Shown here in pieces: positions 1-64,000 of a stretch of 64,000 nucleotides of DNA (position 1 is the first letter of the stretch; each line of letters opens with the position of its first letter). This DNA is from Psilocybe cubensis (lineage: Eukaryota). The stretch is taken from NCBI GenBank assembly GCA_017499595.2, contig CM039008.1, positions 620,001 to 684,000 on the forward strand, read 5' to 3'. The notes beneath the pieces are model-generated. The model had not been told where the DNA came from and made no database searches. It was given only the letters and a program-made list of their open reading frames with translations. Both the position numbers and the translations under genes were made by a program.

Positions 1-1759
<1,759 letters not shown>

Positions 1760-3339
1760 CTCCCGGTAGGCAAAAAGAAATTAGAATGATATTAGCTCAC
1801 CTGAGATCTCATTATATATACTCAAGAATCTCACTAAAGGGGCTCACAAAACGCCCATAAGTCCTGGTAGCAGAGAGGATTGAATGGCTACCCGGGACAT
1901 TGATGGAACATCATGGCGGTGTCAGAGGCACATGAACGCCAGCAAAAGGTTGGTATGGTACTACTGAACTCTGGCAGATGCCATAAATTATTTGTGTTGT
2001 AGACTTCCTGCGCTAGTAAGTAGATAACCCGAAGGCCCAGCCGGCATTTGTAATAGTGAGAGATGTATGAGCGCGGGGCTAGCTTGACTGTCGAGTTTGT
2101 GAGCAAGTAAAGATAACTTGTAGTGGCTTAACAAGGAAGGAATTCACAATCACAGCTCAGCAGTATATAGTTCGGATGTTTGATAATCACCTATCGGCGG
2201 AGTATTAATAAGCTACATGCGTATCGTTGCATCCTCCTGAGTCTTGAGGGCAAGAATTGGGAACGAAAGGCGTTCTGCAGAAATATACAGTAAAATAACG
2301 CATGGAGTGAGCAAAGTATAGGACAAAAGATTCAGTTTCTAATAAATCTCCCTTTTTTCTTATTAACGTACACTAAGTTCTGGGAGTATGATTCTATGAA
2401 GATGTACTGTCGTGAAAATTCTCTATTTTTAGACTGTTTTATTTAGACCACATTCATTTAGGTGTTAAAATTAGAATGTTGGGATGTCAGGATCGACTGG
2501 TGACGCTGACGGTCCATCAATATGTATCTTCCAAACTGCTTCATAAATAAGGTTTGCATCCGATGCGTTATCCGAGGTTTGCCTTTTCAGACAATCGAGT
2601 TCATGGGATGTGTCAGAGTCAGGTAACATTCAGTACTATCAGCCAACTTGGTTCAACTTCGTAGTAGTACTTAAGGGAACTGAGAATCTCCTCTGGACGG
2701 TGGTGGCGGTTAACTAGAGGTGTATACCTCCGTACATCTAAGAAATTAAACGTATAGGCGATCGGAGAGTATAAATCCATATCACTAATCTAACAAGATA
2801 GTGGTGTTTTACCTTTTTATTAACCAAAGCAATTGCAGATGTGTGCGGCGAAAGTGAAATCTTTCGGAGTCTACCTGTCACCGCTGGACAAGTTTCAGCC
2901 AGGATTATACACCCTAATCAGACAAATATCTCCGAAGGCTAAAGGGTAACCCAGAAATAACGATAGTTGCTATAAACAATGTAGGTCTGCGGTTTGATCT
3001 GTAAAATTGAAAGCACTGAGAGATCTGCATTGTTGAAAGTGATTTGCTACTCCAGCACCTCAGCCCTACTTTGGAATCAATTCAATGAAAGTGATGTTGG
3101 CAATATTGATCCTTTTCCTTGTCCAACCTGCGAGGGTACACAAATCGACCGAATGGGTGTGCGAGCTTCGGCGCTTAATGCATATTACCAAACTAGGTCG
3201 CCGAGTACTTAGTACTTTGCTATCATATCGCCTGCTTGATAAATACCAAATACATTATTTTGTTATTCAGTGTTTACATCACTTTAGGTGACGTTGGGTA
3301 TCATTTGGATTGTGTATATACGTGGAGTCATCTTGAATT

Positions 3340-5672
3340 CTAGAGCTTCCATTTCTGCTTAATGAGGTCTGAGGCTCTTTCTCCAACGATGTAGACGTGG
3401 AACTGCGGATGCGCTCCTGGTACGAAGGGCTAGGAAAATACAGAAATTTAGAGTTGACATTGTGACAGAAGAGACAGATAAGAGACCCACCAGTACTGAA
3501 GCATCCACAATCCTCAACCCTTTTGCCGACTTTAAGAGCAAGTCAGGGTTTACAACTCCGTGTGACGAGGATTTGGGGGACATCGCCGATGTACCGAATG
3601 GATGGAACACGGTATTGGCGCCAGCACGAATGTATGCATTGAGTTGATCATCTGTGTTTGCGGTCGCAAGGGCGCCAAATGGACCGATGACGTATCCTTT
3701 CCAAGCAGGACTAGACAAAAATCGCTGTACGCTCCGAATTGCTTCGCGCATTGTGAAAAGATCAAAATCTGATCCTAAGAGGTTAGGATTGACCAGAGGA
3801 TCGTCAAAGGGATCATTAGATGCCAAAGTAATATTCCCTCCTAACACACAGAAAAGACAATTAGACACGCCGAAATGCATTGCTACCGATATGCACTTAC
3901 GGGATACTGGGGAGACAACAGCTGTGCTGACAGTCATGAAATTGCCAGTTGCAGGCAAGGTTGGGCCAAGCATCCCGTTCTGCAAACTCCAGTATAAGAA
4001 GGGTTCATTAAACATAAAGACCAAATAACCCACAGCAATAAGAAATTCGTAGTGGGGCGCAGTGGGTCCTGAGGAAGGATCCTTAAAGGATTTGAATATA
4101 GTAGTATTGTTCGGGAGACGAAGCCATCCTATGTGATCAATCGGTGATGCGGTCAACGGGCCTGTCTCCGTCAAAGTCCACTGGGCGAGCTGAGCTGCCG
4201 CCAATGTCGCATTTCTTTTAACGCTGTCATAGGTGTCCGTTGAATTGACGAAGAACGAATTTTGAAGAATAGAATGATCGGATAAATTATTGCCGACGTC
4301 TGGTAGGTCGACTACCGAGGAGATGCCCAACGCTTTGAGTGCTTTCTTGTCGCCAATGCCGGAATTGAGCAGAATGTGGGGAGTGCCCACCGTACCGGCA
4401 GACAAAATAACTTCTTTCGAAGCCGTCAGACGAATGCGAGGGCCTGCGTTTATGAACGGTAAGATTCGAGTAGCAGAACAATGTGAAAGATACACTTTCC
4501 TGTTCTGCTCTGAGCAAATTCTACGGTGGTAAGTACTGGGTTACCATTGCCCTTGCCGGTTTGCAAGATGCGAGTGACCCGCGTTCCAATTAGTACGTGC
4601 AAGTTGGGTCGGGTGATGAAGGCCGGGCCCAAATATGATGTCGCGGAGCTGCTCCTCCTTCCACCCTTTACCGTATTCTGGATCCAGCCTGTTTGAACAA
4701 AACTTGGTCAAAGAACTCCTGCGGGAATAATGGATGTAAACTCGCCTATGCCCAGAGGATTCCCAGAGTTCATGTCTAAATTAAATGGGAATTCATCCAG
4801 TTGCTGGGTCGTTGCAATGACCCGACTGTCAATTGGACGCGGAAACCCGGACAGGCTGACAGAATTGATTCCTGTGGTAGAGTGAACTGCTGGATTGAAT
4901 TGGCCTTGTGTATTGTGCATGTCAGCTGGAGGTGTCCAAGCCTCATTCTGAATGATGTGATATTGACAGTAAGGTTATTTTTGGTGCGTCTTAAAGAAAG
5001 GGATTTAGGATTAACCTTGCGAATGTATGATTGAATATTTTTCCAGCTCCATCCGTCGTCTCCCGATATCTTTGCGTAGCTATCCCAGTCAGAGGATGAC
5101 CCTCGCGTATAAGCTAGATAGTCTATGGAACAATCAGTACCCAACCGTGATACCGTGATTTGCGCTCAAGCCAAACGTACTGATTGAACTCGATCCACCT
5201 AGAATGTGACCCCGGGGGTAGGGTATTGACCGTCCACCGAGGCCGGGCTGCGGTGTTGTTGTAAAATTCCAGTCAAACGGTGTCCCAGGAGATGCCCTTG
5301 GGCAGAAGAACGGTATGATGGTATTGGTGGCATCCACATTTCTAAACGCAAACAATTTCTTCAGCCCTGAGAAATGACTTCCAGATTAAGACCACGACAC
5401 GAACGTTACCCCAGCTTCAAGGACGAGGACAGAGACATGGGGGTTCTCCGTCAGACGATTAGCGATAACATTACCTGCCGTTCCACCTGCGTTTGTCTGT
5501 CAGCTGCGATATTGACGTGATGTGCAAAAAAAAAACGCGATAACGGACCTCCTACGACAATGAAGTCGAACGATATATTGGGAAGATCCGCGACGTTTCC
5601 GATGACTTGCACGGAGTTGACAGAAACAGCCAACAAGGCGAGGGTGAGGGAGAGGGCGTGCCCGGGGAACAT
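3340..5672 (-). CDS. Secreted GMC oxidoreductase (AA3_2, aryl-alcohol oxidase-like); tandem paralogue of the previous gene
   Basis: MFPGHALSLTLALLAV signal peptide, FDFIVVG/GGTAG, EVILSAGTVGTPHILL, both catalytic His present (TVFHPFGT and PGAHPQ), ends LIKQKWKL* at 3340. Confidence 0.95.
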
Positions 5673-6534
5673 TGTCCGGGTGACAGCAGTCGAAGTTGTG
5701 TTGCATGCTGCAAGGCCTATCGCCTTTTTATGCACCGACCCGCGCTTTCTGAACCCATGGGGTTCTATAAATAAATACTCACGGTTTCCACGAATTTAGG
5801 GGGGCTGGTAGAAAGGGCCCTTGCCCTTGGGATACAATGTGTATTTACTAATGGATCGACCATTCCGAAACTGATGTGCAACGGGAGATAAACATTAAGT
5901 CATGCCGCCGTTGCATGCCTTCTCTTCGCAAGGGTACGTAGCATCGTTTTCGCGATATCGCTTAACACTCCGACACTTATAAATCCATACAGGAATCGTC
6001 ACTATGCTTTGAGGTTTGGACTGGTAGCACAAATAATAGGTAAATACCAAAATATGAGAGTAGACCACGGATACGACCACTGATTTTCTACGTGTAATAA
6101 TTTGCTCAGACACTTTGACTTCCGTGGAGTGCTCGCTTCATCCATCGCCATGAACACCCGAATTTCAAGTTGCAGGCACATTGACGTAACGGCGACTGCA
6201 CATCGTCGTAAGTGTGGACCTCCATACGTACATATAAGCAACCGTACCTACACTAAGCCTAGTTGTACATAACCTCTTCTCCTGGTCAAAACCATTTAAT
6301 GGTACCTCAATATGTCTTAATGGAAGTATATTCGAACCTGATATTTTTGGCCGTGAAGATAATGGTTTGTAAGCGTTATAAGTTTGGACTTCAAATTGTG
6401 AGATAGTCAATGACCGAATACCCTCGTGATTAAGAGAAAGGTAAGGGTGGCTAACTGGAACACCCTTGCCGCTTGATAATCTTCCACCACCAACTATACC
6501 TAGCTACTTACTTGGACGTTGACAAGAGAAAGTT

Positions 6535-7690
6535 ATGGCACCAATCCAAGCGCTCATTTTCGATGTTTTCGGAACCGTCGTCGACTGGAGAAGTAGCGTC
6601 GTAGCCGAGCTGGAACTTGTGGGTAAGAAATCTGGGGCGGAGAAAGGTGCGCTCCGTTAGATCACAAACGTCGGGTTCCGCCTTCCGCCTCCCTAAACCT
6701 CCTTCCCTTCCCCCAATATATAGCTACCGCCGACTGGGCCAGATTCGCGCAGGAATGGCGTACTGGCTATATGACCAAAACGTCGGTGTTTTCGGAAACT
6801 TGCTCCTTCTCTTCCGTATTTTTTTTGTTTACTACCCCATTCACCTGACGCTTTGACATGATTTCGGCATGATATATAGACGACAGATTGCCGCTGGTGC
6901 CTCAGGCCCGCGCAACGTTGATGTGATGCACAGAGAGGTGACGTTTTGAGCAATCACGGAGAAACAGATGGCTCATGCTCATCAAAACTTTGAATTAGAT
7001 TTTGGATGAACTGCTTACCCGGCCAGAGTGGAGCCAGATTGGTGAGCTGTGGGACGAGAGTACTCGTCAGTCGCTCAACCTCGTATGGCATCGTCTGAAC
7101 GGTCAGAGATATCATGAGATATATGAGCAATTCCTTACGAGCTTTTACTCCAGGGTGGCCCGACTCCGTTGAAGGACTGAAAGAGTTGAAGAAACACACC
7201 ATTATTGCAACTCTCAGCAACGGAAACGTTCGCCTATTGACTGACATGGTAATACTGAATCTCGTAATGCGTTGTTAAACTGGCATTCAATAGCTCAATG
7301 TCTGTTTGCAAGGCAAAGCACGCTGCATTACCTTGGGACATGATTTTCTCTACAGAGCTCTTTGACACATTCAAACCGTTGGTATCCAGTTTTCGGACCG
7401 AAGATCTTAAGCTGACAATACATACAACCTTCACCAGAAACCCAAAGGCGTACTTGGAAACCATGCGTCATCTAGCCGTGCAGCCTCACGAATGTTTCAT
7501 GGTCGCCGCTCACATCTTCGACCTTCGTGCAGCGGCCAGCCTCGGAATGCGTACCGTTTATGTTCCACGACCGGATGAAGACGTGGTTGTGGATGTAAAA
7601 AGCAAGGCGGAAGGCGGGGAAGTCGATTATGTCGTCAAATCGTTTATCGAACTTGCCCAAATCATTGAGCAGTTGAATGCTTCAGGATAG
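6535..7690 (+). CDS. HAD-superfamily hydrolase, haloacid dehalogenase type II-like (copy 1)
   Basis: MAPIQALIFDVFGTVVDWR motif I, QEWR, TLSNGN motif II, FKP, VAAHIFDL; multi-exon. Confidence 0.9.
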
Positions 7691-7983
7691 GCTAGGTAAT
7701 TCTGTAGCGGAGATAGCTCTCCTTTCCGTAAAATGTCTTTTCGTGCAAAGCCGTAAGAAAAGGCTTGAAAACGGTTGTGACCATGCTATGACTTGAATGA
7801 AGGATGATGCAAGTGATGTTTGGGCTAGAAAAAGACAGAGGTCAAGGTCGCGCCATTTTAGGAGCAAGATCAGGTGACTCTTAGTGTCCGGCAACTCGGC
7901 AGAAAAGAGTTATATTTAGCGCAACGAGGCGCGTCCTTGGCGTCGCGTCGAGTCATGGTTAATAAAATTTGTTTCTCAGTATG

Positions 7984-8055
7984 TCGTGTATGGTGTAACG
8001 GCTAACATTATCGCCTTTCACGCGATAGCTCGGGGTTCGATTCCCCGTACGCGAA
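7984..8055 (+). tRNA. tRNA-Glu (anticodon TTC), intronless
   Basis: Acceptor stem TCGTGTA/TACGCGA, anticodon loop CTTTCAC, T-arm CGGGG-TTCGATT-CCCCG, followed by a T-run Pol III terminator. Confidence 0.95.
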
Positions 8056-8725
8056 CTTTTTTGTTCATTTGAGTTTTTTTTCCGATGGAGTAGTGGCACT
8101 ACGTATTCCCGTGGTCTTATGCTGCTTGGCCCAACGGGCAAAATAACAATTGAAGCATTTGCGACAGAGCTTGCACGGTATTCACAAAGGTTCACACTAA
8201 TATCCCTTGAATTATGTCTAGGAGATCTGTATTATAACTCAAAGCCCTAATACAAAAAAGTATTCTGTAACCAGCCAAACCCATCGAGGAGAAGTAAATA
8301 CAGGCTAATAGTAAAACATAAAGTATACCAATCTAGGTCGTTACTTCGTAAAAAAGCGAAACTAGTCGCGAGAAAAACAAGTACAGGAAACGAGCTCGTC
8401 GTTTGTGCGGGGGTGAGTCTGAATGGCGAAAGAAAGCGATGCGAACCCGGGCTGTTGAGAGTGTAATACAGAGAGGTGAAGATGTTGCGTTGGATGTTGG
8501 TACAAGTATCATGATGAGTGATGATGATGATGCAGATGATAGAAGTACACGACGTTCAACGTCTTGGATGCGCGATGTGGGTGAAGGATACCAATACAAA
8601 TGAAGAGAGAAACCGGCAGTGATACAAGTAGAGTCGTTATCGTCAAGATAGTGTGTGTGGTCGTAGGGGGTAAAGAGTGTGCCGGTGGATAGTGGTGGTG
8701 GTGGCGGCGGGTTTTTTTTCGCAGC

Positions 8726-9775
8726 TTAGTGCATGCTGTTGTCGAAGGCGAGTCTGCGCATCACTCGGCTGATGTGACGAGGGCGAACGATCTCGGCGGC
8801 GGGTGAGGCAGCAGGGCGCTTCTTGATCTTGCAAGAAGAGGCCTTGGTGCTGGATGCCTTGGGCGGGGAGTTGGTAGTGGGGGTACCAGATCCAGAACCG
8901 GAGCCAGAGCCAGATCCTGTGGTAGCAGTTCCAGAGACGAACGAGGCGACAGGGGGGCCAGGGAAGATGTACTTGGCAGAGGGATCGAAGACGCTGGGGT
9001 CGAAGATACCAGGGTCGCTGTCGGAGTAAGCGCCCGGAAGGCTGACGAGGTCGCCGGCGGCAGGCGCGCCTGTCTGGCTTCCCCCTACACGAAGCTGAGA
9101 GCAACCTTCGTAGAACTCGGCTCCTCCCTTCGAAGTCGCAAGATGCAGAGCGATGATCTCGTGGCGGAGAATATAGTTGCCTGGAGCGAGAGTCTTGGGG
9201 AGATTTACCGACACAGTTTGTCCGTTGACTAGATAATTTGAAGTCAGGGGTAGAAGCAGAGAGAAATAGTGATCGACGTACAAAGATCAACCTGTGCCCA
9301 GTCAGAGCTACCAGGCTTCCTGCCGACTTGATCGATCTTGAACCATTTGGCCTGTGAGATGTCAAACTTGTCGCACGTCGTTTGTCCACAGTTGGCCATG
9401 TAGGTCAGCATGGGTCCAGTGTTGTGAGGCCACTGTACAAAAACATATCAGCACGAAGTAAAAAAAGAAACCAACGAAAACCGAACCAACCTTTCCGAGG
9501 CTGGCAGTGCGCCAGTCGAAGCTGACGGTGTCTCCGGGGTTGGCGTCGGCGATGAGAGAGCCAGGCGTCGAACCAGTTCCGCAGGTGACAGCAGGGTTAG
9601 TCGCGCCCTTGATTGGGTCCTGGGTGGTAATTTGGCGGATAACACTAGGGTTGGTCTTGCCACTCGGAACATTGCCGGTGAACACCTTTCCGTTGATGCT
9701 GATCTGGTTCAGGAACCCATGGGCAGAAACATAGGCCGCTGCAAAGAGGGGTACGAAAAAAGAGGTAGTCTTCAT
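8726..9775 (-). CDS. AA9 lytic polysaccharide monooxygenase with a disordered C-terminal tail
   Basis: Signal peptide then His1 (VSA-HGF), WPHNTGP, YILRHEIIALH, AEFYEGCSQL, PGAY, then a G/S/T linker and basic tail. Confidence 0.95.
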
Positions 9776-11533
9776 TGTAGTTGGTGGGTGTGTTGGTCAG
9801 GAGATAGTGTGGGGACCGTGAATGCGTTTAACGAGAGGAAGTATGCCACTAGGGATCGCTCAGCGAAAGCTAGAGTGCGCAAGAAAAAAAAAAAGATCGT
9901 AAAAAATGAGCGCCGGGAAAGTTGGAGAGGAATACAGACGGATCTGTGGGATGAAGAAAAACAAACCTCGGGATTAACTTGGCTTTTATAAGTTCGGGAC
10001 CCTTTGGGTTCAGGAGAGGTGCCACCATTGTGCTAAGCCTTTTATTGTCCCCCCTTAGGCACCATAACTGAAGGCTGTTCCGGCGGTTTCTAATTTTGGC
10101 GCCGATAACAATCGCCACTGTTATTTGGTCGTTATAGCGTACAAACAAAGGGCCTTCGCCCATTGTCCCCTCGTCGTGCCCACAGACCAGCAAAAATAGC
10201 TCAACAAAAGCGTTGTTACCCTCTAGACGCCGTTGTCGACGTCGTCGCCCTCTCTCGTTGTCAAAATTAACAAAAGTAGCCCAGCAACGTATGACACGGT
10301 AAGGCAACGGTGAGGCGGCCTTACACGGAAAACGCCGCCATGCTGGCCACTGCGGCCACACGGCTCTCACGACGCCAATGATCTCTTTTTGGAAGCCTCG
10401 ATAGGCCCAAGATAGGCCTCGATGTATTCAATAACAAGGTCTTGTATTGGCCCTTACACCCATAGAATGAGCAGGCTTTACTATCGAAGAATAAAGGCCA
10501 CTTAAAGTCCCTTTTCATTATTTTCTTACAACGATATACGACTTCGTGGCACCAATCTTCAAGGACGCGGGACACGACCTGCGAAGGTTGGATTTCCTTC
10601 GTATGAAACCGCGCACGGGAAATATTTCCCGTCTCTGGCTCCATGCACCCCCTTTTCGGAGTCCTGACCCCGAGTGCGATTTCGACCCGGCCTCGAGGCT
10701 CGCATCAACTCCAACCAACCAACGCCTCACCACATGCAGGTGGGCCACCTCTGATGTATCATGTATGGCATGGCTATCTGTGAATGGACGTAATGAATGC
10801 ACGTATGTATAATCATGTATGGCTTTGAGGCATTCGGGCATCTGTTTTATCGAATTCTCTGGAATGCAAGGTGTGGCCTCCAAGCAATAATATAGCATAT
10901 GCCTCGCTCCACGAATGGTTTTACGATTTGTACCCGACAATCTACATAATTCGAGAAAGAAAAAAATTTTCGAGAATTTCAATTTTTTTTTCCAGCGCAG
11001 CGCAGAGCGCTCGTTTGACTCGGAATTGGCTCCGCCGTTCCGTTGCCCGGAGAACTTGGGCCAAACTCATGCGATATCGATGAACCGAAGACGATATCAC
11101 GTTGATATTACGTTCATTTCGGGACGTCGAGAATGCAGGGTCGTGAATGGATTTGTGGAAATGAAAGTAATTTCTCCCATGGTCTCCAGTCGAGTCCAGC
11201 TAGTACCTTTTCTTCGTCAACTACATGGAGATAGCATCAAGAAGGTGATTGTCCTTGTTCATTATTATGAATTTCGACGCGATGGTCTCACCTCACTCCG
11301 CGAAACTTTCTTGCGATTGGGTCGAAGTTCAATTAAAACTCTTGTAGATAAGATAGAAGACCGGGAATCGAAAGTATTAAACAATTTGGGAATTATAAGA
11401 AAGTACAAGCAAATATAACTACGTGTGTGTGTGTGCAATGAATACTTTAAATAAGGGTAAGGTATAACCAAACTAACAAAACCATCAGGGTGCATCCACA
11501 ACGAAAAGGCAAAAATAAAAATAAAAAAAATCA

Positions 11534-13832
11534 CTAGGCCTTCTCAGATACAGCCTCGGGGCCCATCGACCTCGTCGTCTGCGTCGCGCGCGCACTGTGC
11601 GCTCTAACTTTATGCCCGTACTTATAAAACACAAACGGCACGGGCGCGATAGCCAGCGCAACGAGCGCAAGCAGGAGGCCTGCCCACTGGAACCCCATGC
11701 CGTGGAACATCTGCGTGACGAACAGCGGGATCATCGCGCCGCACTCGGAGCGCAGGAACGTCTTGGCGGCCATGGCGCTCGCGGCGTAGTCGCTGTAGGA
11801 GTCGATGATGTACGAGTTGGCGGAGACGTAGATGAGGATCATGGCGAAGCCGAAGAGGTAGCCTGCGATGCAGACGGCTGGGAATTTTGGATTGTGCCAT
11901 CAGTAACACTAACAGTAAGGGCCGAGTGATTTGTTGATAGACGCTTACCAATCCAGTGGACCCATGCGTAAGCGCCGGTGAAGGCAAAGATGATGAGGGC
12001 GACAGGAAGGATGCTAAACAAGCAAGTGAATAAGTTTAAAGAATATATGGGCGTGGAAGAAGTAAACGTACTTGCTGCCAAACATCATTGGGTACAGGCG
12101 AGCCTCGGGGAAAGTGCCGAACTTGGTGACTTTTGCGTACGCGCGCTCTTGCAGCGGCAGGAACATGCTCGCGGAGACAATACCCAACTGCATTCATCAC
12201 GATATTAGATATGTGTATAGAGAAATTGTATGTCTGCTGAACTCTTACCATGATGCTAACGAAGGATGTGCCAGTTATGCCAGGGTTGAACCCTCGAATC
12301 TCCTCCAAAGCGATAGGGAACGCAAAGAATAACAGGTCTGAAAAGAAGATATGTCACGAATAAGTCTTACACCCAACATTCAACTGGTTTAAGAGTCTCA
12401 CAGAGAAGGCTGTATACGAAAGAGAGGTCTGATCGATAATCCAGTCAGTAGTTGAACATTTATTTTAATATCAGGGAACACGTACAAAAACTCATAATGA
12501 TAACAATAGGTTCCTGAGTGAGCATCTGGAAAGGTCTAATAAGAGCGATCTTGAGCGTCTCTCTGAAAGGGAGCCTCTCAATTTCCTCCAGAGTGCGGTG
12601 CCTCTCATCACCCGTGGATTTCCTCAACGCTTCGGCTTTACGACGAAGGAGAACAGGAGCGAGAGTTTCAGGGATGAATAGGGTAAGAGCGAAAGAGACG
12701 CCGAGAAGGATGAATAGAACCCAATCTATGTAGACGTAAGATTTAGATGAGGTTTGGGAGGGTGAGGGTGAGGATACGCACAGATCCACCTCCAACCAGC
12801 GTACATTCCAATCCATCCTCCGACCATAGGACCCAGGCATGGTCCAATGCTATATAAGAAACGTAGCGCTCAATCGAGAGGACAGATCAGGAAAGTTGGA
12901 GATCAACTTACAAAAGCGTCGTGGAGAAAACAGCCATGGGGATACCGCGATCTTCGATTGCCCATACATCAGCAAGACTATTGCGAGGATTTTTATTATT
13001 GTTAAACTGTGCACCGAATATGAAGAGAATTTGGCATACCTTCCACCGATGTTACACATAGGTGCGCTCGCGGCGATACCGGCGATCATTCTGGCTACGA
13101 CGAGCGTGGCGGCGTTGTGGGCGAGTGCACTGGGGAGGGTGAAAATAAAGTACAAGAACATGCTGATGCAGTAAATTGGGCGACGGCCGACAACTTCAGA
13201 TAGCGGAGACATGAACAACGGTCTGGCATGGAGTTAGCAGAGTAAGAAAGGGTGCATGAGACGAGGGTGTATCGATATCGTACCCAATCCCAAAGCCCAT
13301 AACAAAGCATGTAACGGTGAGGTTAGTAATTTCTTGGGAGATTCCCATTTCCTTCGTTGGTCCAGTCATACTAACGTGGTGGAAGAGATAATAAATGAGA
13401 TAATTTCATTTATGGCCGATGGTGAAAGCGAACGTACTCTCCAGTAATGATGGAACTTCCAAGAGCGACAGCGAGACATAGCAGCGCGGTTGTGGCGGTC
13501 ACATACCTAGAGAGAGAAGTTTGAGAAGCCAGCGATGAAGATGGAACGTTGCCCACACACCATTTTTTGCCCTTCCCCCAATCCCTCGGATCTTCACCTT
13601 TTCCTTTCTCAAACGTTACAAGCTTGTATCCCTCCTTCGTGTGCAATTTTTCAAGTTCGTCGATAGTCGTGAATTGGACGTGGTTGCCGTCATATGTTAC
13701 AGATCCAGGCGTGGACACTCCTGAGGCGTGTGCGGGTATATTCTCTTGCTCCAGCGTCCGGAACTCTTCCTCTTGTTCCTTGGAGAGAACCGGGGGCCGG
13801 GCGAACTCAGCTTCAATAGGTTCAGAAGGCAT
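11534..13832 (-). CDS. MFS transporter, DHA1 (drug:H+ antiporter / polyamine transporter-like)
   Basis: EDPRDWGKGKKW, PLSEVVGRRPIY, FIPETLAPVLL, NSYIIDSYSDYAASAMAA; many hydrophobic segments over several exons. Confidence 0.92.
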
Positions 13833-14931
13833 GAGTGGGCAGAGGGGTCACAACGATCAGGGGCGGGTTATTCATTCGAAGTAGTCTTATAGGCAGAAAA
13901 ATCTGCAAGGCTTCCACTGGATTCTTGCGCTCAACGCGCCTTAGTACGACGCCATCGGTCGATAGTAAATGCGCTGACAAAATTTTTTGTGTAGCGGTAA
14001 CCAAAGTAGATTGAGCAGACGGGTACGGAGGGTGTCGACAAAGTGCAGAAGTTGAAAGCTGGAGTATCCTTATTCCACAGCGGATGAGTGCCAAGACCGT
14101 TTCTTTAACACAGTACCACGGCGATTGAGCAATTTAGAGCATGCAGGTTTGTTCGCTGTGGTATTTGAGCGCTAGCCTCTGACATGGTGGACACATTGCA
14201 CTGCAGGGTGTTAGCGAAATAGGAAGAACAAAGTCCAAAGCAGGAAAAGAAACGCTTGAACGTGAATTTTGTGCCACATACTGCTCGGATATGGGCAATC
14301 AGTTTGCCAAGACGATCATAATGGAGGTTGTGCTGGCCATGTGCCTTGGTATGATAGCTAAATTAGGATTGCCAAGAGCACTTGTTATATTGCACTTGCA
14401 CAATAATTGGACAACTGCAGCTGCGAAGTTGCAAAGGTTTACAACAGTGTTGTTAACTAGAACCAACGAGCATAGAGGTGGTCAGTTCAATGGAAACAGA
14501 GAAAGTCGATTGAATTAGGTGTCCACCACACCGTTATGGTTACAAATCCTACGATGAGACGCCGAAACAATTCCATCGGAACACCTACGGCGCAACATGT
14601 TGATAGCCGTCGATGTAATCCTTCAAATTTGTTTATAACAGAAAATGAATTCGATTTCGGAGACGAGGCGGCTCCTTGGCAAGCTTGCTTGGACGATGAA
14701 GAGACTGGAGGAATTCATCTCTGTGGCACGAAGTGAAATAAATATGAGAGTTGTTGGAACTCGTACATTGTTAGGCTACATTGTATATATTTGAAGAGCC
14801 TTAAAGAGCTAGTCGAATGACATCGTCAAAAATGCAGAGTCAAGTGTGGAAAGTACAGAGGGTGCTGCGATACAGCGAGACCCAGATTCAATTCACATAA
14901 ACATTGGAAAACACAACTACTTCACCTATTT

Positions 14932-16518
14932 TCACCCTGAAGAACTAATATCAATAGCGACCCCATGCTTCACCGCAAAATTCTTCAAAACGTTTAGTTC
15001 GGGGAACGCGGGCCCAGGAGGATGGGATAAACGGAGCGAAATTGATTTGAGGCCCTTTTCTCCAAACGTCCACGAGCCCAAGGTGTTCCCTGTACTGTTG
15101 GTTCGGATGCGAGACGACAAGGTTTCGGCGATGTTCAGCGCTGAGCGACAGTGTCGATCTTCTAAAACAATTGTGTGGAGGTTCGGGAGGAAAGGCGGTG
15201 AGTTGGTTTGGGGGCGGCGGTAGCTTAGGCGCGACATGATCTCCTCTGATGATCGCAACGCTGTGAGGTGAAGGTTGACGACTGACGGAAGTCCGCCTAG
15301 GAGCCATATAATCCCAAAGTTCTCCTCCCACACGGCCTCCTCGACCAAGGACGAGTGGAACACCAGATGGGTAGGTTTACACTGCGCGCGTGTGAGCATC
15401 GGTATCGTTTGGTCGGCGAGGAAAGGGGTCAACGCTTGTATATGAAGTTCTTGTAAATTCGGTGTCGTAAGGAACTGGAAGGTTTTCGCGATGTAGCTTC
15501 CTTTGTTGACTATCTCGAGGTACCGAAGGTGGTTGAGTGGGACAGGGTCAGAGGAGGCCACTTCCAAGATGCGTTCTCGATGTGTGGTGAAAGAAGTCAG
15601 ATTGTCAGTGTGTCGCATGATCAGTGTAAATTCACCCTCGCTGAAGGTGTTGGAATTAGAGGTGAGGTGGGTGATCTGAGACCACGGAAGGCGAATGATG
15701 TGGAAAGGATGGATAATCCGCGTCAAGGAAAGCTCCTTCAGCTTCGGGGCGTTTTCAAAGGCATCTAAAGGTGTGGGCGGCATGCTATCGGAAAGGGAAG
15801 TACCAATATGCAGCCTACGAAGATTAGGGACCCGGTCTCGCGCTGGAGCGAGGATCGAGTGGTGAGAAAATATATCAAGGTGTAGAGACACATCTTCCCA
15901 TCGCTCCGAATGTTGGACGAGCATTTCGAGGAATGAATGAGCTTTGTCCAGCAAGCCATCCACTTTGATGGAAAAGGTTAACAGTTGGTTACCCGACCTA
16001 TCGAGACATGTTTGCAGAAACCTTTCCCCTAAGCGTAGTGTTGATTCGTACGTGGTGTCAGCCACATCTGAGTCTAGGCTGGAAGGAACGGCAATGGGAT
16101 AACGGATATCCATGTGCACTTCGGACCATAGTTTCGGAAGAGAGTAAGCAACTGTCCTCCAATAACTGCATACCTTGCAGAGCAACCAGGGCATTTCGTC
16201 CGCAGAAGCATTTGTAGGAGGCCATGTAAGCCTACATCCGTCCGCAGCGAGTAAAAATATCTCTCCGAGGATTTCTGGTGGAAGTTTTCGCTGTGAGGAA
16301 AGGACTGAACGATGTTGGAGTAGAGTGGTATGAAGATCTTCGCGGTATGTCTCAAGCTCGGCTAATGTTGATCGAAGGCGGCTGATCTGCTCATTGACGG
16401 AGTTCAGGGTCGACTTGACATTCTGGATCCCGCTTTCAATGACGATCTCGTCCATAGGGGTTGGGACGAATGAAGAATGTAATTGCGACGCTGGTAGACT
16501 CAGCAAGGTATGCCTCAC
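14932..16518 (-). CDS. Agaricomycete F-box-like / RNI(LRR)-like protein; true start uncertain (first in-frame ATG 16455, or an upstream exon)
   Basis: Coiled coil then RKLPPEILGEIF...PWLLCKVCSYWRTVAYSLPKLW F-box signature, followed by LxxL repeats. Confidence 0.85.
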   Translation of the reverse strand: MRHTLLSLPASQLHSSFVPTPMDEIVIESGIQNVKSTLNSVNEQISRLRSTLAELETYREDLHTTLLQHRSVLSSQRKLPPEILGEIFLLAADGCRLTWPPTNASADEMPWLLCKVCSYWRTVAYSLPKLWSEVHMDIRYPIAVPSSLDSDVADTTYESTLRLGERFLQTCLDRSGNQLLTFSIKVDGLLDKAHSFLEMLVQHSERWEDVSLHLDIFSHHSILAPARDRVPNLRRLHIGTSLSDSMPPTPLDAFENAPKLKELSLTRIIHPFHIIRLPWSQITHLTSNSNTFSEGEFTLIMRHTDNLTSFTTHRERILEVASSDPVPLNHLRYLEIVNKGSYIAKTFQFLTTPNLQELHIQALTPFLADQTIPMLTRAQCKPTHLVFHSSLVEEAVWEENFGIIWLLGGLPSVVNLHLTALRSSEEIMSRLSYRRPQTNSPPFLPNLHTIVLEDRHCRSALNIAETLSSRIRTNSTGNTLGSWTFGEKGLKSISLRLSHPPGPAFPELNVLKNFAVKHGVAIDISSSG

Positions 16519-17377
16519 AGAGGCGTTTTGTAGTCTCAGGTCATTGTTGCCAGCGAGTTCTCCTATTGCTCTGGATCTAAAAAGGCGTCAGAGGAAGTTC
16601 TTGACATGACAATGGCATACACACTGCATTTACTTGCGTTGAAGCGTATACTTCGAACTTATGAGCGTCAAGGTGGGGTACTATATCAAGTTTTGGCGTG
16701 GAATGGGTTGCGTTTGATGCCAGCGTTACAAGTCTTACTGATATTCTTTAGTATATGTAAGAAGACGAAAATCATAAACCAGCGCGTAAGTTCCGTACCA
16801 ATTTAGTGTAGACAGACCTGCTGACAGCTGCTAAGAGAGTGTACAGCACTCCACACGGTCTGATCATGCAAGTCTGGGAGAGCATTGGAGAGCAGCCCGA
16901 CACCGTATTCTTGGCCGACGACCGATGCCGGCTTGTTACAGTCCCCCGCCACACTTAGGTAAGCCTTCTGAGTTCCTGTTGGTAACTGCACAATCAAATA
17001 TTGTTCTGGCATACTTCTAGTGCGGTCCAGTTTCAATCATATCTTTTACGAACATTACAATCCATCAGTATCTGAGAACAGTGGACAACTTAGCGCAAAA
17101 TTCTCGAGGTGAAAATATTTTCTAAAAATAGCTGAGGTTATATTTACCCCATGGTTCCACCGCCAGACGATTTCGGAAGGCAGTTAGGCACTCCGACGGT
17201 AGAAGAACTTATCCTGTACAAAGTGGGGTGGACAGAGTGATGATCCATAAAATTACAACGTAGTTGTTTTTCTGAGAGACTACGGATGTTAATACGATGG
17301 TAATAGCACAAAAAATCTAAAGCAACAAATAAAAACAACAACTCCTAGAGCACCAATAAATGACCCAGAAAATAAAG

Positions 17378-18127
17378 TTACTGCATATAACGAGAGGGTC
17401 TAATTTTCCAAGGATTATCCTTGTAAATACTGAGATGTGTATACGCATCCGGCTTGAACCCAATTTTCCATTTAACCCCAAGACCTCTCAGCGCCTTCCT
17501 GAGCGCGGTAACTTCCTCTTTGTCGGTATAATCGTCGACGTATATGCATATGACATGCTTTTCATCCTCTTTAAATGTAGAGACCTTTGCAAAGCCTTTC
17601 TTTCGCTCCGTGCACAGATAGTTGACAATCTTTCCCCAGAGCATATCGATTTTGCTGGATTCTTCGAAAACCATCCACTTCCCAAGCAACACGTTATTCG
17701 TTTTTGCGATCTGATCAAGGGTATCCGGCTTGACGTTGTTGCCAGAGAGAAGGGACTGAAAATCTGCAGTTAAACCTTCCAGATTCTGCGTGACGTTTTT
17801 CATTCCTCCGCGATTAACTGAGATCCAAGGGCCATATTCGTCTGGTGTGCGGCTGGGTGGCCACCTGGCGAGAAATTGCACAAGTTTCGATTGTGTAGAG
17901 TTTTCTGAGTTCCAAGACGACCCTAGTTCTTCAGGATCAGAAGGAGGGGCAACCCAGCTAACCTTCTTAGTTGTGGGTGCAGAGCTGGATGACGGAGGCC
18001 CTTTGCGTTTGGGCTTCGTAGACTCCTTGACAACTGCGGGACCCTTGATCTCAACGACCTCCTTGGAGGGTTTTTCGTCTACATCCATTGCGTCGTCTGG
18101 AGATGTCATAGTGTTGTGAAGTAGCAT
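17378..18127 (-). CDS. DUF1917 / UPF0696 (C11orf68/Bles03-like, eIF4E-like fold) protein
   Basis: GKWMVF...IDMLWGKI, AKVST, HVICIYVDDYTDKEEV, GFKPDAYTHLSIY motifs; single exon. Confidence 0.85.
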   Translation of the reverse strand: MLLHNTMTSPDDAMDVDEKPSKEVVEIKGPAVVKESTKPKRKGPPSSSSAPTTKKVSWVAPPSDPEELGSSWNSENSTQSKLVQFLARWPPSRTPDEYGPWISVNRGGMKNVTQNLEGLTADFQSLLSGNNVKPDTLDQIAKTNNVLLGKWMVFEESSKIDMLWGKIVNYLCTERKKGFAKVSTFKEDEKHVICIYVDDYTDKEEVTALRKALRGLGVKWKIGFKPDAYTHLSIYKDNPWKIRPSRYMQ

Positions 18128-18605
18128 AGCAAATGGATCTAAGGATGTCGAGGGGCGTCTATCTAAGGTTTAATCTGATCTTTCACGACTAACTATAAAT
18201 AGGGGAACCACGTGCAAACTAAACGTAATTATTTCTCAGGAATGTGGCTCTGAGTTTGTGTATATACCAACATCCAGTGCGTATGCGTTAACCTCAAATT
18301 AAGCCAAAGTTTTAACAAAGTCCAGCCAGCTCACGTCTATTCGATGCACTGTATAAGTACGCAATGCCGAGAGATTGTTGGCAGTTGTGCGGAAAACAAT
18401 CACATTCTACCCCATCACAAATCAAAGCTCGTGATGACACGGAGAGGCTTGTATGTCAGAATTTGAATTGGTTGGGATTCAACTGGGGTAATTAAAGGGT
18501 TTCTCACTGTCATAGAGGACCAGGATCTGACTCGAATTTGTTGCAAACACAGCGCCAACTCGAAATCATAGCTTGCAAGCATTAAACATCTTGTAAACTC
18601 ATGTC

Positions 18606-21600
18606 ATGAGCTCCTTTCTATCATTCTTGAATCAGAAGCTTGCTGGCGACAAAGCTTCTCAGGGTCGGACGACAGTCGGGGACAATGGCCTAGTTGCGCA
18701 ACAACGGAAAGAATTCTTGCAGATGTATCAGGCGTACGAAAAGGTGTTCAAATCTGCAGCCACGGTAGACGTTGCTTGGGCTTTCAAAACCGATAGAGCA
18801 GGCGAACTGGAGGCAGCAATCGAGTCGTTTCCAAGGACCTCGAGCATCGTCATGGAGGGGCTCCTTCGCCTTGCGAATCTTCTTCCCTCGTTTGGCGGTA
18901 AATATCCAGCTAAATGTTTCGTTGTCTTTTTTCACAAAACCCCTGTATCTAGTTGTCGTCAATTCATGGTATTCAATTTTTCAGTTAAATTTCGCTAGGG
19001 CGAAGGAGCACAAGAAGGTCTTGTTCGTGTTGTTGCAAATTCAGGCTACGTTGTGCACGCTGTTTCAGTAAGTACCGATTTCTTCTTTGATCTTGTTATA
19101 CTAATTGTTAAAGACTGAAGCAGGTCAATAGCGTATCAGTGCGGTCTGAAGCAGACAGGCTATCGTTGCAACGGCTTCTCATCAGCCTGGCCCAGATCAT
19201 AACGGAATGTGGAAGTGATCTTAATTATTATTTGAGCACAAATACCCCAGGTGAGTGCTTTTCCTGACCTCGTGCAAATCATGTTGAAATCAATTGAAAT
19301 TGTACAACAGTTAGATTGTTCTACGTGAATTTTTTTGAAAAGCAGTGGTTGATTCACGTCAACAAGCTGATCAAGAGACGCGAAGAGCTGCAGAAGTTCG
19401 TCGACAGCATTTTATCTCTACATGGGGTCCGGACAACTTCGATTAAGGACCTCGGTGAAAAAGTTATGAATCTGAACGTCAGCGAAACACCCGAGGAGAC
19501 GAACAAGCGTTTTCACATTTTCAAGGCTCGCTTCTTGGCTAGACTCCGAACGAAGGACGAGTTAGACGTTATCTCAACGATAAATGAGAGAATTGGTAAT
19601 TTAGCTCAAGAGAATCCCTTAGAAGGTCAGGTCCGGCTGCGGGAGATATTTCTGGACCTCTTTTGCAAAGAGGACCTGGTTGAATTGGTTGGATATGTTG
19701 GGAACTGCGTGTCAAAGGTCATGGATCGTGAAGGGCCTAAAAGAATGGGCAACGATTCTTCCAGCCATTCCCATCGATTCAACAAGTTGCTCGAAATGGT
19801 GAACAGGATTCTGGAGCGCAGGATAGCTCGAGTACAAAGGCAAATTAAGGAGATGCAGCAATCTGGCATCAAAGTCGAGTCGCCTTTCGTTATATCGGTC
19901 TCAAAGATGAATGGAGGGAAGAGATATATCTTGGTAAAGGCTCCAACCACATTGGAAGATCCGGTATGCACAACTGCCTGGCAGTCTTCGTCATCTTATT
20001 GATATCTTTACTCTGTCAGGAAGTACGTTGGATCTGGACTCTCATGGTAAATTTTCTGAAATATGTATGTTGTTAGGGATAACACTCATCCGAAAGCATC
20101 AGAATTTCGAATCGAGTGTGGAGATCCGAATTTTTATTCTTAAGCTTCGTGAGTACATCGGGGGGCAAGAAGGATCCAATGACCACTGGGTCTTGGATTA
20201 TGTCGACCTCGCCCATATCCAGCCCATCGCCGAGGCATTGGGAAGCCCTGCATCCGGATCAGTCAATGTGCGAAACGTTCATCAGTTTGCATTATCAAGA
20301 CCAGACGGCCTCAGGTAAACCATCACCTGCGAAGCAATGTTTATGTGCTGAAGAAGTAATCGTCCATCACTGTAGCCTGTCACAATGGTTCGCATACTTC
20401 GCGGCAGGTAAGTGTAGATGGGCGACCTTCATTCTGTCCGGCTCGTTTTCAAGGTTTACTCACTACAATTCACAGGATGGCGGATCAATATTACAAATTA
20501 CAGAGAAAAAATATTTTTGTCAATGCAACAAATGCAGGAGGCATTTGAATCGATTCACATTGCGAACAGAGCATATGTCGCGGGTTACTTTCTCAGTCCC
20601 TTTTTCACCCGCATCGAGCCTTTATTCAGATTATGCACTGTCGCGGAGGAGCATACTCATGAAACACCGGCTTCAGTTGACCCTAGGCTAGTAGAACTGG
20701 CTTGTCATGTTGCACAAATGCAGGAAGAAGTCATATCTGCCAACCTCAAAGATGCATCGTTCAACCTCATGTGCCCTAACGATGCCAAACTAGTTGGAGG
20801 GCCGGAGCGAGTCGAAACGGTGATTAAAATAGTATTTTCTAGGATTATGTCGAATCACTCATAATTTCCCCAGTGGATACTGCCGTTGCTTCATCTACTT
20901 CTTCAACGCCACCTAGAGATTATCCAGATCGCACAGAACATTGTTCTTGATGAACTAGAAATGATAGCACACAATCAGTCTCTGGTGTCTACCTTTAGAA
21001 CATTTGAAGGTCGGATTAAAGAGCTTGATGGTGAGTTTTTTGCTATTTGCTCATTCTTTGACATTATATCAAGGCCTCTATTTTACCAGAGATGTTCAAG
21101 CTTGACGAAAAGTACGATCTCGAAAGGCAGTTAAAAAGCTTTGCCTATGGCATGGTTCGTTTGCATTTTTTGTTCTGTTACCCCAACTACCTTTCATCTA
21201 ATTTTGGATTTCTGGTTTTTGAATAGTTCTCGACATACATGGACAAGAAGGCAGCCGCAAGTTCTGAGCAGAACAAGTTAAACACATTTAAGAATGCCAA
21301 TGGTCATCCCAATCACAACTTTTCCAATTGGAAGCGTATCGCTATCGATACCTCTATCTTGGTTTATGGCCCAGGAAAGCCCTTTGAATTTACAGAATGC
21401 GATCATACGCTCCCGCCTCCCGACAGCAGGACACACCCTCTTCAAGACGCCTGGCACGGTTCCACTCTCCAGATATATATTAAATCCTTCAATGCAGACA
21501 TGACGTTCACCGGCACTGGCGAAGCGATCAACTTCACGGCTGATATAGTTGGCAAAGTTGTACCGATTTCGCAAGAAAACCCCAAGGGATGCCTAATGGT

Positions 21601-22673
21601 CTACTTCAGAGGGAGGTTGCCTGACGAGTTAGATTTGGTGGACATTTTGTTCAAAGGAATGTACGATCCCGACAGAGACATTATCGAAGGAGAGACGGCA
21701 TCATATGACGGATATGATGTTGATTCCATTGCTTCCTTGACGTTCGACACCTCCGTTTCTCAACCCGTGACGTTTGGTAGAGCTCGACCTTATGCCACCC
21801 GGTTCAGGTGGCTCCTAAATGAGTCCTCGGACAACTCCTCAAACATTGCTCGGAGACGCTGGAAGTTTGCCACACAAGCTACGTTGCTCAAAGTACAGGC
21901 TGATATGAATTCGGTAAAAATCGTCCAGCGGGGCCTTCAGGATCACCGGAATTGGCACCGAAAACTGAAAAACGCTGGTCTCGATGACCCCGAGCTAGAC
22001 TTCTTGAAGACTGAAATGATGAACTATCCTCCAGAGAACGTCCGACTATACGCTAGCCTGTATACATATCTGTACGCAAGACGATCACATGCATTGTGAG
22101 TCTCGTTTCTTTGACTGTCATCGCTAATCTGACTTCCTGTAAAAGTAACGGAGTGAAATGTGATGGATGCGATGGAACGATCAGCTACACTCGCTTTAGT
22201 TGTATTACCTGCAGGAATGAAGAAATAGAAGGACGCGCAGTTGATTTGTGCACAAAATGCGTGGATACCCCCCAACTTTCCGAAAGTTATCGGGACAACT
22301 TCGCACACCAGATATCTCATTCCCTCATCCGTACATCGACGCACATATCACATTTTGAGATTTCCGAGTTGGTTTGCCAGGCCAGAGCTTTATCGGAAGA
22401 GATCAAGGCCTCGTTCAGGAACCCTTTTGCCGAGCCGTTTAAATGCGCCTGTTGTGAAGAGTCTGTCACTCTTCCGTGTTTCGTTTGCGTCACTTGCAGT
22501 AAGTCCACAGTCGCAGAGTAGCCGTTCATGTCTAATGGTTTACAGGTCTCCATCCTATGATATGCCTTACATGCGACACGGAAAGGAACGGCATTCGACG
22601 AGGAAACCCCTCGTTCGCAATTCATTCTCACAAACACAGGCTTGTTCGAATCTATGATAGTGTGAAAATCTAG
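18606..22673 (+). CDS. Large multi-exon protein with a helical N-terminal domain and C-terminal ZZ-type zinc fingers
   Basis: Successive + ORFs joined by short introns; CDGCDGTISYTRFSCITC...DLCTKC...HQISHSLI and a second CACC...CVTC...CLTC...HSHKH finger; stop TAG 22671-22673 after intron 22499-22545. Confidence 0.75.
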
Positions 22674-23525
22674 CTGTATTTCTTTGTAAATTTCATCTCG
22701 ATTTCCTGGAAAACTTCCACTCGTTTGGTAATTGCAAAACCGAGTTTCTCGAACAACTTGATGCTGGGGATGTTGGTCTCCGATATTTTGGTAATTAGGG
22801 AGTTTGGTGGGATGTTGAGAGGAGAAGTAGGAATCGAAGTGGTGTTAGATAGCCCAAAGGCCTGGAGTTTGCCAGTTGCGTAACCTAGCATAAGCTGGAG
22901 AGCCTCAATTGCCAGTCCTTTCCGACGGTATGACGGCTCTGATCAAAATTAGTTCTGCAGAAGGATCAGGTAGACTATTACGGTACCTGCTATCATAATC
23001 TCAACCTCTGCATGAAATTCATCTTCATCAATAACTGATTCTTCAGTCGTTGGGATTGTGCCATGCAAAAAGATGTTGACATCTCCGACCATAGGAAGGG
23101 CAGATAATCGTTCATCCTCGGGAGACACTGTGCCTGGGGTCTCTGGAAGTTCTATACTTCCTTCAAGGGGGTGACGGGAAAGGATTATGAACGTTAGTTT
23201 GTCTTCGTCTAATTGCCATTTCCCTAGAAAAAAACCATCAGATACGAACTTTTATAACTTTAGGATCACTAACCTTGCATTTCGTATTCCTCCTCGAGAG
23301 TTAGAGGTTCGCTGGCTGTTAGAGCCCTTAGTTCTTCATCCAGCATCCAATCATGATATTTCTACCACATTATGACGCGTCGATGTGGGACGTTCCAGGT
23401 GTGAAGTAAGCAGACTGTAGATACAACCCTGCAGGATCCCTTCCACGCACAGGAACATGCTCAGGTCTGTATGGTACAAGAACAACATTTGATCCAACTA
23501 GTACAGTGGAAATATTGGCCTTCAT
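22670..23525 (-). CDS. NAT9: GNAT N-acetyltransferase 9-like protein
   Basis: [25 protein letters not shown] start, [34 protein letters not shown]. Confidence 0.88.
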
Positions 23526-23702
23526 GATCAAGTAGGCCAAAAGTTAGGCTCAAGTTAGGTCGTGGTTATGGTGTAAAAGTACTGTCCTATGCAAACCCCA
23601 ATGTAGGGCCAAAAATATTTCGCACGGTTATTATCTCTCAAACATTTTATTTTTTCTTGGACGCATTCTTTAACGTTCTTGTACGCTATCTCTCCAGGAT
23701 TT

Positions 23703-25889
23703 ATGGATTCTCTAATAGCAAAAGCTGATGCTATACGACCTCTAAACAAAAAGCGAAAGACCTCGCACCCACCCTCTAAAGGCTCTTCATCTAAAGGGAA
23801 AGGCACTTCGTCAAATTCGGACTACACATTAAACGCGGTCGTGAGCCGTACTTCGATACCCAAATCTCTACAGGATTCGCGACCAATTCCTGAGGATGGC
23901 TCAAGCTACAAGCACATTGCGAATAAAAAACTTCGCACGCAGTTAAACCGACAGGCTGCACAAGGCGCACGGGCGAAGGCGCTTTTGGAAGATGCGGAAA
24001 TGTTATTGATGGACGAGGCTGGTGGATTGGAGGTGGAAGGCGAGATGGACAGGACGTGGAGAGTAGGTCAGAGTGAAATTGTCCAGTCAGCAGGACAAGA
24101 GGCTGCGAAAGGTCGTCGAGAATATAAATTGGATGGTGGCCCGTACCGGTCAAGGTATACTCGAAACGGACGGTAAGTGTTTCAAACAATTTTGGCGTCA
24201 TGTATTATTGAACATATTTTTTACAGTCACCTTGCTATTGCTGGACGCAATGGACATGTATCTACATTTGACTGGCAAACTGGCACAATCCATGCCGAAT
24301 TGCAACTACAAGAAACATGTAGAGATATCACGTACGCATCCTTTTCTTTTTTCTTGACATAGATCTTAATATTTCTTTGAAGGTTTCTACAAGATCACTC
24401 GTTCTTTGCTGTCGCTCAGAAGAAATATGTTTTCATTTATGACCGGGATGGCGTAGAGGTGCATTGTCTGAAAGCCCACATCGAACCAACACGATTAGAG
24501 TTCCTACCGTACCATTGGCTGTTAGCAAGTGTGGTGCGTCACTAATCTGCCCAAGATTTCTTCATAACTTTATCATTAACATACTCTTTAATTTTTAGGG
24601 TAATCCAGGTTATCTCAAATACCAAGACACGTCCACCGGTCAGCTTCTTGTCGAACACCGCACTAAGATGGGAGCATGCACAACAATGACCCAAAACCTA
24701 CACAACGCTGTCATACATCTAGGACACCAAAATGGATGCGTAACGCTATGGACACCTAATCTTCCTCACCCCGCCGTTCAACTACTAGCCCATGTCGGAC
24801 CTGTTGTTAGTGTCGCTGTGGATCCAAGTCAAGGCGGGAGATACATGGCAACAGCGGGCAGAGATGGCACAGTTAAAGTTTGGGATTGTCGGAATTGGAA
24901 AGGTGCTGTTAGAGATTGGACGGTGCGAGGCGGTGGTGATCCAGAAGTTGAATGGAGCGCCCGAGGGTATCTGGCGGTAGCGAGCAGTGGAACCGTGAAT
25001 GTGTGTTAATTCCACCTTCTGCTCTAATGCTCGTTCAAGCTGATCAGACATAATATAGGTTTACAATCCTCCGTCAATACACACTCCATTCCATGTCAGG
25101 TCACCTCCACCATTATACATGACCCACCCCATCCCACATCGTCCTTTAACATCCGTCCGATTTGCACCCTTCCAAGATATCCTCACAGTGGGTCACTCAG
25201 CTGGGCTATCAAGTGTCCTTGTTCCTGGAAGCGGAGAGCCCAACTTTGACAGTCGAGAGGCAGATCCATTCGAAAACAAGAAGGCCAGAAGTGAGAGAGA
25301 AGTTAAGGCTCTATTGGACAAGGTACGTTATTTTCTTTTCAAATGAAATATTATAGGTCTAAAAAATCAATTGAAATTAGATTCAACCCGATCTTATCAC
25401 CCTCGATCCTGAAATGGTCGGAAACCTCGCACCTGTATCGAAATTGACGACAGAGATGACGACAGCGGACGGCAAGCCTAAAACCGACATCCCATACGCT
25501 CGTCTGCCCCGAATTGATCGACTTCGGGTGTCTGGAAAACTCGACGAGGCAGAAGACGACGCTGCCGGTGAGGAAGGGGAAGACGAAGAATCCAAAAAGC
25601 GCAGCAAAGAGGAGAGAGAAAAAAGGAAGATGAGAGGCAAAGGAAAGAGCATGAAGCGGTATTTGAGGAAGCAAAGGAAGAACGTGATAGATCCTGCTGC
25701 GGTGAGTACTCTTTGTTTTCGGTCCAGTATTTTGAAACTTATTTCTGCGCTTAATATTACCAGATCGCCATCCGTGCTAAGCTTGAAAAACAGAAAGAGG
25801 AAAAAAAGAGGGCCGCCGCCGCCGCCGCCGGAGAGTCGGGCGAGAAGAAGAAACCATCTGCACTGGACCGTTTCAAGCGTTCAAAATAG
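23703..25889 (+). CDS. UTP7: U3 snoRNA-associated WD40 protein (WDR46/BING4 family)
   Basis: [45 protein letters not shown] (BING4CT), KMRGKGKS, ends ALDRFKRSK*. Confidence 0.93.
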
Positions 25890-26065
25890 ATTATTGGTTA
25901 TTTTCTCCGCCTTTTATTCGCAAGTCAATCCAATCATCATTTGCCTGCAATGCATCACCGCTTCAGTAAAGTGCAAACGATTATGAATTACAACACACGA
26001 CTCAGGTTACTACTGTCGTAGGACCGTTTCCAGTCAATACTATGGGTATAGAAGTTACTATAAAT

Positions 26066-29000
26066 CTATTCAGCACCCTGGATGATTTCTTGGGGATGCC
26101 CACACGAAAGGTCGAGTTGAGCTAGGAGACCGATCATGAACGGATATGTTTGAATTTTATCCAGCAAGATATGAGTCTGTTCGGCCAGTTCAGGGAGTTC
26201 CATCTCCAGGCGACGCTGAAATTCTAACAATTTCGTCCTTGCGGCAATACCATCAGCATGTCGCCCTGCAGCGCAGCATATGATGGTCTCTGAGTAGAGT
26301 GAACTTGTGAACGACAGGGATAATCCTTTTCTACCATCCACAAGCTTTTCATAATAACTTCGTACTTCAAATATCAATTCTGCTGCTTGCGAAAGCTCAT
26401 TGTTTGCAGCAAGACGGTCGGCAAGGGTACGCTTAGCGTCAATGTAACTCGATTCGATCTCTGACCAAGGCAAAGTCGCATACTTGTTTCTGAGCCCCTC
26501 TGCGTAATCCAATGCCTTTTTTGCGGCAGATAATGCTTCGGCTTTCTGCCCAATGTCTTCAAGAGCGTCAGAGAGACAACAGAGACAATCCGCCTCCAGA
26601 ACATGGCCATAAGACGCGGTTTTAGTCGCTTTCATGAAGTCTTCGCTATGGCACAATTCGAGTGCTTCTTCTATATAATCGACGGCCTTTTGGAATTGCT
26701 TCGTGTCTCTAGCGGCGAGAGAGCAGACACGGAGGCAGCTGACAAATTCGATTGGACAGCTCGTTACGTTCGGTCGGGCTAGGGATTCACATTCCACGCT
26801 AGCGTTTGCTGCATCGGCAAAACGTCCCATGAGACCGAAAACTTGGGCACGTCGGTACATACATCCCACAAGGAGATCAATGATTGCTGGTTCTAGAGGG
26901 CGGGACCGGCCGACTTCAATCGCCTTCTCGAGAAATTCCAAAGGCTTTCGGGTAAGCCCCTGGTTGAAAGCCGTAGCGCAAGCCTGGATGAGACAGTGAA
27001 TATGCAATTCGGCTTCTCTCGCATTTTGGTAAGGGTGTGAATCGAACCAATCAAGGCCTTCCTGAATAGCAGTAGAAGCTTCTGATAAACGTTCAAACCT
27101 CGAAAAGACATATGCTCTGCTGAAAAACGCTTGTACGAGCATCGCATTACCCTCATTGGGTGACCTTTCAGCGAGTATCCGTGCGTAGTCGACGCTATAC
27201 TGTGCCCGCTCTATGCATTTGGTTTCATTTTCGATGACTTGTGCGAGATCGAAATTGAGTTGCAAAGCAAATTTATATTGGGGAACGATAGAGAGGTCTT
27301 TTTCGATTAGCGTGGAGTGAAGTTGCAATGATTCGTAGCCGTCGCTTAAAGCTTCATCGTGTCGGTTAGAGTGAAGGAGGTTTAATGTGAGTTGATTGAG
27401 AGTGCTTGCAATGGACTTGGTATATTGATCCGGATCACTAAATGCAAGGGCGCGATATTTCGTAAGAGCCATATGTAAAGCTTCAATTGCATCAGAGAAT
27501 CGACCTGCAAGACGAAGGTCCACTCCCAAATCAAAATACCCATGCGCTGCCTTATCCGATTTCGAGTCAAGAGCCGTCTGATATACCGTTATGGACTCCG
27601 TCCTGATAGTAGCCGCCTCACTATGTCGATCAAGTTTACGATAGCTCCAAGATAATTCGTTCAGTGCATCAGCACGGAAAGCTTGCTCGTCATTTATGTC
27701 CTTTGCCAGTTCTGAGATTTCTTGCCAAACAGCAACTGCTTCGCTATATCTTTCGAGTTTGTTCAGAGTGTTGGCCATCTCGTAAAGGGCATGACACAAG
27801 GAAGTGATGTATTGATCTCTGTCCTGCTCGCATAAAGATCGGTAAATCTCCACAGACTGCTGGGAGTATACGAGGGCTTGTTCGAGCTTGATGACCTCGT
27901 GGAATTGTCGATGCGCAAGTCGATAAAAGAATCCAGCAAGGTCCACTTGGACAGAACTGCGGAAGGAATAACCAGAGTTAGCGACGATATCCACAGCTTT
28001 CATACATGCCCATGCGGCACTTTGCAGCTGATTCATGTTTTGGAGGCTAAATGACAATTGGTCCAATGCCCGGTAATAGTCACAAATTGATTTCTCTGTA
28101 AAGCCTTCCAAGATCTGCGCCCACTGGTATCTAGTTTTTGACACCGGTTGATGTTCCAGAGATTCGTTGCTCTGTGGAAAACGATGTTTGATGATTTCGT
28201 TCTCATAAATGGAGACTCCCTCCTGAGCAGCCTGCAATGATGCCGCGCCTTCTCCCATTAGGTCCAATACATAGGCAAACGCTATCAAAGCTTCACCCAG
28301 TTGAAGTTTGATCTCACGATCTGCGAATCGAGACTGCAGGCTACGGCTAATGGATATAGCTTCTATTATCGTAGATTTCGCGCCATCGTTGTCGTTAATG
28401 CCGGTATAGTACTTTGATAGAAGCCGTAAAGCATGGACAAGATAGGGGGAGTATATGGCGGGGTTTGTTTTCACGAGCGTCCGAAACAGATTTACAGTCC
28501 AAATTCCCATCGACGCTGCTTCTTCGTACATTTCCAATGAATACAGTCCAACAGAAAGGTTGACCATGTTCCAAGCACCTTCCTGAATGGACAGCGTGCT
28601 GGAATCGCTGCGGATGCTTGATTGTATTTCGAGTGTTTGCTCAATGATATTTTGTCTAAATGCTTCTCGGTCTCGTGATGGCCCAGTGTTCAAGACTGGC
28701 TGGAATGGTCGTAGATAGTCTTCAAGCGGCGCCTCAACAGGGTAAGAATTCGTTGTCGACAATTCTATCAGATAATTATCGATTGCGTCTACCTGAAAAC
28801 GGAGATATGTGTCGGCTATGAGATTGGTTGTCACCTGTGGGGGAAGTTTCGACAACATCATGTCGCTGGATCCGACAAACGCTATAAGCCTCTCATCAAG
28901 AAGTACCCTGCGCTTCTTTGAGATTTCTTTCCGGGTGTCATCGGCGGAGGTCATTTGGTACCTCCCACTGGTGATATCACCCTTCCGTTTGTCTGTTTTA

Positions 29001-29589
29001 ATCATCTGCATACTACAGTCAGATTTTGTAAGAAGACGAATACAAATAGAACAACTTACACCTAAAAAGCGAGTGTGACATTTATTGATTCGGTGTTTGA
29101 GTTCCCTAATTTCAGAATAAACTCTATCATGGGCAGTACCCCATCCGCCTGACTGGCCCCTGCCCGGCGAAATAAGCTGCTGTTGTGGATTGGAGGGAAA
29201 GGTTTGACAACATCTATGGCACGCAAGTTTCATATACCTGGCAAAACGATATAAGACAGAATCGACGACCATAATCAATACATGGCTCACAGCATTAGCT
29301 CCAGTAATGCGACGTTCATATCCTTTTCTTCGAATGGGGTGCATGAACGTTCATTGTAAAGTTCTGCAAGCTTGACGATAGCTGAACTGATCTGAGCAGT
29401 CTCAGTATGAAGGTCGTGTAGGCTTTGGTCGCCCTATTGTTATTCGACCCTTTCAGCAGCATTCCAAGTTGATCGACCAATTCTCACCTTGTCAAATGTT
29501 TCTTCCATTGTGCCGGCCAGCCCTATCATGTATTCGAGGGCGTTTGGTAGGGAAACGCTGGAGAGGACAAGGGACAGTGGATCGGACAT
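26066..29589 (-). CDS. MLKL/HeLo-like N-terminal domain + TPR-repeat protein (paralogue B)
   Basis: ATG at 29589 (MSDPLSLVLSSVSL...), exon layout matching paralogue A, long terminal exon of TPR-like helical repeats (ADALNELSWSY, EAVAVWQE). Confidence 0.8.
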
Positions 29590-30083
29590 TGTTGAGAGTA
29601 TCGATAGAGTAAGGAACAAGCCAGGTACTCATATTCATCGCTTTGTATAAGGCCGAAGATCCAGGAGTATGGCTACTGAACGGTGGCTGTATTACAGAAG
29701 AGACGGTGGCTGCGCCTGCCAATCATCCTTCACGAGGTAGGTGATGATGGAGATCCGTAATAACTCTTGATTGAATATCAATAACAGCTGTATCTGAACT
29801 GTCAGTTAACGCTGCAAAAAGTGGGCAACAAAGTATAATTTGCAGTGCAGTGCGATTGACGGCGAGCGCGATTTGAATGTCACCGTTCAGGTGCAAGTAC
29901 AACTTGGGCGTAACTGGATTCTAATTCCAGTCACTCTACAACAACGTGACTCACAACTTTATACACCAATCAAATTGTTTTGTGAAGTTCTTTATTTTTA
30001 TAGACTATTTAATAGATTATGTTTAGTCATAGGGGTGTCAAGTAGTGCCAGCACATATTTCATAAGTTCAGAGACATACACTG

Positions 30084-33000
30084 CTACCTACTTTTTAATG
30101 TAGTCCGTGAATGATGCTCACAGCGAATGTCAAGTTTACCCAGCAGAATGATCCACGATGGATAGGTTTCATCTTTCAAAAGCTGAAGTCGAATCCGTTC
30201 GGCAAGTTCAGGAAGCGCAATGTCCAAGCGAGATTGAAGGACTTGTAGCTTAGCGATCGCAGACATTCCCTCTTCGTGTCGTCCAAATTTGCAATACAAG
30301 ATACTTTCCAAGCGTAGAGATCGAGCAAGAGGTAATGAGTTGCCATTTCTTAACTTTGCCCGTTTCTCGTAGTAAATGCGCGCTTCCAATGTGACTTCTA
30401 AAGCTTTATCAAGATCGTTGTTGGCGGCTAAACGCATAGCAAGTGTATGAAGAGCTTCGATGTAGCTCGGTTCAATCTCCGACCAAGGTAGGGTGGCATA
30501 CTTTCCCTTGAGTGCAAGGGCAGCGTCGACAGATTGTCTAGCCAGCTCGAGTGCTTCAGAGTTTTTTCCCGCATCCGCGAGGCAGTCGGAGAGGGTGTAC
30601 ATGCATTCACTTTCGAGGATAGGAGCAAAGTATCTCTTCATGGCTGCTTTCTCCAGCTGGGGAGTGCGGCACAATTGCAAAGCTTCCTCGATGTAAGCAG
30701 TAGCTTTTGTAGTAGCTCCAACGTCTCTGAATGCGATAGAGTTGGTTCGGAGACAGCTAATGAGATTGACTATGCTGGTCGGGTGGTCTAATTTTCGAGC
30801 GAACTCCTCGCATTCAATACAGGCATCTTTAGCGTCATCATAGCGACCCAGGAAACCAATTACTTCAACACGACGTTGCATAGATCCCACGAGAGTATCA
30901 GCAATGATTTGATCAGAGGGAAATTGTTTTCCGATGTCAATCGATTTCTCGAGTAATTCCAGCGGGACACGGGAATATCCCAAATTATGGCTGATACTAC
31001 ACGATGTAATGAGAGTGTGCATTTGTTGTTCGGCTTCCTTCGAGCTTTGGAACGGATGTCGCTCAAACCAATCGACTGATTCTTGGATGGCGGTCATGCC
31101 TTCTGAAAGGCGTTCGAATCGGCATAAAACCACAGCACGACTCAAAATAGCCTGCATAAGCAAAATCCTGCACTCCTCTTCAGGAAACTGTTCAGCTAAC
31201 TCTCTAGCACAAACAACGTTATGGCGGGAGCGCTCTATGCACTTAGTCTCGTTTTCCGCGACTTCGGCAAGATTGATATTGAGGAGCACGGCGAAACGAT
31301 ATTCTTGAACAGCAGTGGTATCTTTCTCGACTAAGACTTTGTGAAGTTTGAGGGATTCGTAACCATCGTTAAATGCTTCGTCGTGGCGATTAGAATGTAT
31401 AAGATTGAGAATAAGCTGGTTCAGAGTGTTTCCGATGTTCTTTGTGTAATAAGGGTCGTTGAAAGCTAGAGCACGATACTTTGTAAGGGCAATGTTCAGG
31501 GCCTCCACGGCTTCTGCGAACCGTCCAGCAAGTCGAAGGTCTACCCCAAGATTGTAGTACCCGTGGGCGGCCTTGTCGGAAGTCGAATCAAGGGATGTCT
31601 GGTAAACCGTCACGGATTCGGACCTGATAGATGCAGCCTCGCTGTGTCGTTCAAGCTTTCGATAATTCCAAGAAAGCTGGTTGAGCGCGTCGGCGCGGAG
31701 AACTTGATTGTCGACAATCTCCTCGGCGAGTTGAGCGGTTTCCTTCCAAATGACCAACGCCTCGTCATAGCGTTCGAGCTTTCCAAGAAGATTGGCATAT
31801 TCAAACAGAGATTCGCATAGGCTTAAAATGTGTTGGTCTTTATCAGCAAGATAAAGAGGCCTATAGCGGGCGATGCACTCCTCAGCATACTTCAAAGCTC
31901 TTTCAAGTGTTGTTACCGTGTGAAATTGTTGGTGCGAAAGTCGATATAATGAAGAGGCGATATATGTTTGATTGTCCGGGTTGTCGCGTACCTCAGGTCT
32001 TGAATAAAGGATAACCTCAAGGGCTTTCACGCCAGCCTTGAAGGATTCTTCAAGTTCATCTACCCTCTGAAGACTGAATGATAGTTGTTCAAGTGCTCTG
32101 GAATAGTCGCAAACCGCCTTGTCGGAGAAATAGAACAATGCCAGCCCCCAATGCCATGATATTTGGGATGGATGGACCATCAGATTGGGATCAACTCCAT
32201 TGTCGGGGATGTAGCTTTTGATGAGGCGATCTTCATATAGCAGGACACCCTCCTTTGCAGCCTCCAAAGATGCCTCGGTATCATTCATAAGATCGCAAAT
32301 AAAGGCAAGCGTTATCAAGGCTTCACCCAGCTGGAACTGAATCTCGGGTTCAGAGAACGGTGATTGAATACGACGACTGATAGATATAGCTTCCAAAATT
32401 GCAACCTTGGCCTTGTTGTTCTCGTTGATTTTGATATTGAATCGTGCGAGAAGACGCAGTGAGTGAACAAGGTACGGGGAGTAAATTGCAGCGTTGGTAT
32501 TAACAAGAGTCCGGAAGAGATTCACAGTCCATTGACCCATGGATGCTGCTTCTTCGTACATTTCCAGAGAGTGTAGCCCGATGGAAAGGTTAACCATACT
32601 CCATGCTCCTTCTTGAATGGAGAGGGTACTCGAATCGCTACGAAGACAGGACTGAATTTCCAGAGACTGGGCTATGATGTCCTGTCTGAAAATATTCTTG
32701 TCAGATGATGGACCAACGTGTAGCACTGGTTTGTAAGGCTTCAGGTAATCATCCAAAGGTTCTTCGACCGTATATGTGTTTTTGGAAGATAGTTCTTGCA
32801 GGTACCCATCGATAGCGTTGATCTGAAGACGGAGATATGTGTCGGAGATGAAGTCGGCCGTAATTTCTGGAGGAAGAGTCGAAAACGTTCTTTCAGAAGT
32901 ACCCACAAACGTGACTAGAGATGCATCAGACACCCCAGAATTCGCAGGCATCTCCACACGGCGGACTAATAGACTAGATGAGCGCCTGCGCCCCATCTCG

Positions 33001-33598
33001 ACAATGCGCTTTTCTATCCTCATAACAGTGAACATCTTTGAGCTGATTTATTAGCCATAGCGACGGCAAAGAGTATAAAACATACCATAAATCGAGAGTG
33101 ACATTTATTTACATGATTTCGAAGTTCAACTATTTCAGATTCCATTTTATCACGGTTCTTCCAGCCACTAAATGCAACCTTGAATTTGCCTATCTTCGTT
33201 GCTGGCTTTGGCGGTACCATTTCACAACATCTCGTGTAAACAGATTTCATCGCACTGTCGTGGGTTAGTATACTAATGAAGAGAAGGTGAGTTGCACACA
33301 CATCTTGAGCTCTAATAGGGCAGTCTTCATGTCCTTCGCATCTGATAGGACCGTGTAATGTTCATCGCAAAATTCCTTGAGTTCTCGAAGCGTCGCACTA
33401 ATCTCTGTCGATAACGCATGCAATTGCCGCAAGTTGTGGGAGGTCTACACAATAAAACCATGAATGATCCTGAATTAATTCGTTGGTAGCACAAACCTTT
33501 GTAAATGATTCTTCGATTTTCTGAGCCAGCTCAATGATATCTTTTAATGCCGTTGCGAGAGTTATAGCAGCTAGGGTAAGCGACAGAGGGTCAGCCAT
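30084..33598 (-). CDS. MLKL/HeLo-like N-terminal domain + TPR-repeat protein (paralogue A)
   Basis: MADPLSLTLAAITLATALKDIIELAQKIEESF, three short exons, then a 983-aa exon with TPR-like repeats clearly homologous to 26066-29589. Confidence 0.82.
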
Positions 33599-34223
33599 TG
33601 GCGGAACTTAGATGTATGGGCAAATGCCCATTATCTTTCATCCCTATAGCGTTTGTGAGAGAACAGCCATTGGGCAGTGCGGTACAAATCCGGAACAACG
33701 TTTGACACGATTTCTATCACTTGACACTGATAAGCTGTTCAATTATTCAACCACAGGAGACAGAGATTGTTGTGGGTATTCTGACTGACTGAAGTGTACT
33801 CAAAACCCACAAAGCAAGGATCAAATAAGATGATTTGAGAAGAGAGGGGCGAGAGGACGAAGTTGTGAGAGAAGAGACGAGATACTGTGTCACAGATATG
33901 TGACGGCGGCAGGGAATGCCGAGCAATTCCGGCATAGACGTGCAGGAGCGGCATAGTTTTGTATGGATTTCCACATGGTTGTTTTATCCATAATCTATAT
34001 TATACAGTAGGGTGCATACGTATTATTACATATGTAGAATAGCTAGACGAACAGACCATGAATAGACACTCTAATCCAATCTTTTTATGTTTCTCGTTTG
34101 CCCGTCTTCGTGACTTCTCACGCACCGTCACAAGATATCATCACGTTGTGACAAAAAAGTTTGGTGCAGATACCGAACCTTCGTCTCAATTATACAATCT
34201 ACTAGTAATAACCCGGTCCTCTA

Positions 34224-36598
34224 ATGGCGGCCTTACAAAAAACTGGTAAAAAACGCTCTGCGCCCTCACAAAGTGGACCGAAATCGAAAAAAGTCCATGT
34301 TGAAAACTCAAAAGCGGATAAAAAACGAAGCCAACCTGTAACGCGTCCTGTTGTAACCCAAGATTCAGAATCCGGGACAGAGGAGGAATTAGACGAGGTT
34401 GAGGAACCTTTGGAAGAGGATGGATTACAAGAGGCAGACGATGACCAGATGCAAGTTGATACCCAGGTGGAACAACGACCCAAAGATCCAAATGGTGCGC
34501 CAAATTCTTAAAATATTGTTTGCTTCCCCGCCTCATAAAATGTTTTGTATATACAGCCGCTCGTGAATCTCATAAAGCACAAAAAATTATACATGAACAA
34601 CGCCGTGCTGCCAAACCCCATTCTACTCTGCTTGTAGATGCCAAAAAAGTCTGGGCACTCGCTCGACAGAAAAACATTCCAACGGCCGAACGAACGAAAC
34701 ATATCAAGGATTTGATGAACGTTATTCGGGGAAAGGTTACAGATATTGTCTTCAAACACGATGCCAGTCGTATCGTGCAGACGGTTGTAAAACATGGAGG
34801 CCAGAAAGAGAGAGATGAGGTCGCATCAGAATTGAAGGGGAAGTTCAAAGATTTGGCCCAGAACAAATATTCAAAGGTATCCATCGTCGGTATTACTGCT
34901 TTTTAGCGATGCTTATATGTTCCTTTATCAGTTCCTAGTCACCAAACTGATCAAACTATGCCCTTCGCACCGTGCTTCAATTCTTTACGAGTTCCAGCCA
35001 TACGTTCTCCGAATGTTGCTCCATCGCGAGTCTTCCTCCGTATTAGCTGATTCATTTGAGCTTTACGCCAACGCATACGAACGAACAATCCTATTGCGGG
35101 AGTTTTATGGGAAGGAAGCCGGGCTGTTCAGTCTAACCAGTGGTAGTGAGGAAGACAAGGAGAGAGCAAAGAAAGGTCTAAGTGGGGTTCTGGAAGGAGC
35201 AGACAACGAAAGACGAAGAAGAATCCTCGGTGCAGTAAAAGACAACCTTGCAACGATGTAAATATTTATCTCTTCATTATCCTTGGAGATACTGATCACA
35301 ACGTACGCACAGATTTAATAATTCTGACAAAGGCGCTGTCACCCATGCGATTGTCCATCGAGCATTGTGGGAGTATATCACTGCCATTAACACTGTCCCC
35401 GACGAATCAGAACAGGAAAAATTGAGAAGAGAGATCTTCGAAACGTAAGTTATCAATGTTGCTCCCAATGTCTCTTGTTTGATATTTTTCCAGGTGTCAA
35501 GACATGCTCGCCGAGATGGTGCACACAAAAGACGGAAGCCGCGTCGTCCGTCAATTCCTTGCCCAAGGTGGTGCAAAAGTATGCAGTGTGAACACTTCAA
35601 CTTCCTTCTTTTTCTTATCTCTCTATAGGATCGAAAGCAAATTATGAAAACACTAAAACCCCACATCGAGCGTATGTGCCTTGACGATGAAGCGCAGTTA
35701 GTCCTGTTCACAGCATTAGATGTGACCGAGTGCGTTTTATTATTTTATTTTCAATCCATGAGGAACCCGTCATACTTATCAATTACATAGCGATACTAAA
35801 CTCCTCGCCAAAAGCCTTGTTTCCGCCATCACTACTGTCGCCCAAAAATTGTACTCCAGTCCCCAAGGTCGTCGAAGTCTTCTTTACCTTCTCCTTCCTC
35901 GATCAAGACGGCATTTCACCCCTGCTCAGATCGCATCTTTGGCTGAAACAGATGAGATTCGGTCACGGACAAGTAAGAAGAGCCCGGAGAGCAGAGAGGA
36001 AGAAGTGAGACGCGCGGCGAGTGAAGACCTCATAAGATGGGTTGAGCAGTCCGGCGAGAGTTTGGTTCGGGAGCCAGCAGGGTGTTTGATCGTTACCGAT
36101 ATCATGCTCTATGGCGAAGGAGGTACGTTGCGCCTCTCTTTCCACTATTAGTTCTGAGCTGACAGTGTATATTGCCAAAAAGATAAATCAGAAGCTACTT
36201 CAACACTTTTGAAAGCCTTGTCGTCACCAACAATACCGGAACCTCATCCCATTGACCTCCCACCAACATCCCGAGTTTACAAGGCTCTCCTCCAAGGCGG
36301 GCACTATAATCACACCACTGGTGCCGTTGAGCGTGTGCCTACGACTTCGTGGGACTCTTCGGTGTTTGCTAACCAGTTCCTCAAAATTGTTGGCCGCGAG
36401 GCCACTGTATCCATGTGCCAGGGTAATGGAAATGGGGCGTTCGTGGTTGCAGAACTTTGTGAGGCCTTGATAAGAGCTGAAGCTTCAGATGGGCGGAGAA
36501 CCTTGAAGGCCTGGTTTACGGATGAGCTGGTAAAGGAGATTGAAGCCAGTGAAGCGAAGGGTAAAAAGGTATTGTTGGAAAAACTAGCTTTACTATAA
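34224..36598 (+). CDS. PUF6: Pumilio-homology nucleolar protein Puf6
   Basis: IVFKHDASRIVQTVVKHG, LAQNKYSKFLVTKL, MVHTKDGSRV, GRRSLLYLL (CPL region). Confidence 0.92.
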
Positions 36599-36889
36599 GT
36601 TGTATGGATTTTTTCATCGCTATTGGCTACTTATACTAGTGATATATATTGATATACATTGTGTATGATAATACTCTGGTTTCAGAGTTGAAAAAAGTTC
36701 TCGAGCTTGCTTGAAGCTTGCACTGTCATTATCAATAGCTTCCCGACATCCAAATTTAGAATTTATCTCCATATTTGGTCGCCACGTACGTACACTGCTC
36801 ACCGTGTTCAGCATTCACGCTTCGTTCACTCAAACACTTGTTTAACGCTAACCCAACAGTGATCCGTATACTGTTTTCTATGAATCACT

Positions 36890-37719
36890 ATGTAAGAGCA
36901 GCCGACACTGGTTACTTCGGCAAGGTTTACTCAATCTTACACAGGCCTCCTAAAGGCGGATTCAAGAAAAAGGCAACTGGGGATGCTTCAAATCCCACCT
37001 CTCCAGTAAGCTGTCTTGCGCTGTGCGCACCCTATTTAATTCGAATTGCTGACACGCAAAAACTTCCAGTCCTTAGCTTCACGACATTCTTATTTAGAGA
37101 ACCCTCGTCCGTTCAAAAATCCGAACTACACCAAGAACGTCAACCGTAGGGCGAAGAACCTTAAGGCAGTCCTTGGGCAGGAGCGAGAGCGTGAGAGAGC
37201 AGAGAGGGAGGCAAGGCGTATTAAACGAGAAGAGGCTTTGAAAACGAATCCGAGCGCTGCAGCAGACATTCCGGAGGATGCGCCCACTTGTTCGTGTTTT
37301 GCTTTGGTGGAGCGTTACCAGTCTGACTGGGTCGTGTTTGTTCTAGATACCACGATTGAGGCGCCCCCTTCAGTAATACCCCATAAACATCTCTGCGATA
37401 TTACGGGCCTAGAGGTGCGTAAAACCAGGCTTTCCTCTCTACTCCCAGAAGTGAACTCCCGTCTCTCGCCAGGCACCCTATACAGATCCAGCAACTGGCC
37501 TCCGCTACCACGATAAAAGCGTTTATGAGATCATAAAAGGGCTGGTAAGCTTTGAAAAGTTCAAACGTCTCTATATATCTACAAGCATACTAAGTTCGCG
37601 ACAGAGTACAAGCATTGCAAAAGACTACTTGTCAGGTATGTGTTTTCGTCCTGCACGCTGAACGATAATTCAACTGGTTTTCTTTTGAAGCTCGGGGTGT
37701 GGTTTCTATTGTCAAGTAG
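36890..37719 (+). CDS. IES6: INO80 complex subunit Ies6 (YL1_C domain); start ambiguous (36880 or split ATG at 36890)
   Basis: PRPFKNPNY...[47 protein letters not shown]; stop TAG 37717-37719. Confidence 0.88.
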
Positions 37720-37917
37720 ACTCCATTACGGGCGTCTGTATGGCTATGGCATAGCCGATGTATCACCAACTGTATGTATGTATCTTAATTGTTGTTCAGA
37801 AGAGTATTCTTTCCCAAACTCGTGGTGTACGCCCTATTTGCCTGGAGACTTCTACCTTTTGTATTACCTCGTAAATCCATCTCAAGCCAGGATTTACCTA
37901 TCATGGCCACCGCTGCC

Positions 37918-40057
37918 TTACTCAACATCCGAAGGGACATTCTCTAACAAAGAAACGGCATCCGGAGAGCGTGCCTTGAGCCTCATAGGAAATGGCTCCA
38001 GGAAACTATCAACCCATATCAGGAGAAGTTACAAATCTAATGCAAGAAAACAACATACGTAATTGTCCCCGGGGTGTACGCAAACTTGGGCAACACTTCC
38101 TTCCCATGTTCATCGAGTCCAGGCAGAATATGGCAGGTCGCGAGAGTAGTTGCAATAATCGCAAAGAGTGTACCTTCCGCAAAATGCATCCCTGGACAAA
38201 CTCGTCTTCCAAATCCAAAGACGATCTGTCGCCTTCTTCATTTCTGATTCGCTGCCGTTGAATCTCTCGGGTTTGAACTCCATCGGGTCTGGATAGACTT
38301 CTGGGTCATGCAACATGTGCCTTTGGCATCGAGTGTCAATGAGTGACTACGTTGGACCAAGTTTGTACACACCAAACGTTGGGCAAGATAAAGGCGCCCT
38401 TGGGTATATGATATCCTTCATAAACATCATCTTCACTAACTGCATGGGGTATTCCTGGAGGGTGGACTTTGTCGGCGTTAGCAAAAACGGCACAGGTGAT
38501 AAACTGACCTAGAGGTATAGAAGGACCCATACGAAACACCTCCGCCATTATGCTCCTGATATACGGCAATCGCGGCCTATCTGATATGGTGGGTAATCTA
38601 TCCTTTCCGACAACACTATCAAGTTCTGCCTGCGCCTTTGCTTGGATTTGGGGGTTCAGAATCATAGCAGCCCAGAACATCATAACCGAGGATACATTCT
38701 GTCAAACACAATCGTCATATGTCGCAACTTAGCAAGAAGAAGGTAAAGGCCTACTGTATCAAGACCTCCTCCCATGACACTTGACGCAGCCCAACCAAGT
38801 TTCAACTCGTCATCCTCCGTGATATTTTCCCCTGCTTCCTGGATAAATGTACCACAAAGATTTGGCATTAACGTCTTTCCTGTTTTCTGCTCCTCGTTTT
38901 AGCATTGTAACAAGTCGTCACTACCAGCTTTCGTCAGGACCATACCAAGTTGTTTTTACACCACTCGTAATTGTTCCATGTTGCTGACCACATCACTTTA
39001 TGCATTTCTTCAGCAGTCTTCAGAAAACCCGCTCCCGGCATCCATCGAGGTATGTGCTTCACTGCAGATTCCATTGTTAAATTCCGCTCCCTCTGTCCAC
39101 CTTGTGGAATGATCACGACGTACAAGCAGGCACGAAATCGACCAAGAAATTTCCGGGCTGCGTTGCTTTCCCAAAATTCGCCATGGCCAACAGCGGTGTT
39201 GTCAAAAACGGGTCGTCTGCAGACTCAACGTAATACCCGTACGTCACTCTGAGGATAATGATTCCTATTCGCCTAGTGGTTTCAAAACATCAGACAAATT
39301 ATCGCCAATAATCCAAATTAAATAAAGGAAAGGGTGTGTACGCACAGATTGACCTCAGATATGAACTTGCTGGGGTCTTTGATCAAGTTTCGCACTAGCC
39401 TCGCCGATTCTTTGTCCTGCAGGCTGAAATAACGGGGGACCATGCTCTGCGAAAAGTCATTAGCGACCATACGGCGCTATTTTCTCCAATTCTCGCCATA
39501 TGGCTGGAGAACAAATGTTTCGTCGTAGTGAACTCTGAAGGCATGCCAATAGTCACTATCATTATATTCATTAGGATGACAATGGGGGGATGGGCATACA
39601 GATCTCCTGCAAATTTCTTGAAGAGACGATAATGTTGAGTTTAAGCAATACGAGCAATTGGGAAGAAAGTTGAGAAACTCACAAAGTGGGGTCGATCGGA
39701 GTAAATAGACGAGCGCTTATCAAGCAGGTCTTTGGCCACCTTTGTGGAATTGATGATGATCAATGACTGCCCGAAAACGTCGACGTGAATGATATTGCCT
39801 GAATTTCACTCAATGATGAACACGCTCTTTTACGCTTCAATGATCAACCACGTACCGTATTGCTTCCCCCATTCTCCAAATACGAGCCAAGGATCTTTGT
39901 CTGGCATTTGGTGTGCATTGCCTATCACTGGGAGACGCCGCGGGCCTGGAGGATGTCGCGATCCCCGCTTTTGTGATCCAGCAAGATAATAAACAGCGAG
40001 CGCTCCTAACGAAGCAGACGCGATGAAGGTGGGGGAAGTCAGAATATCCATTGCCAT
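37918..40057 (-). pseudogene. Cytochrome P450 pseudogene (CYP64-clan / CYP5144-like)
   Basis: PPGPRRLPVIGN, GGGLDT, EVFR, PERF, FGFGRRVCPG all present, but in-frame TAG at 39477-39479 (WRK*RR) and a frameshift at about 38222 just before the heme motif. Confidence 0.8.
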
Positions 40058-40931
40058 GAGGGGCGCAACCCAACTACTGCAAAGCAGCCTAGATAATTCC
40101 TGGTGCTACATGTACGAACTACGGCGTTTTTGTCGGCGCGAGCCCCAAAGATTTGATAATTAACATTGATGCATGATGGATGGTACTTACATACTTACTC
40201 TCTTCCGCCCGCGAAGGTATTTAGGGCTTAAGGGACTTCATTTCCACTGTCAGAACGAAGACAGGGGCAAATTCTGTTATGAAATTGAAAAAAAAAATTG
40301 ATTGCCGTGAGTTGTTGTTGTTGTTGTTCAATTGATGATTGATCATGACATCCTATTGACCGATGAATCGATTTCCTTTTCAACTCGTTTTGACCTTCAA
40401 CTTCAAGGTTCAACGTTCGACATTCACTGTTCTCCACGCAAACCCCACATATCATACCCCAATCACAGTTGCTGCGCCTATGACATGATAATTGCTTATC
40501 TATTCCTCTTTTTTTGCCGATTCTCGCCTCAGTCTTTAACCGGGACGCAAAGCAGACACTCGTGACGCGTAAGCGCCAGAACACAGCTCGAGCGTCTAAC
40601 GCATTTCGCTTACAAGGCTTTCTATCATCTATCCCATCATTGCATCAAGATGTCCCGTGGGCACCTACTCATCCTGTCCTCTCTGGCCTACAACAACAAA
40701 CCTTTTCATCCGCGTTTGCAAATCAACCCGATGAGCGGAAGGCTGCAGCGTTGCCTCGGGGGACATCAGAGGGGGAAATAAAAAAAACCTGGCATGTACC
40801 TGTGAAGGCCCATCCTATTGTCCCGATAAAAGCCACCCAAATCTCACGTCTGATTTTGCCAACGCGACTCACCGGAGACATGGACGGGGATCCTGCGGCT
40901 GGGACATCGGCGCTCGTGATGTATATTATGG

Positions 40932-40940
40932 GCTATAAAA
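40932..40940 (+). promoter_or_regulatory. Probable TATA box of HAD copy 2
   Basis: CTATAAAAGACACCCC context conserved upstream of both copy 2 and copy 3, about 130 bp before the ATG. Confidence 0.6.
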
Positions 40941-41067
40941 GACACCCCAGAAGAACCGGCGAGCGTAACCCGTCGCACTACTACTCATCAGTACTATACC
41001 TTTCAAAGTTCCAATTAGGTCAGCTTTAGCTTGAAGTCTCGACGGTCTACCTTCAACAAATATTGCT

Positions 41068-42238
41068 ATGGCCCCGATCGAAGCACTGCTGTTTGATGTT
41101 TTCGGAACGGTCGTAGACTGGCGCGGCCATATCGTTGCTAAGCTGGAGGCGCAGGCCGCAAGATATGGGGAGGAGCTTGCGGGTAAGCAAACATACCTTT
41201 TCTTTGCCTTGTTTCTAGGTCTCAAAGTTTTTTTAGGCACGGATTGGGGAAAATTCACACAGGATTGGTGGAGTGCGGGTTTAAAGGAGATGTATGTCTG
41301 TCAAGGTCTGAGTGCTTCATGCACTCTACACGCCTGTTGGCTCGCACATGCGTCTTTCAGTTGTTAATGTCAAATTATTCTTTTTAGAGGACGGATTGCC
41401 ACAGGCGCTTCACAGGGCCCATTGAATTCCGATGTTCTACACAGACTAGTACGTGATCCTCCCACAACGGCTATGCAACGACGAAACCAATCACCTCTGT
41501 CAAAGGTTTTAGATGAGGTGTTAGACTCTCCTGAGTGGTCTCACGTCGGCCGGCTATGGGATGAAACGGTGCGCCAATCGATAAATTTTTCTATGCACCA
41601 ACTGAACGGTAAGTAATGGTATCGGTAATGTTAAATTTGTAAGCTGAAAATGTCGTGTCAGGATGGCCCGATGCCGCTGATGGTCTGCATGAGCTTAGGA
41701 AGCACACTATCGTCGCTTCTCTGTCGAACGGGAATGTTCGTATGCTCCTCGATTTGGTATGAGTCACAACATAAATATACCAATCACCTGTAAGCTGGTT
41801 AATTGACCACCTTCTTTACAGTCCAAATTTGCAGGCCTACCATGGGACATGATATTTTCCACCGAGTTCTTTGATACCTTCAAACCGTGCGTATCCTGGT
41901 CCTTGTCCCGAAAACATTTGTTCAATTCCAGATCCAATCATACCTTGCTTGTGATCCATCGCTCTAGGAACCCGAAAGCTTATCTCGACGCCGCACGCCA
42001 CCTCTCGCTCGATCCGGAGCGTTGCGCGCTCGTCTCAGCGCACATCCAGGACGTGCGCGGTGCGGCTAATGTCGGTATGCGCACAGTGTACGTCCGCCGG
42101 CCGGGCGAGGACATCGATGAGAGCACGGGGCAGCATGTGGAGGTCCACAGCAAGGAGAATGGCGGTGATGTGGATTACATGGTAGGGTCATTTTTGGAGC
42201 TAGTGGATGTTATTAAGCGCGTTAACGCTGCTGAGTGA
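41068..42238 (+). CDS. HAD-superfamily haloacid dehalogenase-like (copy 2)
   Basis: MAPIEALLFDVFGTVVDWR, LSNGN, FKP, VSAHIQDV. Confidence 0.88.
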
Positions 42239-43030
42239 GGGTATTGAAGCTTGTAAGAGGTGGTAGTGGTGGGGCCCATTTGTGTGTACGTGATAAAGAA
42301 TTATTATCCCCTCTTCCCAGATTATAAGAAACTCTATAGCATTTTTAATTCAAAATAGTGTGAGTGAACGCTGTTTCCTCAGAACTCTTCATTCATTGCA
42401 CAAAGTCACTCAAAGCCTAGCCTGCGGCATGCTACGTCGTGAAATTCAAAATACAAATTGATCGCCGAATGTATTGCGATTCGTCGGGCGTTTATTGACC
42501 GAGAACGTCGGATTTTTTTGATATTCCAAGTTACAGTCAACGTTCACCTTTACGTTCACATATGCTCCACGCAACATACGCTAACTGCACCTACTGTGCC
42601 CTATATCTCCTTTTCTACCGATTCTCGCCTTTAACCGGAACATAAAGTGCAAACTCACCCGACGGGCCCTTAGCTCCAATTCTGCAGAACTCGGCTTTGA
42701 AGTTGAACGTCTCCTAGGCATTTTCGCAAAGACAAGTTAGAAGGCTCCATATCACTTGTCGCATCATCATCAATTTACCCTGGGCGCTTGTTTGTCCTGC
42801 TGTTCTTTCTAGGCATCCACACATACAACTGATCTCGACGAGTCTACTGTATGATTTCTTAGCGCCAAATGGTCGTGCGAACAGACCTGAACTGCTTGAC
42901 CTATACCTGTGAAGGACCCATCCGATTCGCCCCGATAGCAACCCCACCTAAGTGACTAATCTGCCACTGACAATGCGACTTGCGCGGGGGCACGCGTAGC
43001 GACATTGGTACTCGTGATCTATACCATGGA

Positions 43031-43039
43031 CTATAAAAG
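43031..43039 (+). promoter_or_regulatory. Probable TATA box of HAD copy 3
   Basis: Same CTATAAAAGACACCCC motif as at 40932. Confidence 0.6.
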
Positions 43040-43156
43040 ACACCCCCCCCAGACGAGAAGGAAGGAGCATTGCACTATCGTTGATCAGCGCTATACCTTT
43101 CGAGTCCTAAGCGAGTCAAAATTGAGCTTGAGCCCTAATATTCACCGTTAACTACT

Positions 43157-44383
43157 ATGGCCCCAATCGAAGCACTGCTGTTTGATGTCTTCGGGACGGT
43201 TGTCGACTGGCGCGGACATGTTGTTGCTACATTGCAAGCCCTGGGTGCGCGATATGGTGCGGAGCTTGAGGGTAAATCCAGGACGCTCTCATTACGCATT
43301 CATTCTAGTTCTCAAAACAAAAATTTATATCAGGAACGGACTGGGGAAAATTCGCCCAAGATTGGTGGAGTGAGTGCTTAAAGGAGATGTACGTCTTTCA
43401 AGGTCCGGGTGCTTAATGCACTCTACACGCCTTTGGCTTTCCTATTCATCTTCCCAGTCGTTAAATCCAACTTACCCTTTCTAGAGGACGAATTGCTACA
43501 GGCACCTCGCAGGGTTCATTGAATTCTGATATCCTACACAAACAAGTACGTGGACGTGGATCTTACGCCTGCAACCGCCGCATATATGACGCTAACTACT
43601 TGGATAAAGATTTTAGACGAGCAGCTGAACAAGCCGGAATGGGCCCACGTCGGCCGGTTGTGGGATGAAACTGCGCGCCAGTCAATCAACTTCTCTTTGC
43701 ATCGTCTCAGCGGTAAGCGATGTCGTTCTATGGTGGAATGTACTTGACCTCCGGGCTGACAATGGCATATTGTGTATGATTTCTGGGTTAATCAGGATGG
43801 CCTGACACAGTTGATGGTCTACACGAGCTTAGGAAGCACACCATCACTGCTGCACTATCGAATGGGAATGTCCGTCTGCTCGTCGACATGGTACTTATGT
43901 ATTTCCGGCTTTACAATCATTAACCTTTTGCAAGTTGAATAATTGATTGCCCTTGCCCTTTGCAGGCCAAATTCGCAGGTCTGCCGTGGGACATGATATT
44001 CTCCACCGAGTTCTTCGACACCTTCAAACCGTGCGTACTTCTTGCTCACACATCAGTACACCCTTCAACTCCAGATATTAAAACATACTCTGCCCTTAAT
44101 CTATATCACCAGAAATCCCAAAGTTTACATCGACGCAGCGCGTCACCTCTCCCTGCCCCCTGAGCACTGTGCGCTCGTTGCAGCACACATCTACGATCTG
44201 CGCGCAGCGGCCAAAGTCGGCATGCGCTCAGTGTACATCCGTCGGCCGGGCGAGGACATCGATCCGAGCACTGGTGAGTATGTAGATGTCAAGACCAAGG
44301 AAAATGGAGGGGACGTGGATTACGTGGTAGGAACGTTTTTGGAGCTGGCGGATGTTGTTAAGCGGGTTAATGCTGGGAAGTGA
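43157..44383 (+). CDS. HAD-superfamily haloacid dehalogenase-like (copy 3, tandem duplicate of copy 2)
   Basis: MAPIEALLFDVFGTVVDWR, LSNGN, FKP, VAAHIYDL; matching intron positions. Confidence 0.88.
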
Positions 44384-44554
44384 GGGGCAGTGAGGGGATC
44401 AAATATTGAAGCTTAGAAGAGGTGGTAATATTTGTTACTTTGAACAATCATCGTTTCCACTTGAATTCTTCCAGATTATGAACTTCATTACACTCATTGC
44501 GCCTTCTCGTAACGGCATGCGCACAGTGTACATCCGCCGGCCGGGCGAGGACAT

Positions 44555-44932
44555 AGCACGAGAGATATGCTATTATCCGCGATGCGCTTCAACATCGAGA
44601 ACAAGGCAATACGAACCAATACGCGCAGCAGAGTAAGCAGGGATCCATTCATGCCCACCTAACGATGAGCACGAGAGATATGCAATTATCCGCGATACGC
44701 TCTCGAGAGCATGCAAAACAAAACAATACACGCAGCAGAGTAAGCAGGGATCCATTCATGCCCATCTAACGATGAGCACGAAAGATATGCTATGGTCCGC
44801 GATGCGCTTCGACATCGAGAGCCGTCGTTCATGATGTGTGTGTTGAATGGTGGATTTCAGCGACATGTAAACATTGCCTGGCCAAGAAGGTTCCCCCGCG
44901 ATGCGCTTCGACATCGAGAGCAAGGCAGAACC
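44555..44932. repeat. Degenerate tandem repeat, unit about 110 bp (two full copies plus two partial copies)
   Basis: AGCACGAGAGATATGC...CCGCGATGCGCTTC...GCAGCAGAGTAAGCAGGGATCCATTCATGCCCA units starting at 44555, 44668 and 44775, partial at about 44896. Confidence 0.85.
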
Positions 44933-45632
44933 GTTGATGTTGTTGCTGTTGTTGCGGTCTGAGCGGTCAGGATGCATAAGCACGCTTAGATATATACGCA
45001 CTGGTCCAAAACGTGCGATTCCGGGCGACTTTGGTGTGTTTGCGTCACTGAAGCGACGGAGAAACGTCTCGGGGCCTGATTTTGTTCCGAGCTTTGTCAA
45101 TTCGAAAGCCTAATTCTGACCCTGAAAACCGTGCGATTGGTTTGTGGGCACCGACGAGCTGGATTCGAGATCAAGATCTCCAGGTAGGTGCATTGTTATT
45201 TTGCGCGTTATTTTGGATTTTGAAGCCCCTGTTCGAGTTGTAGGACAACTTTCATGAGGTGAATGTCGAATTTGAAGGCCTAGAACGCCTAGCGTATGTG
45301 GATGTGATGAATTTCAATGTAACTCGAGTGGGAGAAAGGCTACAACGGACGGACTTTTGAACCAGCAAAGTTGTATTCAATGTTCAATTGATGTTACGAA
45401 GGCGCGTTCATGGAAACAAAGTAAAAAAAGGTGGGGACCGGGTTGATCACACGAATGGTTTTTTATTTTCGCCTTGAAGATAAAGTATTGCCAGTGGCAA
45501 TAGGGCCTTTCTGTGGGTGTTATTAAACGTAAATCTCTTTCTATTCGTGTGAATTTCTCGTTCAAACTCAGAACTTTGGATTCAACAAAGAGCTTTTGTG
45601 TTAATCCTCTGTTCGGTCCACCGTCCTTCGCT

Positions 45633-48600
45633 ATGGCACTCAGACTCAACTGCTTGGTTCATGGCGACGATCGCAGCGGGATATTCACTGTCCGCGCTAA
45701 TGGGAGATTAGACGTGTGCAACCTCAAGGATACAATTCTATCTCAGCCTAGGTTCTCGCACCTCGACTATGATGACCTCGACCTTCGGCATGTCTCAGGC
45801 TCATTTCTGATCAATGATGTTGGGCGAAAAGATCTTCACATCGACGACTATGTGAAACTGTCAAACGACTCGGAGAAGATTTCATCGATCTTTGAAGATA
45901 TTTCCAGCGATTGTCTGCACATTCTCATTGGAAGAGTATCAACGGGAGGTGAGCTCGTTGGCATCACTGCGCACTCTTTACTCTCTTAAAACTGGCCTTC
46001 ATTCTGACATCTGGTGTCTTTACTGTAGTGAACGAAAGCTCGATCAAAGATCCCGATGAATCCGAGGACGCAGGCATGCCTAACAGTGAGTAATACCAAC
46101 CGCTCGCTGTCCACGGTTCATGATATTGTACATAGCCAATTGGATGTCAGTGGCTTGGGAAACCAGATACTACGGGGAAAATCACATAAATCTCCTCACA
46201 AACATACGTGAATCCATTGCCTACAATCCATATGAAAATACGTCAGCGATTATCCAATCTTCCGGCTTTGGCAAATCGCGCACTGTGGATGAAATGGCAA
46301 AACTCGTGGCGACCATCCCCATGAATATACGAGATACCAGAGACAACGAGCAAGGTCTGTCTATATGGCGTCTCTCTGTGCACCATATCCTTAATCGATT
46401 GTATTCAGGTGCCTATCCGCATCCCGATGAAGACCTTACAAAACTTTTCAAGTTGATCGCTTCAAAGGCTAGAAATCTGGATAGCGCCGTAGAGGCCTTC
46501 CATAAGTTCTTTGCAATTCTATTCCGCGAGTTTTCCAACAAGGTCGACGCGTTGCTTCAAAGCGGCAGCAATCTTTCTTTGCCTGTCCTGTTGAGGGATG
46601 ACTTGGCAAAAGCCAATTCCAGGTCACTCCTCTACAAGACTGTGTGTGAGCAGTACAGTTCAGGAGCCTTTCCTGCCCCACAATCACACAATTCGCTCAC
46701 GGAATTTTGCAATCTGATGGGGAAATTGCAACCAACGATAGATAACAAGAAAGACAATGTTTGGTTGATCCTTTATGTCGACGAAGCCCATACGCTAACT
46801 GAGCTCAAAATCGCTAAGGATACGGATACAAAGCCAGTTTCAACACTCTATGATGCAATGGTTAAAGCCGCTACTACATATTTCGGTTACAAATTCTTCA
46901 TCCTCTTCTTGTCAACATCCTCTCGGCTCCGTCGCTTGGCAGGTCCTAGAGATGTTGCCAGGTCCGCGCGACAATTTATGCCTGAACTCGTAGCCCCGTT
47001 TACAGAAATGCCTTTCGATTGTCACCCTGAGCTACAAAATCACAAAATCAGACCAAACCTGCCACTCAAAGATATTCAGAAGCACGATTTCATAACCTAT
47101 TTCGGCCGTCCATTGTATGTGTTTTAATTGACTATATGCATAGCAATGAGGCACTGACTCCTTTGAGTGCGTAGATGGGCATCGGCGTTTCTTGGGCATA
47201 ATGGAGACAGGGAAACTGAAATCAGGAAGTTTGCTATCACGAAGCTTACGGGCCTGTCGCAGGTATCAGATATTTTCCGCAGTACGAATCTCATGCCAAG
47301 GCTTGCCGTCCTCGACACCCTTCTCAATCTCGAGTATTCTCCAGCGAAAATTCAGACGCGCAAGCTCTTCGATAGCATGGTCGCGCGTCATATGCGAACG
47401 GCGTTCTCTGTGCCTATAAACGGTATGCCCATGTTCAGCGGGTATCCATCAGAACCCGTACTTGCAGAAGCGGCATTGGACACCATTCAGATGACTACGA
47501 GTGCTTCCTGTCCGGAGCCTATGGCGAGATTGTATAACGAACTTTCGGACGATGCCAAAGAGGCGCTCGACGTGAGACAGCGAGGGGAGAATGTGGCCAA
47601 AATCATTCTTCTGCGTGCGTACATGGCCGCAGTCCGGGCGGAATGCGCCAACCAACAACACGAAAGCTATCCATGGAGAAATGGGTGCAGTCTTATCACC
47701 TTCCTGAAGCAGTTGACCGCCACGACATATCACTCCAGAGTGCTGGAATCAAGGCCGGACACCAAGGTTGACGGACAATGCTTAGACGAAGCGTTCAAGA
47801 ACGCATGGGTGCGATTCACGCATTTTGCAAGGGGCACAGATGATGCGGCGATGACGACTTCGATGGCTTGGGTTGCGTTCGTCAGAGGCATGGCAGTGAT
47901 TGGCGGGCCTGCGCAGGGCCCGGTCGACTTGCACATCCCGGTGCTCTTACACAAGGATAAACCGATCACGGAGGGCAACATGTCGGGTATTCTCGTGCAA
48001 GTCGAGTTGCGCAGAGCATGGTCTACACAGTCAACCGTGGCCATCGATGCAGACAAACTTTTCTACTTTCCCAGTCCTGAAAACCCTCGTGGATCAGTGG
48101 AACCACTTGATGAGGCGAGCAAGCGTCGGCCTTATATTTCCCTTGTCATGGAGCTCGGCAAGCCTGTCAAGCAAAAAAACCCCCCATCTTTAGTGGTTGA
48201 GGCTACTGATGATTGGATCCAAAAGGGAAAGCCACAGCCGAAGCCAGAGTCAAACCCAACGACGGGGCCGAGGTCACATAGACCTAATCTGTCTCATGTA
48301 GAATCTCAGCCTCCACCGACCAAGAAGAAATATGCGTCAGAGCGACATCCACGGTACAGTCTATTCTTCTATGGGCGATCACACAGAGTATATGGCTGCA
48401 TCCCAGAAGACCAATCCACCCAAGACGCATACAATGCGCTTCTCAACATTGGTGCCGCAGCCAGCTTCATGAATATGATCGATGCCTATCCTGAAGGCCG
48501 GGATCGAAAATACGTCTATCAGTTGAAGCCATTTTGGACTATTGGAAAGGACTGCTTGCATTGGGTGGAAGATGAGTCCTTGAATTATTCAATGTTAACC

Positions 48601-48714
48601 AAAGCAGAGGAGAAGAGCGAAGAGGTGTTGGTTGGAGACTATACTTCGATGGGTGTTGTTGACACATCTGAAGACACCCTCGATCCTGACGCGATGCATG
48701 TCAGTAACGACTAG
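45633..48714 (+). CDS. Crinkler (CRN)-type N-terminal domain + P-loop NTPase + restriction-endonuclease-like C-terminal domain
   Basis: MALRLNCLVHGD...IFTV...LKDTI...LDLRHV...LHILI (CRN ubiquitin-like NTD); IQSSGFGKS Walker A; ILYVDEAH Walker B; GYPSEPVLAEAA; VDLHIPV...GILVQVE. Confidence 0.78.
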
Positions 48715-49165
48715 TGTACTTTTTCCTGGGTCAAAGTAATGTAGACTCGGACGTCGTGACTCGGTGCTTTCTTGCCGTTATTGGATGGATGTCGGAGGCG
48801 CACTTACTTTTCTGTTTAGTTTGTAGCGCCTGGTGTAAGCCTGGCGCCCCAGCCTTACGACGCCCCTTTATTACTGTTCTCCTATATCTACACACGTCTC
48901 GGACATTTTCCCTTGCTCTCGTCTTCCCGCTTTCTTCCTTACGTCCTGCACCCTCCTGTACACCCCCTTAGTCTATCGTTCAATCGCATATCGTGGTCCC
49001 GGCTAACCTAGAAAATAATCCGCGCACTCAAAAAATGTTTCCGCGCTCCAACATGTTTCTAACAGATTCACATAATAAGAAAAATACATAAATAAGTTTA
49101 CGGGGAATATTTCCCCACTTGGGCAGCCATAAACAGATACAATATACAGAAAACAGGTTGAAGCT

Positions 49166-51967
49166 TTAGCTTGGCAGGTTGACGGGAGAGCAGTTAATAG
49201 CCACAAGACCATCTATTGAATGAGTGTTAGTATTACCATGTCTTATAATGATAACATGAGTTCATACTTGATTCAACGGTAGCGCAGCAGACAGCCTGGC
49301 CGGTGCTATTATAAAGTGCAAATCACATTTAGAAGGTTTTTCATAAGATATCATCGGAGACTCACCAGGAATTTCCACTAACACCTATGACATTGATGGG
49401 GGTGCAACTAAGACCAACGATGGTGTTTCCATCGCTCACGGTGATGCCCAACAATACGAGAAGTGAGGATGCGCTGTTGGCCGTTTCAGTGTTGCCGCAA
49501 CACAGGAGGTTGGCGTTGCACTGGTTCGTAGGCGGCTGCGAAGAAACTTGCGCGGCTTTGATTATGTCTGCTGTTCTTTCTGCAAGCAGGTACACAAGCC
49601 CTTGTGAGTGTGTACTAGGGCTCCTAGGCTATGGCACGCCGACCATTCATCAAGATGATGCCATACGGGCAGCGACAGTAGAGTTTTACTCACAAAAACA
49701 GACGCATCAACGATGCGCAGTCCATCCGCGCCTTTCACCAGCAAGTCGGGGCCAACAACGCCGGAGGGGTCATCGACCATCGACATGGACGCAGTGCCGA
49801 CGGGGTTCATGTCAGATATTGTGAGAGTGCGAACGTAGGCGTCGATCGACGCGTCGTCCGTGGCATTTTGGAATGCAGCGCCGAAGCGCCCGGCGATCCA
49901 GTCGCTCCATGCAGGCGCCGCTGTAAAGCGCAATACGGCTTTGACGGACTCTCGCATTGCTATAATGTCAAACGCCTCGGTGAGGTATCTGGGGTCGATG
50001 ATCGGCGGGGCCAATGGATCTGCACTGGCAAGTTTAACGGTCCCAGCTATTAAAAGGCGACATGCCAATAATTAAAAACTATGGTTCACAGGAATCAGAG
50101 TGATACTCACTGGACTCTGGGCTAGTTAGCATAGTTCCAACCGTAAAATAGCTGCCTTCGTCTGGTCTAAAGGGCCCAGGCTTTTCGAAAAAAAGATTCT
50201 GTGGGTTGATGCGTGTTAGTGCCACTTGAGCATCAAAAAATACTATATACCGTCAACGCACAGCAAAAATCATCTCGTAGTGGGGCGAGTTGGGACCCGG
50301 TGCAGGGTCTTCTTCCCCTGGGTCCAACGTAATCCGGGAAAAGCCAAAGTGGTTTACAATATTATTGATAAAAAGGCCAGTTCTATTAGCGATCCAGAGA
50401 TTTATTTGATCTTCTATCTGGGCCTGGTTTCGCAATAAATCGTCAAATGTCTGGTTGGCCACTGCATCTTGGACAACGAAGATGTTGGGAAGGAGTGTGT
50501 GATCATAAAGGTTGCTCCCCACCGCCGGATTGTTGATTAAAACGGTTATGTTCAGTTTTCGCAAGTCAACTGCATTTCCGATTCCGGAGAGCTGGAGGAT
50601 CTGCGGCGTGTTGATAGCCCCTGCGGAAAGAATGACTTCTCGAATCGCAGTCACTGTCACTAAAAACCTGTATTAGCATGCTCCAGCCATACGTTGGAAT
50701 ACGGGATATCATGTCTCACATGTCAAAGTCCCATGGGCATACTGTACGCTCCGAAACGACTTAAGCCCGTTTGCGGTCGTTCCAGTCTGAACGAGCTTCA
50801 AAACGGTCGCCGAAGTTAGAATGACGAAGTTCTGCCTCGCGGCCGCAGCGAGGTAGTATCCGGTGTAGGCGCTGCTGCGCGTCCCCTCCCCGGAGCTGTT
50901 CTGAACATAGCCCACACCGAGCACAATTTGGTCCCCGCCCACCGTGTCGTTGTTGTACTGGAACTCCGAAGACGGCTGGTTGAGCGTAGCCATGACGCGA
51001 GCGTCGATGGGGAAGCTCAGTTCCGGGAGACTTGCCTGAACGTTTCCACCAAATCCATGAAGAGCAGGGATGTACTCGCCAGTGATGCTATGGCCATCAA
51101 GCGGCTGGACTATTTTGTCATACTGATAGTATTCAGCATCGAAGATTTAAAACTTATAAGCGTTCACCGGCTTTTTGTTGGCGAGTGTGTATATATGCGC
51201 ACCTTTTGCACGTACTGCTTCATATTTGCCCATGACCAGGTGGGCTCCGCCGTCAAATTCGCAATCCTGTCCCAGTCCTCACTTGTGCCGAACTGGCGGA
51301 TCAAATAATCTGGAGGCAGACAGAACAGATGCGGTGATCAAAGTCAGCGAATCGGGTTCCCACTGGGTCAACAGCAGCTGTGAAAGAAACAGCCTGAGCA
51401 CTCGCACTCACTGATAGAACTGCATCCACCTAGCACCCTTCCGCGTGGGTACTCGAACGTCCGGAGGTTCAGACCGACTTGGGGCGAGACGGTGTAATTC
51501 CACGTGTACTGTGTCTCTGGAATATGTGTATGTATAGCGACATACGCGCATGTTGAGCTGGGCATACATACCGGGACTGAGGATCGGGCCCATGAAGGGG
51601 ATGGGCATCGGCAGGTCCCCTTCGTTTCTTGGACAAACGAGTCGAAGGTTCAATTCACGTTGCGACGCCCAGAGATATATGACATACCCTCTACCAGCTT
51701 CCAAAACCAGGACATTGGTCGCGCCGTTTTCGGTCAGACGATTTGCGAGCGTCAGACCAGCCGTTCCGCCTGTCATATCACCCAATCCATATCCAACATG
51801 ATTATAAGCCCACGATAATCCGACACTGAATGTTCAGGTTGCCTACCTCCAATGATCACATAGTCAAAGGACGTGAGAGGAAGGTCGGCCGGGTCGTCGA
51901 TTATAATGCCCCATACACGTTGTATAGCTCCTAGCCATAACACAGCGGATGCCAGCAATGTGCTCAT
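49166..51967 (-). CDS. Secreted AA3_2 GMC oxidoreductase fused in frame to a C-terminal class I hydrophobin
   Basis: Signal peptide, FDYVIIG/GGTAG, RGRVLGGCSS, EVILSAGAINTPQIL, LRIVDAS, AERTADIIKA, then with no stop QC-NANLL-CC...C...C-TGQAV-CC...C-SPVNLPS*. Confidence 0.88.
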
Positions 51968-53097
51968 AGCAGCTGACGAGCGCCGAATTTCGCAGATTTA
52001 CCTAGTAGAGTGACAATCAAGACGGTTCGGACGCATATGTGGTGTTACAAGTACCTGAAGATATCACTATCGGGCAGACTTTATACCCCCTGTAGCGCTA
52101 ACAGCATTCTGACTTCTAGCCGACCTCGTATTTACACGCCTGTGCCTATAAACACTGTATGTTCACAGGTCAAACATTGCCAGCAAGCCTGTAGTAAGCA
52201 TCATCAAAGGCTAACAGAGCAAAATTCTCATGTCGGTCCCTCTCGAGCCTCGAAGACATTCCATAATCTGACATGGAATGCTTTTTCGGCGCCTCGATGC
52301 CGAGCAGATTGTACTGTGTCTGTATCCACGGTGTATCGTAAGGGCAGTTTCGCCAGCACCAGGTTTCCGGAGCAGTGATTTTCTCGACCTGCTGAATGAA
52401 CGAGAACAAGAAAAACACCACGCTTCGTACATTGGAGAGAGTTCAGTCAAGGAGAGAGTTCAATCAAAGAAGACGTGCCCCCGAGGCACCATCACTGCCA
52501 CCATACCACCATACGTACTCGTAGCTCGTCTTGTTTTTCATCTGCGACTCGACCCCGCGCAAACCCCGAGCAGTTTCCCGGGCCATGTCAATGACGAACA
52601 CTTTGATCTCACCTTGAAAGTACAATGTAAAGATTTCAAAACGTTTCCGCGTTTCTGGATAAAAGTGATGATAATGTATTCACCTTATCGCCATTTCAAA
52701 AAATAACCAGAAGAGGTGCAGAACAGTTTCGACTTTAGCGCATGAACTTGGGCGCTAAAGCGTCTGTGGAAATTGTTGTATGCGCCCACTTGCGGAGCTT
52801 CTCTTCCCACGAATTGCAGCCAATTGTCAACGAAGTGGTCCCGTATCACCCTGTACATTCTCGGTGGAGATGGAAGATGCCTTTCATTCGGATCTGTAAG
52901 ATGCCAAAAGTAATTTGATTAGATTAAAGGTATACAACAAGAAAATATGATATGATATGGATATCAATATGGATTTACTATGGTCCGTCCGCCCAAATGA
53001 CTAGGTTCTACTTCTAACTTGTCTCGAAGAGTCCGTTTTTCTGTAAGAGTCCATGCTGTTTATTTCTACTTTGATGATGATGAGGGTGTGATGTATA

Positions 53098-53776
53098 TCA
53101 CAGTCTAGGGGTATGGACGGGTCTGTCGGCGACGTTGTGGTACCGGGCCATCTCATTCTCTTTCTTTTCAAAGCCACACTTCTGGTAAAAAGCTACAAAA
53201 TAAAACCCATTTCTCAGTGACCAGCGCACCAGAACAAAAGCAGTACAACCACGTACGAATGTTTTTATCACTGCAGTTCAGAATCGTCTTGTAGCACCCC
53301 GTATTTTCGCTGATAGCCGAAAGCGCCTGGATGACGCGCAGGCCGAGCTTGCGTCCCTGCATGCTCTTGTCGACTGCAATGTCCTCAATGTGCCCGACTT
53401 TGCCCAATCCACGCGTGAATTTCTGCTCAATGAAGACAGAGCCAACGCCAACGATTTGGTCCGTCCCGCGGTTCACAATGACGAGGGTGAAGTATGTGTT
53501 TGGGCACGCGCGCAGCGCGTTGAATGCTTGTTCGTACTGCGCCACGGTGAGGTCTGGTGTGGTGGTCAGCACCGAGAGTACAGAAAGGTGTGAGCGGGTA
53601 ATATCGGTCTTGGCTAGCGGCCGCATCTACAGGGGTACTGGTTAAAAGGGGTGTAGAGAGGTGAGCAACGCTCAACGCACATGGAGGTCACTGCCGAGCT
53701 CTGCTTTCACCGACGCAGGAATGAGCTCCGGGGAGAACAGGAGGTCGAGTTGAGAGTCTGGAGTAAACGAAGGCAT
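53098..53776 (-). CDS. GNA1: Glucosamine-6-phosphate N-acetyltransferase
   Basis: IEQKFTRGLGKVGHIEDIAVDKSMQGRKLG, GCYKTILNCSDKN, FYQKCGF. Confidence 0.93.
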
Positions 53777-55029
53777 GATGTTTGCGGTGAGTGGAGAGAA
53801 GAGCTGTTGGAGAGAGTCTAATGTCTAGCGTTATATAGCGGCGTATGGAGCAAAGGCAGTGTGGGGTGCGGTGGTACTGGTGACGGTGGTTGACAAGAGG
53901 GCGTTCCTTCCCCAAATGGTAATTTTATTAATCTACTTTAGCATAGCCACATCAAGCGGCGCACTCGGCATTCGGCATATCCCGTTGAAAACCACGCTAG
54001 CGGCCAAGTCGGACTGTCAGAGAGTGGCGGCGGCTTGATGCCGTTGAACATAACTTTTAGCTTGCAACGAGCATCAGGCAACGAGACATTACAATCAACG
54101 CCGCCGCCGATGCTCAAGTAAGTAATACTTCCCCTGAATCGAGCATCGGGAATAAGTAGTTTGTAACAAATTAAATGGTCGGAGCGTCAGACTACCATCA
54201 CGATGGCGCCTCTTCCAAGTTCTATACATGGTCAATTCTGCGACTGCCAACGAAAAAATATTTATCGGTTTTCCGTTCATAGGAGGGGGGGGGGGTATCC
54301 CAAACGAGAAATGACCAAAAAATGAAGAAGAAAAGGAGAGCTTCCTTATGCCTTTTTTGTGTTCAATTTGTGAAAAGAAAAGACTTGAAATTTCTTGACA
54401 ATATGTACACATTCTCACAAACACAAATTTTGTGAGATACCGTGCGAAACGGTTCGCGCTGACGAGTGTCCGAGAAAGAACATATGAACATTTACCTTAT
54501 ACTTCGTCTGTACTCGGTTGTAATTAGATGTTTCAAATGCGGGTATTATTTTTTTCATGTAAATCAAAGAGACTCAAAAACGAGCCGCAACAAACTGCAA
54601 CGCCCGTTAGTCGAGCGTGAACTGAACGCGGAAAGGCGCAAATGTGGGTGTGTTGCAGCACTTTGGCTGGCAGATAACATCCATACGGATTCTACTGAAA
54701 TGACTCCATATACTGAAAATTTAAAGACACTGATGGATATATACACATTCTATATATTTCCTCTACTGCAATCTACCAAAGACTTAGAGTAAAAAGTTTG
54801 AAAAAGGGAGCTCGGGTTCTGCCGGTAACGATTTAGGTTCTAACGCCCCACCGTTGTGGAAACCTAACCCTTGGGAGAGACAAAAACATCAGATACGGCC
54901 ATAGTAATTGGGGGCAAGATGTAACCCATGCTTTTGAACACTTCAGATGAATACACCCTGAGACGGCAGAGAATGAGTGTGTAGATCAAATGAGGAGGCA
55001 AGAAAAAAATCGATTCAATGCCAGGAACG

Positions 55030-55260
55030 AGAAAAACTCGGATTGGCAGAGAGCCTGGTGAAAGTAGAGTTCTACAAACTGGAAGAATATGATGAGCACA
55101 GCGGCAAGTTGGGGAAGGTTGAACCAAACCTTTGTAAAAACAACATTATCGACCTTGTGGTCGATGACGGTTGTCTATACGGATTCAAGTTGATCAATAA
55201 TAGCTCTGATGTCCTCCATCCCAGCGTGATCTTCTTTGAAAGTAGAAACGCACCCGTCCG
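55030..55260 (+). pseudogene. Isolated coding-like fragment, possibly the C-terminal region of an agaricomycete caspase-domain (peptidase C14) protein
   Basis: VKVEFYKL...PNL...IIDLVVDD..LYGFKLINNS..VLHPSVIFF resembles, from recall only, the tail of such proteins; no rest of the gene found nearby. Confidence 0.3.
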
Positions 55261-55647
55261 CATGTCTCTTCCACACAATTGACATATGGATTGATCTGAC
55301 ACAGTAAGAGAGGATTGATACATAATCAAATTGTGCAATATATCATAGGCTTGAATAATTTTCTGTTTGGAGGGATGAGCTCACTGGATTCATGGTTATG
55401 GATAACAGACGTCTGATTCGAAATGTAAAGTATGTCTTGTCACCCGTACGGGTCCTTCAAAGAGTCGGAAAGGGTTAACAAATAACTGACATGATACATG
55501 ATCAATCAGTAGAAAGTGAAGAAATCTCTCGCCTAGAGGTAGCGGAACATGATCCCAAAAGCAAAATCTCCCTATGACCTTGTGTTTTTAATTACTCCCT
55601 TCCAACTACTATAGCACCCCAGAGGCACAACGACAGCACGCAGTTTG

Positions 55648-58009
55648 CTACTCAACTGTTATTGGAGTTTCAAACAGCAACTTCCTAGCATGCTCTGAGC
55701 GTGGCCTAAGTCGCACCGAAAACGGTTCTGGCATCCTACAACAAACATCATATTAGGTCCCGAAGAAAACGAAAAACCACATACATAATTGTCCCGGGCG
55801 TATATGCGTATTGGGGGAGCACCTCCCTCCCATCCTCATCGAGCGCAGGGAGTATATCACACGTCGCCAGCACCGTCGACACAATCGCAAAGAGCGTGCC
55901 TTCCGCAAGATGCTTCCCGGGGCACACACGCCGCCCAAAACCAAAGACGAGGTCATGCACAGTTTGCATCGACGCGTCGGACAGGTTGTACCGGTCGGGG
56001 TTGAATTGTGATGGGTCGGGGTAGTCTGTTGGGTTATGGAGCATGCCCCTACAGAATTTGAATTAGAGCAGGAAAGATGCAAGTGGATGTACGCACCATA
56101 CATTGGGCATGATTATAGCGTTCTTCGGTATATCATACCCCTCATAAACATCGTCTTCCCGTGATGAATGCGGAATAGCTTATATATGCAAATCCCATTA
56201 GCATCAAAAAAACCAAAAAACCAAAAGTGCACACCAAAAGGCAGCCCAGGACTCCAACGGAGGACCTCGGTCATCACACACCGCACATACGGCATGTCCC
56301 GCATATCAGCGATGCAAGGGAGCCGCTCGCGCCCGAGGACAGCGTCGATCTCCGCCTGCGCCTTCTTCTGGACGTCGGGGTACATGACCATCGCCATGAG
56401 GAAGCTCAGCGCGGACGATGTGTTCTGGGGAATGATAAGATGAATGTACGTGTAAATCGTAAAGCGCGCTTGCTTACCGTGTCGAGGCCGGCGCCCATGA
56501 CGGTGGTCGCGGCCCACACGAGTGTGTCTTCCTCGTCCTTTGACATTGTAGCTCCGTCCGCAGCCTTAGCTCGCAAATTGTGTGCACAGAGGTTTGGCGT
56601 GTGCGCTTTCCCCGTGTCCTGGGAGTAATGAATAATCCTCGACGGCAAGTTGTTCTCGCTGACTCACCAAGTTTGATTTAGACCACCAGTACACGTTCCA
56701 CGTCGCATCCCACAGGATCTCGCGCCATTTATCCGCCGTTTCCAAAAACCCCGCACCAGGCATCCACCGCGGCATGTATTTCACTGACCAACACAAAGCG
56801 CTCCCGGTGAACAACCCATTGCAAAAAAAAAAAAGAATAGAAGTCGTATGACGCACGCGCAGGGATAAAATCGACCATAAAGTTCCCTGGCGCAGAGGCC
56901 ACCGCAAAATTCGCGATCGCCGCCAACGGCGCGGTCAAAAACGGGTCCGTGGGCGACTGGACATTGTACCCATACGCAATACGGACTATAATCGTGCCTA
57001 TCCTCCTATACACATCGCACACAGCTCGAGTCAACACTCGAACTCGAAATACACTCATAAAATCAAATTAAATCAAGCTGCGCGGTGTACTCACAACTTC
57101 ATCTCCGCGAACAGCTCCTCCGCACGCATCTGCCGCCGCCGCGTTCCCGAATTTGAATTTGAATCCTGCGCGTCGAGCAAACGCCGCACGAGCAAGCGCG
57201 CCTCGCGTTCCTGCACGGCGTGATACCGCGCGACCGGCCCGCCAGCCGCGAACTCCTGCGCGACGATACGGCGCTGTGCGCGCCACCGCGCGTTGTACGG
57301 CAGGAGCGTGAAGGACTCGTCGTAGCGTACCCTATAGAATCATGTCATTTCTCCAGGATAATTGACCGTCAGCGAGGTTAGGATTAGGACAAGTTAATAT
57401 AGAGAGAGAGCGGTAGCGTACAGATCGCCTGCCATGACCTTGTAGTAGTAATTCGAATTCGAAGTCGCATGAAAACGTCAGTCAATGTGTCAACGTCCGA
57501 TTCTCAATAACCCGACAAATCCACATGCGCGTGCGCCGTGGAATGTTATGTGGATTGGTGTGTGTGCACTCACAAAGTGTGGTCTGTTTGAATATATCGC
57601 GGAGCGCATGTCGAGGAGGTCGACGGCGGCCTTGCGCGAGTTGAGGATGATGAGCGGTTTACCGATGACATCGACGTGGATGATCCCGCCTGCTCGTATA
57701 TTCCACGTCAATCAATTTCATTTCATTTCATCTTCGTGTTCACGTAGAAGCACGTGGAAACAGGGAAAAGAAGGAGGACGCGCACGACGCACCGTACTTT
57801 GTGCCCCACTCCGCGAACACGGCCCACATATCCCGCGTTGGCATCTGGTGCGCGTTGCCGATGATTGGCAGGCGCGGAGGGCCTGGGGGAAGATGGCGTC
57901 TTCTCTTACGCTGGAGTGGATTCCATGGCACGTTAAAGAAGAAGAGGAGGGCTCCCGTAACGAGGAGGGAAGCAACTGTGGGGGAGGGAAGGGAAGGGAG
58001 GATGGACAT
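55648..58009 (-). CDS. Cytochrome P450 (CYP64-clan / CYP5144-like), apparently intact paralogue of 37918-40057
   Basis: LPPGPPRLPIIGN, GAGLDT, EVLRW, PDRY, DLVFGFGRRVCPG. Confidence 0.9.
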
Positions 58010-58916
58010 GGTGTCTCGCGAGTGGCAAGGCGCGACTGGTGGTTATTGAGGAAATTACTTAAACTTAAAGAAGTCTAAGCTCAGCTCGGGATGATGCCTT
58101 TATAACATCACGTCAGAATCAAAGTAGCCTACTACGCAAATACTATTGACCGTCAATTGACCGGGTTACGAGATATCTGAGGAGTCTTTAGAGGCTGTTT
58201 CGACCCAATGGTGTCTGTGCTAAGTAACGGTGAATTACTTCAATGCATGAATAGGCTTTTGCGCGCACAGTTCAATGCTCCGTCAATGCTCAGTCAGTAT
58301 TTACAAGCATGTGGAGGTTGTACTTGTATTCTTGGCAAAATCAGGTCGAGCCGATGGAGTACTAGGACGCTTGCCGCCCGCGCCTTAAAACCACAATGAA
58401 AGCGATGTAGATTGGATGGAGTAAAAATGTAGTCCATGGTCCATAAGTGCTACATAAAGTAACATGAAGTATAGACAACAATACGTAGGAGTCTGGACCA
58501 TGTGTTTGGGCGCATCGAACAGAAAGAGAATTAGAAAGAAAGGAATGAGATTGAAGGAGGAGAGATATTGATAGCCGCAGAAACGAGAAAGACAGAGAGA
58601 GAGAGGAAATGCGAACGCAGAGGCGGAATGGTGTATGATATATGAGTGTTTATGCGCAGAGAACGGCACGTTCAACGAGTCTTGGAAACCGTAGATGTTT
58701 CCTGATTATTCCCATCGATGTTTTTCAAATCATTCAGCTAGCTGCGGGGTGTCTTGATACTCGTTCGAAGAGAGAGCTTCTAAGATTGCCAGATGAAGGT
58801 GATCTGGTCACTGGTGAGGCCACAACAAAGTTACCATTTACATTCTCATTTACTGTTCATTGGTGCCGGCTGGAGATCCTGTGGTCGATAAACTGAATCC
58901 CAAAAAACCCTCACTC

Positions 58917-61081
58917 CTAAGGATCAAGTAACCACGCCCATTTATCCGATCGAGGCCTAATTGTCATGGGGAATGGTTTTGGCCGCCTGTAGAGGAACAC
59001 ATATTCAGACTTCCCCGAACTAATATCATCATGAAAAGAAACGAAGGTAAACCCACCTAATAAAACCATCATAGAACGTCAACGTAGGCGCCTCGCCCGT
59101 AGACGAGCGTTTCGGCTCTATATCGAAGCAGGTGATCACCGTCGACACAGTAATGAAAAGTACGGCTTCTGCGAACTGTTTGCCTGGACACGTTCTAGCG
59201 TGTAACGAGCGAGGGTAATCAGATTTGAATTCAGTAGGCATGCTGTGAGACAGGCGTACCTTCTCCCAAATCCCCAAGTCATATTCATGACCTCCCGACC
59301 CCGAGCGCCATTTTCGCCCATAAAACGTTCTGGTTTGAAGGAATAGGGATCTGGGAAGATCTCTGGATCATGATAGATGAGCCTGTTTATAGTGCCGTTT
59401 AATTTATTAAACCAAGTTAACGCTGTATTTTGAACGCACCATACGTTGGCACAGATCATTGAGCCTTTGGGAATTAGTATTCCGTCGTAGATATCGTCTT
59501 TAGCCACCCCGTGAGGTAGACCTGAGGTACAAATACTCAAATTAGAACCATTATCATGGATTTTTGTTTCAAAAAGTGTTTAACTAGCTCACCGAGCGGG
59601 GTAACGGTGTTGTACCTCAACACCTCCAAAATGATCGCGGTAATGTACGGAAGCCTCTCCCAGTCATCGAAAGTCGGAAGTCTCTCCGTCTCAGTGACAT
59701 TGTCAATGCCCTCCTGCGCACGCCTCATAACCTCGGGGTGTAGTGCCATGAGAGCAAAGAAACAGCGTAGGGTGCAACTCGTCTCTGCATAAATCATCAA
59801 TTTAACGTCCGTGGAGGGAAAGCAACAACTCACAGAATCCGTAGCTGCTGCGTACATGACGGATGCGCAATCCATTATGAGCTCTTCTTTTTTCTCGACC
59901 TCAATTGGAGAGAGAGATGTCTCGGAGGAAATTGTGTCGAGAGAGGTAGACACAAAGCAAGGCACAGCTGTACCGTCATCCTTTTGAAATGTAGAGTACA
60001 AGGTCGAGTTAGATCATGAACAACGCTGAAAGTAGGAAGAGAACGTACGATCATGTTTCTTGAGCGCTTGAACGGGTCAACTCTGCACGCGTTAAAGACG
60101 TGCTTGATTTCATCTACAGTCTTTCTGAATCCCGAAAGCGACAGTAGATTCGGCCAGTTTTTTACTGTCGACTATAAGTATCAATGATTTAAGCGTGTTT
60201 GAGTGAGCCTCTTACAATTAGGCCCGATTTCAATTAGGAATGCCAGGGGTCCGTTAAGCTCCTCAGCCTGCTTGAACGAACGCTCCATTTCGTGGACGAT
60301 GGGGTCGTCAGTCCCGGATACGCGATACCCATATGTCCCCAATAGTATCGAGCTAGAGGTGTGCCTATAGAACAATTCTTAATGCACCGCCCAAAAATGG
60401 TACAAGAGAGAGAGAGAGAGAGAGACTGACTGCTTGATGTGGTCATCGAGAGCATCTGGTCGTCTCAACAAGTTTGCAGCCAACACGCGGGACTCTTCCT
60501 GTTGATGATGTCGGTGCTTGACAGACGCCGGGCCGGAGAAATATCGCTGGACAGTCGCCCGCCGGACGCGGTGTGGTTCACCTGAGATGTAAGTGAGGAC
60601 CCAATCGAGGTCGCAGCTACGACGATGGTATATGTGAGTGTGCCTTTAAACTGTGATGCAAGTTTATGATTTACAGTTCCTTCATGGCCATGAGCGGGCG
60701 GTTCGAGTAAGTTGCTGATCGCTCCTCCAAAAGCTCCCGGATGGCCTTCAGCGAGTTCAGCACGATCATGGGCGTTCCTAGCATGGTGAGATATGTGATT
60801 GGACCTAGTACAGCTAGTGTTACAAACGTGTTTACTGGTAATGAGTCCCGACGAGGCCTACCGTATTTCTTCGCCCAAGCTTCGTACACAGGCCATTCGT
60901 CTTTCTGGGGAATCTGGAACATGTTGCCGACCAAAGGAAGTGGACGTGGTCCCGGCGGAAGTGGTGCTGGTCCTCCATTGCTTCGTGACAGCAGATACAC
61001 TATCCATACACCGCCAGCAGCGAGGACAGCCTTATCCGTACTACTGAGAGATGTCAGAAATGTTGATATAGTGCTGGACAT
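58917..61081 (-). CDS. Cytochrome P450 (CYP64-clan)
   Basis: LPPGPRPLPLVGN, YAAATDS, EVLRY, FKPERF, WGFGRR/TCPG split by an intron. Confidence 0.9.
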
Positions 61082-62030
61082 CGCTCAGACAGATAACCAA
61101 GTTCAGAATAGAGAATGGGATGCGGAGAGAGGATAAGCGCGAAAGCAGCGCCGAAGATATGTTATGACTGGTTTACATTGGTTCTTGTCATGCACGGCCC
61201 TTGCCACAATCCTGTCCTCAGAAATTACGGCATCTTATAAGTGCCACATCATAATTTCGAGAAGGGGTTATCACTTTTTTGATCGAAAACTACTCCGGCT
61301 TTATTGCATGTAACGGCCTGAGAACATAAAAGTGAAGTCTTCAATTGAAATCAGCTAATGATAGGCTTGAGTCTATCTATTTTGACCGAAGCGCTCAGTC
61401 TCAAAAATAGATAAGGTGTCATGTTGGATTTGTGCCTCATACACCGTGCAAAACCGCATATTTCTCGCAAAGGTAACTTGAGCACTGGTACTAAAACTAG
61501 TTGTTGATGTTCTTTAACCCATCCCGATAAATGAAATACTACCCGTAGCCCATTAGCACTTCTTATGATCTAACATAACAAAGTAGGATTATAGCATTAT
61601 TATAGTTGCGAGAGCATAAAGGTCGGCAAGTTTGTACTAAGAATACAGCAGTCTAGACCCATGTGGTGCATTATTAGAATTATAAAGGAAGAAAAGGAGA
61701 AAGGACGAGGAAAAGAGTGTGTGAGAGAAGAGTGTAAGAAGAGTGTGAGAAAAGAGAGACAGAGGAAATAGCAGAGTCAGTCATATAGGAGCCCGACAGA
61801 GTCCACAGCTGTCGCCGTCGAGAAACCTTGAGCTTGAGATATCATAGCAGTCTTGGAGGTGTCGTTTCTTCACCTTTTTTTATCTTCATGTTCCTGGTCA
61901 GTAAATGGAGCATCCATAAGTCTTCAAGAAAACTGTCGTTGTCGCCAGAATGCGCCAGATCACTGAAGCTGCCAGAAGGTGGCCCGAGTCGATGAGGCGA
62001 TAACATTACCATTACCATTCACATTCTCAA

Positions 62031-64000
62031 TCACTTTTTGGCGGATGCAGAATTCCGTGGCCGATACACTAAACGGAAAAGAGAAAAATGTGTGCACCTT
62101 GCTTCAGCAAAACACACCGAATTCGTACGGTAAAGTAATAAAAGCACACACCAGGAGGAACAGTATCGCGGGACTCCCATGGCCGTTCCTTACCATCTTC
62201 CGTCGTCTTGAACAGCTCGCCGGAGGGGGTACACACCATCACCCACCCATGCCCGCACTCGATGGTGTATGCTGTGTTGAAGACGCGTGCGAACGCGTGC
62301 AATTCCTCCGGGTGGTCTTTGAGAAGGTATGCGACGTCTTCAATGCATGCGAGTTCGTCGCCGTTCGGCAGCTCTCTGTATATAAAGAAAAGATAGAAAG
62401 AGGTTATTGCGGATCGTAGAATAAAAGGGAACTCTCACTTTGTCTTTGATTTTTCTAGTGTCCACAGGATAGAATCAAATTGCGTTAAAATTGATTCCTC
62501 GCCGATCCTCCTGCAGTACCCCCGCAAAGCCTCGACGTACTTTCCAAAATTCACTTCTGAATCTTGCTGCTCTTGCTCGACGGTGAATTGTGTTCCGGCT
62601 TGAGCTTGAGCTTGGGCTTGCGGCAGTGGCGGCGGCATCACAACCTCAGCCTCAGCCCGCGGACAGCTCAAATATCGCTCCTTTAAATTCGACTGAGAGG
62701 CCGACCGGGCTTTCTTTCTCTTTGAAGGACGAGATACGAGCTCACGCTTCCCTCCAACCGTTCTCTTCAACACCCCACCGTGTTCTTCTACGTCATCCTC
62801 CGCCGACAACTCGGGCACGGACTCTGAGCATGTGCTCGTGCTCGTGCTCGTGCTATTAGAGCTGGAGCTCGAGGAAGAAGAAGAGGAAGAGGAGGAGGAG
62901 AAAGTCAGTGTGTAGTACCTGTGAAACCCATTACCCTGCGGAAAATTCCCATATGCATGCATTTTAGGCCGCCGCGGTTGGCGGAGGTCGGGATTGGTGT
63001 GTGGACTTTGCTTGTTCTGAGTCCAAAGGGGCTCGAATACGAGTGGGGGTATGGGGGTGTGCCATGTAGCTGGTCGGAGTCGAAGGGTTGGTTTCCGAGT
63101 GTGGTAATTGGGTAAACGGGCAGTGGCGGCGGCGGCGGCGGTGGTGGTGGAGGAGGAGGAGGAGGAGGAGGAGGAGGAGGAGGAGGAGGTCGTGATTGTG
63201 GTGAAGGGAACTTGGGAGGAATTATGGATCAGAGGAGCTTCTGCATCTGTGTAAAAATGAGGAGTCAGCTTCGATGATGATGATGATGCACACAACAACG
63301 AGGACGACGACGAAGATGTGTATGCACGGGGATCAAGGTTAGGCGTTGCATATTTGTCGGCGTCCTCAAGTTCACGCACGCGCACACGTTTTTTGTGGGT
63401 GGTGTATGCACGGCGGGGATCAAAGCTAAGCGGCATTGCAAATTCCTCAGCGTCTTCACGCACGCGTTTTCTGTGGGTGGCAGTTGCACCACCCGACGAG
63501 GTTGCAATTCCAGCTTGTAGCGGGAGTGATGTCCCCGTAGCGCAAGCTCCCGCATCGGAATGATGCGCGTTAGCATCATTAGACGCCGAAGCAGTTGGGT
63601 GTGGCGCGCGGGTAGGCGGCGCTTGTTCTTGTATCCGATCTTCACCTGGGTAACACGCTTCACAACGACATCGAACTCCTGTATCAGGTTCTGCTGATAT
63701 TACAGAAGCAAAACAAGAAGAAGAAGAAGAAGAAGAAGAAGAAGAATTCGAAGGCACTTGAATCCGTTTTCTATACCCGACTCGCAGACTCAGAGGCAAA
63801 GCAGCCGGCGATGCATCAGCGACACTGATGTACGGGCGCAGCACGCTTCCTTCACCCTGCCTCACACTCCACGTCTGTGGGCGGGGTAGCGCGCGGCTGC
63901 TAAAAAGTTGCCGGGCAGGGGGTGGCGCAGCTTCTGCTTCTGCTCCTGCTTTGTAGCCTACTGGTGTCATAGGCGAATGCGACCATGTCGCGGATGTCAA
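62031..64000 (-). CDS. Low-complexity protein with a C-terminal Sin3 PAH-like domain; 5' end outside the window
   Basis: Poly-Ser tracts, then YVEALRGYC...FDSIL...(intron)...CIEDVAYLLKDHPEELHAFARVFNTAYTIE, resembling the PAH consensus; last exon VYRPRNSASAKK* inferred. Confidence 0.6.
63150..63189. repeat. (GAG)n trinucleotide microsatellite encoding poly-Ser
   Basis: Perfect GAG run; similar (GAA)n run at about 63716-63746. Confidence 0.9.

Follow-up and report, generated by a model that had tools for sequence, protein, structure and literature searches.

Class I hydrophobins of basidiomycetes, such as SC16 and SLH4, are small, secreted stand-alone proteins of about 100 aa with a signal peptide, which assemble into amphipathic, SDS-insoluble rodlet films, and fusions to hydrophobins are a standard tool for enzyme immobilisation. 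In Aspergillus, the hydrophobin RolA recruits a cutinase to a hydrophobic polymer non-covalently, by ionic interaction, the enzyme being brought to the hydrophobic solid by a separate protein. Covalent arrangements have been engineered: the account of a laccase-hydrophobin domain chimera states that enzyme-hydrophobin fusions keep both activities (PMC7312733), and ArsC-Vmh2 is another engineered enzyme-hydrophobin chimera (PMC7862302). As these two sources describe them, both constructs link a redox enzyme covalently to a class I hydrophobin for sticking to surfaces. Natural chains in which a hydrophobin fold is one domain among others comprise the multi-hydrophobins CFTH1 and CPPH1 and, according to a 2025 survey, hydrophobin-like domains predicted within proteins of other kinds (PMC12375992). 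The partners named in the relevant passages of that survey are Fic/DOC, ribosomal L27, chaperonin, Nup54, BTB, ferric reductase, BUD32, a UbiH-like oxidoreductase and TPMT, and its authors propose interface localisation for the embedded domains. The same source gives the PDB names of SC16 (2NBH, 7S7S) and SLH4 (5W0Y). Regarding the enzymes, one account describes CBM1 modules on AA3_2 enzymes as already known (PMC10967070), and His502 is reported as the catalytic base of aryl-alcohol oxidase, AAO (PMC8140971).

The gene analysed here lies on the minus strand of a 64,000-nucleotide stretch of Psilocybe cubensis contig CM039008.1 (hereafter, the window), and its predicted product is a GMC flavoprotein carrying a hydrophobin domain at its C-terminus. 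While RolA and cutinase are two proteins, enzyme and hydrophobin are here one chain, and while the laccase and ArsC chimeras of the cited accounts are laboratory constructs, this fusion belongs to a wild genome and is transcribed. It also differs from the domains of the survey, whose partners are mostly intracellular, include no GMC enzyme and come without transcript support in the passages concerned, in that the partner is a transcribed GMC protein predicted to be secreted. The coding sequence (2061 nt, 686 aa) starts at the ATG at 51967 and ends at the TAA at 49168-49166, with GT..AG ends in all 11 introns and intron lengths of 55-102 nt. The N-terminus resembles those of the homologues P0001 and P0080 in the alignment, and the cleavage site of the probable signal peptide was judged by eye.

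Table 1. Features of the fused gene, with positions counted within the window.
Feature	Position	Strand	Basis or remark
Whole gene	49166..51967	minus	12 exons, 686 aa; predicted GMC (AA3_2-type) flavoprotein with C-terminal class I-type hydrophobin domain
Exons 1-6	51967-51847, 51769-51688, 51627-51572, 51516-51412, 51309-51203, 51122-50720	minus	gene model
Exons 7-12	50659-50262, 50198-50111, 50046-49694, 49628-49366, 49305-49268, 49212-49166	minus	gene model
Start codon and probable signal peptide	51908..51967	minus	sequence; about 20 residues, hydrophobic core LLASAVLWLGAI
Exon 9, bulk of the GMC_oxred_C domain	49694..50046	minus	PF05199, E 3.9e-23, 83 bits against a cut-off of 24.6
Codon AAC (Asn534), column of the AAO catalytic base His502	49805..49807	minus	exon 9 residue 80 = chain residue 502
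Breakpoint of second haplotype	49737	minus	inside exon 9; below it unrelated DNA, protein truncated
Intron 9, 65 nt, separates GMC exon 9 from the junction exon	49629..49693	minus	GT..AG
Exon 10, junction exon: last 24-27 GMC-fold residues, linker, hydrophobin Cys1-Cys4	49366..49628	minus	single open frame
Linker AAQVSSQPPTNQ, 12 residues, Ser/Pro/Gln	49521..49556	minus	between GMC C-terminus and Cys1
Hydrophobin domain, Cys1 to stop, two introns within	49166..49520	minus	Cys register and profile match
Intron 10, 60 nt, phase 2, splits the Cys5 codon	49306..49365	minus	spliced out in X1 contig record 1; CT..AC on the plus strand
Intron 11, 55 nt	49213..49267	minus	spliced out in X1 contig record 1

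The junction is contained in one exon. As an earlier note on this DNA had read it, a single stop-free minus-strand frame in the list of open reading frames (49362-49628) connects the GMC end (...AERTADIIKA), via AQVSSQPPTNQ, to C-NANLL-CC; the GMC paralogue at 3340, said by that note to stop soon after the fold, does so five residues past ...DLIK. Three DNA-like sequencing runs from another study (X2, X3 and X4) yield unbroken contigs spanning 49104/49106-49766, with 2-4 differences, and show neither a new stop nor a break near 49545, where by the earlier note a stop or an assembly join would have spoken against the fusion. A fourth run, X1, is RNA by the guess of the tool only, and the evidence used is the splicing of its two contigs, which have 0 mismatches to the window. 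One of them (record 1) has introns 10 and 11 removed, at exactly the borders proposed before. The other (record 2) is continuous over 49425-49628 across the junction, taking in the splice of exons 9 and 10, the linker and part of the hydrophobin; past intron 9, 49628 joins 49694-49711, only 18 letters beyond, which is below the 31-letter rule of the tool. Contig depth is low (4-7), and the two contigs overlap by 4 nt, so that the fused mRNA is pieced from two. Because these contigs without introns run across the junction, the fusion is transcribed and spliced. The fusion is genuine and in frame within one exon, and a merged gene model, already dismissed in the earlier note, is contradicted by the position of the junction, the three DNA-like runs and the spliced contigs of the fourth. 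That the gene and its transcript are real as a fused unit is thus held with high confidence.

By its sequence, the tail (residues 602-686 of the 686) forms a class I-type hydrophobin domain that is complete but does not amount to a hydrophobin protein, as it lacks a signal peptide: neither a Met nor a signal peptide occurs between the GMC end and Cys1, in agreement with what had been noted. In contrast to the class I hydrophobins, it is neither a small stand-alone protein nor provided with a signal peptide. In the gene model, the eight Cys follow the previously described spacing C-X5-CC-X30-C-X12-C-X5-CC-X12-C, after which SPVNLPS and the stop are reached, and they align in register with those of the full-length representatives P0007, P0013, P0025 and P0037. 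Beyond ...IIK the chain contains neither Lys nor Arg. Exon 10 alone matches PF01185 with 31.5 bits (cut-off 23; profile 2-53 of 79; exon residues 38-86), this being its only Pfam match, and the window tail contains no CBM1 motif (CBM_1, PF00734). Tested against a profile built from 17 full hydrophobin representatives, the spliced tail (residues 602-684) scores 86.1 bits over profile positions 3-88 of 90, against 5.7 bits for the best of 200 shuffled controls. Among solved structures, it comes closest to 2NBH (E 1e-7) and 7S7S, and it shares with SC16 and SLH4 the eight Cys, the class I spacing and PF01185, and with basidiomycete class I hydrophobins the LLGI and VGLSCTPINVIG motifs. A P-x-x-Q-C-N motif ahead of Cys1 is also present in stand-alone hydrophobins, and the intron inside the Cys5 codon is common to the window gene and many stand-alone hydrophobin genes. 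In a regex count, the Cys5 site is occupied by W in 35 of the 76 hydrophobin representatives, which is what reading through an intron at this position would produce. Among these 76, the closest stand-alone hydrophobin reaches at most 56% identity, a word search with exon 10 returned five candidates, none of them scoring, and no close stand-alone relative, and tblastn detected no other hydrophobins within the 64 kb of the window.

Of the proteins with a known structure, the AAO of Pleurotus eryngii (3FIM, 5OC1) is closest to the GMC part. The FAD-binding Rossmann motif GxGxxG is present as IIGGGTAGLTLANRL, spread over exons 1 and 2, and exon 7 matches PF00732 (GMC_oxred_N, E 1.3e-9); Pfam tests were run exon by exon, exons 1-5 not being scanned singly, and with GMC_oxred_C and PF01185 they give the full set of families expected from the earlier reading. 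Exon 9 aligns gap-free to 3FIM residues 423-538 (E 6.6e-28). Residues 1-27 of exon 10 align to the last 27 AAO residues, 539-565 of 565 in 5OC1 and 540-566 in 3FIM, colinear with the exon 9 alignment, this match being short and weak by itself (E 0.69; 0.048 for 5OC1). The AAO chain stops where the linker of the window protein begins. The equivalent of AAO His546, common to both proteins, is His578 (exon 10 residue 7, codon 49610-49608). On the other hand, the strictly conserved GMC catalytic His (AAO His502) is replaced by Asn534 in the window allele, and the Phe501 column holds a Met; because of these two changes, substrate range and activity may differ from those of AAO. His (CAC) is found at the Asn534 site in X2 and part of X4, and Asn in the window, X3 and P0079, the database entry for this gene in a related strain; the change at position 49807 (T>G, N->H) has full depth in X2, 24.2/39.2 in X4 and zero in X3. 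As Asn sits at the catalytic-base position, the window allele is probably weakly active or inactive, its activity being doubtful, while fold and family membership of the GMC part are secure despite Asn534. Within the overall explanation given below, it is assigned to the secreted AA3_2-type flavoproteins, in the clade of aryl-alcohol oxidase and pyranose dehydrogenase, whose members act as oxidases or dehydrogenases on aryl alcohols or sugars. The 'pyranose dehydrogenase' labels of the relatives are automatic names.

The nearest full-length relative, P0001 (Psilocybe cyanescens CVT25_005143), consists of the GMC part, AAQVSS, a Ser/Thr linker and a CBM_1 at 629-655 (E 7.9e-13). In the P. cubensis protein P0080, deposited as 'Pyranose dehydrogenase 1', the same type of linker is followed by what looks like the start of a CBM1: the truncated model ends in FGQCGG, with no Pfam match. 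At the protein level the window gene is 97.5% identical to a P. cubensis database entry, in keeping with a Psilocybe origin. The identity of the GMC part to the window protein is 70.6% (423/599) for P0001 and 70.9% (429/605) for P0080. The tree pairs the window gene with P0079 and places P0080 as the sister of this pair (support 96/89), all within a 100/100 clade that includes P0001; P0001 and P0080 both have the same style of signal peptide as the window protein. They differ from it in the tail, a linker of about 30-40 residues and a CBM_1 compared with 12 residues and a hydrophobin, and in keeping His at the His502 position, where the window allele has Asn. In P0001, AAQVSS directly follows the last GMC helix, P0080 reading AAQRST there, and since AAQVSS is common to P0001 and the window protein the tail extension begins at the same point in both. 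Because the window gene nests on a long branch inside the CBM1 clade, with a stem of 0.39 shared with P0079 against 0.07-0.10 for the CBM1 genes, it has the look of a recent duplicate, specific to the lineage, in which a hydrophobin took the place of the cellulose-binding tail. An origin by replacement of the CBM1 tail is considered likely. The recombination point may be placed at about 49539/49538, between AAQVSS and QPPTNQC, as the former is shared with the CBM1 paralogue and the latter is a typical mature hydrophobin N-terminus. No repeats were found in 47000-53000, and no second copy of 48715-49165 within the window. The CBM1 of the sister genes at the same point is the strongest clue of all, and one that the earlier note had missed.

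Searches of protein databases returned no other GMC-hydrophobin protein, and protein and metagenome searches found no fusion in a second species. A metagenome scan with exon 10 produced two loci, both hydrophobin-only with no GMC upstream, and ESM Atlas gave no usable match. None of the public protein sets searched contains the fused protein, and the annotated related strain has a broken haplotype. The literature search brought up no account of a naturally occurring GMC-hydrophobin protein, and the sole relevant publication is the 2025 survey (PMC12375992). The earlier statement on the lack of a described natural example has to be narrowed, as fusions of hydrophobin domains to other partners are predicted in that survey, with neither a GMC partner nor a validation in the passages concerned.

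The most plausible overall explanation, held with moderate confidence, is that of a real, transcribed chimeric Psilocybe gene in which a CBM1 tail was replaced by a hydrophobin, retargeting a secreted flavoenzyme to interfaces. It is proposed that a GMC-linker-CBM1 gene was duplicated in the Psilocybe lineage and that, just past AAQVSS, linker and CBM1 gave way to the section of a hydrophobin gene that encodes the mature protein; this section would have arrived without the signal-peptide exon and with its two introns. The GMC N-terminal signal peptide would then carry the whole protein through the secretory pathway, where the four disulfides of the tail would form. The hydrophobin module would shift targeting from cellulose to hydrophobic/hydrophilic interfaces, candidate sites being the hydrophobin layers of aerial hyphae and fruiting bodies, air-water interfaces, and waxy and lignin-rich surfaces, and the flavoenzyme would make H2O2 or reduce quinones directly at the surface. 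Whether the tail works as such a surface or interface anchor is about an even call. Transcribed from a wild genome, such an enzyme-hydrophobin gene would demonstrate that the design of the engineers has also been reached by evolution, and it would offer a natural linker and orientation to copy. With the CBM1 sister genes, it would represent a clean swap of targeting modules in a secreted CAZy auxiliary enzyme, its recombination point placed within a couple of residues and its date set after the split from P. cyanescens. Owing to this dating, and with the His/Asn alleles and the CBM1 paralogue as built-in controls, the role of a hydrophobin tail on an enzyme would be directly testable. A broader extension is possible and more doubtful than not: hydrophobin domains might be exchangeable fungal targeting modules like CBMs, a flavin oxidoreductase within or anchored to a hydrophobin coat might form a self-assembling redox surface, and the His/Asn alleles might segregate as active versus inactive or differently active forms.

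The same fusion, although real, could be a young neutral or decaying chimera that, once duplicated, has lost CBM1 through an accidental rearrangement as well as the catalytic His and is turning into a pseudogene, with a tail lacking a selected role. The allelic data bear on this point in both directions. On one hand, besides Asn in the His502 column of the window allele, X3 and P0079, there is a haplotype broken at 49737, carried by X3, by X4 and by the strain from which P0079 derives: X3 and X4 contain 28-letter loose ends at this position, the hand translation of which is the odd tail (HCAHAVTRR...) of P0079. It follows from this haplotype that heterozygotes, at least, can do without the gene. 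P0079 differs from the window protein in 10 of 400 residues, several differences being radical (G->R, R->W, P->L). The long stem branch, the low X1 depth and the restriction to a single lineage point the same way. On the other hand, the window allele retains the 686-codon open frame, the splice sites of 11 introns and all eight Cys, it is transcribed and correctly spliced, and His alleles persist in X2 and X4. Moreover, the polymorphisms of the mature part comprise 4 non-synonymous and 8 synonymous changes among the 40 of 79 differences listed, three of the four non-synonymous ones conservative. The terminal branch of the window gene is 0, every difference from P0079 falling on the P0079 branch, so the intact allele is not gathering changes. 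As to the long stem, relaxed constraint and new function fit it equally. Taken together, decay appears rather unlikely.

Fungi are known to produce polyproteins that are processed in the secretory pathway, such as Ustilago Rep1. By analogy, the hydrophobin could be the working product of the gene and the GMC part a secretion carrier or pro-domain, so that a chain of about 72 kDa before glycosylation would be cut in the linker to free a hydrophobin of about 9 kDa and possibly the enzyme. This would agree with a tail that lacks a signal peptide and is secreted via the GMC N-terminus, and with the missing catalytic His of the window allele. Nevertheless, no dibasic site (KR, RR or other) is found in or near the linker, the sole dibasic pair of the protein being RK at 325, the linker has just 12 residues, and a carrier of 600 residues would be costly for a protein of 90, given that ordinary hydrophobin genes exist. 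Such a processing scheme is therefore improbable.

Least credible of all, and largely refuted, is an artefact in which a misjoined assembly or a mistaken gene model sets a hydrophobin gene behind a GMC gene, since the absence of a hydrophobin from the P0079 model and of the architecture from the other database proteins searched is outweighed by a junction within one exon and one frame, by unbroken and SNP-distinct contigs from another study, by the X1 contig that crosses the exon 9/10 splice and the linker into the hydrophobin, and by the 49737 haplotype, which accounts for the odd end of P0079.

The fusion of a GMC flavoprotein to a C-terminal class I hydrophobin is confirmed as genuine and expressed. 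The gene has a clean, basidiomycete-style model of 12 exons running on the minus strand from an ATG at 51967 to a TAA at 49168-49166, in which all 11 introns measure 55-102 nt and bear GT..AG ends, and its CDS of 2061 nt encodes 686 aa. The chain opens with a secretory-type N-terminus and a complete GMC fold, which a linker of 12 residues connects to an equally complete hydrophobin domain. The junction lies in exon 10, a single frame without a stop (ORF 49362-49628) that begins with the ordinary GMC C-terminus PRSPSTHSQGLVYLLAERTADIIKA, continues as AQVSSQPPTNQ and enters the hydrophobin at C-NANLL-CC. The two short exons that follow complete the pattern C-X5-CC-X30-C-X12-C-X5-CC-X12-C, after which come SPVNLPS and the stop. 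The coordinates, introns and cysteine spacing read by the earlier note all match this model, and the paralogue near 3340 does end a few residues past the equivalent helix, as it had described.

Exons that carry the junction and the hydrophobin, and neighbouring genes
Feature	Position	Strand	Basis or remark
GMC paralogue	136-1690	minus	30-41% identity to GMC part of fusion gene
GMC paralogue, normal end ...ERASDLIKQKWKL*	3340-5606	minus	30-41% identity to GMC part of fusion gene
Crinkler N-terminal domain gene, convergent with fusion gene	45504-48714	plus	ORFs and Pfam
Exon 12, short, completes hydrophobin	49212-49166	minus	gene model
Exon 11, short, completes hydrophobin	49305-49268	minus	gene model
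Exon 10, junction	49628-49366	minus	gene model
GNAT gene	53168-53626		
P450	near 56113-56565		

Family searches were run on single exons, and the spliced protein was tested with a scripted profile. The Pfam scan proposed in the earlier note recovers, exon by exon, the end of GMC_oxred_N (exon 7, E 1.3e-9), GMC_oxred_C (exon 9, E 3.9e-23) and Hydrophobin PF01185 (exon 10 residues 38-86, 31.5 bits at a cut-off of 23, profile positions 2-53 of 79). In the comparison with solved structures, exon 9 gave an ungapped alignment with residues 423-538 of the Pleurotus eryngii aryl-alcohol oxidase (AAO, 3FIM; E 6.6e-28), and the last 27 residues of AAO align to the first 27 of exon 10; the normal enzyme therefore stops where the linker starts. 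The remainder of exon 10 matches the solved hydrophobins 2NBH (E 1e-7), 7S7S, 5W0Y and 6E98. Against our own hydrophobin profile, to which the 17 database representatives (of 76) with a complete eight-cysteine pattern contributed, residues 602-684 of the spliced protein score 86.1 bits over profile positions 3-88 of 90 (best of 200 shuffled tails, 5.7 bits), and all eight cysteines are in register with full-length hydrophobins in an alignment with 25 of 63 short representatives.

A filter-free phmmer search with exon 10 against 1.84 billion representatives, each standing for a 50% cluster, returned 76 proteins at E <= 0.001, in every case by way of the hydrophobin part and with a maximum length of 540 aa; in the 10 matches scanned (the seven longest and three of 175-184 aa) no domain besides PF01185 exceeded the threshold. 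No second GMC-hydrophobin protein emerged from these representatives, from 60 GMC relatives, from protein word searches, from the ESM Atlas or from a metagenome scan, and none of natural origin was found in the literature. As far as seen in these searches, the fusion appears confined to one lineage. The suggestion that no natural example had been described holds for the GMC-hydrophobin pair in the literature searched, but not for hydrophobin-like domains inside proteins of other kinds, since section 3.7 of a 2025 Protein Science paper (PMC12375992) reports them as predicted beside Fic/DOC, L27, chaperonin, Nup54, BTB, ferric reductase, BUD32, UbiH-like oxidoreductase and TPMT. Its authors propose an interface localisation for these domains, which that section gives as predictions without validation. 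In addition, an N-terminal cellulose-binding module (CBM1) has been described on AA3_2 enzymes (PMC10967070). The fusion gene is a variation on modular AA3_2 enzymes and hydrophobin-domain proteins, both of which are known.

The origin of the fusion gene is unusually clear. When longer proteins were searched by words of exon 10, a single match came back, Psilocybe cyanescens CVT25_005143 (P0001, 660 aa), whose C-terminus runs ...AERAADIIKAAQVSS, then through a Ser/Thr linker into a CBM1 (Pfam CBM_1 at 629-655, E 7.9e-13). The exon 9 search returned the 60 GMC relatives at E <= 1e-20, with PF01185 in none and PF00734 in one. Two of them, P0079 and P0080, are P. cubensis proteins from one 3.05-Mb contig. 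P0079, of 427 aa, matches window protein residues 158-557 at 97.5% identity (390/400) and represents the same gene in truncated form; the deposited model begins with exon 6 and closes with the tail of a haplotype that departs at 49737. P0080 (654 aa; 70.9% identity to the window protein, 429/605) ends in AAQRS, followed by a Ser/Thr linker and then by FGQCGG, the last of which resembles a CBM1 start cut by the deposited model six residues in, and Pfam gives no match at this CBM1-like tail. Both deposited models seem incomplete.

A midpoint-rooted tree was built from 22 of the 60 exon 9 matches plus the window protein. The other 38 rows were set aside as fragments, as unnamed or more distant entries or, in the case of P0078, as a double model of 1220 aa. 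The four-row Psilocybe clade nevertheless sits on a stem of 0.49 and has the topology (P0001, (P0080, (window, P0079))), in which the whole group has 100/100 support and its inner three rows 96/89. The stem branch to window and P0079 measures 0.39, compared with 0.07-0.10 for the CBM1 genes. By parsimony, the ancestor of the clade would have carried a CBM1 tail, and the window gene would be a fast-evolving duplicate, postdating the P. cyanescens split, that lost the CBM1 and gained a hydrophobin.

P0001 and the window protein share AAQVSS before they diverge (P0080 has AAQRS), and the QPPTNQC that follows resembles the segment before Cys1 of stand-alone hydrophobins; the join therefore falls within a few residues of 49539/49538. 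At the Cys5 site a simple regex count finds W in 35 of the 76 hydrophobin representatives, and the window ORF likewise reads W there, as expected from intron read-through. These W-type representatives look like gene calls reading through a conserved intron, so that in large protein sets many of the entries named 'hydrophobin' would be truncated or mis-spliced. Since the read-through is common to both, the hydrophobin module has retained the family intron position, which favours capture at the DNA level and points to a probable donor gene taken up minus its signal-peptide exon. The 35 W-type representatives (from P0009-P0076) run into unrelated residues after this site.

On the most likely reading, the whole chain would be secreted and the hydrophobin tail would assume the targeting role held by CBM1 in the sister enzymes. 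Cellulose would thereby give way, as the enzyme's target, to hydrophobic/hydrophilic interfaces or to hydrophobin films of the fungus itself, and peroxide would be produced or quinones reduced at these sites. That such designs can work is indicated by engineered chimeras, among them one of laccase with a hydrophobin (PMC7312733).

The state of the alleles bears on an alternative that we consider rather unlikely, namely that this is a young chimera that is neutral or decaying. Asn534 (AAC at 49807-49805; exon 9 residue 80) aligns to AAO His502, the catalytic base, a catalytic His being described in PMC8140971 as common to all GMC members. In the DNA-like runs X2, X3 and X4 (a single study, 41-47 Mb of contigs each), a His codon at 49807 accounts for all the depth in X2 and for 24.2 of 39.2 in X4, and is absent in X3; P0079 has Asn in this column, P0001 and P0080 His. 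Because His occurs in these two proteins and in X2 and X4, Asn534 is a derived, segregating allele, and the window allele may encode a weak or dead enzyme. One contig in each of X3 and X4 departs from the window sequence at 49737, and the 28 loose letters beyond translate (by hand) to V-HCAHAVTRR, the exact odd tail of P0079. There is thus a second haplotype whose break lies within exon 9, and this accounts for the missing hydrophobin of the deposited P0079. All ten window/P0079 differences lie on the P0079 branch of the tree. The fusion gene is polymorphic at a catalytic residue, and one of its haplotypes is null. In the mature part, 4 non-synonymous (I39V, M201L, N534H, I677V) and 8 synonymous changes occur among the 40 of 79 run differences listed, a partial list that hints at constraint.

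Between runs, the 5' gene part and promoter (51126-52100) vary much more than the 3' part: about 945-976 nt contain 30-31 differences, 10 of them SNPs in exon 1 (121 nt), together with 3 gaps, against 2-4 differences in about 661 nt at 49104-49766. This contrast suggests that divergent haplotypes may have recombined within the gene. X3 and X4 also each contain a contig joint at 49832-49877 (side 30, depths 17 and 15) skipping 44 nt inside exon 9; either a contig-graph bubble at a heterozygous position or a deletion allele that breaks the frame may lie behind it.

Secretion of an intact chain also has to be set beside a GMC carrier from which the hydrophobin is released; we regard this as very improbable, and the 12-residue linker contains no dibasic site. 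An artefact is scarcely credible, and at 49545, near which the earlier note had envisaged a stop or an assembly join, X2, X3 and X4 each carry an unspliced contig (49104/49106 to 49766) that crosses unbroken; each differs from the window at only 2-4 positions, and no difference creates a stop. The listed ones comprise 49198, which changes Ile to Val, along with 49630 and 49654, both in intron 9; carrying such SNPs, these runs are not merely the window's source data.

The transcript check proposed for 49628-49166 is addressed by X1, a run from another study whose RNA status is a guess, none of the four runs being recorded as RNA. One X1 contig joins 49162-49212, 49268-49305 and 49366-49428, lacking both hydrophobin introns. 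The removed introns have GT..AG ends, and at each joint the shorter side counts 38 letters. The other contig covers 49425-49628 and then 49694-49711, and reads without a break from exon 10's first codon across the linker to past Cys3; neither contig has a mismatch to the window. They show a spliced transcript spanning the junction, pieced from two contigs and not one full-length molecule, because the exon 9 side has 18 letters (under the 31-letter joint rule, hence absent from the joint table), the overlap is just 4 nt and the depths are 4-7.

With the two additional paralogues, the window holds three GMC genes. The Crinkler gene includes an ORF (45504-45989, plus) with the effector N-terminal domain PF20147 (E 8e-12), and the 345-aa and 515-aa ORFs after it, up to 48714, have no Pfam match. 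No link between the neighbours (GMC paralogues, Crinkler, GNAT, P450) and the fusion was seen. About 30-70 nt beyond the fusion stop codon, at 49097-49135, lies a short piece with the palindrome GGGGAATATTTCCCC, flanked by loose contig ends at 49097 and 49131-49136 and without a second copy within the window. It occurs in very many X2-X4 contigs, with a summed depth of 860-6500 versus 21-92 in the gene, and has the look of a short repeat in high copy number or of a mobile-element end adjoining the 3' end of the gene.
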